Assembly: GCA_036523465.1 (NCBI GenBank) | Contig: DATDEG010000318.1 | Span: 1-35,631 of the forward strand | Direction of reading: 5' to 3' | From: a bacterium | Lineage (GTDB): Bacteria > Sysuimicrobiota > Sysuimicrobiia > Sysuimicrobiales > Kaftiobacteriaceae | Length of the DNA: 35,631 bases | In this document: positions 1 through 35,631 of the stretch, one piece after another | Layout: every line of letters begins with the position of its first letter | How positions within the stretch are numbered: position 1 is the first letter of the stretch | Notes under the pieces: generated by a model | Told to the model about the DNA's origin: nothing | The model's database searches: none | The model's input: the letters and a program-made list of their open reading frames with translations, nothing else | Position numbers and translations under genes: made by a program

Positions 1-332
1 TTGGTGAAGTCCCACGATGCCAGCGCGAGCACCGCGGTCGGCTCCGTCGTCATCACGTGCGCGGTCCGGGGACTCTGATCCAGCAGCGAGAGTTCGCCGA
101 AGAAATCGCCGGTCCCGAGAGTGTTCAGCGCCCGGTCACCCCGGACGACCTTGGCCCGTCCGGAGGTGATCAGGTAGAAGCCGGTCCCGACCTGCCCCTG
201 GCGGACGATGTACCGGTTCGCGGGAAATGTGATCTCGGTCATGAGATCGGCCACGTCACCGAGCGCCTTTGGCCCAAGGCCCGAGAACAACGTGACCCGC
301 CGCAGGAGCTGGATCTTTTCCTTGCGCGTCAT
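1..332 (-). CDS. cyclic nucleotide-binding domain protein (Crp/Fnr-type sensor domain), C-terminal part cut off by window edge
   Basis: Absent from the ORF track because it runs off the edge. The reverse complement from ATG 332..330 reads MTRKEKIQLLRRVTLFSGLGPKALGDVADLMTEITFPANRYIVRQGQVGTGFYLITSGRAKVVRGDRALNTLGTGDFFGELSLLDQSPRTAHVMTTEP... This shows the canonical cNMP-binding signatures FGELSLL and RTA. Confidence 0.75.
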   Translation of the reverse strand, partial: MTRKEKIQLLRRVTLFSGLGPKALGDVADLMTEITFPANRYIVRQGQVGTGFYLITSGRAKVVRGDRALNTLGTGDFFGELSLLDQSPRTAHVMTTEPTAVLALASWDFT

Positions 333-521
333 CTGCCCGCCGTCCCTTCGCAGCGCGTGCCCTGGTTCGCTTCCTGGACCAACGACTCCTGCCCCACCGC
401 GGAGGAGGTACGAGGGGGGATGCTGCGTGTCCGTGTGCTCGCGGAGAGGGGCAGAGGGGACGCCGCGCGCGGGAGGAGACCCTCGAGGGGCGGCCAATAT
501 TCACACAATCCGGAATACCCG

Positions 522-533
522 CGCAGATCTGCG
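522..533. promoter_or_regulatory. perfect 12-bp palindrome CGCAGATCTGCG, candidate operator in the divergent intergenic region
   Basis: Read directly. It lies 36 bp upstream of the SBP start codon (569), between divergently oriented genes. No binding protein can be assigned. Confidence 0.25.
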
Positions 534-568
534 TGACCGCGCTGCACATCCTGGGGGTGGTGTGAGGC

Positions 569-2038
569 ATGGGTGATCAGGTAAGCGGGAAGTGGGTGCA
601 GGTCGAGTCTGGGCGTTGGCGCCGGCTCACCCGGCGCGACTTCCTCAAGCTCACTGCGGGGACGGCCGGAGCGGCGGCGGCGGCTGGGAATCTGGGCTCG
701 CTGCTCACGTCTTACGTCCGTGCCCAGCAGCGCCAGCTGCGGATCATGACCTGGGCGCATTTCGTTCCCTGGTCCTACCATCCGTGGTTCGACAACTTCA
801 CGCAGGAGTGGGCCAAGAGCAAAGGGATCCAGGTGACCATCGACCGGGTCAGCTTCGCGGACATTGTGCCCCGGGCGACGGCAGAGGTGGCCGCGCAGGA
901 AGGGCACGATCTGTACTTCTTCATTTCGCCCCCCTCGCAGTTCGAGCAGCAGGTGCTGGACCTTGCCGACATCAACCGGGAAGCCGAACGGCGCTATGGG
1001 CCGATCCTGCCGGTGGTGAAGGACAGCACGTACAACCCTCACACGAGGAAGTGGTTCGGGTTCTCTGACAACTGGGTTCCCGATCCGGGCGACTACCTGA
1101 AGAGCGTGTGGGCGTCCGTCGGGTTCGCGCAGGGACCGCGCACCTGGGAGGACCTGCTCACTGCGGGCCGGCAGATCAAGCAGAAGTACCCCAACATCCA
1201 GATCCCGATCGGGATCGGATACTCGCAGGACATCGACTCCAACATGGCGACCCGGGCGCTGCTCTGGTCGTTCGGGGCGTCCCTGCAGGACAAAGAAGCA
1301 AACGTGGTCCTCAACTCGGAGGAGACCGTCCGGGCGGTCGAGTGGGGGGCCCGGTTGTTTCGCGAGGTGATGACCCCGGCGGTGATGAGCTGGAACGCCG
1401 CCTCCAACAACCAGGCCCTGGAGGCCAGCCAGACCTCGTACATCCTCAACTCCATCTCGGCCTACCGTTCCGCGCAGCAACGGCGGCTTCCGGTGGCCAG
1501 CGATATCAACTTCGTTTCTGCATTGAGGGGACCGGTCCGAGCCATGGCGGCGACGCACGTGATGGGCGTGTGGGTGGTCTGGAGGTTCAGCCGTTCGCCC
1601 GACCTGGCGAAGGAGTTCCTCCTGCACCTGACGGAGAACGCCCGTGAGTCCACGCTGGGCAGCGAGCTCTACAACTTCCCTGCCTACATGGGGGCGGCCG
1701 CGGAGAAGAGTACCCCGGTGGCGCAGAAGCCGGCCGAGGGGTTGAAGTGGGTCCAGTCGCAGGTCCGCCGCGACCGCTTCGGCTCGCTCCCGCCGGACAA
1801 GCTCAAGGTGATGGCCGATTCGCTGAACTGGTCCGCGAATATCGGTTGGCCCGGCGTGGCGAATCCGGCCGAAGGAGAGATCTTCGATACGAGCGTGACC
1901 GCCGACATGTTCGGCAAAGCGGCGACCGGACAACTGACGCCCAAGCAGGCCGTCGAAGAAGGCAGCCGCCGCGCGAAAGACATCTATAATAAGTGGCGGC
2001 GCGCCGGGCTGGTCGGAGGCGGCGGGAAAGACAAATAG
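569..2038 (+). CDS. ABC transporter extracellular solute-binding protein (carbohydrate-type, family 1) with twin-arginine signal
   Basis: 489-aa ORF. The N-terminus RRLTRRDFLKLTAGTAGAAAAAG is a Tat-type signal. Length and composition are typical of sugar SBPs, and it is followed by an ATPase and two MalF/MalG-type permeases. Confidence 0.85.
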   Translation: MGDQVSGKWVQVESGRWRRLTRRDFLKLTAGTAGAAAAAGNLGSLLTSYVRAQQRQLRIMTWAHFVPWSYHPWFDNFTQEWAKSKGIQVTIDRVSFADIVPRATAEVAAQEGHDLYFFISPPSQFEQQVLDLADINREAERRYGPILPVVKDSTYNPHTRKWFGFSDNWVPDPGDYLKSVWASVGFAQGPRTWEDLLTAGRQIKQKYPNIQIPIGIGYSQDIDSNMATRALLWSFGASLQDKEANVVLNSEETVRAVEWGARLFREVMTPAVMSWNAASNNQALEASQTSYILNSISAYRSAQQRRLPVASDINFVSALRGPVRAMAATHVMGVWVVWRFSRSPDLAKEFLLHLTENARESTLGSELYNFPAYMGAAAEKSTPVAQKPAEGLKWVQSQVRRDRFGSLPPDKLKVMADSLNWSANIGWPGVANPAEGEIFDTSVTADMFGKAATGQLTPKQAVEEGSRRAKDIYNKWRRAGLVGGGGKDK

Positions 2039-2110
2039 GATCGCGGGACGATGCAAATGCACGGGGGGACGCACACGCGGCGGCCCGCCCGCTCCCTCCT
2101 CCGCGTACAT

Positions 2111-2139
2111 GGGGTGCGTCCGGCAATCGGGCGCACCCC
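2111..2139 (+). other. intra-operon GC stem-loop after the SBP gene
   Basis: GGGGTGCG (2111-2118) pairs perfectly with CGCACCCC (2132-2139), and an inner CCG/CGG pairing is also possible. There is no T-tract, so it is more likely an mRNA-stabilising or partial attenuator hairpin than a full terminator. Confidence 0.4.
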
Positions 2140-2146
2140 TAGATAT

Positions 2147-2196
2147 CGCAGGAGCCACGACACGCGGGAGCTACTACGCGCAGGAGCCACGACACG
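2147..2196 (+). repeat. perfect 18-bp direct repeat CGCAGGAGCCACGACACG x2 (2147-2164 and 2179-2196)
   Basis: Read directly. Each copy carries an AGGAG Shine-Dalgarno-like core. The second copy abuts the ATPase start codon at 2197. Confidence 0.85.
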
Positions 2197-3234
2197 ATGG
2201 GATACGTCGAGACGCGCGCGTTGCAGAAGTACTTCGGAGATGTCCATGCCGTAGACGGAGTGGACCTCGAAGTCACGGAGGGAGAACTCCTCGTCCTGCT
2301 GGGGCCTTCCGGCTGCGGCAAGACCACCCTGATGCGCATGATCGCCGGGCTGGAGACGCCGACCGCCGGCGAGATCTCCATCGCGGGGCAGCGCGTGGAC
2401 GAGGGTGTCCCTCCCCGGGCCCGCGGCATCGCCATGGTCTTCCAGAGTTACGCCCTCTACCCGCACAAGACGGCCTACCGGAACATCGCCTTCCCGCTGG
2501 AGGCTTCGGGCCAGCCGTCGGAGGCGGTGAAGGAGAAGGTCCGCACGGGGGCGCGGAGGTTCGGACTGGAGCGGCTGCTCGGGCGGTTTCCACGGCAGCT
2601 GTCCGGAGGAGAGCGCCAGCGGGTCGCCCTGGCCCGCGCCGTGGTTCGTGATCCGCGGGTCTTCCTCTTCGACGAGCCGTTGAGCAACCTCGACGCCCAA
2701 CTGCGGGCCATCGCCCGATACGAGCTCAAGGAGTTCCAGCGCCAGCTCGGCACCACCACGATCTACGTGACCCATGATCAGGTTGAGGCGATGGGGCTCG
2801 GCGACCGCATCGCCGTGATGGAGAAGGGAAGGATCCGCCAGATCGGCACGCCGCAGGACGTCTACGAGAATCCGGCCGACACGTTTGTGGCGACGTTCCT
2901 TGGATCCCCACCGATGAATCTCGTCGAGCACGACGAGAACACGCTCATCGGATTCCGACCCGAGCATCTCCTCCCGAAGTCGACCTATCCCTCGGCGGAG
3001 ACCGTCGTTACCTATCACCTCCGCGTGCGACAAGTGGAACACCTCGGAGCGGATCGCCTGATCTACGGCTCTCTCGAAGAGGAGACCCGGTCCGACCAGC
3101 CTGTTATCGCCTCCCTGCCCGTGACGATCCCTCAGCCGATCACGGAACGACAAGTCTACGAGTTCGCGGTCCCCCGGCGGGCGATGCGCTACTTCGACCG
3201 CCGTACCGGCCTGAGGCGCGATGGCGCTGCCTAA
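2197..3234 (+). CDS. ABC transporter ATP-binding protein, MalK/UgpC/MsmX family
   Basis: Walker A GPSGCGKTT, signature LSGGERQRVALARA, Walker B FLFDEPLSNLD, H-loop YVTHD, plus a C-terminal regulatory (TOBE-like) extension. Confidence 0.9.
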   Translation: MGYVETRALQKYFGDVHAVDGVDLEVTEGELLVLLGPSGCGKTTLMRMIAGLETPTAGEISIAGQRVDEGVPPRARGIAMVFQSYALYPHKTAYRNIAFPLEASGQPSEAVKEKVRTGARRFGLERLLGRFPRQLSGGERQRVALARAVVRDPRVFLFDEPLSNLDAQLRAIARYELKEFQRQLGTTTIYVTHDQVEAMGLGDRIAVMEKGRIRQIGTPQDVYENPADTFVATFLGSPPMNLVEHDENTLIGFRPEHLLPKSTYPSAETVVTYHLRVRQVEHLGADRLIYGSLEEETRSDQPVIASLPVTIPQPITERQVYEFAVPRRAMRYFDRRTGLRRDGAA

Positions 3235-4165
3235 GAGCGCGCCGGCCGTCGTCCAGGCGCGGGCCGCGGTGTTCTCCCGGGCCACGCTGGCCGATTCGGA
3301 GAGCGTGCTCGGCCGGCTTCTCCTCGCCCCTGCCAGCCTCTATGTTGCGCTCCTCGTCGGGATCCCGTTTGTCATGGCGATCTTGCTCAGTTTCAGCGGG
3401 GCGCGATCGGGAACGCTGGCGTTTGATTGGGTGGGGCTGCGCCACTTCCGGACCATCATCACAGACCCGCAGTTCCTGCTGACGCTCCGGAACACGCTGA
3501 TCTTCACGGTCGGCTCGCAACTGCTCGTCATGTTCCTCGCCACGACCGCGGCGAACGTGCTTGAAGCCTCCTTCTTCGGGAAACGCGCGCTGCGGATGCT
3601 CCTTCTCCTCCCGTGGGCTGTGCCGGTCTCGCTGGCCACGATGGCCTGGGCGTGGATCTTCGACTCGACCTTCAGCGTCATCAACTGGACGCTGCGGGAC
3701 ATGGGTCTGCTCCACGGTTGGATCTATTGGCTCGGCGATCCCGAGCTGGCCATGGCCGCGATCATCATCATCCACGTCTGGCGCATGTTTCCCTTCGCGA
3801 CGGTCGTCTTGCTCGCCGGGTTGACCTCGATTCCGGTGGAGATCCGCGAGGCCGCGGTCATCGACGGCGCCTCGTTCTGGCGCCGCCTCTTTCAGGTGAA
3901 TCTGCCGCTCCTCCTCCCGGTCGTGACGGTAGCGGTCTTGTTCGGCATGGTCTTCACGTCGACGGACCTCAGCGTCGTCTACCTGTTGACCCGCGGTGGA
4001 CCCTACAACAGCACCCACGTCCTCGCCAGCCTCGCGTTCCAGCGCGGCATCCTTGGAGGCGATCTGGGCGAGGGAGCGGCGATCGCGCTATTCCTCCTCC
4101 CTGTGCTCGTGGTCGTGGCCATGGGGATGCTGCGGCTGGCGCGGCGGGCGGAGGTGGGGGCATGA
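3221..4165 (+). CDS. ABC transporter permease (MalF/UgpA-like)
   Basis: 314-aa polytopic membrane protein with an EAA-type loop (IREAAVIDGASFWRRLFQVNLP). It overlaps the upstream ATPase gene. Confidence 0.85.
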   Translation: MALPKSAPAVVQARAAVFSRATLADSESVLGRLLLAPASLYVALLVGIPFVMAILLSFSGARSGTLAFDWVGLRHFRTIITDPQFLLTLRNTLIFTVGSQLLVMFLATTAANVLEASFFGKRALRMLLLLPWAVPVSLATMAWAWIFDSTFSVINWTLRDMGLLHGWIYWLGDPELAMAAIIIIHVWRMFPFATVVLLAGLTSIPVEIREAAVIDGASFWRRLFQVNLPLLLPVVTVAVLFGMVFTSTDLSVVYLLTRGGPYNSTHVLASLAFQRGILGGDLGEGAAIALFLLPVLVVVAMGMLRLARRAEVGA

Positions 4166-4205
4166 TCGGTCCGGGGCATCGGCCGGTGACGCGCAGGGAC
4201 GCCCG

Positions 4206-5069
4206 ATGAGGGCGCGCCGGCGGACGGTGCTCGTCCTGAAGCGGGTCGCCCTCTACGCGGCGGCGCTCGGCTTCACGGTCCTCGCCGTGTTCCCGTTCTA
4301 CTGGATGATCATCACGGCGTTCAAGCGTGACAGCGACCTGTATGTGGGCGCAACGGTGCGGTCGCACATTCCCTGGATCTTCAATGAGCCGCCGACCCTC
4401 GAGCACTTCCGTTACCTGCTCACGGAGACGGCGTATCTTACCTGGGTGCAGAATACCGTCATCGTTGGCGCGGCGGTCGTGGCGATCACGCTGGTGCTGG
4501 CGGTGCCCGCCGGGTACGCGCTTGCCCGGCTGACCGGACGCTGGGGGGAGCGTCTGGGTATCGCGATCTTCCTCACCTATCTCGTCCCGCCAACGCTCCT
4601 GTTCATTCCGTTCTCCCGCGTTATCGCCGTCCTTGGGCTGCAGAACTCGCTCTGGGCGCTTGTGGTCGTCTACCCCACGTTCACGATCCCGTTCTGCACC
4701 TGGCTGCTCATGGGGTTCTTCCGCTCCATCCCCCGCGACATCGAGGAACAGGCGATGATCGACGGGTACAGCCGGCTGAGCGCGATGCGCCTGGTCGTCC
4801 TGCCGCTCGCGATCTCCGGTGTGCTTACCTCGGCCTTCTTCTCCTTCACCCTCGTCATGCAGGACTTCGTCTATGCCCTGACCTTCATCAGCTCGGTCGG
4901 CAAGATGACCGTCAGCCTGGGAATCCCGGTGGCGTTGTTCCGGGACGTCTTCAACTGGGGAGCGATGATGGCCGCGGCGCTGATCACGAGCGTGCCGATC
5001 GCCATCATCTACAACCTGTTCATCGACCGGTTCATCGCGGGGCTGACCGCGGGCGCGGTGAAAGGGTAG
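4206..5069 (+). CDS. ABC transporter permease (MalG/UgpE-like)
   Basis: The track ORF 3996..5069 is trimmed to the first in-frame ATG after the end of permease 1 (MRARRRTVLVLKRVALYAAALGF...). EAA loop: DIEEQAMIDGYSRLSAMRLVVLP. Confidence 0.85.
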   Translation: MRARRRTVLVLKRVALYAAALGFTVLAVFPFYWMIITAFKRDSDLYVGATVRSHIPWIFNEPPTLEHFRYLLTETAYLTWVQNTVIVGAAVVAITLVLAVPAGYALARLTGRWGERLGIAIFLTYLVPPTLLFIPFSRVIAVLGLQNSLWALVVVYPTFTIPFCTWLLMGFFRSIPRDIEEQAMIDGYSRLSAMRLVVLPLAISGVLTSAFFSFTLVMQDFVYALTFISSVGKMTVSLGIPVALFRDVFNWGAMMAAALITSVPIAIIYNLFIDRFIAGLTAGAVKG

Positions 5070-5813
5070 GTGGACACCCCGGTCATCGACGTCACGGAGC
5101 TGACGAAGCGGTTCGAGCAGACGGCGGCCGTCGACGGGATCTCGTTCCAGGTCTATCGTGGGGAATTGCTCGGCTTCCTGGGACCCAACGGCGCCGGCAA
5201 GACGACCACGATCGCCATGCTCCTCGGGCTCGTCGCTCCCACTGCCGGCACGGTGCGCATCCTCGGGGAGCCGATGCCCCAGCGCCGGCATGCTATCCTC
5301 GCACGGGTCAACTTCTCGTCGCCCTACGTCGCCCTGCCGTATGACCTGACGGTCCGGGAAAACCTCACGGTGTTCGCCCACCTCTACAGTCTCGCCGACG
5401 CCCGGACGAAGATCGCCGAGCTCACCGAGCAGTTCGGGGTTGCCCGCTTCCTTGACCGTCGCACCGGAGCGCTTTCCTCCGGGGAGACCGCGCGGGTGAA
5501 CCTTGTCAAGGCGTTCCTCAACGACCCCGACGTACTGTTCCTCGACGAGCCTACCGCCGCGCTCGACCCGGAGGCGGCCGATACCGTCCGCTCGCTGCTC
5601 CTGCGCCTCGGACGCGAGCGCGGGCTGACGATCTTCTACACCTCCCACAACATGCGCGAGGTGGAGCGATTGAGCAGCCGGATCATCTTCCTGCACCACG
5701 GCCGGATCATCGCCGACGGGCCGGCGGCGGACGTGGTGCGCGAGTACGGGAAGGCAGATCTCGAGGAGTTCTTCGTTGCTCTGGCGCGGTCCGAGCAGGA
5801 GCCACCGGCGTGA
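5070..5813 (+). CDS. ABC-2 type exporter ATP-binding protein
   Basis: GTG start directly after the preceding TAG. Walker A GPNGAGKTT, signature LSSGETARVNL, Walker B LFLDEPTAALD. Confidence 0.85.
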   Translation: MDTPVIDVTELTKRFEQTAAVDGISFQVYRGELLGFLGPNGAGKTTTIAMLLGLVAPTAGTVRILGEPMPQRRHAILARVNFSSPYVALPYDLTVRENLTVFAHLYSLADARTKIAELTEQFGVARFLDRRTGALSSGETARVNLVKAFLNDPDVLFLDEPTAALDPEAADTVRSLLLRLGRERGLTIFYTSHNMREVERLSSRIIFLHHGRIIADGPAADVVREYGKADLEEFFVALARSEQEPPA

Positions 5814-6619
5814 GCTGGCGGCGGATCTGGGCGCTCAACCGGCGCCAGCTCTACGTCATGCGCCGCAGCTTCGCGCGCATCACCGACCTCTTCTACTGGC
5901 CGCTCGTAGATCTGTTCTTCTTCGGGTTTCTCTCCCTCTATCTCGGGCGCCGCGAGGGGGCGATCGGCATCGTCGGTCTGTTGCTCAGCGCCCTCATCCT
6001 CTGGGACGTCTTCTTCCGGGTCCAGCACGGCATCTCGATCTCGTTCCTCATGGAGCTGTGGACGCGTAACCTGATCAACCTCTTCGTCACGCCGATCACG
6101 GTGCGCGAGTTCCTTGCGGCGATGATGGTCTGGGGCCTCATCAAGATCTCGATCACCGCCACCCTGATGACCGCACTGGCCTACCTGCTGTACCGCTTCA
6201 ACCTGTTCGTCCTCGGTCTCAGTCTCGTGCCGCTGCTCCTCGCGCTGATCGTCTTCGCTTGGGCCGTGGGCACGGTCGTCACCGCGCTCATCCTCCGGTA
6301 CGGCCAGAGCGTCGAGGTACTGGCCTGGAGCCTGCCGTTCCTCTTCCAGCCGTTCGGGGCGGTCTTCTTCCCGCTGTCGGTCTATCCCGCGTGGCTGCAG
6401 GGGCCGCTCCAGCTGCAGCCGCTCCCGCACATCTTCGAGGCGATGCGCGCCGTCATCGCCGGGCGGGCGCTGCCGCTCGACCGTGTCGCCTGGGCGTTCA
6501 TCCTCGATGCCGCCTATCTCGCCATCGCCTTCGCCTTCTTCGGCTACATGTTCAGCCTGGCCCGCCAGCGCGGCTGCTGCTCAAGGTGCAGGAGTAGGCT
6601 GCGGCGGGTCATGAATTGA
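5810..6619 (+). CDS. ABC-2 type exporter permease
   Basis: 269-aa protein with six hydrophobic segments. GTGA overlap with the ATPase stop. Confidence 0.8.
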   Translation: MSWRRIWALNRRQLYVMRRSFARITDLFYWPLVDLFFFGFLSLYLGRREGAIGIVGLLLSALILWDVFFRVQHGISISFLMELWTRNLINLFVTPITVREFLAAMMVWGLIKISITATLMTALAYLLYRFNLFVLGLSLVPLLLALIVFAWAVGTVVTALILRYGQSVEVLAWSLPFLFQPFGAVFFPLSVYPAWLQGPLQLQPLPHIFEAMRAVIAGRALPLDRVAWAFILDAAYLAIAFAFFGYMFSLARQRGCCSRCRSRLRRVMN

Positions 6620-7086
6620 CCTCTGGGATGGGAACACGCGCGGCCCACGCGGCGGATTCCGAGGTGGCGCGCGCCTTTGGGGCGTACGTGCGCATGTTGC
6701 GGGAGAATGCCCGCGGCGCCGGGCGGGGGAAGCCGCTGCGCCAGCTCGCCCGCGAGACCGGGATCGCACCGAGCGTCCTCTCCCGGGGGGAACGCGGGCT
6801 GCAGGACCTGCGCCGGAGCGAATACATCGACCGTCTCGCCCCCCACCTCGGGGTCCGGCCGTCGATCCTCCGCCGGGTCGCCACGGTGATCACCGGCGAG
6901 GACGTCGAGCGCCTGCGGCCCAGCGCGCCGACGGAGGAGACCGGGACGCTCCCCTCACGCACGGCCGGGCGGATGCTGTGGACTAAGCTGCGACGCGAAC
7001 TGGATCGCCTCCAGGACGCGCCTCCAGAGACCATCGAGGCGCTCTTGAGCTACGTCGAGTTCCTCGCAACTCGCCGCAGACCGTGA
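6616..7086 (+). CDS. XRE-family helix-turn-helix transcriptional regulator
   Basis: HTH segment PLRQLARETGIAPSVLSRGERG. The TTG at 6616 overlaps the permease stop (TTGA). An alternative ATG at 6628 cannot be excluded. Confidence 0.6.
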   Translation: MTSGMGTRAAHAADSEVARAFGAYVRMLRENARGAGRGKPLRQLARETGIAPSVLSRGERGLQDLRRSEYIDRLAPHLGVRPSILRRVATVITGEDVERLRPSAPTEETGTLPSRTAGRMLWTKLRRELDRLQDAPPETIEALLSYVEFLATRRRP

Positions 7087-7224
7087 TGGGCCGCGAGGGC
7101 CGAGGAGCGAATCAAGGCGGGCCTTGTCTGAAGCGACAAGAGCCCTCCCGGTCCAGGGTTCTTGCGTGCTATAGTCGTACAGGACTGAGGCGCACACACG
7201 TACGCGTGCGCCGGGAGGGGCCCG

Positions 7225-7674
7225 TTGGCGCAAGTCACGGCGACCACACTTATCCGCGCCCCGCTGTCTGAGGTCTACCGCGTCGCGAAGGACATCGAGA
7301 AGTTCCCCGAGTTCATGCCCGACGTCCAGTCCATCCGCATCCTCGACCGCGCGGGATCCCGGATCACCGTTGAATGGGTCGGCCTCATGCAGGGGCGCAA
7401 GATCCGCTGGGTCGAGGAAGAGACGTGGGACGACGCCGCCCACCGCAGCACATTTCGCCTGGTCGAAGGGGACTTCTCGAAGTTCGAGGGCTCCTGGAGC
7501 TTCGGGCCCGTGTCTGACGGGACGGAAGCGGTGCTCGTCCTGGATTATGAGATGGAGCTCCCCCTGGCCGGCGCGCTGATCAGCAATCTGCTGAAGGTCC
7601 TCGTCCGCAAGAACCTGGAGAGTATGCTGGCCTCGCTCAAGGGGCAGCTGGAAGGTGCGGCCCGTAAGGTCTGA
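7225..7674 (+). CDS. SRPBCC-superfamily protein (polyketide cyclase/dehydrase, RatA/CoQ10-like)
   Basis: 149 aa. The pattern LIRAPLSEVYRVAKDIEKFPEFMP...W...F..VEGDF..FEGSW.F is typical of the Polyketide_cyc/START-like fold. TTG start preceded by GGGAGGGG. Confidence 0.75.
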   Translation: MAQVTATTLIRAPLSEVYRVAKDIEKFPEFMPDVQSIRILDRAGSRITVEWVGLMQGRKIRWVEEETWDDAAHRSTFRLVEGDFSKFEGSWSFGPVSDGTEAVLVLDYEMELPLAGALISNLLKVLVRKNLESMLASLKGQLEGAARKV

Positions 7675-7710
7675 AGACCGGAGAGGTCGACTTCACAAGG
7701 AGGTAGATCG

Positions 7711-7854
7711 GTGGATCCGATTATGCCCTGGCTTGAGATGCAGATCCGAAAGCACCTGACCAACCAGCGAGGACAGGCCGAAGTGATCGTGCTCGCCCTG
7801 CTTATCTTCCTCCTGTGGCTATTGATGACGGGGCGCCGGGTCGTCGTGCAGTAA
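7711..7854 (+). CDS. unannotated 47-aa small membrane protein
   Basis: Below the ORF-track size cut-off. GTG at 7711 lies 7 nt after a strong AAGGAGG. Translation: VDPIMPWLEMQIRKHLTNQRGQAEVIVLALLIFLLWLLMTGRRVVVQ, with one clear TM helix. It is followed by a hairpin element. Confidence 0.4.
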   Translation: MDPIMPWLEMQIRKHLTNQRGQAEVIVLALLIFLLWLLMTGRRVVVQ

Positions 7855-7863
7855 TGTTCCCGG

Positions 7864-7906
7864 AAGGGGGAGCTCGAGGGGGAACGGCGCGCGTCCGGTC
7901 CCCCTC
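7864..7906 (+). repeat. palindromic intergenic element, copy A (second copy at 28833-28878)
   Basis: AAGGGGGAGCTCGAGGGGGAACGGCGCGCGTCCGGTCCCCCTC. A 12-bp stem (one mismatch) surrounds the loop CGCGCGT. About 87% identical over 46 nt to copy B. Confidence 0.65.
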
Positions 7907-8037
7907 GTCTGCCGTTTAGGGCACCATAAGGCTTTGGGGGGCACCATCCCTCTGAGGCCTTCTTGATCTCATACTCCCCGGAGAAACATCGGGAAGGCCG
8001 CCGGACACTATAGGAGGATGTTTGCCGGTACTTTGAG

Positions 8038-9159
8038 ATGAAGACGAGAGCCCGGATCTCTATTGCGAAGCCGTTGATCGACGACGAGGACAAGCGCGCT
8101 GTCGTGGAGGTTCTCGACTCCGGGCGGCTGGTCGCGGGGCCGCGCGTGCACGCTTTCGAGGAGGCGTTTGCCCGCTACCTCGGGGTCCCGCATGCGGTGG
8201 CCACCTCATCGGGCACGACAGCCCTGCAGGTGGCCCTCGAGGCGTTGGGCATCGGCGCCGGCGATCAGGTGATCACGACCCCATTTACGTTTGTGGCCAC
8301 GAGCAACGCCATACTTCACGCCGGCGCGCGCCCGATCTTCGTGGACGTTGACCCCGTCACGTACACCATCGATCCCAACCAGGTCGAGGACGTCATCCGT
8401 CGCGAGCAGGTCCGCGCGATCCTCTGCGTGCACCTCTACGGCCTGGCCGCGCACCTCGACGCGCTGGAGGCGATCGCCGCGCGGGCCGGCGTGCTCCTCA
8501 TCGAAGACGCGGCGCAGGCGCACGGAGCTGCCGTGGGAGCGCGAAAGGCCGGGACGGTGGGCGCCGCGGCCATCTTCAGCTTCTACCCCTCCAAGAACAT
8601 GACGACGGGTGAGGGGGGCATGCTTGTCACCGGGGATGAGGGGGTGGCCCACCGGAGCGCGGTGCTCGTCAATGTCGGACAGAATGGCGCCGATGAGTAC
8701 CTCTACGAGCGCATCGGCTACAACTACCGGATGACCGAGATCGCCGCCGCCTTAGGGCTGGGGCAGCTCGACCGCCTCGACCGGTACAACGCGATCCGCC
8801 GGCGGAACGCCGCGAGGCTGACGGACGCTCTGGCCGGACTGGATTGGCTGGCTCCTCCGGTCGAGCCGGACGGGCATCATCATGTTTACAACCAGTACAC
8901 CTTGCGGGTACTCAGCGACCGCGACGGCCTGGCCCGCTTTCTCAATACCCAGGGGATCGGCACACGGGTCTACTACCCGCACCTCATTCCGCTCTCTCCG
9001 GCGTACCGGAAGCTGGGCTTCGCCGGACGGTATCCTCACGCGGAGATGCTCACCCGCCAGGTCCTCTCGCTTCCGGTGCACCCCGGACTCACGGCCGACG
9101 ACCTGGCTTGGATCATCGAATCGGTCACGCAGTTCGGGCGTGACGGGGGCCGGAGCTAG
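8038..9159 (+). CDS. DegT/DnrJ/EryC1/StrS-family PLP-dependent sugar aminotransferase
   Basis: 373 aa. Family-typical blocks are present: SSGTTALQVAL, TPFTFVATSNA, DAAQAHGA, and the catalytic-lysine motif FSFYPSKNMTTGEGG. Confidence 0.9.
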   Translation: MKTRARISIAKPLIDDEDKRAVVEVLDSGRLVAGPRVHAFEEAFARYLGVPHAVATSSGTTALQVALEALGIGAGDQVITTPFTFVATSNAILHAGARPIFVDVDPVTYTIDPNQVEDVIRREQVRAILCVHLYGLAAHLDALEAIAARAGVLLIEDAAQAHGAAVGARKAGTVGAAAIFSFYPSKNMTTGEGGMLVTGDEGVAHRSAVLVNVGQNGADEYLYERIGYNYRMTEIAAALGLGQLDRLDRYNAIRRRNAARLTDALAGLDWLAPPVEPDGHHHVYNQYTLRVLSDRDGLARFLNTQGIGTRVYYPHLIPLSPAYRKLGFAGRYPHAEMLTRQVLSLPVHPGLTADDLAWIIESVTQFGRDGGRS

Positions 9160-9166
9160 AGGCGCC

Positions 9167-10099
9167 GTGCCCCCACCGCTTCGGGTCGGCGTCGTCGGGC
9201 TCGGGCAGTGGGGCCGGCACCACGCCCGGATCTGCGCTAGCCTCACCGATGTCGAGCTCACCGGGGTCGTCGACCGGAACCGGACCGAACTCCGCGGCGT
9301 CGTCAACCGTTACCACACCAGCGGGTACACCGACCACCGGGAGCTGATCGGGAAGGTCGACGCTGTAAGTATCGCCGTCCCGACCGCCCTCCACCACGCG
9401 GTGGCTCGCGACTTCCTCCACGCCGGCATTCACGTTCTGGTGGAGAAGCCTATTACCACGACGGTAGAGGAAGCGGAAGAGCTCGTCGCGCTCGCCGAGC
9501 GCGCTGAGGTCACCCTGCTCGTCGGGCACGTCGAGCGGTTCAAACCCGCCGTCCGGCGTCTCATCGAGCTCGGCAAGAACCCGCTGTTCATCCAGACGCG
9601 GCGCGTTCGGCCGTTCGACCGCACGCGCGTCATGGACGTCGGGGTCGTGATGGATCTGATGATCCACGACATCGACGTCGTGCTCTCGATCGCCCGCGGG
9701 CGGGTCGCCGACGTGGGGGGACTGGGCGTGCACATCCACAACTCCCATGAGGACCTCGCCGTCGCCCACCTCACGTTCAGCGGGGGCTGTACCGCCTGGC
9801 TCCTCGCCAGCCGGGTGTCCGCCGACAAGGTGGCCGAGATCGAAGTGACGACGGCAGACCGCGCCGTGCGGCTGGACTACCACAAGCAGCAGATCGCGCT
9901 ATATCCGTTCGGAGGCGAAGTGGAACAGATGGCCATCCGCGGGGACGAGCCGCTGCGCGTCGAGCTGGCGCATTTCATGAACTGCGTGCGCGGCCGCGAA
10001 AGTCCCCTGGTCACGGGTGCGGACGGCCTCCGGTCGCTGGAGGTGGCCCACCGGCTGCTCGAGGTTATGTCCGTCGTCTCGTCGCCCGTTAGCGTCTAG
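9167..10099 (+). CDS. Gfo/Idh/MocA-family NAD(P)-dependent sugar oxidoreductase
   Basis: The track ORF 8882..10099 is trimmed to the in-frame GTG at 9167, just after the DegT stop. Rossmann motif VGVVGLGQWG, and the EKP motif in VLVEKPIT. Confidence 0.85.
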   Translation: MPPPLRVGVVGLGQWGRHHARICASLTDVELTGVVDRNRTELRGVVNRYHTSGYTDHRELIGKVDAVSIAVPTALHHAVARDFLHAGIHVLVEKPITTTVEEAEELVALAERAEVTLLVGHVERFKPAVRRLIELGKNPLFIQTRRVRPFDRTRVMDVGVVMDLMIHDIDVVLSIARGRVADVGGLGVHIHNSHEDLAVAHLTFSGGCTAWLLASRVSADKVAEIEVTTADRAVRLDYHKQQIALYPFGGEVEQMAIRGDEPLRVELAHFMNCVRGRESPLVTGADGLRSLEVAHRLLEVMSVVSSPVSV

Positions 10100-10125
10100 G
10101 CCCAGGCGGTAGTTGGGCTGGTCGT

Positions 10126-10524
10126 ATGTGGCAGAGGCTCGACGTTTCCTCGTCCCGCCGCGTCGAGATCGTCGACATCACGCCGGAGGTCACGGCGGTC
10201 TGCGAACGGACCTCCGTCCGTGACGGCCTCCTGGTGATCGTGTGCGCGCACACGACCGCCGGACTGATCGTCAATGAAGCCGAACCGCACCTACTCGACG
10301 ACCTCCGCGCCTGGCTGGAGCGCGCCGTACCCCACGCCGGTCCGTACGCGCACAACCGCACCGACGACAATGCCGACGCGCACCTTCGGGCCATTCTGCT
10401 TGGACACAGTGTCTGTCTGGTCGTGGAGAGCGGGGGGCCCGTGCTCGGGACGTGGCAGCGGATCCTGATGGTCGAGCTCGACGGGCCGCGGCGGCGAACG
10501 CTGCGGGTCGGGGTGTGGTCCTAA
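10126..10524 (+). CDS. yjbQ: YjbQ/UPF0047 family protein (secondary thiamine-phosphate synthase enzyme family)
   Basis: 132 aa. Characteristic blocks HTTAGLIVNE, DNADAHLRA and LGTWQRI. Confidence 0.85.
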   Translation: MWQRLDVSSSRRVEIVDITPEVTAVCERTSVRDGLLVIVCAHTTAGLIVNEAEPHLLDDLRAWLERAVPHAGPYAHNRTDDNADAHLRAILLGHSVCLVVESGGPVLGTWQRILMVELDGPRRRTLRVGVWS

Positions 10525-10573
10525 GGATCTACCCTTCGTGGGAACTGAGGGGGGACGCAGGCGCAGCGTTCCT

Positions 10574-10822
10574 TCAGACGCTCCCCGCCGCGGACATGAC
10601 GACCGCGCAGGTGTTCACCTTGGTTACGCCTTCGATGCGCTGGACCGCGGATGCCACCGCCGGGAAACCCTTCGTACTCTCCAGTTCGACGAGGGCGATG
10701 ACGTCGAACTCCCCCATCGTCACGTAGGCCTCTCTGACACCATCGATCTTGCGCACCTCGCGCGCGACCGCTGCGGGCGTGCTGCGGTCGAGCGAGATGA
10801 GGAGAAATGCGGTTTCGGTCAT
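10574..10822 (-). CDS. stand-alone Lrp/AsnC ligand-binding (RAM) domain protein
   Basis: The track ORF 10574..10969 is trimmed to the internal ATG at 10822. The 82-aa product is MTETAFLLISLDRSTPAAVAREVRKIDGVREAYVTMGEFDVIALVELES..., which is the RAM-domain pattern. No HTH is present. Confidence 0.7.
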   Translation of the reverse strand: MTETAFLLISLDRSTPAAVAREVRKIDGVREAYVTMGEFDVIALVELESTKGFPAVASAVQRIEGVTKVNTCAVVMSAAGSV

Positions 10823-10840
10823 GGAATCAGGGATTCCATG

Positions 10841-10869
10841 TTGACAGAAGGAACGCCTGTTCCTACGAT
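10841..10869 (+). promoter_or_regulatory. sigma-70-like promoter TTGACA-17 nt-TACGAT for the FMN-riboswitch operon
   Basis: Read directly: TTGACA 10841-10846 and TACGAT 10864-10869. It is positioned ~25 nt upstream of the riboswitch P1 helix. Confidence 0.5.
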
Positions 10870-10892
10870 AGCGACCAGCAGGACCGATGGCC

Positions 10893-11040
10893 CGCAGTCC
10901 TCTGGGGCAGGGTGCGACGGCCGCAGGGCCGTCAATTCCCGATCGGCGGTGACAGCCCGTGAGGTCCACGCTGTGGCGTGGATCATGGCCCGGCGGAATT
11001 CCGGGGTCGACGGTACAGTCCGTATGAGATGAGGACGGCG
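10893..11040 (+). promoter_or_regulatory. FMN riboswitch (RFN element) aptamer
   Basis: The conserved RFN blocks occur in order: GGGGCAGGGUG, AAUUCCCGAUCGGCGGU, AGCCCGUGA, a GCGUGGAUC hairpin, GGCGGAAUUCC, and GUCGACGGUACAGUCCGUAUGAGAUGAGGAC. P1 pairs 10893-10902 with 11031-11040 (one mismatch). It lies upstream of a riboflavin-type ECF S-component. Confidence 0.8.
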
Positions 11041-11065
11041 GAATTAGGCGCCTGAGCGCCCCTAG

Positions 11066-11098
11066 GACGCCCGGATCGGGCGTCTTTCCTTTTTCTCC
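11066..11098 (+). terminator. intrinsic terminator forming the FMN riboswitch expression platform
   Basis: GACGCCCG-GAT-CGGGCGTC followed by TTTCCTTTTTCT. It lies 33 nt before the start codon at 11131. Confidence 0.7.
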
Positions 11099-11130
11099 CC
11101 GACCGGGACGCCATCATCAGGAGGTCGATC

Positions 11131-11649
11131 ATGAGGCCACGGGATCTCGCAGCGGCAGCGGTGTTCATCGCCCTGACGTTTGTCGTCACACGCTTCACGG
11201 TCATCCCCATCCCCGCGACGAAAGGGTACTTCAACTTGGGCGAGGTGGTGATCTACATCGCCGCGCTCGTATTCGGCCCGGTGGTCGGCGCCCTCGCCGG
11301 CGGCCTCGGCGCGGCGCTGGCTGACTATTTGGCCGCGCCGCAATTTGCCCCGTTCACGCTCGTCATCAAAGGAATCGAAGGGTTGCTGGTTGGACTACTC
11401 GCCGGCACGACAACGGCGTCGCGTCTGCGCGCGCTGCTCGTTGGGGGTCTCTGGCTGGTCGCCGGATACTTCGGTGCTGAGGTCCTCTTTGCCGGTCCGC
11501 TCGGTATCGCGCCCACGCCTGCCGCGGCGGTCGCCGCGGCGTCGACGGAAGTGCCGTTCAACGTCATCCAGGCGGTGGTCGGAATCCTCGTCGCGTTGGC
11601 GGTCGCAGCCCGTCTCCGCGCGCTGGCTCCCCAGCGGCTTCGTCCATGA
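11131..11649 (+). CDS. ribU: ECF transporter S-component, riboflavin-type (RibU-like)
   Basis: 172-aa polytopic protein. The motif GYFNLGEVVIYIAALVFGPVVGALAGGLGAALADYL...FTLVIKGIEG is typical of the ECF-type riboflavin S-component family. RBS CAGGAGG. It sits directly downstream of the FMN riboswitch. The symbol rests on that context. Confidence 0.7.
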   Translation: MRPRDLAAAAVFIALTFVVTRFTVIPIPATKGYFNLGEVVIYIAALVFGPVVGALAGGLGAALADYLAAPQFAPFTLVIKGIEGLLVGLLAGTTTASRLRALLVGGLWLVAGYFGAEVLFAGPLGIAPTPAAAVAAASTEVPFNVIQAVVGILVALAVAARLRALAPQRLRP

Positions 11650-12641
11650 GGGCGGGGAAGGTCTCTGCTGAGCTGCTCCAGCGGCTCGTCTATCCGCATC
11701 TCGGCCACCGGCCTGACGTGCTGGTCCACGCGCACCTCGGCCTGGATTGCGCAGCGATCGATTTCGGCGAGTGGACCGCGGTGTTGACGACCGATCCGAT
11801 CACGGGGGCGGGACGGCATCTAGGCCGCTATGCGGTTCACGTCGCGTGCAACGACCTGGCTACGACCGGGGCCGAGCCCGTGGCGCTGCTCCTCACCTTG
11901 CTGCTGCAGGAAGGATCGGCCCCCGATGACGTCGAGGTGATCATGCGGGAAGCGGGAGCGGCGGCCGCGGGACTGAAGGTGGAGATTGTCGGCGGCCACA
12001 CGGAAGTGACGCCCGGTATCGATCACAACATCGCGGTCATGACCGCGCTCGGCCGTGCCCGGAAAGGTACATTGATCTCTGCTGCCGGCGGGCGACCCGG
12101 TGACGCAGTTCTCTTGACGAAGACCGCCGGGCTGGAGGGTACCGCTATCCTGGCGATCGATCTGGATGAAGACTTGCGCACCCGGCTGGACGGCGCCGTG
12201 GTCGAGCGGGCCCGGGCGTTCCTGGACCGGATCAGCGTCGTGCCCGAAGGGATGGCCGCCGCGCGGGCGGGAGCGTCCGCGATGCACGACGTCACCGAAG
12301 GGGGAGTTCTGGGCGGCGCCTGGGAACTCGCGGAGGCCTCGGGGATCGGCATCGAGCTCCGGGCTGAGGCGATCCCAATCGCCCCGGAAACGCAGGCGAT
12401 CTGCGCTGTCCTCAGGCTCGATCCGCTGCGCCTGATCAGCAGCGGCGCGATGTTGATCGCCGCCCCTGATTCGGCGGCGGTGCTGGGTGCGCTGGCCGAC
12501 GCGCGGATCCCCGCCGCTGTGATCGGCACGATGACGGCGCAGTCACGGCTCCTGCGTCGCGGCGGGCAGGTGGAAGCGCTGCAGCCGCCCGAACGCGACG
12601 AGTTGTGGCGTGCCCTCGCCGCCCGGCCGGCAGTCTCCTAG
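11646..12641 (+). CDS. AIR synthase-related protein (PurM/ThiL/HypE/SelD superfamily), function unknown
   Basis: 331 aa. HypE-like N-terminus GKVSAELLQRLV..., then LDCAAIDF...LTTDP...ACNDLATTGAEP...VGGHTEV and an AIRS_C-like C-terminal half. It lacks the C-terminal Cys motif of HypE. ATGA overlap with the ribU-like gene. Confidence 0.8.
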   Translation: MRAGKVSAELLQRLVYPHLGHRPDVLVHAHLGLDCAAIDFGEWTAVLTTDPITGAGRHLGRYAVHVACNDLATTGAEPVALLLTLLLQEGSAPDDVEVIMREAGAAAAGLKVEIVGGHTEVTPGIDHNIAVMTALGRARKGTLISAAGGRPGDAVLLTKTAGLEGTAILAIDLDEDLRTRLDGAVVERARAFLDRISVVPEGMAAARAGASAMHDVTEGGVLGGAWELAEASGIGIELRAEAIPIAPETQAICAVLRLDPLRLISSGAMLIAAPDSAAVLGALADARIPAAVIGTMTAQSRLLRRGGQVEALQPPERDELWRALAARPAVS

Positions 12642-12652
12642 GTGCGAAGTCG

Positions 12653-12682
12653 TTGCGCGGCGGGGCGGCGCTCGGGTAGGAT
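12653..12682 (+). promoter_or_regulatory. possible promoter TTGCGC-18 nt-TAGGAT upstream of the TPP riboswitch
   Basis: Read directly. The match to consensus is weak, and only the position fits. Confidence 0.25.
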
Positions 12683-12699
12683 GAGTACGTACGAAACCG

Positions 12700-12810
12700 C
12701 ATAGCAAGACAGGGGGAGCTCGGGAGAGCCGGGCTGAGAGTGCGACCGGACCGTCGCAGACCCGTTGGACCCGATCCAGGTAATGCTGGCGTGGGGACGC
12801 TTGGGAGGTC
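12700..12810 (+). promoter_or_regulatory. TPP (THI-box) riboswitch
   Basis: GGGGGAGC...GGGCUGAGAG...ACCCGUUGGACCCGAUCCAGGUAAUGCUGGCGUGGGGAC matches the conserved TPP aptamer core (GGGGUGC / CUGAGA / ACCUGAUCUGGAUAAUGCCAGCGUAGGGA). It lies upstream of thiT. Confidence 0.85.
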
Positions 12811-12889
12811 CAGGGCCGCCGGCGCCGATCGGGCGCGGCGGCTCGTCGCGTCTGTGGAGAAGTTATCGAAGGAGAGAGGGGACAGAGAG

Positions 12890-13438
12890 ATGGCCGTTAT
12901 CGCTGGCCGGGAGGGCTTGAGCAATCCGAGGACGATCGCCGAGATCGCCGTCGCCATCGCGCTGGCATCGGTCCTCCATCTCATCAAGCTCTGGGAGATG
13001 CCGCAGGGCGGATCGATCACCTTGGGCACGATGGTGCCCTTGTTCGTGCTCGCACTGCGCCGGGGACCCTTTGTGGGGATGATGGCGGGGGGGCTGTACG
13101 GGATCTTCGAGGGATGGATACTCAGCGGCGGCCGGTTCTTCGTCCACCCGGTCCAGGTGATCTTGGACTATCCACTGGCCTTCGCGCTCCTGGGGCTCGC
13201 CGGGTTCTTCCCCCGCTATCCCGCCTTTGGCGTCACGCTCGCCGCCGTGGCCAGGTATCTTGCGCACGTCGTCTCGGGCGCGGTGTTCTTCGCGCAGTAC
13301 GCACCGAAGGGACAGCCGATCTGGCTGTACTCGCTTGGCTACAACATCACATTCCTCGGTCCCGACTTTGCTCTGGCCATCGTCCTGACACTCCTGGTCT
13401 GGGAGCGGCTCTCGAGGATGTCCGCTCAGACGGCGTAG
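12890..13438 (+). CDS. thiT: energy-coupling-factor thiamine transporter S-component ThiT
   Basis: The track ORF is trimmed to ATG 12890, after the GAAGGAGAGAGGGG RBS. Blocks LRRGP, ILDYPLAF, FFAQYAPKG and YSLGYN match the ThiT (YuaJ) family. It lies downstream of the TPP riboswitch. Confidence 0.8.
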   Translation: MAVIAGREGLSNPRTIAEIAVAIALASVLHLIKLWEMPQGGSITLGTMVPLFVLALRRGPFVGMMAGGLYGIFEGWILSGGRFFVHPVQVILDYPLAFALLGLAGFFPRYPAFGVTLAAVARYLAHVVSGAVFFAQYAPKGQPIWLYSLGYNITFLGPDFALAIVLTLLVWERLSRMSAQTA

Positions 13439-13440
13439 CC

Positions 13441-14124
13441 TTGCGGCATTCCACCGTCATTCGGACCGCGGCGATCATCGCCGGCGGCCGCCTGCGGGCC
13501 TTCTCGGACCTCGGCGCGCTGCTGCGCGGCGTAGATCTGCTCATCTGCGCTGATGGCGGACTCCGCGCGGCCCGGTCGCTCCGGATCCGCCCCCACGTCG
13601 CGATTGGCGACTTCGATTCCGCGTCACCCGCGCTCTTGCGGTGGGCCGCCCGGTCCGGAACCCGCATCATCACTCATCCCACGGAGAAGGACAAGACGGA
13701 TACGGAGCTTGCCCTGGACTTCGCCGCGGCGGCGGGAGCGCGCACGGTCGACTTTCTGGGCGCACTCGGCGGGCGCCTCGACCACGAGCTGGCGAACGTT
13801 GCCCTGCTGCTCCGGGCGAAGACGGCGGGAGTCACGATGCGCATCAGGGACGGCGGCACGATGGGCTGCCTCGCCGCGCGTCGCACCGCGCTCTCAGCCC
13901 GGATCGGAGATGTGGTCTCCCTTCTTCCGCTGTCCCGCCGTGTGACAGGTGTCTCTACGTCCGGGCTACGATATCCTCTGCACCGGGCCACGCTATCCGA
14001 GGGGAGCACGCTGGGAGTGAGCAATGTCGTCACCGCATCTCGCCCCGTGATCCGGGTGGGGACCGGCGACCTCCTCATCATCGTCTCCGCCGCTGCGGGA
14101 ACAGGGCGGAAACTCCGTTCGTAG
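13441..14124 (+). CDS. thiN: thiamine pyrophosphokinase
   Basis: The track ORF 13114..14124 is trimmed to TTG 13441, right after the thiT stop. TPK blocks are present: AAIIAGG, LLICADGG, AIGDFDS, EKDKTDTELAL, GALGGRLDHELAN, and a C-terminal thiamine-binding domain. Confidence 0.8.
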   Translation: MRHSTVIRTAAIIAGGRLRAFSDLGALLRGVDLLICADGGLRAARSLRIRPHVAIGDFDSASPALLRWAARSGTRIITHPTEKDKTDTELALDFAAAAGARTVDFLGALGGRLDHELANVALLLRAKTAGVTMRIRDGGTMGCLAARRTALSARIGDVVSLLPLSRRVTGVSTSGLRYPLHRATLSEGSTLGVSNVVTASRPVIRVGTGDLLIIVSAAAGTGRKLRS

Positions 14125-14126
14125 GT

Positions 14127-15011
14127 GTGGTTGTGCAGGACTACTGGATCCGCTCCGTCACCGGCGACGGCACGGTCCGCGCCGTCGCAGCCGTGACCAC
14201 CCACGCCGTGGACCAGGCGCGGCGTCGTCACGCCACAGCCCCAACCGCCACCGCCGCCCTCGGCCGGACGCTCACCGCCGCCGGATTGCTCGGGTCGACC
14301 TTGAAGGACCGCCAGACGGTCATGGTCCGGGTACTCGGAGATGGCCCGCTCGGCGGTGCGCTGGCGATGAGCGATGCGTCAGGGGGCATCCGCGGATACG
14401 TCATGAACCCGGACGTCCATCTCCCGCTGACCCCCACGGGGAAGCTGGACGTTGGTGCCGCGGTGGGACGCGGGACCCTCCACGTCACGACGGACGTGGG
14501 GCTGAGAGTGCCCTATCACGGCAGCGTACCGCTGGTGTCCGGGGAGATCGGCGAAGACCTCGCATCCTACCTCGTGAGTTCGCAGCAGGTGCCGTCTGTG
14601 GTCGCGCTGGGTGTGCTGGTCTCGCCCGACGAGCGCGTCCTCGCTGCCGGCGGCCTCATCGTGCAGGTGCTCCCCGGGGCAGACGAGGGTGTGACGGACT
14701 ACCTGGACAGGCGTGCCCGTCTGCTTCCCACCGTCACCTCGCTGATCAGCAGCGGACGGACGCCGGAAGAGATCGTGGAGGAGGCGCTCGGCGAGCTATC
14801 CTGCCGTATTGTCGCGCGGCATCCGGTCCGCTTCCGGTGCCGATGCACGACCCAAAAGGTCCGGGACGTCCTCGTGGCGCTTGGGGAGCAAGAGATGCGC
14901 GCTCTGCTGGAGGAGCGAGGAAGCATCGAAGTCCGGTGCAACTTCTGCGGACGGCGCTACGAGTTCGGTGAAGATGATGTGGATGCCATATTTGCCAGGG
15001 ATAGGGGATAG
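14127..15011 (+). CDS. hslO: redox-regulated chaperone Hsp33
   Basis: The 456-aa track ORF is trimmed to GTG 14127. Blocks TATAALGRTLTAAGLL and VPSVVALGVLV, plus the C-terminal zinc centre CRC...CNFCG. Confidence 0.9.
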   Translation: MVVQDYWIRSVTGDGTVRAVAAVTTHAVDQARRRHATAPTATAALGRTLTAAGLLGSTLKDRQTVMVRVLGDGPLGGALAMSDASGGIRGYVMNPDVHLPLTPTGKLDVGAAVGRGTLHVTTDVGLRVPYHGSVPLVSGEIGEDLASYLVSSQQVPSVVALGVLVSPDERVLAAGGLIVQVLPGADEGVTDYLDRRARLLPTVTSLISSGRTPEEIVEEALGELSCRIVARHPVRFRCRCTTQKVRDVLVALGEQEMRALLEERGSIEVRCNFCGRRYEFGEDDVDAIFARDRG

Positions 15012-15021
15012 GCAGAAATTC

Positions 15022-15213
15022 CTAGCTTGCTCGAGCCACTCTCCCGCTCTTCAGGCAATCCGTGCATACATACCTGCGTCGTGGCGTCTTGTCCACCAGG
15101 ATGCGCACGCGCTGCAGGTTCGGCAGAAATCGACGCCGCGTCTTGACCGCAGAGTGGCTCACCGAATTTCCGACCGAGGGCCGCTTACCGCAGACCGCAC
15201 ACTGTCGCGCCAT
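15022..15213 (-). CDS. rpmB: 50S ribosomal protein L28
   Basis: The track ORF 15022..15393 is trimmed to ATG 15213, preceded by GGAGG. The 63-aa product is [40 protein letters not shown]... Confidence 0.9.
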
Positions 15214-15304
15214 CCTCATCCTCCTACCGTTACGGCACCTGCCGGATTGTATCACGCGTACCTGCCCAAGGAAAGGGTTGCCGGCCGGTAGAACAGTCCC
15301 GCGG

Positions 15305-17377
15305 ATGGCGCGCTCGTCCCCTCTGCACCTCTCCGTGCAATACGTCAAAGGCGTCGGCCCCACCCGGGCGGCCCAGCTCGACCGCCTGGCCATCCGGACC
15401 GTCGAGGATCTCCTCTACCACCGTCCGCACCGCTACGAGGACCGGAGACATCTCGCCCGCATCTCCGAGCTCACCCTCGGTGCGAAGCAATCCACGCAGG
15501 GGACGGTTGTCGCGGTGAGCGAGAAGCGGTACGGCACCTATCAGTTCTTTGCCGCGATCTCCGATGACAGCGGGGTTCTTCAGGCCGTGTGGTTCGGCCA
15601 GCGCTACCTGCGCCGGGTCATCCGGCGCGGCGCCCGGGTCATCGTCTACGGGAAGGTGGAACGCTTCGGCGCGCTGACGATGACCGTCGAAGATTTTGAG
15701 CTCCTCACGGGAGATGCCGACGACACGCTCCACACCGGCCGCATCGTGCCGATCCACCCTACGACAGAGGGGCTCAGCCCGCGCGTGCTGCGCACGATCG
15801 TCGCACAGGTCCTCACCGCCTACCGCGGCGAGATCCCGGAGATCATTCCGGAGCCGCTGCGGCGGGCGCGGGGGTTGATGGACCGGGGCACCGCGTTCCG
15901 ATTCCTGCACTTCCCCGAGACGATGGAACAGACGGAGGAGGCACGGCGCCGGCTGGCGTTCGATGAGCTCCTGGTCCTGCAGTGCGGGGTCTTGCTCCGG
16001 CGCCGGGACATCCAGTCGATCGACAAGGGATTCCATTACCAGGTCCCTGCATCCGAGCTCGAGGCATTCGTCGCCTCACTGCCGTACGTCCTCACCGGAG
16101 CGCAGCGCCGGGTCATCAATGAGATCATCGACGACATGCGGGCGCGGTCGCCCATGAACCGTCTCCTCCAGGGCGACGTGGGCTCAGGCAAGACCGTCGT
16201 CGCCGCCGCGGCGCTTCATTTCGCCGCTCGGGGAGGATCCCAGGGGGCGCTCATGGCCCCAACCGAGATCCTCGCCGAGCAGCACGCGGTGACGTTCCGG
16301 CAGTTGCTCGAACCCCTCGGCCACCGCCTCGGGCTCCTGACCGGCGGTGCCCTCCGCCGCGAGCGCGAGGCGACGAGGGAGGCGCTGCGGGGGGGCGAGA
16401 TCGACATCGCGATCGGCACGCACGCGCTCATCGAGGCCGGTGTCGAATTCCGCCGCCTCGGCCTGGTCGTCGTCGACGAGCAGCACAAATTCGGCGTGAT
16501 GCAGCGGGCCGTGCTACGCCGGAAAGGGTTCCACCCCGACGTCCTGGTGATGACGGCCACGCCGATCCCGCGCACCCTGACCATGACCCTCTACGGTGAC
16601 CTGGATGTGGCGGTGCTCGACGAGCTGCCGCCGGGGCGGGGAGCGGTCAAGACGTATCACCGTGGTCCGGAGAAGCGTGGAGAGGTCTACGCGTGGGTCC
16701 TCGGCAAGATCGCGGAGGGGCAGCAGGCGTACGTCGTCTGTCCGCTCATCGAAGAGTCTGAGAAGCTCCAGGTCGAAGCGGCGGTCGCGATGGCGGAGCG
16801 CCTCCGGAGCGGGCATCTTCGGGGCGTCCCCCTCGAAGTGCTGTACGGCAGGCTCAAACCCGCCGAGAAGGATCGGATCATGGGGCGGTTTCGCGCCGGG
16901 GTGACGAAGGTGCTGGTGGCCACGTCCGTCATCGAGGTCGGCATCGACGTCCCTCAGGCGACCATCATGGTGATCGAGGACGCCGACCGTTTCGGACTCG
17001 CCCAGCTGCACCAGCTGCGGGGGCGCATCGGACGGGGCGCGGAGACATCGTACTGTGTTCTCCTGGCCGAAGAGAAGACCGAGGCGGCGCGGATCCGGCT
17101 GGAGACGATGGTTGCTACCCGCGACGGATTTCACATCGCCCAGCAGGACCTCCAGCTTCGCGGACCCGGTGAGATGTTCGGCACGCGGCAGCACGGCCTT
17201 CCCGACCTGCGTGTCGCCGACCTCCTCGAAGACCAGGCCCTGCTGGAGACCGCGCGGGACGACGCCGTGACACTCCTCCGCCAGGACGCGACGCTGCGAA
17301 CCCCGCAACTGCGGGCCCTCGGAGACGCGGTACGGGCGAAGTTCGGCACCGGCCGCGCGGCCGTGGCGGTGGGCTAG
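15305..17377 (+). CDS. recG: ATP-dependent DNA helicase RecG
   Basis: The track ORF is trimmed to ATG 15305 ([25 protein letters not shown]). Wedge domain, helicase motifs [15 protein letters not shown] and TATPIPRT, and the TRG motif QLRGRIGRG. Confidence 0.9.
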
Positions 17378-17385
17378 AATTCCCC

Positions 17386-17940
17386 ATGAGACGCAAACGG
17401 CACCGGCGACCGGCGGTCCGTTCTTCCCTGCGGCCGACCCAAGGTCGAGTGCGCGACGCCTTGTTCAACAGTCTTGGGTCCTGGATCGGAGGGAGGCGGG
17501 TCCTTGACCTCTTTGCCGGGTCGGGAGCCCTCGGGCTCGCTGCTCTGAAACGCGGCGCAGCCGAAGCGATCTTCGTGGAACAGAATGGCCGGCAGGTAGA
17601 GGGCATCCGCGACGCACTGGCCAAGGAGGGATGGGCGGAGCGCGCTGAGGTGTGGCGGAGAGACGTCCTCGACGCACTCCGGGAGTTGGGGATGCAGCGC
17701 CGGGTCTTCGACCTCATCCTGCTGGATCCCCCCTACGGCGAGGGATGGATCCCGCGAGCATTGCAGGCCATCCGGACCGCGGGGGTGCAGGCGCCGGGCG
17801 GACTGATCGTCGCCGAAGGGCACTGGCGCGACCGGCTCGAGGCGTCGGCGGGCTTCGCGATGCGGCGGGAGGCGCGTTACGGAGAGACAGCGTTGTGGTT
17901 CTACGAAGATGATTCCAAGGCAGGAGGCGAGCAGGCATGA
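17386..17940 (+). CDS. rsmD: 16S rRNA (guanine966-N2)-methyltransferase RsmD
   Basis: RPTQGRVRDALFN, DLFAGSGALGLAAL, and the DPPY motif in LLDPPYGEG. Confidence 0.85.
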   Translation: MRRKRHRRPAVRSSLRPTQGRVRDALFNSLGSWIGGRRVLDLFAGSGALGLAALKRGAAEAIFVEQNGRQVEGIRDALAKEGWAERAEVWRRDVLDALRELGMQRRVFDLILLDPPYGEGWIPRALQAIRTAGVQAPGGLIVAEGHWRDRLEASAGFAMRREARYGETALWFYEDDSKAGGEQA

Positions 17941-18419
17941 CGGTGGCGATCTACCCGGGCAGCTTCGATCCCGTGCACCTCGGACACCTCGACATCATCG
18001 AACGGGCCGCACGGGTCTTCGATCGCGTCATTGTCGCCGTGGCGCGGAATTCGGAGAAGGAGGGGCTCTTCACCCCGGCCGAGCGGCTGGAAATGCTCGA
18101 AGCGGCCGTCGGGGAGATGGGGAAGGTAGAAGTCGGCGCATTCGACGGGCTGACGGTTGAGTTCGCGCGGGAGAGAGGAGCGCGGGTGCTGGTGAAGGGG
18201 TTGCGGGCCGTCGTCGACTTCGAGTACGAGCTCAAGCAGGCATCGATGAATGCCCGGCTCGCCCCCGACCTCGATACGGTCTTCTTCATGACTTCCGCGC
18301 CATATTACTTTCTCAGCTCGACGCTCATCCGCGAGGTCGCCCGGCTCGGCGGGCGGGTTACCGGGCTGGTCCCCGGAGGCGTGGAGGACCGGTTACGCGC
18401 CAAGTTCCGCCGGGCGTAG
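17937..18419 (+). CDS. coaD: pantetheine-phosphate adenylyltransferase
   Basis: YPGSFDPVHLGHLDII, plus the LRAVVDFEYE and SSTLIRE motifs. ATGA overlap with rsmD. Confidence 0.9.
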   Translation: MTVAIYPGSFDPVHLGHLDIIERAARVFDRVIVAVARNSEKEGLFTPAERLEMLEAAVGEMGKVEVGAFDGLTVEFARERGARVLVKGLRAVVDFEYELKQASMNARLAPDLDTVFFMTSAPYYFLSSTLIREVARLGGRVTGLVPGGVEDRLRAKFRRA

Positions 18420-18429
18420 CGCTCTATCG

Positions 18430-18918
18430 ATGCGCGAATCGGTTTTCGAGCTGCTGACCCGCCTCGAGACGCTGCTCCAGCGTGGCGCCGCGGTCCCGCT
18501 CACAGACAAGAAGATGGTCGATGAACGCGAAGCCCTCGGGGTCATCGAGATGATCCGCGCCGTGCTCCCCGCGCAGCTCCGTGATGCGGAAGCACGCGCT
18601 GAGGAGGCCGAGCGAGTCCTCCGCGCCGCGCAGAACGACGCCCGGCGGATCGTGCTCGAGGCCCAGGCGACCGCCCGGCGCATGGTCGAGGAGCACGCGC
18701 TTGTGGCGGAAGCCGCGCAGCGCGGGGAAGATCTCACCGCCCGGGCGGAGCGCGACGCGCAGGCGGTGCGCGAAGGGGCCGACCAGTACGCGGCGCGCGT
18801 CCTCGCCGATCTCGAGCAGAGCGTTAGCCGTGTACTCGACACGATCCGGCGGGGGCGCGAAATGTTGAAAGGGTCCGGCGGGTCGGCCTATAATGAGCAG
18901 TCTGGCGAACGCAGGTGA
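18430..18918 (+). CDS. hypothetical coiled-coil protein (A/E/R-rich, ATP-synthase-b/G-like heptads)
   Basis: 162-aa ORF in the conserved coaD-yceD interval. Coding is supported by its position and tight spacing. No enzymatic motif was recognised. Confidence 0.5.
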   Translation: MRESVFELLTRLETLLQRGAAVPLTDKKMVDEREALGVIEMIRAVLPAQLRDAEARAEEAERVLRAAQNDARRIVLEAQATARRMVEEHALVAEAAQRGEDLTARAERDAQAVREGADQYAARVLADLEQSVSRVLDTIRRGREMLKGSGGSAYNEQSGERR

Positions 18919-19383
18919 GTGGTCGTGCGCGTGGATGTCAGGACACTGGGAATCGGCGAGAGCGTGACGGTGCCGGTGAGCGAGCCGATCGCGCTCCAGG
19001 TCGATGACCAGCGCGTTGACGCGCAGACGTCGGGAACACTGCGGGTGGATCGGACGAACCACGGCGTGCTGGTCCGAGGCCGTGTCCGCGCCCCAGTGCC
19101 GTTGACCTGCAGCCGCTGCCTCATCGCCTTCGAGGCGGCGCTGAACGCCGACGTGGAGGAGGAGTTGTCCATCGCTCCCGTCGGCGGCGCGGAGGGCGGG
19201 GAGCTGAGTGCGGAGGACTTCATCGGGTGGGTCGGGCCTACGCACGAAGTCGATCTCACGGAGATCGTCCGCCAGGACCTGCAGATGAACGTCCCGATGG
19301 CACCCCTGCACGCGGAGAGCTGCCGGGGATTGTGTCCGGTGTGTGGCGCGAACTGGAATGAACGCACGTGTGAGCATCATTGA
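18919..19383 (+). CDS. yceD: YceD/DUF177 family large-subunit rRNA accumulation protein
   Basis: 154 aa. C-terminal CxxxCxxC cluster (CRGLCPVCGANWNERTC). It sits at the canonical position immediately upstream of rpmF. Confidence 0.8.
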   Translation: MVVRVDVRTLGIGESVTVPVSEPIALQVDDQRVDAQTSGTLRVDRTNHGVLVRGRVRAPVPLTCSRCLIAFEAALNADVEEELSIAPVGGAEGGELSAEDFIGWVGPTHEVDLTEIVRQDLQMNVPMAPLHAESCRGLCPVCGANWNERTCEHH

Positions 19384-19398
19384 GACGGAGGTCTCATC

Positions 19399-19584
19399 AT
19401 GGGCATCCAAAAACATCGTCGCTCCCGCATGTCCGGCGCGACTCGGCGTGCGCATTGGAAGGCGAAGACGCCCGGTCTGGTGGAGTGTCCGCAGTGCCAC
19501 CGTCTCATGCGTACGCATCGCGTGTGCGCGAACTGTGGATACTATGCCGGCCGGGAAGTGATCAAGAAGGCTGAAGCCGAGTAG
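19399..19584 (+). CDS. rpmF: 50S ribosomal protein L32
   Basis: 61 aa. RRSRMSGATRRAHWK and the zinc ribbon CPQC...CANCG. RBS GGAGG. Confidence 0.9.
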   Translation: MGIQKHRRSRMSGATRRAHWKAKTPGLVECPQCHRLMRTHRVCANCGYYAGREVIKKAEAE

Positions 19585-19596
19585 CGGGAGAGACGC

Positions 19597-20619
19597 ATGC
19601 GCATCGCGGTCGACGCGATGGGCGGCGACAATGCGCCGGAAGCGATCGTCTCCGGGGCAGTGGTCGCGGCACGAGAGTTGGGCGTGGACGTGGTTCTGGT
19701 CGGGCCGGAGGCTCGGGTGGGGGAGGAGTTGGCCCGGCATCCCGGCCCTCCAGCGCTCGAAATCGTCGATGCGCCCGAAATCATCGAGATGAACGAAGCG
19801 CCGGCGATGGCGCTTCGCCGGAAGCGGCGCGCCTCCGTCGTCGTGGCCGTCGAACTCCTCAAGGCCCGGCGCGTCGATGCCGTCGTGACCGCCGGGCACA
19901 CCGGCGCGGCGATGGGCGCGGCCCTCTTCGGGCTAGGACGGATCCCAGGGGTGGACCGCCCGGCCATCGCCGCCGTGCTGCCCACGCAGACTGAGCGTCC
20001 CGCGATCCTCCTGGACGTTGGGGCGAACATCGACTGCAAGCCACAGCATCTCCTCCAGTTTGCCCTCATGGGATCGGTCTACGCCAACCGGGTGCTGGGG
20101 ACCGCAGCTCCGCGCGTGGGACTCCTCAGCAATGGGGTCGAGGAGGGAAAGGGGTCGGAGTTGACCCTGGCCGCGACGCCGCTGCTCCGCGACTCCGGGC
20201 TCAACTTCGTGGGCAACGTCGAAGCCCGGGACTTCTTTCTCGGCGTCGCAGACGTCGTCGTGTGTGACGGGTTCGTCGGGAACGTGACCATGAAGTTCGG
20301 CCAGGGGCTGGCGCTGGCCATCCGCAACATCGTCAAGGAGGAGTTGCGCGGACTGCGGGGGAAGCTGCTGCGCCTCTACCTGGCCCCCCTGGTCGGATCT
20401 GTCCTGCGATTGTACCGGCGCATTGACTACCGCGAGTACGGCGGAGCACCGCTGCTGGGGATCGACGGGGTCGTCATCATCGCCCACGGCAGCAGCAATG
20501 CGCGCGCGCTGCGCAACGCGATCCGGGTCGCGACGGAGACCGTTTCGCACGGCTTCGTCGAGGAGCTCCGGGCGCGCATGCCGCAGACCCGTGGCGCTAC
20601 ACTGGAGCGGACCACGTGA
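19597..20619 (+). CDS. plsX: phosphate acyltransferase PlsX
   Basis: MRIAVDAMGGDNAP..., plus the VVTAGHTGA and FVGNV motifs. Confidence 0.9.
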   Translation: MRIAVDAMGGDNAPEAIVSGAVVAARELGVDVVLVGPEARVGEELARHPGPPALEIVDAPEIIEMNEAPAMALRRKRRASVVVAVELLKARRVDAVVTAGHTGAAMGAALFGLGRIPGVDRPAIAAVLPTQTERPAILLDVGANIDCKPQHLLQFALMGSVYANRVLGTAAPRVGLLSNGVEEGKGSELTLAATPLLRDSGLNFVGNVEARDFFLGVADVVVCDGFVGNVTMKFGQGLALAIRNIVKEELRGLRGKLLRLYLAPLVGSVLRLYRRIDYREYGGAPLLGIDGVVIIAHGSSNARALRNAIRVATETVSHGFVEELRARMPQTRGATLERTT

Positions 20620-21608
20620 GAGGAACGACGATCGCCGGCATCGGCCACTACTTGCCTGAACGGATCCTCACGAATGCCGAGATGGAACGGATGGTGAACA
20701 CCACCGACGAGTGGATCGTGACCCGGACCGGCATCCGAGAGCGCCGGATCGCTGCGCCCGATCAAGCGAGCTCCGATCTCGCCCTGGAGGCGGCGCGGGA
20801 GGCGATGGCCGACGCCGGAGTCACCGCCGAGGATCTCGATCTCATCATCGTCGGGACGGCGACTCCAGACATGCTCTTTCCCGCGACGGCCTGTGTCCTC
20901 CAGGATCGTCTGGGAGCCAAGCGCGCCGGTGCGTTTGACCTCTCCGCGGCGTGCAGCAGCTGGGTCTACGCCGCGGCCGTCGCGCATGGGTACGTGAGCG
21001 CAGGCCTGGCAGACACGGTCCTTGTTGTTGGTGCGGAGACGCTCTCCAAGATCACCAACTACAAGGACCGCTCCACGTCCGTGCTCTTCGGCGATTCCGC
21101 CGGTGCCGCGGTGGTCCGGCCGTGCGCCTCTGGCGAAGGATTTCTTTCGTTCTATCTGGGGGCAGACGGGGCAGGGGGGCCGCTCATCGCGTTGCCGGCC
21201 GGCGGCTCGCGCCTCCCCGCGAGCTATGAGACCGTGGAGCGTGAGCAGCACTACCTGACGATGAATGGACGCGAGGTCTACAAGTTCGCCGTCCGCGTGA
21301 TCCCGCGCGCGATCGAAGAGGCCGTGCAGCGTGCCGGACTGCGCCTCGAAGATGTCGACTGGTTCATCCCGCATCAGGCCAACATCCGCATCATCGACGC
21401 CGCGGCGCAACGTCTCGGGCAGCCCCGGGAGAAGTTCTACATCAACGTGGAGCGCTTCGGCAACACCTCGTCCGCGTCGGTTCCCGTCGCGCTCTACGAG
21501 GCCGTCCGCTCGGGACGCATCCGCCACGGACACCTCGCCGTGCTCGTCGCCTTCGGCGGCGGCCTGACCTGGGCGTCCTGCGCCATCCGGTGGACAAAGC
21601 AGGCGTGA
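20616..21608 (+). CDS. fabH: 3-oxoacyl-ACP synthase III
   Basis: TSDEWI-type N-terminus (TTDEWIVTRTGIRERR), active-site Cys in LSAACSSW, HQAN, and GNTSSAS. GTGA overlap with plsX. Confidence 0.9.
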   Translation: MRGTTIAGIGHYLPERILTNAEMERMVNTTDEWIVTRTGIRERRIAAPDQASSDLALEAAREAMADAGVTAEDLDLIIVGTATPDMLFPATACVLQDRLGAKRAGAFDLSAACSSWVYAAAVAHGYVSAGLADTVLVVGAETLSKITNYKDRSTSVLFGDSAGAAVVRPCASGEGFLSFYLGADGAGGPLIALPAGGSRLPASYETVEREQHYLTMNGREVYKFAVRVIPRAIEEAVQRAGLRLEDVDWFIPHQANIRIIDAAAQRLGQPREKFYINVERFGNTSSASVPVALYEAVRSGRIRHGHLAVLVAFGGGLTWASCAIRWTKQA

Positions 21609-22549
21609 TTGCGTTCGTCTTCCCAGGGCAGGGTGCGCAGTACGCCGGGATGGGACGTGAACTGGCCCAGTCCTCTCCGGAGGCCGCGGAGGTGTTTGCC
21701 CGCGCAGACCGGACGCTCGGATTTCCTCTCTCGGCGATGTGTTGGGAGGGGCCGGACGAGCTCCTCCGGCAGACCGAGAATACGCAGCCGGCCATCCTCG
21801 CCACCAGTTGCGCCGTCCTCGCCGTCTTGACGGCGCGGGGACTTGCTCCGGATGCCACGGCCGGCCTGAGTCTCGGCGAGTATACTGCGCTGATCGCCGC
21901 GGGGGTCATGACGATGGAGGAAGCGCTTCCGCTCGTCCGCAGCCGCGGCCGGTTTATGCAGGAGGCGGCGGCGGGGCGGCGCACGGCGATGGCCGCGATC
22001 CTCGGACTCACCCCGGAAACAGTCCGGGAAGTCTGCCGCGCCGCATCAGCGCACGGGACCGTTGAGCCGTCAAACTTCAACAGCCCAGGGCAGATCGTCA
22101 TCGCCGGCGACGAGCCGGCCGTCCAGGATGGCATCGCTCGCGCGAAGGCGGCCGGGGCGAAGCGCGCAGTGCTCCTCCCGGTCAGCGCCCCGTTCCACAC
22201 CAGCCTCATGCGGCCGGCCGCGGACCGGTTGAAGCCGCTGCTGGAGGCGGTCCCGCTCCGGGAGGCCGCGATCCCCGTGGTGAGCAACGTCTCGGCCCAG
22301 ACGATCCGTACCCCTGGGGAGATCCGCGATGCGCTCACCGCGCAGGTGGCCAGTCCCGTCCGGTGGGACGATTCGGTCCGGACGATGGTCGGCCTGGGTG
22401 TGCGGGCGTTCATTGAAGTGGGTCCCGGATCGTCCCTGTCCGGCCTCATCCGAAAGACCGTGGACGGCGTGACCATTCTGCGGGCGGAAGATCGAGCCAC
22501 GGTCGAGGAGGCCGTGAGTTGGGCGCTTCCGGAGAAGCGGCGTGCCTAA
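21605..22549 (+). CDS. fabD: malonyl-CoA:ACP transacylase
   Basis: FVFPGQGAQY, and the GLSLGEY active-site serine motif. I prefer the GTG at 21605 (GTGA overlap with the fabH stop) over the track start at 21590. Confidence 0.9.
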   Translation: MIAFVFPGQGAQYAGMGRELAQSSPEAAEVFARADRTLGFPLSAMCWEGPDELLRQTENTQPAILATSCAVLAVLTARGLAPDATAGLSLGEYTALIAAGVMTMEEALPLVRSRGRFMQEAAAGRRTAMAAILGLTPETVREVCRAASAHGTVEPSNFNSPGQIVIAGDEPAVQDGIARAKAAGAKRAVLLPVSAPFHTSLMRPAADRLKPLLEAVPLREAAIPVVSNVSAQTIRTPGEIRDALTAQVASPVRWDDSVRTMVGLGVRAFIEVGPGSSLSGLIRKTVDGVTILRAEDRATVEEAVSWALPEKRRA

Positions 22550-23291
22550 GCTCGGCGGGCGGGTCGCACTCGTCACCGGCGCCTCGGGCGCCCTGGGAGC
22601 ACCCATCGCCCTCGCCTTGGCCCGCGAAGGAGCCGCGGTGATGGCGCATTACGGCGGCAACCGCGAAGGAGCCGAAGCCGTCGTCAGCGCCATCCGTGAG
22701 CTGGGCGGCCGGGCCGAGAGCGTGCAGGGCGATGTCGGCCGCTTTGAGGAGGCGCGTCACGTGGTGGAGGCGGCTGTGGAGGCGTTCGGCGGTCTGTCCA
22801 TCCTCGTGAACAACGCCGGAATCACGCGGGATACCCTTGTCCTCAGGATGAAGGAGGAGGACTGGTCGGCGGTCATCAATACCAACCTGAGCGGCGCGTT
22901 CTACTGCATCAAAGCGGCGTTGCGCGAGTTCCTACGCGCCCGGAGCGGACGGATCATCAACATCACCTCCGTCGCCGGGCAGCTGGGCACCGCCAGTCAG
23001 GCGAACTACGCGGCGGCGAAGGCCGGGCTCATCGGGCTCACGCGGTCGGTGGCGCGAGAGGTGGCCAGCCGCGGGATCACCGTGAACGCGCTGGCTCCCG
23101 GGTTCATCGACGCCGGGATGACGATGCAGCTTCCCGCCGACATCGTGGGCAGCTACATCGAGCAGGTTCCGTTGGGAAGGGCGGGGAAACCTGAGGAAGT
23201 GGCCGCGGCCGTGGTGTTCCTGGCCTCGGACGACGCGGCGTACATCACCGGACAGGTGCTCAACGTCGACGGCGGGTTGGTGATGCACTAG
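22542..23291 (+). CDS. fabG: 3-oxoacyl-ACP reductase
   Basis: SDR motifs TGASGALG, NNAG and YAAAKAG. Position in the fab operon supports the call. Confidence 0.9.
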   Translation: MPKLGGRVALVTGASGALGAPIALALAREGAAVMAHYGGNREGAEAVVSAIRELGGRAESVQGDVGRFEEARHVVEAAVEAFGGLSILVNNAGITRDTLVLRMKEEDWSAVINTNLSGAFYCIKAALREFLRARSGRIINITSVAGQLGTASQANYAAAKAGLIGLTRSVAREVASRGITVNALAPGFIDAGMTMQLPADIVGSYIEQVPLGRAGKPEEVAAAVVFLASDDAAYITGQVLNVDGGLVMH

Positions 23292-23312
23292 CAGCGGATG
23301 GTCTGGCGCCAC

Positions 23313-23332
23313 GCCGGGCCGTCGTGCCCGGC
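23313..23332 (+). other. GC hairpin between fabG and acpP
   Basis: GCCGGGC-CGTCGT-GCCCGGC, read directly. No T-tract. It may be a processing or attenuation element. Confidence 0.3.
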
Positions 23333-23414
23333 CATGTGCTGATCACCGTTCGTTGGTTGCCTCTTGCGTTGAACGTCTGCCGGCGAGGAAAATGATTGTC
23401 TGAGGGGGAGAGGG

Positions 23415-23666
23415 ATGGCTTCCGTCTTCGATCGCGTCAAAGGTATCGTGGTTGAGCAGCTGGGCGTGGCCGAGGAGGAGGTCACTGCGGAGGCGTCGTT
23501 CGTGGACGATCTCGGGGCCGATTCGCTGGACGTCGTGGAGCTGGTCATGGCCCTGGAAGAGGAATTCGGTGTGGAGATTCCCGACGAGGACGCCGAGAAG
23601 ATCGTCACGGTCGGCGAGGCGGTGAAGTATATCGAATCCCACGCCGGCGAGCACGCCGCAGAGTAG
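23415..23666 (+). CDS. acpP: acyl carrier protein
   Basis: 83 aa with the phosphopantetheine attachment motif [13 protein letters not shown]. Strong RBS GAGGGGGAGAGGG. Confidence 0.95.
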
Positions 23667-23723
23667 CCGTCCCGGCCCGCCCCGCTTACCCGCCGTTTCC
23701 TTCTTTCGGGCTCGCGAGCGCCT

Positions 23724-24971
23724 ATGACGACACAACATCGTGTCGCGGTGACCGGTATCGGTGTGGTCAGTCCCATCGGTATCGGCAAAGACCGCTTCTG
23801 GGAAAGCTTGGTCGCCGGCCGGAGCGGTGTCGGCCGCATCACGCGCTTCGATGTTTCGGGATGGGACACGCAGATCGCGGCCGAGGTCCGCGACTTCGAT
23901 CCGCTCCTGTGGATGGAGCGCAAAGAGGTCCGGCGGAACGACCGCTTCGTTCAGTTCGCCTACGCCGCCAGCCGCCTGGCCCTCGACGACGCCCAGTTCG
24001 CGATTACCAGGGAGAACGCTCCCCGTGTGGGCATCCTCATCGGCTCCGGGATCGGCGGTGCCGAGACCTGGGAAGAGCAGCACCGGATCCTCATCGAGAA
24101 GGGCCCGAACCGCGTCAGTCCCTTCTTCATCCCGATGATCATCATCAACATGGCCTCGGGTGTTGTGTCCATCCTGCTTGGGGCGCGGGGTCCTAACGCC
24201 TCGGTGGTCACGGCCTGCGCGACCGGCGGGAACGCCATCGGTGACGCGACGCGCATCATCCAGCGCGGCGAAGCCGATGTCATGCTCGCCGGCGGATCCG
24301 AGGCGACGATCACGCCGCTCAGCCTCGCCGGATTCGTCTCGATGAAGGCGATGTCCAGGCGTAACGACGCTCCCGAGCGGGCGTCCCGGCCATTCGACGC
24401 CAATCGCGACGGCTTCGTTATGGGCGAGGGGTCGGGCGTTGTCCTCCTCGAGAATCTCGAGCAGGCCCTGCGCCGCGAGGCGCACATCTACGGTGAGCTG
24501 GTCGGCTACGGGATGAGCGGCGACGCCTACCACATCACACAGCCCGATCCGGAGGCGGACGGGGCCTCGCGGAGCATCCGCAACGCCCTGCACGACGCCC
24601 GGATGGAGCCGTCGGAGATCGACTACATCAACGCGCACGGGACGAGCACGCCGTACAACGACCGCACCGAGACGCTGGCGATCAAAAAGGTGTTTGGAGA
24701 CCATGCCCGCCGCGTGGCCGTGAGTTCCACGAAATCGATGACCGGGCACCTGCTGGGGGCCGCCGGCGGCGTCGAGTTGGTCGCCTGCGCGCTGGTCCTC
24801 GAGCACCAGATCCTCCCGCCGACCATCAACTACGAGACGCCTGATCCGGAGTGCGACCTGGACTACGTGCCGAACACGGCGCGGCCGGCCGCGGTGCGGA
24901 CCGCCATGTCCAACGCCTTTGGGTTTGGAGGACACAACGCGATCCTTATCCTGCGCAAGTATGAGGGGTGA
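23724..24971 (+). CDS. fabF: 3-oxoacyl-ACP synthase II
   Basis: 415 aa. Active-site Cys in VVTACATGG, His motifs NAHGTST and [12 protein letters not shown], and C-terminal [10 protein letters not shown]. Confidence 0.9.
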
Positions 24972-25741
24972 ACACGCCCGTGGTGCCTGACCCAGCGCCC
25001 ACAGCGCTGGAAGCGCCGGCCTTGAGCCCGGAGCGCGCCGCCGAGGTAGCTGTCCTGGAGGAGAAGCTCGATGTGCGGTTCCGCGATCGCGGGCTGCTGA
25101 ATCTTGCCCTCCAGCACGGCTCGTTTGGACATGAAGGTCGCGGCGGACGCCGCGAGAGCTACGAGCGTCTGGAGCTCCTCGGCGACGCCGTCCTCAATCT
25201 CGTCGTCTGCGATCATCTCTATCATCGATATCCGGAGTCCGCTGAAGGCGAACTGGCGAAGCTTCGGGCGCGGATCGTCAGCGAGCCGTACCTGGCGCGG
25301 ATCGCCCAGCGGCTCGACCTCAGCCGTTTCATCCTGCTGGGCAAAGGGGAGGAGAAATCTGGAGGAAGAAGCCGGCCCTCATTGCTGGCCGATGTCATCG
25401 AAGCCGTGCTGGGCGCTGTCTACGTGGACTCCGGGTTTGGGGTGGCCCACGCGGTGACGACGCAGCTGCTCCAGGACACGTTCGAGGAGGTCGAGCAGCC
25501 GGGGGAGGACTACAAGAGCGCGCTCCAGGAGCTCCTCCAGGAGCGGGAACGCCGCTTACCCCGCTACCGCATCAGCGCTGTGGAGGGACCGGACCACGCG
25601 AAGCTCTTTGCAGCGACCGTCGAGGCGGGAGGCCGCATTCTCGGCGAAGGGCGGGGGCCGAGCAAGAAAGCCGCGGAACAGGCGGCGGCCCAGGCCGCGT
25701 TGGTATTCTTACAGCGGCGGGCTGGACGGGCTCGCCGGTGA
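24968..25741 (+). CDS. rnc: ribonuclease III
   Basis: Signature [11 protein letters not shown] and a C-terminal dsRBD ([16 protein letters not shown]). GTGA overlap with fabF. Confidence 0.9.
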
Positions 25742-26256
25742 AGCAACTGTGGGCGCCATGGCGGCTGGAGTATATCCAGGGACCGAAATCAGACGGGTGC
25801 TTTCTCTGCGCCGCGGCGGCGGGCACCGACGATGAGGCAGCGCTCGTCGTCTACCGCGGGCGGGCCAGCTTCGTCGTGGTGAACCGTTTTCCCTATAATA
25901 CCGGCCACGTCATGGTCGTCCCGAAGATGCACCGGGCGCGGATCGCGGATCTCGAGGATGGAGACGCCCTCGAGCTCCTGCGCCTGGTGGACCGGACGAT
26001 CGAGGTCATGCACCGCGTCCTCCGCGCCGAGGGCTACAACGTGGGTCTGAACCTTGGGCGGGCCGCGGGGGCGGGCGTCGAGGACCACGTACACGTGCAT
26101 GTCGTGCCCCGCTGGGTCGGGGACACGAACTTCATGCCCGTCCTCGGCGACGTGAAGGTGATGCCGGAGCATCTGCAGACGACACGGCGGCGTCTTGCGC
26201 TGGGATTCGCAGAGCGCGAGGCGCACCGGAGCCTCTCTGGGCCGGAGCAGCGATGA
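25738..26256 (+). CDS. HIT-family nucleotide hydrolase/phosphorylase (Ap4A phosphorylase-like)
   Basis: Histidine triad HVHVHVVPRW, and an N-terminal CFLC motif. GTGA overlap with rnc. Confidence 0.85.
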   Translation: MKQLWAPWRLEYIQGPKSDGCFLCAAAAGTDDEAALVVYRGRASFVVVNRFPYNTGHVMVVPKMHRARIADLEDGDALELLRLVDRTIEVMHRVLRAEGYNVGLNLGRAAGAGVEDHVHVHVVPRWVGDTNFMPVLGDVKVMPEHLQTTRRRLALGFAEREAHRSLSGPEQR

Positions 26257-27530
26257 AGACCGTAGAGCAACTCATGACAGATGTCGTCTTCACCGTGGCC
26301 TCGGCGGACACGGTCGCCGCCGCCGTCCACCGGCTCCGTGAGCACCGGATCGAGGCGCTTCCCGTCGTCGATGCCGGACGGCTCGTCGGCATCGTCACCC
26401 TCAAGGATCTCATCGGGCATCCGTCCTACCGGCCGATCCGTGAAGTGATGACCCGTGAGGTCGTGACGGTGTCGCGGTCCGAGCCGGTGACCACGGCGTT
26501 CGCCACGATGGAGTCCCGGGGGATCGGACGGTTGCCCGTCGTCGAGGGAGATGCGCTCGTGGGAATCATCACCCGCTCCGACCTGCTTCGCGAGCTCGGG
26601 AAGCTGACCGATCCGCTCACGGAACTGCCCTGGGCGGGCTCGTTGCGCCAGCTGGCGGCCGATCTGCTCAAGGGCGGCCGGGAGATCGCCATCATGTTCG
26701 TCGACCTCGACGAGTTCGGGACCGTGAACAAGCTATACGGCCACGTCGTGGGCGACCGCATCATCCGCGCCGTGGCGGCGCTGCTGCAGGAACGGACTGA
26801 TCCGGCGCTCGACTTTCTCAGTCGCTACGCGGGCGATGAATTTGCCATCGTGACGACACGCGATCTCACCGGGGTGGAGATGCTCGCCCGGGAGCTGCGT
26901 GAGTCGATCGCTGGTATCGGTGTCGAGGGCGCGCCGCGGGGAGCGATCAGCGGGTCGTTCGGTATCGCCGGCGGAAAACGCACCGCGGAGCGGGCCGACG
27001 TGCACTTCGATGCCACCGTGGACGACCTCATCACGATGGCCAGCAGGGCGTCGACGCTGGCGAAGCGGACCGAGCGCCACGTCGTTCAGGGTTCCCGGCC
27101 TATGCTCCCGCCGCCGCCCCCCACGACGGGCATGGTTGAGCGGGCGGCGATCCGCCGGGTAGACTTTGCGGTGACGGACGGGCGCGGCTCCGCGGCGGTC
27201 GAGCTCGTATTCGAGGACCGCGTCGTGACAGGCCGGGCGGCCGGTCCGATCCCCGGCACGCCGACCACGCGGCTGATGGTGGAGGCCACGCTGGATGCGG
27301 TCCGGCATCTGGTCCCCGCCGGCCATCAGGTGGTGCTTGAAGGGATCTCGCGGACCCCTCTTGGCGCGTCCGAGGCGCTGAATGTCGTGCTTCTGTCGGT
27401 GACGGCGACGCATGAGGAGCATCTCATCGGCTCGGCCGTCTTTACCGCCGATCCCCACGAGGCGGCCGTGAAGGCGGCGATGAAAGCCGTCAACCACATG
27501 CTCTCCGGCGCGCAGCCAGTGTCGGCGTGA
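26253..27530 (+). CDS. CBS-pair / GGDEF-domain protein with unassigned ~135-aa C-terminal domain
   Basis: Two CBS motifs at aa ~1-125. The GGDEF domain has MFVDLDEFGTVNKLYGHVVGD and the variant active-site motif RYAGDEF. The C-terminal region (MVERAAIRRVDF...KAVNHML) has no motif I can name. ATGA overlap with the HIT gene. Confidence 0.8.
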   Translation: MKTVEQLMTDVVFTVASADTVAAAVHRLREHRIEALPVVDAGRLVGIVTLKDLIGHPSYRPIREVMTREVVTVSRSEPVTTAFATMESRGIGRLPVVEGDALVGIITRSDLLRELGKLTDPLTELPWAGSLRQLAADLLKGGREIAIMFVDLDEFGTVNKLYGHVVGDRIIRAVAALLQERTDPALDFLSRYAGDEFAIVTTRDLTGVEMLARELRESIAGIGVEGAPRGAISGSFGIAGGKRTAERADVHFDATVDDLITMASRASTLAKRTERHVVQGSRPMLPPPPPTTGMVERAAIRRVDFAVTDGRGSAAVELVFEDRVVTGRAAGPIPGTPTTRLMVEATLDAVRHLVPAGHQVVLEGISRTPLGASEALNVVLLSVTATHEEHLIGSAVFTADPHEAAVKAAMKAVNHMLSGAQPVSA

Positions 27531-27549
27531 GACGATCGTGAGGGGTCCC

Positions 27550-28824
27550 ATGCTGAAGCGGTGGTTGTGGCTCATCCCGGTTTTCGTAATCGGCGTTGCT
27601 CCCCATCTGTGGGCGCAGGCCGCGCCTCCTGCCGCGCCGCCCGCTCTCCCCGCCGCGTCCACGCAATCGGCGCTGGCTTACGTGACGGCGCTGGCAAAGG
27701 GGATCGGGTCCCGGGCGGCCGGAAGCGAAGGTGATCGGAAGGCCATCGACTACGTCGCCGAGCAGTTCCGCGCCCTCGGCTACGGCGTCGAGCGGCAGCC
27801 GTTCCCCTTCCGCTTCTTCCAGGAGACGCAGGCCCCGCAACTGGCGGTCGTCGGGACCGCCGCGCCGCGCCTCTCTCCGGTGACGATGCTCTATTCGAGT
27901 TCCACGCCCGAAGCTGGGATCGAAGCCGAGGTCGTCGCCGCGGGGCTGGGCCGGCCGGAGGACTTCACCGGGCGCGCGGTCGAGGGGAAGATCGCGCTAA
28001 TCGAGCGCGGGGAGATCTTCTTCAGCGCCAAGGTAGCCAATGCCGCGGCGGCCGGAGCGGCCGCGGTCGTCCTCTTCAACAATCAGCCCGGTCCTCCGAC
28101 CGTGGGGACGCTCCAGGGCCCGGCGCGGATCCCCGCGGTCATCGTCTCCCAGGAGGAGGGGCGGGCCCTCCTGCGGCTGCTCGAGGGCGGCGCCGTGCGC
28201 CTGCGGTTGGTCGTGCGGACCATCGCGGAGACCCGCACGTCGTTCAATGTGATCGGCGTCAAGCGCGGGGTCCGCCAGCCTAATGAGATCGTCGTCGTCG
28301 GCGGCCATCGCGATTCCGTCCCGGTGAGTCCGGGGGCCAACGACAACGGGTCGGGCACCGCGGCCGTCATCGAGACGGCCCGCATCCTGGCCTCAATCCG
28401 GACGGCCCGCACCATCCACTTCATCGCCTTCGGCGCGGAGGAGCTCGGGCTCGTCGGGTCCACTTTCTACGCGCAGAATCCCACGGGAACGATCACCGGG
28501 ATGGTCAACATGGACATGGTCGGCCGGGGAACGCTCGCCGTGGGCAACACCAACGATGACAATCGTCTTGTGGATCTCGGCATGCAGGTGGCGCAGCGCC
28601 TCGGCATCCAGGTTCACTCGTTCAAGCTCCGCGGCCCCGCGGGGAGCGATCACTTCTCCTTCGAGCGGATCGGCGTGCCGGCGGTGTTCCTCCACACCGG
28701 CGACGATTCCGCGATCCATACCCCCAACGACACCCTGGACCGGCTCGATCCCGCCCTCATCGCGCAGGCCGCGCGGTTGGCCGCGGGGATCGCGCTGGAC
28801 GCGGCGGGCGGCGCCGTGCGCTAA
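27550..28824 (+). CDS. secreted M28-family aminopeptidase with PA (protease-associated) domain
   Basis: Signal peptide MLKRWLWLIPVFVIGVAPHLWAQA. Zinc ligand blocks GGHRDS, GANDNGSG and EELGLVGS. The PA insert has the GKIALIERG motif. An alternative GTG start exists at 27538. Confidence 0.8.
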   Translation: MLKRWLWLIPVFVIGVAPHLWAQAAPPAAPPALPAASTQSALAYVTALAKGIGSRAAGSEGDRKAIDYVAEQFRALGYGVERQPFPFRFFQETQAPQLAVVGTAAPRLSPVTMLYSSSTPEAGIEAEVVAAGLGRPEDFTGRAVEGKIALIERGEIFFSAKVANAAAAGAAAVVLFNNQPGPPTVGTLQGPARIPAVIVSQEEGRALLRLLEGGAVRLRLVVRTIAETRTSFNVIGVKRGVRQPNEIVVVGGHRDSVPVSPGANDNGSGTAAVIETARILASIRTARTIHFIAFGAEELGLVGSTFYAQNPTGTITGMVNMDMVGRGTLAVGNTNDDNRLVDLGMQVAQRLGIQVHSFKLRGPAGSDHFSFERIGVPAVFLHTGDDSAIHTPNDTLDRLDPALIAQAARLAAGIALDAAGGAVR

Positions 28825-28832
28825 TGCACGCG

Positions 28833-28878
28833 AAAGGGGGAGTTTGAGGGGGAACGCCGCGCGTGCGTTCCCCCTCAA
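28833..28878. repeat. palindromic intergenic element, copy B; likely bidirectional terminator between convergent genes
   Basis: AAAGGGGGAGTTTGAGGGGGAACGCCGCGCGTGCGTTCCCCCTCAA. A perfect 12-bp stem (28846-28857 with 28865-28876) surrounds the loop CGCGCGT. T-rich tails flank it on both strands. The stop codon of the minus-strand gene (28875-28877) lies inside the stem. Confidence 0.65.
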
Positions 28879-30176
28879 CCTTTCTTTCGGATCTCCACCC
28901 GTCCGATCCGCCGGCCGATCACGCTGTGTACGATGAACTCGAGCTCCCCGATGGTGAACCGCTCTCCAGGCTCCGGGATGCGGCCGAGGTGGTGGAAGAT
29001 GAACCCGCCGAGCGTGGCGGCGTCAGCGCCGCTGAGCTGGATCCCGAAGACCTCGTTGAGGGTCGGAAGGTCGATGGTCGCGTCGACGTCGATGCAGTTG
29101 GGCTGCGTCGCGTAGATCAACTTCGGCTGCGGCCGGGATTCGCCAGGGATCTCGCCGACGATCTCTTCTAAGACGTCCTCGATCGTCACGATCCCCGCCA
29201 TGCTCCCGTACTCTTCCAGGACGACCGCGAGCTGCGAATGGCCGGCCTGCATCTCTTCGAGAAGCTCTACGACCGGTTTGGTGTCGGGAACGTAGAGCAC
29301 CGGTCGCATCATCGTCTCGACGCGGGCCTCCGCGTGCCCTGCGGCTAGCTCCAGGAGGAGATCCTTCGCCCGTACCGCGCCGACGATCTGCTCGGTGGTC
29401 TCGCCGAAGACGGGGATACGGCTGAACCCGCGCTCGCGGACGACGGCCACCGCCTCGGCTACGGTGGCCATCCGGGAGACGCCGGCGACCGCGGTTCGGT
29501 GCACCATGATCTCGCCGACCGTCCGGTCGGTGAGCCGGAAGACTCGCCGGACGAGGGATTCCTCCTCGTGCTCGACCACCCCGGCCCGGCGGCTTTCGCC
29601 GATGAGCATGACCAGCTCGTCGCGGGCCAGCGCGACGTGGCGGCCGGGGGCGACCCAACCGAACGCACGGAGCGTCTTGTTCGCGAGCGTGTTGAGGGTC
29701 CAGATGAACGGTTTGAAGATTCGGAAGAAGGCCTCCGTCGGCGGAACGGTCGCTAGCGCAGTGGCCTCGGCGTTCCAGAGGGCAAGATTCTTGGGTGCTT
29801 GCTCACCGATGACGATATGCAGCGCGGTGATGAGGACGAACGCGACGGTCACGGCTACCGCGTGGGCGGCGGTGGCGCCCCAACCGGAGGGGAGGCCACG
29901 CAGCCAGGGCAGGATCAGTTGGGCCACGGCTGGCTCGCCGATCCACCCAAGGCCGAGGCTGGCCATCGTGATGCCGAGCTGGCTCGCGGCAAGGTATGGC
30001 TCAGGGTCCATGATAGCCCGCTGGACTGTCGGAGCGAAGCGCCGTCCCTCTTGAAGGAGTTGGGTAATGCGGGTCCGCCGTGACCTGACGATAGAGAACT
30101 CCGCGGCAACGAACAGTCCGTTAGCCGCCAGGAGCCCGAGCACCGCAAGGAGGTGGAGCGCTGCCGAAAGATCCAT
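28875..30176 (-). CDS. CNNM/CorC/HlyC-family transporter (DUF21-CBS pair-CorC_HlyC)
   Basis: 433 aa. N-terminal DUF21 with FVAAEFSIV, a central CBS pair, and a C-terminal transporter-associated domain. Confidence 0.85.
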   Translation of the reverse strand: MDLSAALHLLAVLGLLAANGLFVAAEFSIVRSRRTRITQLLQEGRRFAPTVQRAIMDPEPYLAASQLGITMASLGLGWIGEPAVAQLILPWLRGLPSGWGATAAHAVAVTVAFVLITALHIVIGEQAPKNLALWNAEATALATVPPTEAFFRIFKPFIWTLNTLANKTLRAFGWVAPGRHVALARDELVMLIGESRRAGVVEHEEESLVRRVFRLTDRTVGEIMVHRTAVAGVSRMATVAEAVAVVRERGFSRIPVFGETTEQIVGAVRAKDLLLELAAGHAEARVETMMRPVLYVPDTKPVVELLEEMQAGHSQLAVVLEEYGSMAGIVTIEDVLEEIVGEIPGESRPQPKLIYATQPNCIDVDATIDLPTLNEVFGIQLSGADAATLGGFIFHHLGRIPEPGERFTIGELEFIVHSVIGRRIGRVEIRKKG

Positions 30177-30246
30177 CCGACCTGCTTCCTCCTGCCGTTC
30201 CGTCAGGTTGGTGTTCCGCGCTCCGCTGGGCGCTCCTGCGGGTCGC

Positions 30247-30276
30247 TTGACGCTCCAAATCAGACGAGGCTACAAT
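30247..30276 (+). promoter_or_regulatory. sigma-70-like promoter TTGACG-18 nt-TACAAT for the paa-like operon
   Basis: Read directly: TTGACG 30247-30252 and TACAAT 30271-30276, about 33 nt before the paaA start. Confidence 0.5.
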
Positions 30277-30308
30277 CGAATGCAGTTTTCGCGTACCATA
30301 GGGAGCGC

Positions 30309-31250
30309 ATGACCCAGCCCGCCGTTTCGCAGGACGATCCCGAACATCTCGCCGCCTTCGAAGCCACGCTGGCTTCCGGAGACCGCATCGAGGCGGGGGA
30401 GTGGATGCCCCAGCAGTACCGCTTCGAGTGCCTCCGCCTCATCCAGATGCACGCCAACTCGGAGCTCATGGGGGCGCTGCCGGAGCGTGAATGGATTCCC
30501 CGCGCTCCCACGCTGGCGCGGAAGATGGCCCTGGTGGCGAAGGTGCAGGACGAGGTCGGTCACGCCCAACTCCTCTACCGCGTAGCCGAGGATCTGGGCA
30601 AGCCCCGCCTCCAGATGCTCGAGGATCTGCTGAGCGGGAAGAGCAAGTTCCACAACGTCTTCCACTATCCCGCCGAGACCTGGGCCGACGTCGCGGTGAT
30701 CCAGGTCTTCGTCGACGGGGCGGCCATGCAAACCCAGGGCGCCCTACGCTCGTCGAGCTATGCGCCGTACGCACGGGTGTTGAAGCGGATCTGCTACGAA
30801 GAGGACTTCCACATCCGCTTGGGGATCGACGTCTACAAGGCCCTCGCCGAGGGGACACCGGGTCAGCGGGCCATGCTCCAGGGCGCGATCGACCGGTGGT
30901 GGCAGCCAATCATACATTTCTTCGGACCGCGGGACCAGGCGTCTCCGCATCTGGAGACGATGATGCGCTGGCGGATCAAAGTGAAGACGAACGACGAACT
31001 CCGGCAGCAATTCCTCCGGCAGTTCGTCCCGTTCATCACCGACTACGGCCTGCGCCTGCCCGACCCCGAGCTGAAGTGGAATGAGGGCGACCAGCGCTAC
31101 GACTATAGCGAGCCGGACTGGGAAGAGTTCAAACGCGTCATCCGCGGGGAGGGCCCGAAGACGGCGGTCCGCCTGCAGTTGCGCAACGACTACTGGCGGC
31201 GCCACCAATGGGTCCGCGAAGCCATGGAGGCATGGGGGGCGGCAGCATGA
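30309..31250 (+). CDS. paaA: 1,2-phenylacetyl-CoA epoxidase subunit A-like diiron oxygenase
   Basis: The track ORF is trimmed to ATG 30309. Blocks QMHANSELMGALPEREWIPRAPTL, AKVQDEVGHAQLLY and YEEDFH (diiron E/H ligands) match PaaA. Confidence 0.85.
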   Translation: MTQPAVSQDDPEHLAAFEATLASGDRIEAGEWMPQQYRFECLRLIQMHANSELMGALPEREWIPRAPTLARKMALVAKVQDEVGHAQLLYRVAEDLGKPRLQMLEDLLSGKSKFHNVFHYPAETWADVAVIQVFVDGAAMQTQGALRSSSYAPYARVLKRICYEEDFHIRLGIDVYKALAEGTPGQRAMLQGAIDRWWQPIIHFFGPRDQASPHLETMMRWRIKVKTNDELRQQFLRQFVPFITDYGLRLPDPELKWNEGDQRYDYSEPDWEEFKRVIRGEGPKTAVRLQLRNDYWRRHQWVREAMEAWGAAA

Positions 31251-31783
31251 TGAGCGAAGCGGCAGGGTTCACACCGATCGCGATCTACGAATACCTCGTC
31301 AAAGCGCGCGCCAAGCTGTGGGATTGGGTCCACCCACTGACGATGGAGCAGTACACGAAGGAGTTTCCCTTCGGGAAGAAGACGCTCCGAGATACGCTCG
31401 TCGAGATTCCGGTGGCGGAGTGGCTCTATGGGCTGCGCCTCGTCGGGGAGACCGTTCCGCCGCGCGACGAGCAGCCGTTCGTGAAGTACTATCAGACCGA
31501 CTTCGCCCCCCTGAAGAGCGCCTGGCGAGAGCTCGCCGACCGCACACGCCGCATCCTGCGGGAGGAACGGGACTGGTCTCGGTCTCTCGAGTACATCGTG
31601 CGGCCCCCGAACCGGCCCGCGGCACGGATCAGTGCGACAGCCGGCGGGATCGCCACCCAGATGATCTGTCACGAGGTCCATCATCGCGCCCAGGCGATGG
31701 CCATGTTGCGCCAGTTCGGGATCGCGGCGGAGAACCTGGACTACACCGCGCTCATGGTGACGAGGACCGAGCTCCCGGCATGA
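31247..31783 (+). CDS. DinB-family protein, paralogue 1
   Basis: 178 aa. ATGA overlap with the paaA stop. Four-helix-bundle DinB pattern with the C-terminal HEVHHRAQAMAMLRQ. Confidence 0.8.
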   Translation: MMSEAAGFTPIAIYEYLVKARAKLWDWVHPLTMEQYTKEFPFGKKTLRDTLVEIPVAEWLYGLRLVGETVPPRDEQPFVKYYQTDFAPLKSAWRELADRTRRILREERDWSRSLEYIVRPPNRPAARISATAGGIATQMICHEVHHRAQAMAMLRQFGIAAENLDYTALMVTRTELPA

Positions 31784-32316
31784 ACGATACCCCCGGCGGG
31801 TTGAATCCGGTACATCTCTACAGCTATCTGGCCAAAGCGCGAGAGCGGCTGTTTGACTGGATCCGTCCGCTGACGCTCGAGCAGTACACTCAGGAATTTC
31901 CGTTCGGGGTGAAGACGCTGCGGGACACACTTGTGGAGATCCCGCAGGCCGAGTGGACCTACGTGCAGCGCCTCCGGGGCGCCGCCGACATTCCCCCGTG
32001 GGAAGAGCGGCCCTTCGCTCGTTTCTACAAGACGGACTTCGCTCCACTGGAACCCGCCATCCATGCCCAAGTAGGGGAGACGACGAAGACCCTCCGGGAG
32101 ATCACCGATTGGGCTCGGACGGTCGAGTACAGCTTTGTGGATGAAGGGGAACGGGTCAGTATCCGTACGACGACCGGCGGGATCGCAGCGCAGCTGTGCT
32201 TCCATGAGATCCACCATCGCGCCCAGGCGATGGCGATGCTGCGTCAGCTGGGCGCGCCCGCGCAGGATCTGGATTACTCGTTCCTGATGTACGATATTGC
32301 GCGGCGCCCGGCCTGA
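31780..32316 (+). CDS. DinB-family protein, paralogue 2
   Basis: 178 aa, trimmed from the track ORF 31081..32316. ATGA overlap with paralogue 1. By eye a little over half of positions are identical to paralogue 1, including EFPFG.KTLRDTLVEIP and HEIHHRAQAMAMLRQ. Confidence 0.8.
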   Translation: MNDTPGGLNPVHLYSYLAKARERLFDWIRPLTLEQYTQEFPFGVKTLRDTLVEIPQAEWTYVQRLRGAADIPPWEERPFARFYKTDFAPLEPAIHAQVGETTKTLREITDWARTVEYSFVDEGERVSIRTTTGGIAAQLCFHEIHHRAQAMAMLRQLGAPAQDLDYSFLMYDIARRPA

Positions 32317-32350
32317 GCGGGGTCAGCTTACCATCCACGCCCCTGGATCG

Positions 32351-32374
32351 CGAGCACTTCTACGAGCACTTCTA
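32351..32374 (+). repeat. perfect tandem duplication CGAGCACTTCTA x2
   Basis: Read directly, in the 72-nt gap between DinB paralogue 2 and paaB. Confidence 0.85.
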
Positions 32375-32388
32375 GAGGAAGAGGCCTG

Positions 32389-32721
32389 ATGCCGGCGCTG
32401 TGGCAGTTGTTGGGCAAGCCGGAACGCGAAGCCGCCCACATCTACGCCGTCTTCCGGCAGGACACGAAGAACGATCCACACGTCCACGTCGGCGACGTCC
32501 ACGCGACGGATCCCGAGATGGCATTAGTGCTGGCCAAAGAGCAATTCACCCGGCGTGACCCGTGCGTGAACCTGTGGGTTGTCCCTTACCACCGGATCGG
32601 CGCCACCGCCTACGATGACGCCGCCATCTTCGAGCACACCACGGACAAGAGCTATCGGTTCGGGGGATCGTACCGGGAACAGCAGCGGGTCATGAAACCA
32701 CGCCGGCGAGAGAATCGGTGA
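32389..32721 (+). CDS. paaB: 1,2-phenylacetyl-CoA epoxidase subunit B-like
   Basis: 110 aa. YAVFRQ...HVGDVHA.D.EMAL..AKEQFTRR...LWVVP is the PaaB pattern. RBS GAGGAAGAGG. Confidence 0.85.
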   Translation: MPALWQLLGKPEREAAHIYAVFRQDTKNDPHVHVGDVHATDPEMALVLAKEQFTRRDPCVNLWVVPYHRIGATAYDDAAIFEHTTDKSYRFGGSYREQQRVMKPRRRENR

Positions 32722-32746
32722 GGTCCACGCTTCAGGTCGGGGACCG

Positions 32747-33535
32747 ATGACGCTCGCCTCGAGCCCGGCGCTCCAAAGCGCCGAGATCCGCGATGCCCTC
32801 ATCGCCTATCTGCTGGGGATCGCCGATGACGAGCTCATCATCGGCCACCGCCACTCCGAGTGGACGGGGTTTGCTCCCGACATTGAGTCCGACGTCGCGC
32901 TGTCGAGCATCGCGCAGGAGGAAATCGGACATGCGCGGCTCCTCTACGAGCGGGTGGCGGAACTCGCCGGGGGCGATCCCGACGCGCTGGCGTACAGGCG
33001 CGGGCCCGGCGCCTTCCGGAACGGCATCCTCGTGGAGCGGCCCAACGAGGACTGGGGATTCAGCATCGTCCGGATGTTCCTCTACGATCATGCCGACGTC
33101 ATCCGGTTGGATGCGCTCGCCGAAGGCGCGGTCGCTGCCATCGCCGATCTGGCTCGGACGCTGCGCCGCGAAGAACGGTATCATGTGATCTATGGAGAGG
33201 AATGGCTCCGCCGCCTCGCCCAGGCCACGGACGGCAGTCATCGTAAGACACAGGACGCGCTGAATGCTGCCTGGCCCGAGGCCGAAGTGCTCTTTTCGGC
33301 GGTGGAGGGCCAGGCTATGCTGAGAGAAGCGGGCGTGCTTCCCGTCGACGCGGCGGCGCAGGCACAGCGCTGGCGGGACGCCGCTCTCCTGGTACTGGGG
33401 GAAATAGGCCTCAAGACGCCTTCGTCGGTGACGAGTGTGTCGGACGGCCGACGAGGTGTCCACACGGAGCACCTGGCGGCGTTGCTCGAGGAGATGACTT
33501 CGGTCTCGCGGAGCGAGCCCGGTGCACAATGGTGA
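32747..33535 (+). CDS. paaC: 1,2-phenylacetyl-CoA epoxidase subunit C-like
   Basis: 262 aa. LLGIADDELIIGHRHSEWTGFAPDIESDVALSSIAQEEIGHARLLY is the typical PaaC N-terminal block. Confidence 0.8.
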   Translation: MTLASSPALQSAEIRDALIAYLLGIADDELIIGHRHSEWTGFAPDIESDVALSSIAQEEIGHARLLYERVAELAGGDPDALAYRRGPGAFRNGILVERPNEDWGFSIVRMFLYDHADVIRLDALAEGAVAAIADLARTLRREERYHVIYGEEWLRRLAQATDGSHRKTQDALNAAWPEAEVLFSAVEGQAMLREAGVLPVDAAAQAQRWRDAALLVLGEIGLKTPSSVTSVSDGRRGVHTEHLAALLEEMTSVSRSEPGAQW

Positions 33536-33556
33536 TGGACGGGTAGGCTTGGCCCG

Positions 33557-34099
33557 ATGGCGACACAGGTAGACACTCTCGAAAGGCGCGTGTGGGAGAT
33601 CCTCGAGACGATCGAGGACCCCGAGCTCCCCGTGTCCATCACGGACCTCGGGCTCATCCGCGCGGTCGAAGTGGACGGCCGCCGGGTGCACGTCACAATG
33701 CTGCCGACGTTCTCCGCCTGTCCCGCTATTGGCGTGATGCGGGAAGATATCCGCCGGCGCCTCGGCGCGATCCCTGAAGTGGACCACGTGGAGGTCGAGC
33801 TGTCGTTCGCCGAGCCCTGGACGATGGCACGGATGACCGAGCGCGGGCGGGAGCGACTCTTCAGCCACGGTGTCAGCGTTCCAGGGGGCCGTGGGGCAGG
33901 GGGGGTTGAACCCATTGAAGCCGGCGGCAAGGCTCGGTTGCACGTCGGTTACGCCATGACGGTTGGTGTTGAGTGTCCCTTCTGTGGCTCGACCAACACG
34001 CGACTAGAGAACCCATTCGGACCGACATTGTGCCGGGCGATCTACTATTGCTTGGACTGCAAGAATCCCGTCGAGCGGTTTCGACCACCGGCAGAGTAG
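33557..34099 (+). CDS. paaD: phenylacetate-CoA oxygenase subunit PaaD/PaaJ-like (DUF59 plus C-terminal zinc ribbon)
   Basis: DPELPVSITDLGLI (DUF59/MIP18 motif), TFSACPA, and the C-terminal CPFCGS...CRAIYYCLDCKNPVERF. Confidence 0.8.
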   Translation: MATQVDTLERRVWEILETIEDPELPVSITDLGLIRAVEVDGRRVHVTMLPTFSACPAIGVMREDIRRRLGAIPEVDHVEVELSFAEPWTMARMTERGRERLFSHGVSVPGGRGAGGVEPIEAGGKARLHVGYAMTVGVECPFCGSTNTRLENPFGPTLCRAIYYCLDCKNPVERFRPPAE

Positions 34100-34128
34100 G
34101 AAGACGGAAAGGGGAGTGTGGGTAGGAC

Positions 34129-34335
34129 GTGACTGCTGTGCGCGAGCAGACAGTCGACGCGAAGGGCCGCCCGATCGTCCCGGGGATGAAGGTGAAAGTG
34201 GCCGGTGAGAACGGGACGCAGGAAGGTACCATCGTGCGAGTCCTACATGACTACGGTGTCATTACCGTTGTCGTCCCCGAGGGCCGGGGTCAGGTCGAGC
34301 GTATGGTCCGTATCGTCGACATCGAGGCTATTTAG
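34129..34335 (+). CDS. small hypothetical protein (68 aa, beta-rich, SH3/KOW-like pattern)
   Basis: GTG-initiated ORF 30 nt after paaD. GC and codon usage match its neighbours. It has no Cys and no recognisable motif. Confidence 0.4.
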   Translation: MTAVREQTVDAKGRPIVPGMKVKVAGENGTQEGTIVRVLHDYGVITVVVPEGRGQVERMVRIVDIEAI

Positions 34336-34546
34336 ACGGCTCTTAAGGCGATCGAGTAGGGGGACCTCCATCCCCAACCAATCCCATTCATTCCGCAGAT
34401 TCCGATCTAAGGCTCTATGTAAAATGCGGGTTTGAGCAGTGTCTCTAAGTGCCTGGTTGGGTTGCTAGTTTACATAACGGACATTATCGGAAGTGAAGAC
34501 TTAGCCGATGTGAATCGTCCTGTTCTGGACAAGTTATCATCAAGGT

Positions 34547-34792
34547 ATGGCCCCAGATCCCGGTCTTCGTGTCCGGATCGCAGGCTACGCGATTGCCGTC
34601 CTCATTCAGATCGTGGCCTATGGCCTTATTGCGCTCGCCCTTGGGCTGGTGATGCGATCGCTTTGGGGCGACATTGCCGGGACGATTGTGGGTGCAGTCT
34701 ACGGAATTGCCGTGATCGTCGGTGTGACCGTCGCCCTCTATCGTGTCATCGTCAAAGGTGAAATGCCTAGTCCCAGGAATTGGTGGAAGTGA
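34547..34792 (+). CDS. small membrane protein (81 aa, two hydrophobic helices)
   Basis: ATG ORF. Two long hydrophobic stretches: IAGYAIAVLIQIVAYGLIALALGLV and IAGTIVGAVYGIAVIVGVTVALY. It is preceded by an atypically low-GC spacer and has a weak RBS. Confidence 0.45.
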   Translation: MAPDPGLRVRIAGYAIAVLIQIVAYGLIALALGLVMRSLWGDIAGTIVGAVYGIAVIVGVTVALYRVIVKGEMPSPRNWWK

Positions 34793-34811
34793 GCAATACA
34801 AGCTCGCCCCT

Positions 34812-35537
34812 CTACACTGTTGCCCGCCCTAGGAATCCGGCGAGAAATCCAGGCAATACTTTCAGCATGCCCATTGGGCCGGCACCTGCCTGCAGTCTGC
34901 TCCGATTGCTGAGATGGTCGGTAACAAGGTAGGTCTGCATGCCCACCTGCCGTGCGGCCGTGTCCTCGATCATGTCGTTGCCTACGAACAGACAATCGCG
35001 AGGGTCGAAGCGGATCGATGTGGCGACCTCTTGAAAGTACTCGGGATGTGGTTTGGAGAAGTGTGACGTCTCGTACGAGGTCACCAAGGCGAACGGGAGA
35101 TCGGCGATTCCGGCCCACTCCATCCGCGCGTGTATGGCGACGGACGGAAAGATTGGGTGAGTGGCGATGACGGCAGCGAGGCCATGTGCCAGAACGATCG
35201 ATACGGCCTCCCTGGCCGCCGGGTCTGGTGGTGCGGCCAACTCTCGGAGCTTTGGAAACTCCCGCGCATAGAACTCGGCAAGGTGCGGGGCCATCGCCTC
35301 TGCGCTCATCCCCACCGCCGCATAGAACGCTTCGTCGAATACCTGCTTGTTCGTCCGTTCGGGATCGCGATTCTCTGTCATCTTCCAGGTGGCCGCCAGC
35401 AGATGCGAGACGAACGCGTCCGGCGGGATCCAGCGGGCGAACCACGTGGCAAGGAGACGTGTGTACGCCTCGACGAACCGGGCCGTATCGATGTGCAGAA
35501 GCGTCCCGTCTAGGTCAAACAGCACGGCTCGAATCAT
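34812..35537 (-). CDS. HAD-superfamily hydrolase (subfamily IA-like)
   Basis: Motif I LFDLDGTL, motif II-like region VTS, and motif IV-like VGNDMIEDT. Confidence 0.85.
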   Translation of the reverse strand: MIRAVLFDLDGTLLHIDTARFVEAYTRLLATWFARWIPPDAFVSHLLAATWKMTENRDPERTNKQVFDEAFYAAVGMSAEAMAPHLAEFYAREFPKLRELAAPPDPAAREAVSIVLAHGLAAVIATHPIFPSVAIHARMEWAGIADLPFALVTSYETSHFSKPHPEYFQEVATSIRFDPRDCLFVGNDMIEDTAARQVGMQTYLVTDHLSNRSRLQAGAGPMGMLKVLPGFLAGFLGRATV

Positions 35538-35558
35538 GACGCGGTCGTAGCGATCCTC

Positions 35559-35631
35559 CTAGCCGGGGATGCCCTGCAGGGCTCTGAGGTATCTGATTTG
35601 TCCGGAGTGATAGATGTCATGGGTCGTTGTC
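35559..35631 (-). CDS. C-terminal fragment of a DinB_2-like protein (N-terminal part outside window)
   Basis: Absent from the ORF track. The reverse complement reads ...TTTHDIYHSGQIRYLRALQGIPG*. H..YH.GQI at the C-terminus is characteristic of DinB-superfamily proteins. Only 23 codons are visible. Confidence 0.45.
   Translation of the reverse strand, partial: TTTHDIYHSGQIRYLRALQGIPG

Follow-up and report, generated by a model that had tools for sequence, protein, structure and literature searches.

A COG4720-family ECF S-component gene and an orphan PurM-superfamily enzyme gene form a conserved module behind a predicted FMN riboswitch in Candidatus Sysuimicrobiota

The window analyzed here, a stretch of 35,631 nucleotides, carries an operon in which a gene for an ECF-type S-component, a membrane protein for substrate capture, is followed by a gene for a PurM-superfamily enzyme, with an FMN riboswitch leader ahead of both (Table 1). 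The promoter recognized in the initial annotation is the only promoter-like site between 10500 and 14300, where 0.3 are expected from shuffles, and it lies in a divergent intergenic region beside a small minus-strand ORF (10574-10822). The stop codon of the first gene and the start codon of the second share an ATGA (11646-11649), which agrees with the translational coupling proposed earlier, and no internal promoter or terminator that would uncouple the two genes was detected in the operon. The next operon is, as also described previously, a TPP-thiT-thiN unit, with a TPP riboswitch at 12702-12814 (59.6 bits), ThiT (TIGR02357, 136 bits against a cutoff of 108), and ThiN (TIGR01378, 158 bits against a cutoff of 76). 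With YjbQ encoded upstream and TPP-ThiT-ThiN downstream, the module has thiamine-related genes on both sides.

Table 1. Features of the FMN riboswitch leader and of the two genes that follow it
Feature	Position	Strand	Basis or detail
Sigma-70-like promoter, TTGACA-17 nt-TACGAT	10841-10869	+	hexamer matches 10/12
FMN riboswitch aptamer (RFN element), P1-P6	10893-11040	+	RF00050, pairing, covariation
Small GC hairpin GGCGC-CUGA-GCGCC, between P1 and terminator	11047-11060	+	centroid structure
Intrinsic-terminator-like expression platform	11064-11098	+	stem AGGACGCCCG/CGGGCGUCUU, then U-rich tract
Shine-Dalgarno AGGAGG	11119-11124	+	6 nt upstream of the S-component ATG (11131)
ECF-type S-component, 172 aa, COG4720/PF07155 (PdxU/HmpT) family	11131-11649	+	PF07155
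PurM-superfamily (AIRS + AIRS_C) enzyme, 331 aa	11646-12641	+	AIRS, AIRS_C

A covariance-model search with RF00050 gives a full-length match (model positions 1-138) at 10894-11039 on the + strand, with 70.9 bits (E 2.6e-14) against a gathering score of 66.2 bits, and thereby bears out the RFN element that had been read from the sequence. The P1 helix first drawn for it (10893-10902 with 11031-11040) is paired at 9 of 10 positions, and P2 and P4 carry hairpin extensions. Two relatives, L003 (70.6 bits) and L006 (72.3 bits), likewise exceed the gathering score, and the aptamers of six further relatives reach 43-62 bits, at E values from 1e-6 to 1e-11. In an alignment of ten related aptamers, 96.6% of the cells are paired and 18 pairs show compensatory changes. 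Since none of 500 shuffles equals these values, the window aptamer lies beyond what chance would produce; slid controls reach 35-58% pairing.

Ligand contacts in the FMN aptamer are made by G10, G11, G32, G62, and G84 to the ribityl and phosphate groups and by A48, A85, and A99 to the flavin (PMC6298564). When the Rfam alignment and the ten aligned aptamers are set against these contacts, with positions mapped onto 3F2Q numbering by our own reading, the G and A residues concerned are kept in the window aptamer (PMC6298564). All ten aptamers share unchanged J1/2 GGGG, CGG, GA, J4/5 G, GAC, and AUG blocks. That the leader is one of the variant FMN riboswitches of changed specificity is rejected, because the Gs that contact phosphate and ribityl are intact and G-to-A changes of the variant type are absent (PMC6298564). 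As far as sequence and predicted pairing go, the leader is confirmed as a canonical FMN aptamer of Rfam RF00050. Downstream of it, the terminator that had been noted ahead of the ATG at 11131 holds up as a hairpin of 10 bp (7 GC) at 11064-11086, followed by TCCTTTTTCT. Hairpin and U tract are kept in 21/21 FMN-positive loci folded, and the small GC hairpin that precedes them is likewise found in 21/21. Folding of the window and FMN-positive leaders in search of an antiterminator produced no convincing alternative pairing, and the terminator formed in every fold. Relatives carry GGAGG-type sites at the same position as the window Shine-Dalgarno. Leader and gene layout show a predicted co-expression of S-component and enzyme under predicted FMN control.

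The S-component matches PF07155 with 121.8 bits (cutoff 26.7), and its AlphaFold2 model (pLDDT 94) has the six-helix fold of an S-component, here of the group II type. The best 23 Foldseek matches of this model are all S-components, including HmpT, TmRibU, BioY, ThiT, and FolT, and the riboflavin-binding TmRibU ranks second with a TM-score of 0.81. An AxxxA motif in TM1 (A10-x3-A14) aligns with A13-x3-A17 of 4HZU_S, and its A14 is invariant among 13 aligned S sequences and at least 90% conserved among 44. In the ThiT/ECF literature, AxxxA in helix 1 of an S-component serves docking onto EcfT. By sequence matching to the PDB, the only clear relative of the S-component is 4HZU_S, an HmpT/PdxU2 chain that scores 107 bits with the profile, and S. 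aureus RibU (3P5N) reaches merely 19 bits against the S-component family profile. The S-component scores 27.4 bits against the RibU equivalog NF010182 (COG3601), far below the cutoff of 99, so that an orthodox RibU is out. The initial label "RibU-like" or "riboflavin-type", whose sole basis was the Pfam name, is accordingly dropped. The COG counterpart of PF07155 is COG4720, to which PdxU and PdxU2/HmpT belong and whose characterized members are vitamin B6 transporters (PMC9997740).

The window S-component resembles Lactobacillus brevis HmpT/PdxU2 (4HZU_S) at about 35-40% identity, in its fold, in AxxxA, and in four of six pocket residues. The conserved pocket residues of HmpT are E41, H84, Q87, Y120, N140, and Q143 (PMC4860826), and those of the window protein are E38, K80, E83, Y113, N144, and Q147; the E, Y, N, and Q are thus kept, whereas K80 stands in place of H84 and E83 in place of Q87. 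Because K80 and E83 are invariant throughout the subfamily of the window protein, HmpT specificity need not apply to it. Furthermore, no FMN riboswitch or PurM-like partner has been reported for HmpT. By these profile and residue comparisons, the S-component is not RibU (COG3601) but a member of COG4720/PF07155 with different pocket residues.

The second gene encodes, as first described, an AIR-synthase-related protein, with 60.2 bits to AIRS (cutoff 24) and 87.3 bits to AIRS_C (cutoff 23.1). Its AlphaFold2 model (pLDDT 94.3) matches HypE, ThiL, SelD, and PurM in Foldseek; among solved folds HypE comes closest, with a TM-score of about 0.8 at 27% identity, and the TM-score to ThiL is about 0.7. 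The Asp/His motifs of the PurM superfamily are intact, and the invariants of the enzyme family include G4, K5, D34, D50, N69, D70, GGH(116-118), E120, H214, D215, TEGG(217-220), and C253. The enzyme shares its fold and the superfamily ATP-binding motifs with HypE, which acts in hydrogenase maturation by carbamoyl dehydration to thiocyanate. Unlike HypE, it lacks a Cys carrier motif at its end, as had been observed (the C terminus reads ...ARPAVS and the last Cys is residue 253), and no hyp or hydrogenase genes lie nearby among the Pfam families listed. The best NCBIfam match, to hypE (TIGR02124), gives 109.9 bits against a cutoff of 251.6. ThiL (thiamine-monophosphate kinase) is a vitamin-metabolism kinase of the same superfamily with similar size and fold, but the match to thiL (TIGR01379), the second best, falls short at 91.5 bits against a cutoff of 184.15. 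Scores are 75.2 bits for selD (cutoff 125) and 23 bits for purM (cutoff 236).

A separate true ThiL lies beside ThiE within a few kb of the orthologous gene in L016 (291.6 bits), where ThiL/ThiE are under a TPP riboswitch, and in L021 (289.7 bits); the enzyme is therefore not ThiL. Of the 45 Pfam families in the window, the 25 listed include none for hydrogenase, selenium, or purine genes, in keeping with the gene context first reported. The initial annotation had also raised the prospect that the orthologues belong to a clade of defined, unrelated function; the enzyme does not group with any clade whose function is known. Its family comprises 827 clusters at 50% identity (E < 1e-30), and members come from Clostridia, Chloroflexota, Sysuimicrobiota, and Sumerlaeota as well as from archaeal-type contigs. 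Judged from sequence, the enzyme is a member of a large orphan PurM-superfamily family and not HypE, ThiL, SelD, or PurM.

Among 80 species-level loci of the enzyme gene, the S gene lies directly upstream in 24-25 (Sysuimicrobiota/"Armatimonadota" and Clostridia), and in 55 neither S gene nor riboswitch adjoins it. A scan seeded with the S protein, archaeal-type contexts included, finds the enzyme gene directly downstream in 20 of 77 loci and convergent in 3. The paired genes overlap by 1 or 4 nt in 21 of 45 cases and are separated by 5-30 nt in 16 more. On the enzyme tree this adjacency comes up in four or more separate places, with differing flanking genes, namely Sysuimicrobiota, a Thermoanaerobacterales/Lutispora clade (9/10), L062, and an archaeal-type group (5/5). 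No fusion of S and enzyme domains occurs among 150 family representatives, in which fusion is limited to NYN_YacP-AIRS and AIRS-Ham1.

The distribution of the riboswitch is narrower than that of the pair. All FMN aptamers (n=23, the window counted) lie upstream of S-enzyme pairs; none was found at 55 enzyme-only loci or at 57 S-only loci, only about 9 of the latter being close bacterial relatives and the others looking archaeal. The FMN-positive loci form one monophyletic clade in Candidatus Sysuimicrobiota (CSP1-3), so that FMN control counts as one evolutionary event; within this clade the riboswitch has been kept while S proteins diverged to about 45% identity. Most S-enzyme pairs have no FMN riboswitch, and those of sister clades and of Clostridia have no known riboswitch. 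No other riboswitch was found upstream of FMN-negative pairs at E up to 0.05, Clostridial loci showing only a divergent T-box for SerRS. The link of orthologues to a riboswitch and an S gene thus stands in part: the pairing with S extends across phyla, but the riboswitch is restricted to one clade and 55 of the 80 loci have neither. Gene order across these loci shows the S-enzyme pair as what appears to be an old, conserved two-gene module of several phyla, with predicted FMN control in one CSP1-3 clade.

The reading we favor, with confidence slightly short of even, joins a canonical FMN OFF switch, flavin uptake by the S-component, and ATP-dependent trapping or activation of the imported flavin by the enzyme. 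At high FMN, the aptamer would be stabilized, the terminator would form, and the operon would be off, while scarce FMN would allow both S-component and enzyme to be made. The S-component would import a flavin, most likely riboflavin, and the enzyme would use ATP to add a phosphate to this compound inside the cell, or to activate it in some other way, which would trap it and commit it to cofactor synthesis. The first part of this scheme has a counterpart in the FMN riboswitch-ribU units of Firmicutes (ypaA/fmnP), where an RFN aptamer and terminator also precede an S-component gene and uptake is expected to be off when FMN is plentiful. Unlike these units, the window operon encodes an S-component of COG4720/PF07155 rather than COG3601 and adds the gene for a coupled PurM-superfamily enzyme.

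An action of the enzyme on the imported flavin is plausible, and its trapping role is proposed because of the analogy with the adjacent TPP-thiT-thiN operon, which begins 60 nt downstream and has the same order of riboswitch, S-component gene, and overlapping gene for an ATP-dependent enzyme. The substrate of ThiN, a thiamine pyrophosphokinase, is proven, whereas the window enzyme has an unrelated PurM-type fold and a putative substrate. Metabolic trapping by a carrier and a cytoplasmic ATP-dependent enzyme (PnuC with NadR; PnuT/ThiT with thiamine pyrophosphokinase) may serve as a model for the module, by analogy only. The TM-score match to riboflavin-binding TmRibU and the retention of the riboswitch while S proteins diverged speak for the flavin reading. 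Against it count the kinship of the S-component with HmpT/PdxU2 instead of RibU, the restriction of FMN control to one clade, the pairs that have no known riboswitch, the many family members in heterogeneous contexts with no S gene beside them, the failure to find an antiterminator, and the fact that RibF is normally already present in bacteria. That the S and enzyme genes travel together in distant microbes points to an undescribed vitamin-salvage step. More speculatively, and with a rather low probability, the orphan family could be a new class of ATP-dependent vitamin-activating enzymes, either a non-RibF riboflavin kinase or the maker of an undescribed phosphorylated or modified flavin, with a COG4720 S-component as its obligate partner in a capture-and-trap module that extends from Sysuimicrobiota and Clostridia to archaea.

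To our knowledge, the content of FMN regulons is seen as completely charted, with rib biosynthesis genes and transporters making it up. Surveys of FMN regulons list no coupled PurM-superfamily enzyme gene (PMC4418817, PMC3766115), no report in the literature searched combines an FMN riboswitch or ECF transporter with AIR synthase, and papers on CSP1-3 hold nothing on riboflavin. A conserved enzyme under a canonical FMN riboswitch leads directly to a salvage step, either missing or alternative, for flavin or more broadly for B vitamins. For a large orphan PurM-superfamily branch with hundreds of 50%-identity clusters, it also gives a first approach to function. Furthermore, that PF07155 S-components called "riboflavin-type" really belong to COG4720 (PdxU/HmpT-like) matters for the prediction of vitamin auxotrophy from MAGs in uncultured phyla.

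The identity of the nearest solved relative leads to a different, unlikely reading, in which the cargo of the module is a vitamin or precursor other than a flavin, such as a B6 vitamer (pyridoxal, pyridoxamine) or the thiamine pyrimidine HMP, and the enzyme is a novel kinase for it. FMN would then exert cross-pathway control, since B6 salvage through PdxH, for example, needs FMN. 4HZU_S is HmpT/PdxU2, for which pyridoxamine is a reported substrate (PMC4860826); its COG4720 relatives include PdxU, and alternative B6 kinases are still to be found (PMC9997740). An FMN riboswitch is also reported ahead of the PLP synthase genes yaaDE in Thermaerobacter (PMC4418817). The flanking thiamine genes and the many S-enzyme pairs that have no FMN riboswitch fit this reading as well. 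However, two of the six HmpT pocket residues are changed invariantly. Riboswitches overwhelmingly govern genes concerned with the ligand they sense or with its precursors, and the window aptamer has the canonical contacts to FMN. To boost B6 import at low FMN by an OFF switch would also lack an obvious logic for pyridoxamine and pyridoxine, which both depend on PdxH, an FMN enzyme. Finally, no TPP or other riboswitch besides the FMN aptamers was found ahead of any S-enzyme pair.

It is similarly doubtful that the enzyme is a passenger, that is, a housekeeping PurM-superfamily enzyme behind a riboswitch-plus-S cassette whose FMN control matters for the transporter alone. S-less relatives hold the enzyme gene in the same slot of a conserved housekeeping block (DegT-GFO-...-enzyme-ThiT-ThiN-Hsp33-RecG), and S gene and riboswitch could therefore be an insertion before a housekeeping gene. 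The single FMN clade, the size of the family, most of whose members have no adjacent S gene, and the standalone S homologues, which are 78-81% identical to the window protein and have neither enzyme nor riboswitch, point the same way. So do neighbors and fusions that have no relation to vitamins, namely LigA, a HAD hydrolase, and a family-B DNA polymerase (DNA_pol_B) as neighbors and NYN/YacP and Ham1 as fusion partners. Over the 80 loci the neighbors also include DegT, GFO, LUD/CCG, SerRS, FeoB, NUDIX, and an amidase together with GerM. Only the HAD hydrolase recurs, its gene overlapping that of the enzyme at five loci of Chloroflexota, and no further informative conserved neighbor was found across the 80 loci. 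S-enzyme adjacency with different flanks in several parts of the enzyme tree, spacing typical of translational coupling, and the lack of FMN aptamers before the 57 enzyme-less S genes, of which only roughly nine are from close bacterial relatives, count against the passenger reading.

That the enzyme is simply a divergent HypE, ThiL, SelD, or PurM doing the known job of its family is very improbable and is rejected: the top NCBIfam matches (hypE, 110 bits; thiL, 91.5) and nearest folds are those of HypE and ThiL, but all four cutoffs are missed widely (110/251.6, 91.5/184, 75/125, 23/236), the C-terminal Cys for HypE chemistry is absent, genuine ThiL (about 290 bits) coexists with the enzyme in two relatives, and hydrogenase, selenium, and purine genes are absent from the listed Pfam families of the window (25/45). 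The same 25 of 45 families include neither RibF nor EcfT (CbiQ/EcfT), and the two ABC_tran genes of the window adjoin BPD_transp_1 permeases and a solute-binding protein.

The FMN operon of the window is a compact two-gene unit behind a promoter-like site and a riboswitch, and the initial annotation's description of it (aptamer, promoter, P1, hairpin, genes, and ATGA) was matched feature by feature, with the aptamer scoring above the gathering score of the Rfam FMN model. The reading frames of gene 1, which encodes the S-component, and gene 2, which encodes the enzyme, share an ATGA. A search for terminator-like or promoter-like sites between the enzyme stop codon and the following TPP riboswitch detected none, so transcripts of the FMN operon may read into TPP-thiT-thiN, whose ThiT and ThiN products both score above their NCBIfam equivalog cutoffs. 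The order FMN-S-enzyme-TPP-ThiT-ThiN is kept in nearly all FMN-positive relatives.

Features of the FMN operon region, with aptamers and S genes from related loci (L handles)
Feature	Position	Strand	Remarks
YjbQ/UPF0047	10126-10524	+	'secondary thiamine-phosphate synthase enzyme'; TIGR00149, 133.8 bits vs cutoff 67.75
Small ORF	10574-10822	-	about 82 aa; divergent from FMN-operon promoter
Sigma-70-like promoter	10841-10869		TTGACA-17-TACGAT; sole such site in 10500-14300
P1	10893-10902 with 11031-11040		paired at 9/10 positions
FMN aptamer	10894-11039	+	RF00050 (Rfam), full-length match, 70.9 bits vs gathering score 66.2, E 2.6e-14
Small GC hairpin	11047-11060		downstream of aptamer
GC-rich hairpin	11064-11086		10 bp, U-rich tail; expression platform
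Shine-Dalgarno AGGAGG	11119-11124		ahead of ATG at 11131
Gene 1 (S-component)	11131-11649	+	172 aa; PF07155, 121.8 bits
Gene 2 (enzyme)	11646-12641	+	331 aa; AIRS and AIRS_C domains
TPP riboswitch	12702-12814		begins 60 nt past gene 2; then ThiT, ThiN
FMN aptamers with very large insertions	L013:3065-3393, L097:301-653, L095:2576-2847, L096:2567-2847, L098:2619-2826, L020:3152-3310		
S gene after pyrG	L110, L119, L124-L128, L135-L137, L140, L142-L144, L146, L147, L149, L151		18 contigs

The riboswitch is a canonical FMN aptamer followed by a conserved terminator. A custom covariance model, seeded with the window's aptamer plus two relatives passing the Rfam threshold and run against 160 related loci, recovered 22 aptamers besides that of the window; six of these receive 43-62 bits from Rfam's own model (E between 1e-6 and 1e-11), and it is large insertions in P2, P4, or P6 that keep them under the gathering score. 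In an alignment of ten aptamers the nucleotides of the core junction do not vary, and covariation is seen in P1, P4, and the extension of P2, with 96.6% of cells paired and compensatory changes at 18 pairs; the observed values were reached by none of 500 shuffles, and slid controls gave 35-58% pairing. In this class, guanosines contact the ribityl/phosphate and adenosines the flavin, and G-to-A substitutions define variant, non-FMN subtypes (Atilho et al., PMC6298564). When mapped by us onto that list, the contact G and A residues are all kept, and a variant subtype was rejected as the defining substitutions are absent. All 21 folded FMN-positive loci retain a small hairpin, the GGACGCCC...GGGCGUC hairpin, and a U tract before the GGAGG site, and because of this conservation the riboswitch is best read as a transcription-terminating OFF switch. 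Folds of the window leader and its FMN-positive relatives yielded no convincing antiterminator.

Among the insertion-bearing aptamers, those of L020, L095, L096, and L098 carry a long additional hairpin directly 5' of the P6 3'-strand/J6-1 block, and in L013 and L097 the span of the match (329 and 353 nt) is the sole sign of insertion. The Rfam model scores L013 (53.3 bits) and L020 (43.3 bits) below gathering, and aptamers of this kind are probably missed by standard annotation.

The preferred model, still tentative and rated at somewhat under an even chance, joins derepression at low FMN to flavin import and ATP-dependent flavin activation. Scarce FMN would de-repress the operon, the S-component would import a flavin, most likely riboflavin, and the enzyme would phosphorylate or activate it using ATP. 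The proposed logic would parallel that of the neighboring ThiT-ThiN and of other uptake-by-trapping systems.

The S protein is an ECF-type S-component from a distinct subfamily of COG4720, and its sequence does not by itself point to a particular cargo. Its initial label, RibU-like, proved to be a naming artefact: the protein fell short of the RibU equivalog model (27 bits vs 99) and passed no other S-component equivalog model. PF07155 carries the Pfam name 'ECF-type riboflavin transporter, S component', which misleads here: the family is equivalent to COG4720, and the members described for it, PdxU and PdxU2/HmpT, transport B6 (PMC9997740); RibU proper is COG3601 (PMC5397151), and caution is warranted with automated 'riboflavin transporter' calls from PF07155. 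The sole solved structure matched by the S-component sequence is chain S of PDB 4HZU, L. brevis HmpT/PdxU2 (E 1e-16 with the single sequence, 107 bits with the family profile), and S. aureus RibU reaches just 19 bits with that profile. An unlikely alternative to flavin import is uptake of a B6 vitamer or HMP, the kinds of cargo handled by the nearest characterised S-components, with FMN control representing cross-pathway regulation. The AlphaFold2 model (pLDDT 94) has an S-component fold; HmpT ranks first among its structural matches by E-value, and by TM-score the first is the riboflavin-binding RibU of T. maritima (0.81, 18% identity). HmpT has six conserved pocket residues (PMC4860826), four of which are kept here; the other two, H84 and Q87, are replaced by K80 and E83. 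This 'KG.EG' signature (K80/E83) is invariant in all enzyme-linked S proteins and archaeal relatives, and a helix-1 AxxxA motif is found in the S-component.

The enzyme could also be an unrelated housekeeping gene behind an inserted riboswitch-transporter cassette, a reading that seems rather improbable and whose main argument is that in S-less relatives the slot is the same and is still occupied by the enzyme gene. The S-enzyme operon is tightly coupled, and the pair is conserved across phyla. An enzyme-seeded scan of one genome per GTDB species gave 80 loci from Sysuimicrobiota (CSP1-3; many labelled Armatimonadota), Chloroflexota, Clostridia, and Sumerlaeota. An S gene lies immediately 5' of the enzyme gene in 24-25 of them, in Sysuimicrobiota and a Thermoanaerobacterales/Lutispora/Tepidanaerobacter clade, and the other genes upstream of the enzyme are all heterogeneous. 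An S-seeded metagenome scan gave 80 further loci, and in 77 the sequence beyond S was long enough for a judgement: the enzyme gene is directly downstream in 20 and convergent in three, and S is alone in 57, mostly archaeal-looking by name (Nitrososphaerota/Bathyarchaeia) and neighbors (NucS, RIO kinase, TYW3). Among 45 S-enzyme pairs, the genes overlap by 4 or 1 nt in 21 and are separated by 5-30 nt in 16. On the enzyme tree, pairs occur at no fewer than four separate places with differing flanking genes (Sysuimicrobiota; a Clostridial clade, 9/10; the single locus L062; a deep archaeal-type group, 5/5), a distribution that marks S and enzyme as a two-gene module with functional coupling.

FMN aptamers were found at 23 loci including the window, in every case upstream of an S-enzyme pair. 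None precedes the 55 enzyme-only loci or the 57 S-only loci, the latter including S genes 78-81% identical to that of the window, with only about nine being close bacterial relatives. Nor was any riboswitch detectable in sister clades and Clostridia with the pair. All FMN-positive loci fall into one monophyletic clade, which points to one retained acquisition. Within it, identity among the S proteins has dropped to about 45%, yet the riboswitch, terminator, and gene overlap persist, which argues for sustained selection.

The enzyme, which in the flavin uptake and activation model would be the ATP-dependent partner, lies outside all characterised families. It reached no NCBIfam equivalog cutoff, in agreement with its first description as an uncharacterised PurM-superfamily protein. 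HypE (110 bits vs 251.6), ThiL (91.5 vs 184), SelD (75 vs 125), and PurM (23 vs 236) were each rejected, and the sequence confirms the reported lack of HypE's C-terminal cysteine. PDB sequence matches are weak, with HypE the best (1e-21), and the confident AlphaFold2 model (pLDDT 94.3) is most like HypE (TM-score about 0.8, 27% identity), followed by ThiL, SelD, and PurM. In the related loci L016 and L021, the enzyme orthologue is followed a few kb further on by ThiE and a genuine ThiL (about 290 bits), which in L016 stand behind a TPP riboswitch, so the enzyme family is not ThiL; that the enzyme is a divergent HypE or ThiL is highly improbable. None of the 25 of 45 Pfam families listed for the window represents flavin, EcfT, hydrogenase, selenium, or purine genes, consistent with the initial annotation, which had noted the missing hydrogenase, purine, and selenium context.

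The enzyme family is large, with 6287 matches among 90%-identity clusters (E up to 1e-10) and, among 50%-identity clusters, 827 at E up to 1e-30; its members are named just 'AIR synthase family protein' or, wrongly, 'HypE'. In 98 diverse members the superfamily catalytic-type residues are invariant, as are the family-specific G4-K5 and C253. Two family representatives, either genuine fusions or gene-calling artefacts, join NYN_YacP nuclease and AIRS/AIRS_C domains (P0248, 493 aa) or AIRS/AIRS_C and Ham1 non-canonical NTP pyrophosphatase (P0205, 530 aa). The sole other recurrent, apparently coupled partner is a HAD-IA hydrolase, whose gene is overlapped by the upstream enzyme gene in five Chloroflexota loci (L046, L049, L052, L064, and L071; L052:4001-4999, 4989-5684). 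In plants, riboflavin kinase is fused to a HAD-type FMN hydrolase, which the Chloroflexota overlap recalls, by analogy a weak hint.

Surveys of FMN regulons report rib genes, transporters, and a few oddities (PLP synthase, a carbohydrate kinase), and AIRS-family enzymes and COG4720 S-components are absent from them (PMC4418817, PMC3766115). A full-text literature search found no AIR synthase paired with an FMN riboswitch or ECF. This type of uptake operon is itself known; what is new here is a conserved novel enzyme partner in a riboswitch-controlled vitamin uptake operon, of greater significance if the enzyme is a new flavin or vitamin kinase and of less if it is a passenger.

Taken whole, the window is a block of housekeeping character that comprises sugar ABC transporters, an SRPBCC protein, DegT, GFO, YjbQ, a small divergent RAM-domain ORF, FMN-S-enzyme, TPP-ThiT-ThiN, Hsp33, RecG, RsmD, CoaD, PlsX-Fab-ACP, and RNase III. 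With YjbQ upstream and TPP-ThiT-ThiN downstream, the FMN operon is flanked by two thiamine-related units. In L016 (5556-8359) and L021 (7175-8170), bona fide ThiL, with a long ThiE-domain ORF in L016, fills the TPP-ThiT-ThiN slot, which looks like a biosynthesis/salvage swap at one locus. The small ORF is weakly similar (31.6 bits) to the ligand-binding C-terminal portion of Lrp/LysM-type regulators and resembles a stand-alone RAM domain; small minus-strand ORFs, candidate counterparts of it, cluster at the same position in the FMN-positive metagenome loci L083, L089, L096, L098, and L159.

Stand-alone S genes 68-81% identical to that of the window, with neither riboswitch nor enzyme gene, occur in L084-L092. 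Wherever the contig extends upstream, a divergent amino-acid-type ABC transporter lies there, and a tRNA gene is found downstream in six of the loci (L084, L085, L087, L088, L090, and L092). In L088, the locus examined in detail, the S gene (2893-3519) precedes a DUF488 gene, a tRNA (4034-4105), and a phage-type integrase (4206-5351, minus strand), which suggests an integration hotspot. On 18 archaeal-type contigs, probably Nitrososphaerota, a homologous S gene directly follows CTP synthase (pyrG), with transketolase and transaldolase upstream and NucS downstream. A separate group of S homologues lies between hemC-cobA/hemD and a TYW3-like gene.

Follow-up and report, generated by a model that had tools for sequence, protein, structure and literature searches.

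Among the described systems closest to the locus considered here is the PaaABC(D)E phenylacetyl-CoA 1,2-epoxidase of Escherichia coli and Pseudomonas. For PaaA of E. coli, a list of catalytic and substrate-orienting residues is available, among which Phe108, the "lysine bridge" Lys68, and the door residue Lys103 position phenylacetyl-CoA (PMC4498308). "Partial multicomponent" clusters that do without PaaE have already been described as well, in a 2026 survey covering Bacillota, Deinococci, and archaea (PMC13186573).

We analyzed a stretch of bacterial DNA of 35.6 kb (the window) that carries paaABCD with two genes for DinB-fold proteins between paaA and paaB. The order paaA-DinB-paaBCD is a conserved variant, previously undescribed, of the known oxygenase system. 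No description of a DinB-in-paa operon layout was found in the searchable literature, in line with the preliminary description of the locus, whose author did not recognize it as a described arrangement.

Layout of the operon

The promoter, overlaps, gap, and gene coordinates first read from the locus all agree with the sequence (Table 1). ATGA overlaps join the stop codon of paaA to the start of DinB1 (31247-31250) and the stop codon of DinB1 to the start of DinB2 (31780-31783). The spacer before paaB, which is about 10 nt long in single-DinB loci versus 72 nt here, holds a perfect tandem 12-mer (CGAGCACTTCTA twice, 32351-32374); its RNA fold is not significant (z = +1.05), and it shows no conservation in the related loci L001 and L002. 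A promoter scan returned 1 match in 5 kb versus 0.9 expected by chance, so that the match alone is no more than chance would give; of the 35 related loci that we examined, 18 have an identical TTGACG-18-TACAAT ahead of paaA, within flanking sequence that differs.

Table 1. Features of the paaA-DinB-paaBCD operon and their positions in the window
Feature	Position	Strand	Basis or remark
Sigma-70-type promoter, TTGACG-18 nt-TACAAT	30247..30276	+	TTGACG 30247-30252, TACAAT 30271-30276
AGGGAG ribosome-binding site of paaA	30300-30305	+	Sequence
paaA, catalytic diiron subunit, 313 aa	30309..31250	+	TIGR02156
DinB1, DinB-fold metalloprotein, 178 aa	31247..31783	+	PF05163
DinB2, DinB1 paralogue, 178 aa	31780..32316	+	PF05163
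72-nt spacer DinB2/paaB	32317..32388	+	Contains paaB ribosome-binding site
paaB, bridging subunit, 110 aa	32389..32721	+	PF06243
paaC, 262 aa	32747..33535	+	TIGR02158
paaD, 180 aa	33557..34099	+	TIGR02159
orf68, small SH3/KOW-like conserved protein, 68 aa	34129..34335	+	Slot usual for paaE

The oxygenase subunits

PaaA (382 bits versus TIGR02156, cut-off 280), PaaC (233 bits versus TIGR02158, cut-off 133), and PaaD (151 bits versus TIGR02159, cut-off 108) all score above their NCBIfam equivalog cut-offs. The naming of PaaB holds by its match to PF06243 (78 bits, 8e-22) but not by TIGR02157, where its 63 bits fall below the 85-bit cut-off. PaaA aligns end to end with the solved PaaA proteins of Klebsiella and E. 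coli (~1e-84), is 45% identical to the latter, and keeps all ten of the listed residues (E42, E49, K68, E72, H75, K103, F108, D126, E155, and H158); within the phylum it is very strongly conserved, at 71-93% identity. PaaC retains all six diiron-ligand positions, which read E/E/H/D/E/H as against C/L/Q/D/A/H in its E. coli counterpart. PaaD combines a SufT/DUF59-like domain with a Cys4 zinc ribbon and matches PF01883 and PF23451. Judged by homology, PaaABCD is probably a genuine aryl-CoA ring epoxidase without PaaE, and its substrate is most likely phenylacetyl-CoA.

Absence of paaE and the slot after paaD

A Pfam scan of 37 of the approximately 40 plausible window genes, outside of which lie two short ORFs at 18430-19383, revealed no PaaE-type reductase, no paaG/Z/J/F/H/K/I, and no regulator, and tblastn with E. 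coli protein queries likewise found none of these paa genes in the window, as had been claimed. Apart from the paa/DinB operon, the scanned genes are housekeeping genes; the CNNM/CorC gene at 28875-30176 was assigned from synteny with locus L081. The preliminary description called this operon an orphan and stressed its lack of paaE. Neither trait is special, and the absence of paaE is normal for this branch of PaaA: a PaaE-like gene occurs within ~5 kb at none of the ~110 PaaA loci surveyed (PaaA identity 53-93%), and the partial configurations of the 2026 survey provide precedent (PMC13186573).

What occupies the usual place of paaE varies with PaaA identity to the window protein. The slot holds orf68 at 85% or above (18 of 18 loci, window included, whose contigs reach past paaD), a Ddn/FDOR-like (deazaflavin-reductase-like) gene at 82-84%, and an FAD oxidoreductase, with or without RibD_C, at 77-79%. 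The orf68 family has 181 members, is restricted to this lineage, and has no Pfam (NdhS included), NCBIfam, or PHROG match. By its AlphaFold2 model (pLDDT 85.6), orf68 is a small SH3-like protein, with NdhS proteins as its top fold matches (E ~0.02, TM 0.65-0.79, 25-27% identity over 56 columns). The SH3-like barrel is a very common fold.

Conservation of the DinB insertion

The survey of neighborhoods placed DinB between paaA and paaB in the window and in 30 other loci, all from CSP1-3/Sysuimicrobiota-type metagenome-assembled genomes and all with a PaaA at least 82% identical to that of the window. The bacterium of the window most likely belongs to this phylum too, and the lineage is uncultivated and comes from soil and hot springs. 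These loci share one housekeeping chromosomal site (fab-rnc-HIT-GGDEF-M28-CNNM). DinB is present in 31 of 31 loci at this level of PaaA identity, with no case of its loss while paaABCD was kept, and the 4-nt overlap with paaA persists in 24; rather than an incidental insertion, it is a fixed, coupled part of the operon. Of the two coupled paralogues originally emphasized, the coupling is thus common, but the pair is found in only 5 of the 31 loci, a single copy being the majority state. As DinB is present in all 31 loci and overlaps paaA in 24 of them, a functional link between DinB and the oxygenase is plausible.

Beyond this group, paaABCD lacks DinB both in the sister lineages that carry it at this site (PaaA 77-79%) and in more distant relatives (PaaA 71-73%), and unrelated genes are inserted at the paaA-paaB junction in Planctomycetes (L086) and other loci. 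At the syntenic position of one relative, L039, DinB and orf68 are present but paaABCD is absent, and strict dependence of DinB on the oxygenase is therefore not established.

The DinB proteins

DinB1 and DinB2 are 53% identical, match PF05163 at 1.1e-15 and 2.2e-16, respectively, and have no NCBIfam family match. The HE[VI]HHRAQ motif that they have in common and the histidines H29 (DinB1) and H12 (DinB2) stand where the preliminary description put them. The AlphaFold2 model of DinB1 (pLDDT 89.8) is a confident four-helix bundle, with YizA and YfiT as its best fold matches; further fold relatives are BstA and mycothiol S-transferase, which like YfiT are thiol S-transferases, and ClbS, a cyclopropane hydrolase. 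The substrates of YfiT, BstA, mycothiol S-transferase, and ClbS are all electrophiles.

Invariant in the family alignment are H142, E143, H145, H146, R147, and Q149. Both paralogues have Glu at position 53, where the canonical site has the histidine that provides the first metal ligand; across the family, this position alternates between Glu and His. The metal site of DinB1 is likely E53/H142/H146. The idea of a heteromer based on H29 versus H12 fails here, as neither histidine is conserved and the first ligand position is Glu53 in both proteins; heterodimers may still form, because tandem DinB-DinB fusion proteins occur among distant relatives.

The paa-linked DinB proteins form essentially one clade despite divergence to 45-73% identity, with DinB2 on a separate, old branch, and DinB has been duplicated repeatedly inside the paaA-paaB slot. 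Numerous other paralogues of the subfamily, several per genome, lie in unrelated contexts within the phylum, beside peptide transporters, aldo-keto reductases, EamA exporters, and other genes, and no sharply distinctive residues separate the paa-linked proteins from these in the alignment.

Possible role of DinB

The explanation that we tentatively favor is that of a PaaE-less PaaABCD epoxidase operon with a captured, coupled DinB gene acting on the epoxide, in which the locus is a promoter-driven seven-gene operon, inherited vertically. A resident DinB-fold gene would have inserted between paaA and paaB in one subclade, been retained there in translational coupling with paaA, and been duplicated in a few lineages, including that of the window. 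Going by homology, PaaA and possibly PaaC, with its full ligand set, would epoxidize the CoA ester at its aromatic ring. Some donor that is not PaaE would supply the electrons, and the partner of this donor may be encoded after paaD; in this subclade, orf68 might serve as the docking protein for a soluble carrier, for example ferredoxin. DinB, made in step with PaaA, could then intercept the electrophilic ring-1,2-epoxide at its Glu/His/His metal site, through addition of a low-molecular-weight thiol, hydrolysis, or isomerization, and so might protect the cell or substitute for the PaaG/PaaZ steps. This last step is the least certain. Action of DinB on the reactive epoxide is our best guess, and a reasonable one because of the DinB-fold precedents.

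In favor of this explanation we count the equivalog cut-offs, the ten PaaA residues, the order, overlap, and single clade of DinB, the conserved site and promoter, the four-helix bundle with its invariant residues and electrophile-acting relatives, the variable slot after paaD, and the NdhS matches. Against it we count the DinB paralogues in unrelated contexts, from which no sharply distinctive residues set the paa-linked copies apart, L039, the DinB-less relatives, and the weak similarity of orf68 to NdhS.

It is doubtful, though conceivable, that the DinB copies and orf68 are passengers, general proteins of electrophile or stress detoxification that do not act on the oxygenase or its product and are retained for expression in a strongly, probably constitutively, expressed operon. 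The paralogues beside transporters and exporters, the unrelated insertions at the same junction, the related lineages with paaABCD and no DinB, and L039 would fit such passengers, but DinB stayed exactly in place, coupled to paaA by 4 nt, while its own sequence drifted to ~45% identity, duplications recur within the slot, and no member of the clade with a PaaA identity of 82% or more has lost DinB and kept paaABCD.

We consider it unlikely that DinB instead forms part of the oxygenase itself, together with orf68 or the FDOR-like protein, as a subunit standing in for PaaE-dependent functions, with a role in electron entry, as effector, or in metal delivery or repair rather than as a product-acting enzyme. 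DinB does appear in exactly those lineages in which small proteins, orf68 or the FDOR-like one, take the place of the large FAD oxidoreductase downstream of paaD, its coupling to paaA hints at production matched to that of the catalytic subunit, its Glu/His/His site is similar to the 2-His-1-carboxylate type of iron site, the DinB domain of the EgtB and OvoA enzymes, which are among the fold matches, binds catalytic iron, and the top fold matches of orf68 are ferredoxin-docking subunits. However, neither electron transfer nor an effector role in an oxygenase is known for any protein of the DinB fold, flavin and Fe-S motifs are absent from DinB, the presumed maturation role already falls to PaaD, and L039 retains DinB and orf68 with the oxygenase gone.

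A PaaABCD core working on another acyl or aryl thioester in a housekeeping or biosynthetic pathway that includes DinB would suit the housekeeping location with no adjacent regulator or other paa gene, the strong conservation of PaaA, the complete PaaC ligand set, and the widespread stand-alone TetR-paaABCD modules, but is improbable in the face of a PaaA above its equivalog cut-off that keeps the three phenylacetyl-CoA-positioning residues and of Thermaerobacter, the closest cultivated relative found (59% identity), in which paaABCD is followed by paaG/H/J-type genes.

Comparison with known systems

Structurally, orf68 is best matched by NdhS (CRR31), the SH3-like subunit at which ferredoxin docks to the NDH-1 of cyanobacteria and chloroplasts; both are barrels of ~60 aa that have no cofactor and belong to a redox complex, putatively so for orf68, although the E value is not significant and NusG/Spt5 KOW and Tudor domains match nearly as well. 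ClbS, which confers colibactin self-resistance, is a protein of DinB-like fold whose reaction is the opening of a three-membered ring that is strained and electrophilic; its fold match (6anr) is weak (E 0.08, TM 0.5), it belongs to a different subfamily and does not need a metal triad of the window-DinB kind, and the analogy is one of chemistry only.

YfiT of Bacillus subtilis, BstA of Staphylococcus aureus, the mycothiol S-transferase of Mycobacterium tuberculosis, and YizA share the four-helix-bundle fold and the HxxxH half-site with the window proteins, and it is B. subtilis YizA that matches them best, in sequence as well as in fold. Unlike these members, with which identity is at most 21%, both window proteins have Glu in place of the first His ligand and are encoded within an oxygenase operon, as is no characterized DinB/YfiT protein.

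The window resembles PaaE-less paaABCD clusters, such as that of Thermaerobacter subterraneus and ~64 metagenomic loci with a PaaA 53-59% identical to its own, in having no gene for an FNR-type reductase. Those clusters usually have TetR/PaaR upstream and sometimes paaG/H/J downstream, unlike the window, and none has DinB or orf68.

With the E. coli and Pseudomonas system, the locus shares orthologues of PaaA, PaaB, PaaC, and PaaD in the same relative order and a PaaA with every diiron ligand and substrate-positioning residue, while its PaaC keeps six ligand positions versus two in E. coli. It differs in having no PaaE, other paa genes, or regulator nearby, in the SH3-like gene that takes the position of paaE, and in the one or two DinB genes that its lineage carries between paaA and paaB.

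Conservation of the DinB-containing paa operon

The preliminary description had set out a paaABCD operon interrupted by two coupled DinB-family genes, and a check of the sequence located every element of that layout where it had been placed.

Coordinates of the operon elements in the window
Element	Position	Strand	Remarks
promoter	TTGACG at 30247, 18-nt spacer, TACAAT at 30271	+	from sequence
paaA	30309-31250	+	AGGGAG ribosome-binding site before start
DinB1	31247-31783	+	start ATGA overlaps paaA end
DinB2	31780-32316	+	start ATGA overlaps DinB1 end
paaB	32389-32721	+	72 nt after DinB2
paaC	32747-33535	+
paaD	33557-34099	+
orf68	34129-34335	+	68-aa ORF

The promoter match proposed ahead of paaA is present, although taken alone it is at chance level in 5 kb (1 found versus 0.9 expected). 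Among the 35 related loci examined, 18 have exactly this TTGACG-18-TACAAT arrangement ahead of paaA, within surrounding sequence that differs. When GTDB species genomes were scanned with a DinB alignment and then by tblastn, the order paaA-DinB(-DinB)-paaB-paaC-paaD was found in 21 species-level MAGs, and extra loci were obtained from a metagenome scan with PaaA and from contig look-ups. That the DinB genes could be an incidental insertion is contradicted by the recurrence of this order in 31 loci, the window counted, and by the 4-nt overlap of the DinB start with the paaA stop (ATGA or GTGA) in 24 of them. Two DinB genes are present in only 5 of the 31; in two of these, the second copy falls in another branch that is more divergent. 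Beyond the clade with at least 82% PaaA identity, hmmsearch of six-frame ORFs from 84 loci detected no DinB-like ORF beside PaaA.

The MAGs with this order are labeled "bacterium," "Armatimonadota bacterium," "Bacillati bacterium ANGP1," or Candidatus Geohabitans tengchongensis, the last of which has been named within the phylum Sysuimicrobiota (previously CSP1-3; PMC11604079). Judged by these related loci, and not by marker genes, the window is most likely to come from the same phylum. The operon occupies the same site across these genomes, 3' of the housekeeping series fab-rnc-HIT-GGDEF-M28-CNNM (the CNNM/CorC gene, at 28875-30176, being assigned by synteny), which points to vertical inheritance and not to a mobile catabolic island. 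On the sequence evidence, the operon is conserved, promoter-driven, and translationally coupled, and it encodes a bona fide PaaABCD core together with one or two predicted DinB-fold metalloproteins and a small barrel protein.

The spacer between DinB2 and paaB contains a perfect tandem duplication of the 12-mer CGAGCACTTCTA (32351-32374). This spacer is 61 to 72 nt long where the second copy is of the DinB2 type (the window and the related loci L001 and L002); where there is one DinB gene, it measures only about 10 nt. A regulatory RNA within the 72 nt was considered and rejected (fold z = +1.05, no conservation, no Rfam match). No terminator was predicted 3' of orf68. The 476 nt that follow (34336-34811) are of lower G+C, with 0.57 in the 34001-35000 bin versus about 0.67 elsewhere; they contain an 81-aa ORF (34547-34792) with the looks of a two-helix small membrane protein, and no terminator, tRNA, or Rfam match was predicted there. 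A ClpP gene follows orf68 instead in the related locus L081.

The other window genes encode ABC transporters, an aminotransferase, an oxidoreductase, Hsp33, RecG, RsmD, CoaD, plsX-fabHDG-acpP-fabF, RNase III, HIT, CBS-GGDEF, M28 peptidase, CNNM/CorC, and a HAD hydrolase. An ECF riboflavin S-component gene (11131-11649) is preceded by an FMN riboswitch, and a ThiT/YuaJ thiamine transporter gene by a TPP riboswitch. These riboswitches, at 10894-11039 and 12702-12814, are overlapped by ORFs 10538-11032 and 12740-13438; the first of these ORFs is therefore likely to be spurious, and the second is likely to begin later.

The oxygenase core

The assignment of the paa genes by profile is secure at the level of NCBIfam equivalog cut-offs for PaaA (TIGR02156, 382 bits against 280), PaaC (TIGR02158, 233 against 133), and PaaD (TIGR02159, 151 against 108), but PaaB exceeds only its Pfam cut-off (PF06243, 78 bits against 27) and at 63 bits falls below the 85 bits of TIGR02157. 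The alignment of the window PaaA with the solved PaaA structures of Klebsiella and E. coli runs over the whole length, and identity to the E. coli protein is 45%. All six E. coli diiron ligands (E42, E72, H75, D126, E155, and H158) are kept, as E52, E82, H85, D136, E165, and H168, and so are the residues that position phenylacetyl-CoA (F108, K68/E49, and K103, corresponding to F118, K78, E59, and K113). In E. coli PaaA, Phe108 orients the phenyl ring, Lys68 and Glu49 form the "lysine bridge," and Lys103 is the door residue (PMC4498308). The most economical reading is that the operon would encode a genuine epoxidase for phenylacetyl-CoA or a closely similar aryl-CoA.

Unexpectedly, the six diiron-ligand positions of the window PaaC read E/E/H/D/E/H. 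All six are kept in 31 of the 31 PaaC proteins at least 50% identical to it, five of which have Glu at the Asp position; about 60% of PaaCs from more distant stand-alone clusters keep them too. PaaC may bind metal here and so not be purely structural.

Absence of PaaE and two variable slots

Neither the Pfam scan, which covered 37 of about 40 plausible window genes (two short ORFs at 18430-19383 were left out), nor tblastn of the window with E. coli proteins returned a PaaE-type reductase, other paa genes, PaaX, or PaaR. When ten genes from downstream of paaD were scanned with Pfam, no reductase was seen among them. Neither the window nor the 10-kb flanks of the related loci L081 and L087 contain paaK, paaG, paaZ, paaJ, paaF, or paaH. 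Across 1.44 Mb of related loci, tblastn found no PaaE (an FNR-like FAD/NADPH domain plus a [2Fe-2S] domain), and the E. coli PaaE/F/G/H/I/J/K/X/Y/Z queries together matched only Thermaerobacter paaG/H/J, apart from a few weak matches. The operon had been called an orphan lacking paaE; this is correct for the window but ordinary, not special, for the PaaA branch, as the loci compared indicate that absence of paaE and a stand-alone state are normal for that whole branch of the family. PaaE-less "partial multicomponent" configurations have already been described in a 2026 survey (PMC13186573).

The layouts change with distance from the window's PaaA. As the GC3-based gene calls in fetched loci are crude, the table below is built on tblastn matches.

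Operon layout by PaaA identity to the window's PaaA
PaaA identity	Between paaA and paaB	After paaD and other neighbors
at least 85%	one or two DinB genes	orf68 in 18/18 loci extending far enough, window included
82-84%	one DinB gene	138-aa Ddn/FDOR-like deazaflavin-reductase-type gene in 5/6 complete loci
77-79%	no DinB	464-aa FAD-dependent oxidoreductase, once then RibD_C pyrimidine-reductase-like gene
71-73%	no DinB	nothing conserved; RibD_C-like gene often nearby, other strand
53-59% (Thermaerobacter, a planctomycete, and about 64 metagenomic loci of many phyla)	no DinB (hmmsearch)	no PaaE-like gene; common upstream neighbor a TetR gene

On this comparison there are two variable slots: the paaA-paaB junction, with zero to two DinB genes, and the position after paaD. 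The latter is exactly the place of paaE in E. coli and holds different genes by subclade, two of them flavoprotein-like (with orf68 one gene removed from paaD in four of its 18 loci), which suggests non-orthologous replacement of an electron-supply partner. Slot genes were located at L087 12681-14904, in L093 and L094, and in L018, L019, L064, L091, and L092.

In a Planctomycetes MAG, the paaA-paaB junction carries a 2.1-kb insertion (L086 10990-13110) comprising three paralogous ORFs of 79 to 87 aa and one ORF of 251 aa; no DinB-like ORF is among them. At the same junction, locus L118 has a related small ORF. The junction seems tolerant of insertions. With PaaA at 71-73% identity, L084, L095, L096, L098, L099, L101, and L102 have a long inverted repeat, TGTGACG ... 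CGTCACA, between promoter-like hexamers and the paaA start; it is operator-like in looks and is not present in the promoter region of the window. In the metagenomic loci L120, L121, L131, L133, L157, and L158, where G+C is 0.31 to 0.33, a PaaA homologue (about 55% identical) is immediately followed by an IscA/HesB-like gene, and tblastn found no paaB, paaC, or paaD in these loci.

The DinB proteins

DinB1 and DinB2 are 53% identical, and their family assignment is confirmed by profile matches to PF05163 (58.5 and 60.7 bits against a cut-off of 23, about 1e-16) and to PF12867, also above its cut-off; no NCBIfam profile matched either protein. The AlphaFold2 model of DinB1 is confident (pLDDT 89.8) and has the four-helix-bundle DinB fold, with the best 30 Foldseek matches all being DinB/YfiT-like proteins. 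Bacillus subtilis YizA, which is uncharacterized, ranks first, and YfiT, DR_1065, and further DinB/YfiT proteins come next; lower on the list are mycothiol S-transferase, BstA, ClbS, and the DinB domains of EgtB and OvsA. By PDB sequence search, too, YizA gave the one significant match to the window proteins, and its helix-2 His is aligned with their Glu53.

Among 89 family members, there is little or no variation at H142, E143, H145, H146, R147, and Q149. Position 53 is Glu in 23 and His in 4 of the paa-linked copies, and His in 34 and Glu in 25 of the other subfamily members. This alternation, together with invariant H142 and H146, makes Glu/His53-His142-His146 the likely metal site. The likely ligand position is therefore residue 53 and not H29 or H12, from which a heteromer of the two DinB proteins had been argued. 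That argument fails, as H29 is found in 1 and H12 in 12 of 27 paa-linked copies; in addition, few loci have two DinB genes. Heterodimerization as such may still occur. The subfamily proved small when 1.84 billion cluster representatives were searched, with 853 matches at E <=1e-3 and 29 at <=1e-30. Of the best 150 matches, about 59 are proteins some 335 aa long that contain two complete DinB domains, suggesting that two such domains work together. These tandem fusions (P0400, P0403, P0405, P0408, P0411, P0412, and about 50 more) have the HHRAQ motif in each half and come from distant relatives, e.g., an Acidobacteriota MAG.

Several paralogues of the subfamily occur in unrelated contexts within the same phylum. 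The surroundings of 59 non-paa paralogues share no consistent theme and include peptide ABC transporters, Xaa-Pro peptidase, EamA, SQR-like, aldo-keto reductase, HemQ-like, and hydantoinase genes.

The orf68 product

By its conservation, orf68 is a real gene. Mean column identity in its alignment is 59 to 69%, with about 13 invariant residues, and the 181 members of its family all come from the same lineages. Nothing usable for a family assignment came from Pfam, NCBIfam, PHROGs, or the PDB sequence search, in which orf68 had no match. Its model (pLDDT 85.6) is an SH3/KOW-like barrel. The best fold matches are to NdhS, the ferredoxin-docking subunit of cyanobacterial NDH-1, and are weak (E 0.015 to 0.05), with KOW and Tudor domains nearly equal. 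Membership of the NdhS family is not supported by any sequence profile (Pfam NdhS matched none of 34 family members scanned), and the fold match is kept as a lead only.

The distribution of orf68 follows DinB and not the paa genes. In locus L039 (Candidatus Calidihabitans tengchongensis), DinB and orf68 are adjacent (5980-6740) at the syntenic site after fab-rnc-HIT-GGDEF, and no paaABCD genes were found in the 12.5 kb of this locus. Its DinB, with His at position 53, groups in the tree with a paa-linked DinB.

Discussion

The reading we favor, tentatively and at somewhat less than an even chance, combines three steps. PaaA would epoxidize an aryl-CoA; electrons would come from a donor other than PaaE, the slot after paaD encoding a lineage-specific partner; and DinB, made together with PaaA, would handle the electrophilic epoxide by thiol addition, hydrolysis, or isomerization. 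The slot is a candidate for electron supply because an FAD oxidoreductase and an FDOR-like gene fill it in sister subclades, and epoxide handling is proposed by analogy with the DinB-fold thiol S-transferases and ClbS.

Alternatively, DinB and orf68 could be general detoxification proteins that merely use the expression of the operon. The pairing of both genes in L039 without paaABCD and the many DinB paralogues fit such a role, but the paaA-coupled position of DinB has been retained long-term, and we regard this explanation as unlikely, if still a serious one. Less probable is that DinB and orf68 belong to the enzyme itself, whether for electron entry, as effectors, or for metal repair. More doubtful again is a new accessory module made up of DinB and the small protein encoded after paaD (either orf68 or the FDOR-like protein), which would take the place of PaaE and/or PaaG. 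A docked soluble carrier would then be the entry point for electrons, the epoxide would pass to a metal-dependent DinB enzyme (thiol transferase or hydrolase), and PaaC, having a full ligand set, would provide a second active center. That the PaaABCD core acts on a different substrate is improbable.

Public MAGs already annotate these ORFs as PaaA and "DinB family protein." The layout had not been recognized as a described paa operon, and in agreement with this we found no literature linking DinB to paa clusters; the CSP1-3/Sysuimicrobiota papers and supplements examined make no mention of paa, phenylacetate, or low-molecular-weight thiols. What is new, though not categorically so, is that a PaaABCD epoxidase operon has a DinB module embedded in it that is specific to the lineage, and another gene swapped in where paaE would be.

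Stand-alone paaABCD modules that lack paaE were frequent in the survey, and the swapping of the paaE-position gene between subclades of the phylum touches on the electron source of these oxygenases. The DinB superfamily is very large and, to our knowledge, few of its members have a known physiological substrate; the translational coupling of DinB to paaA offers a concrete substrate hypothesis, the toxic ring-1,2-epoxyphenylacetyl-CoA. If true, the accessory-module reading would add a new architecture to the bacterial multicomponent monooxygenases and give this DinB subfamily its first defined physiological substrate. The phylum is abundant in soil and hot springs but uncultivated, and the payoff therefore hinges on heterologous biochemistry.

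Compared with known systems, the DinB proteins share only fold similarity, seen with DinB1, with the thiol S-transferases YfiT, BstA, and MST (1rxq, 5wk0, 8f5v). Whereas the canonical DinB/YfiT triad consists of one His on helix 2 and HxxxH on helix 4, the window proteins have Glu53, H142, and H146, a putative variant of that triad. Set against E. coli PaaABC(D)E, the operon differs in that PaaE and the pathway genes were not found nearby, and it is alike in PaaA ligands, positioning residues, and PaaB, PaaC, and PaaD. Within this likeness, E. coli PaaC (C/L/Q/D/A/H) keeps two ligand positions and the window PaaC all six, a full set that questions the E. coli-derived view of PaaC as purely structural.
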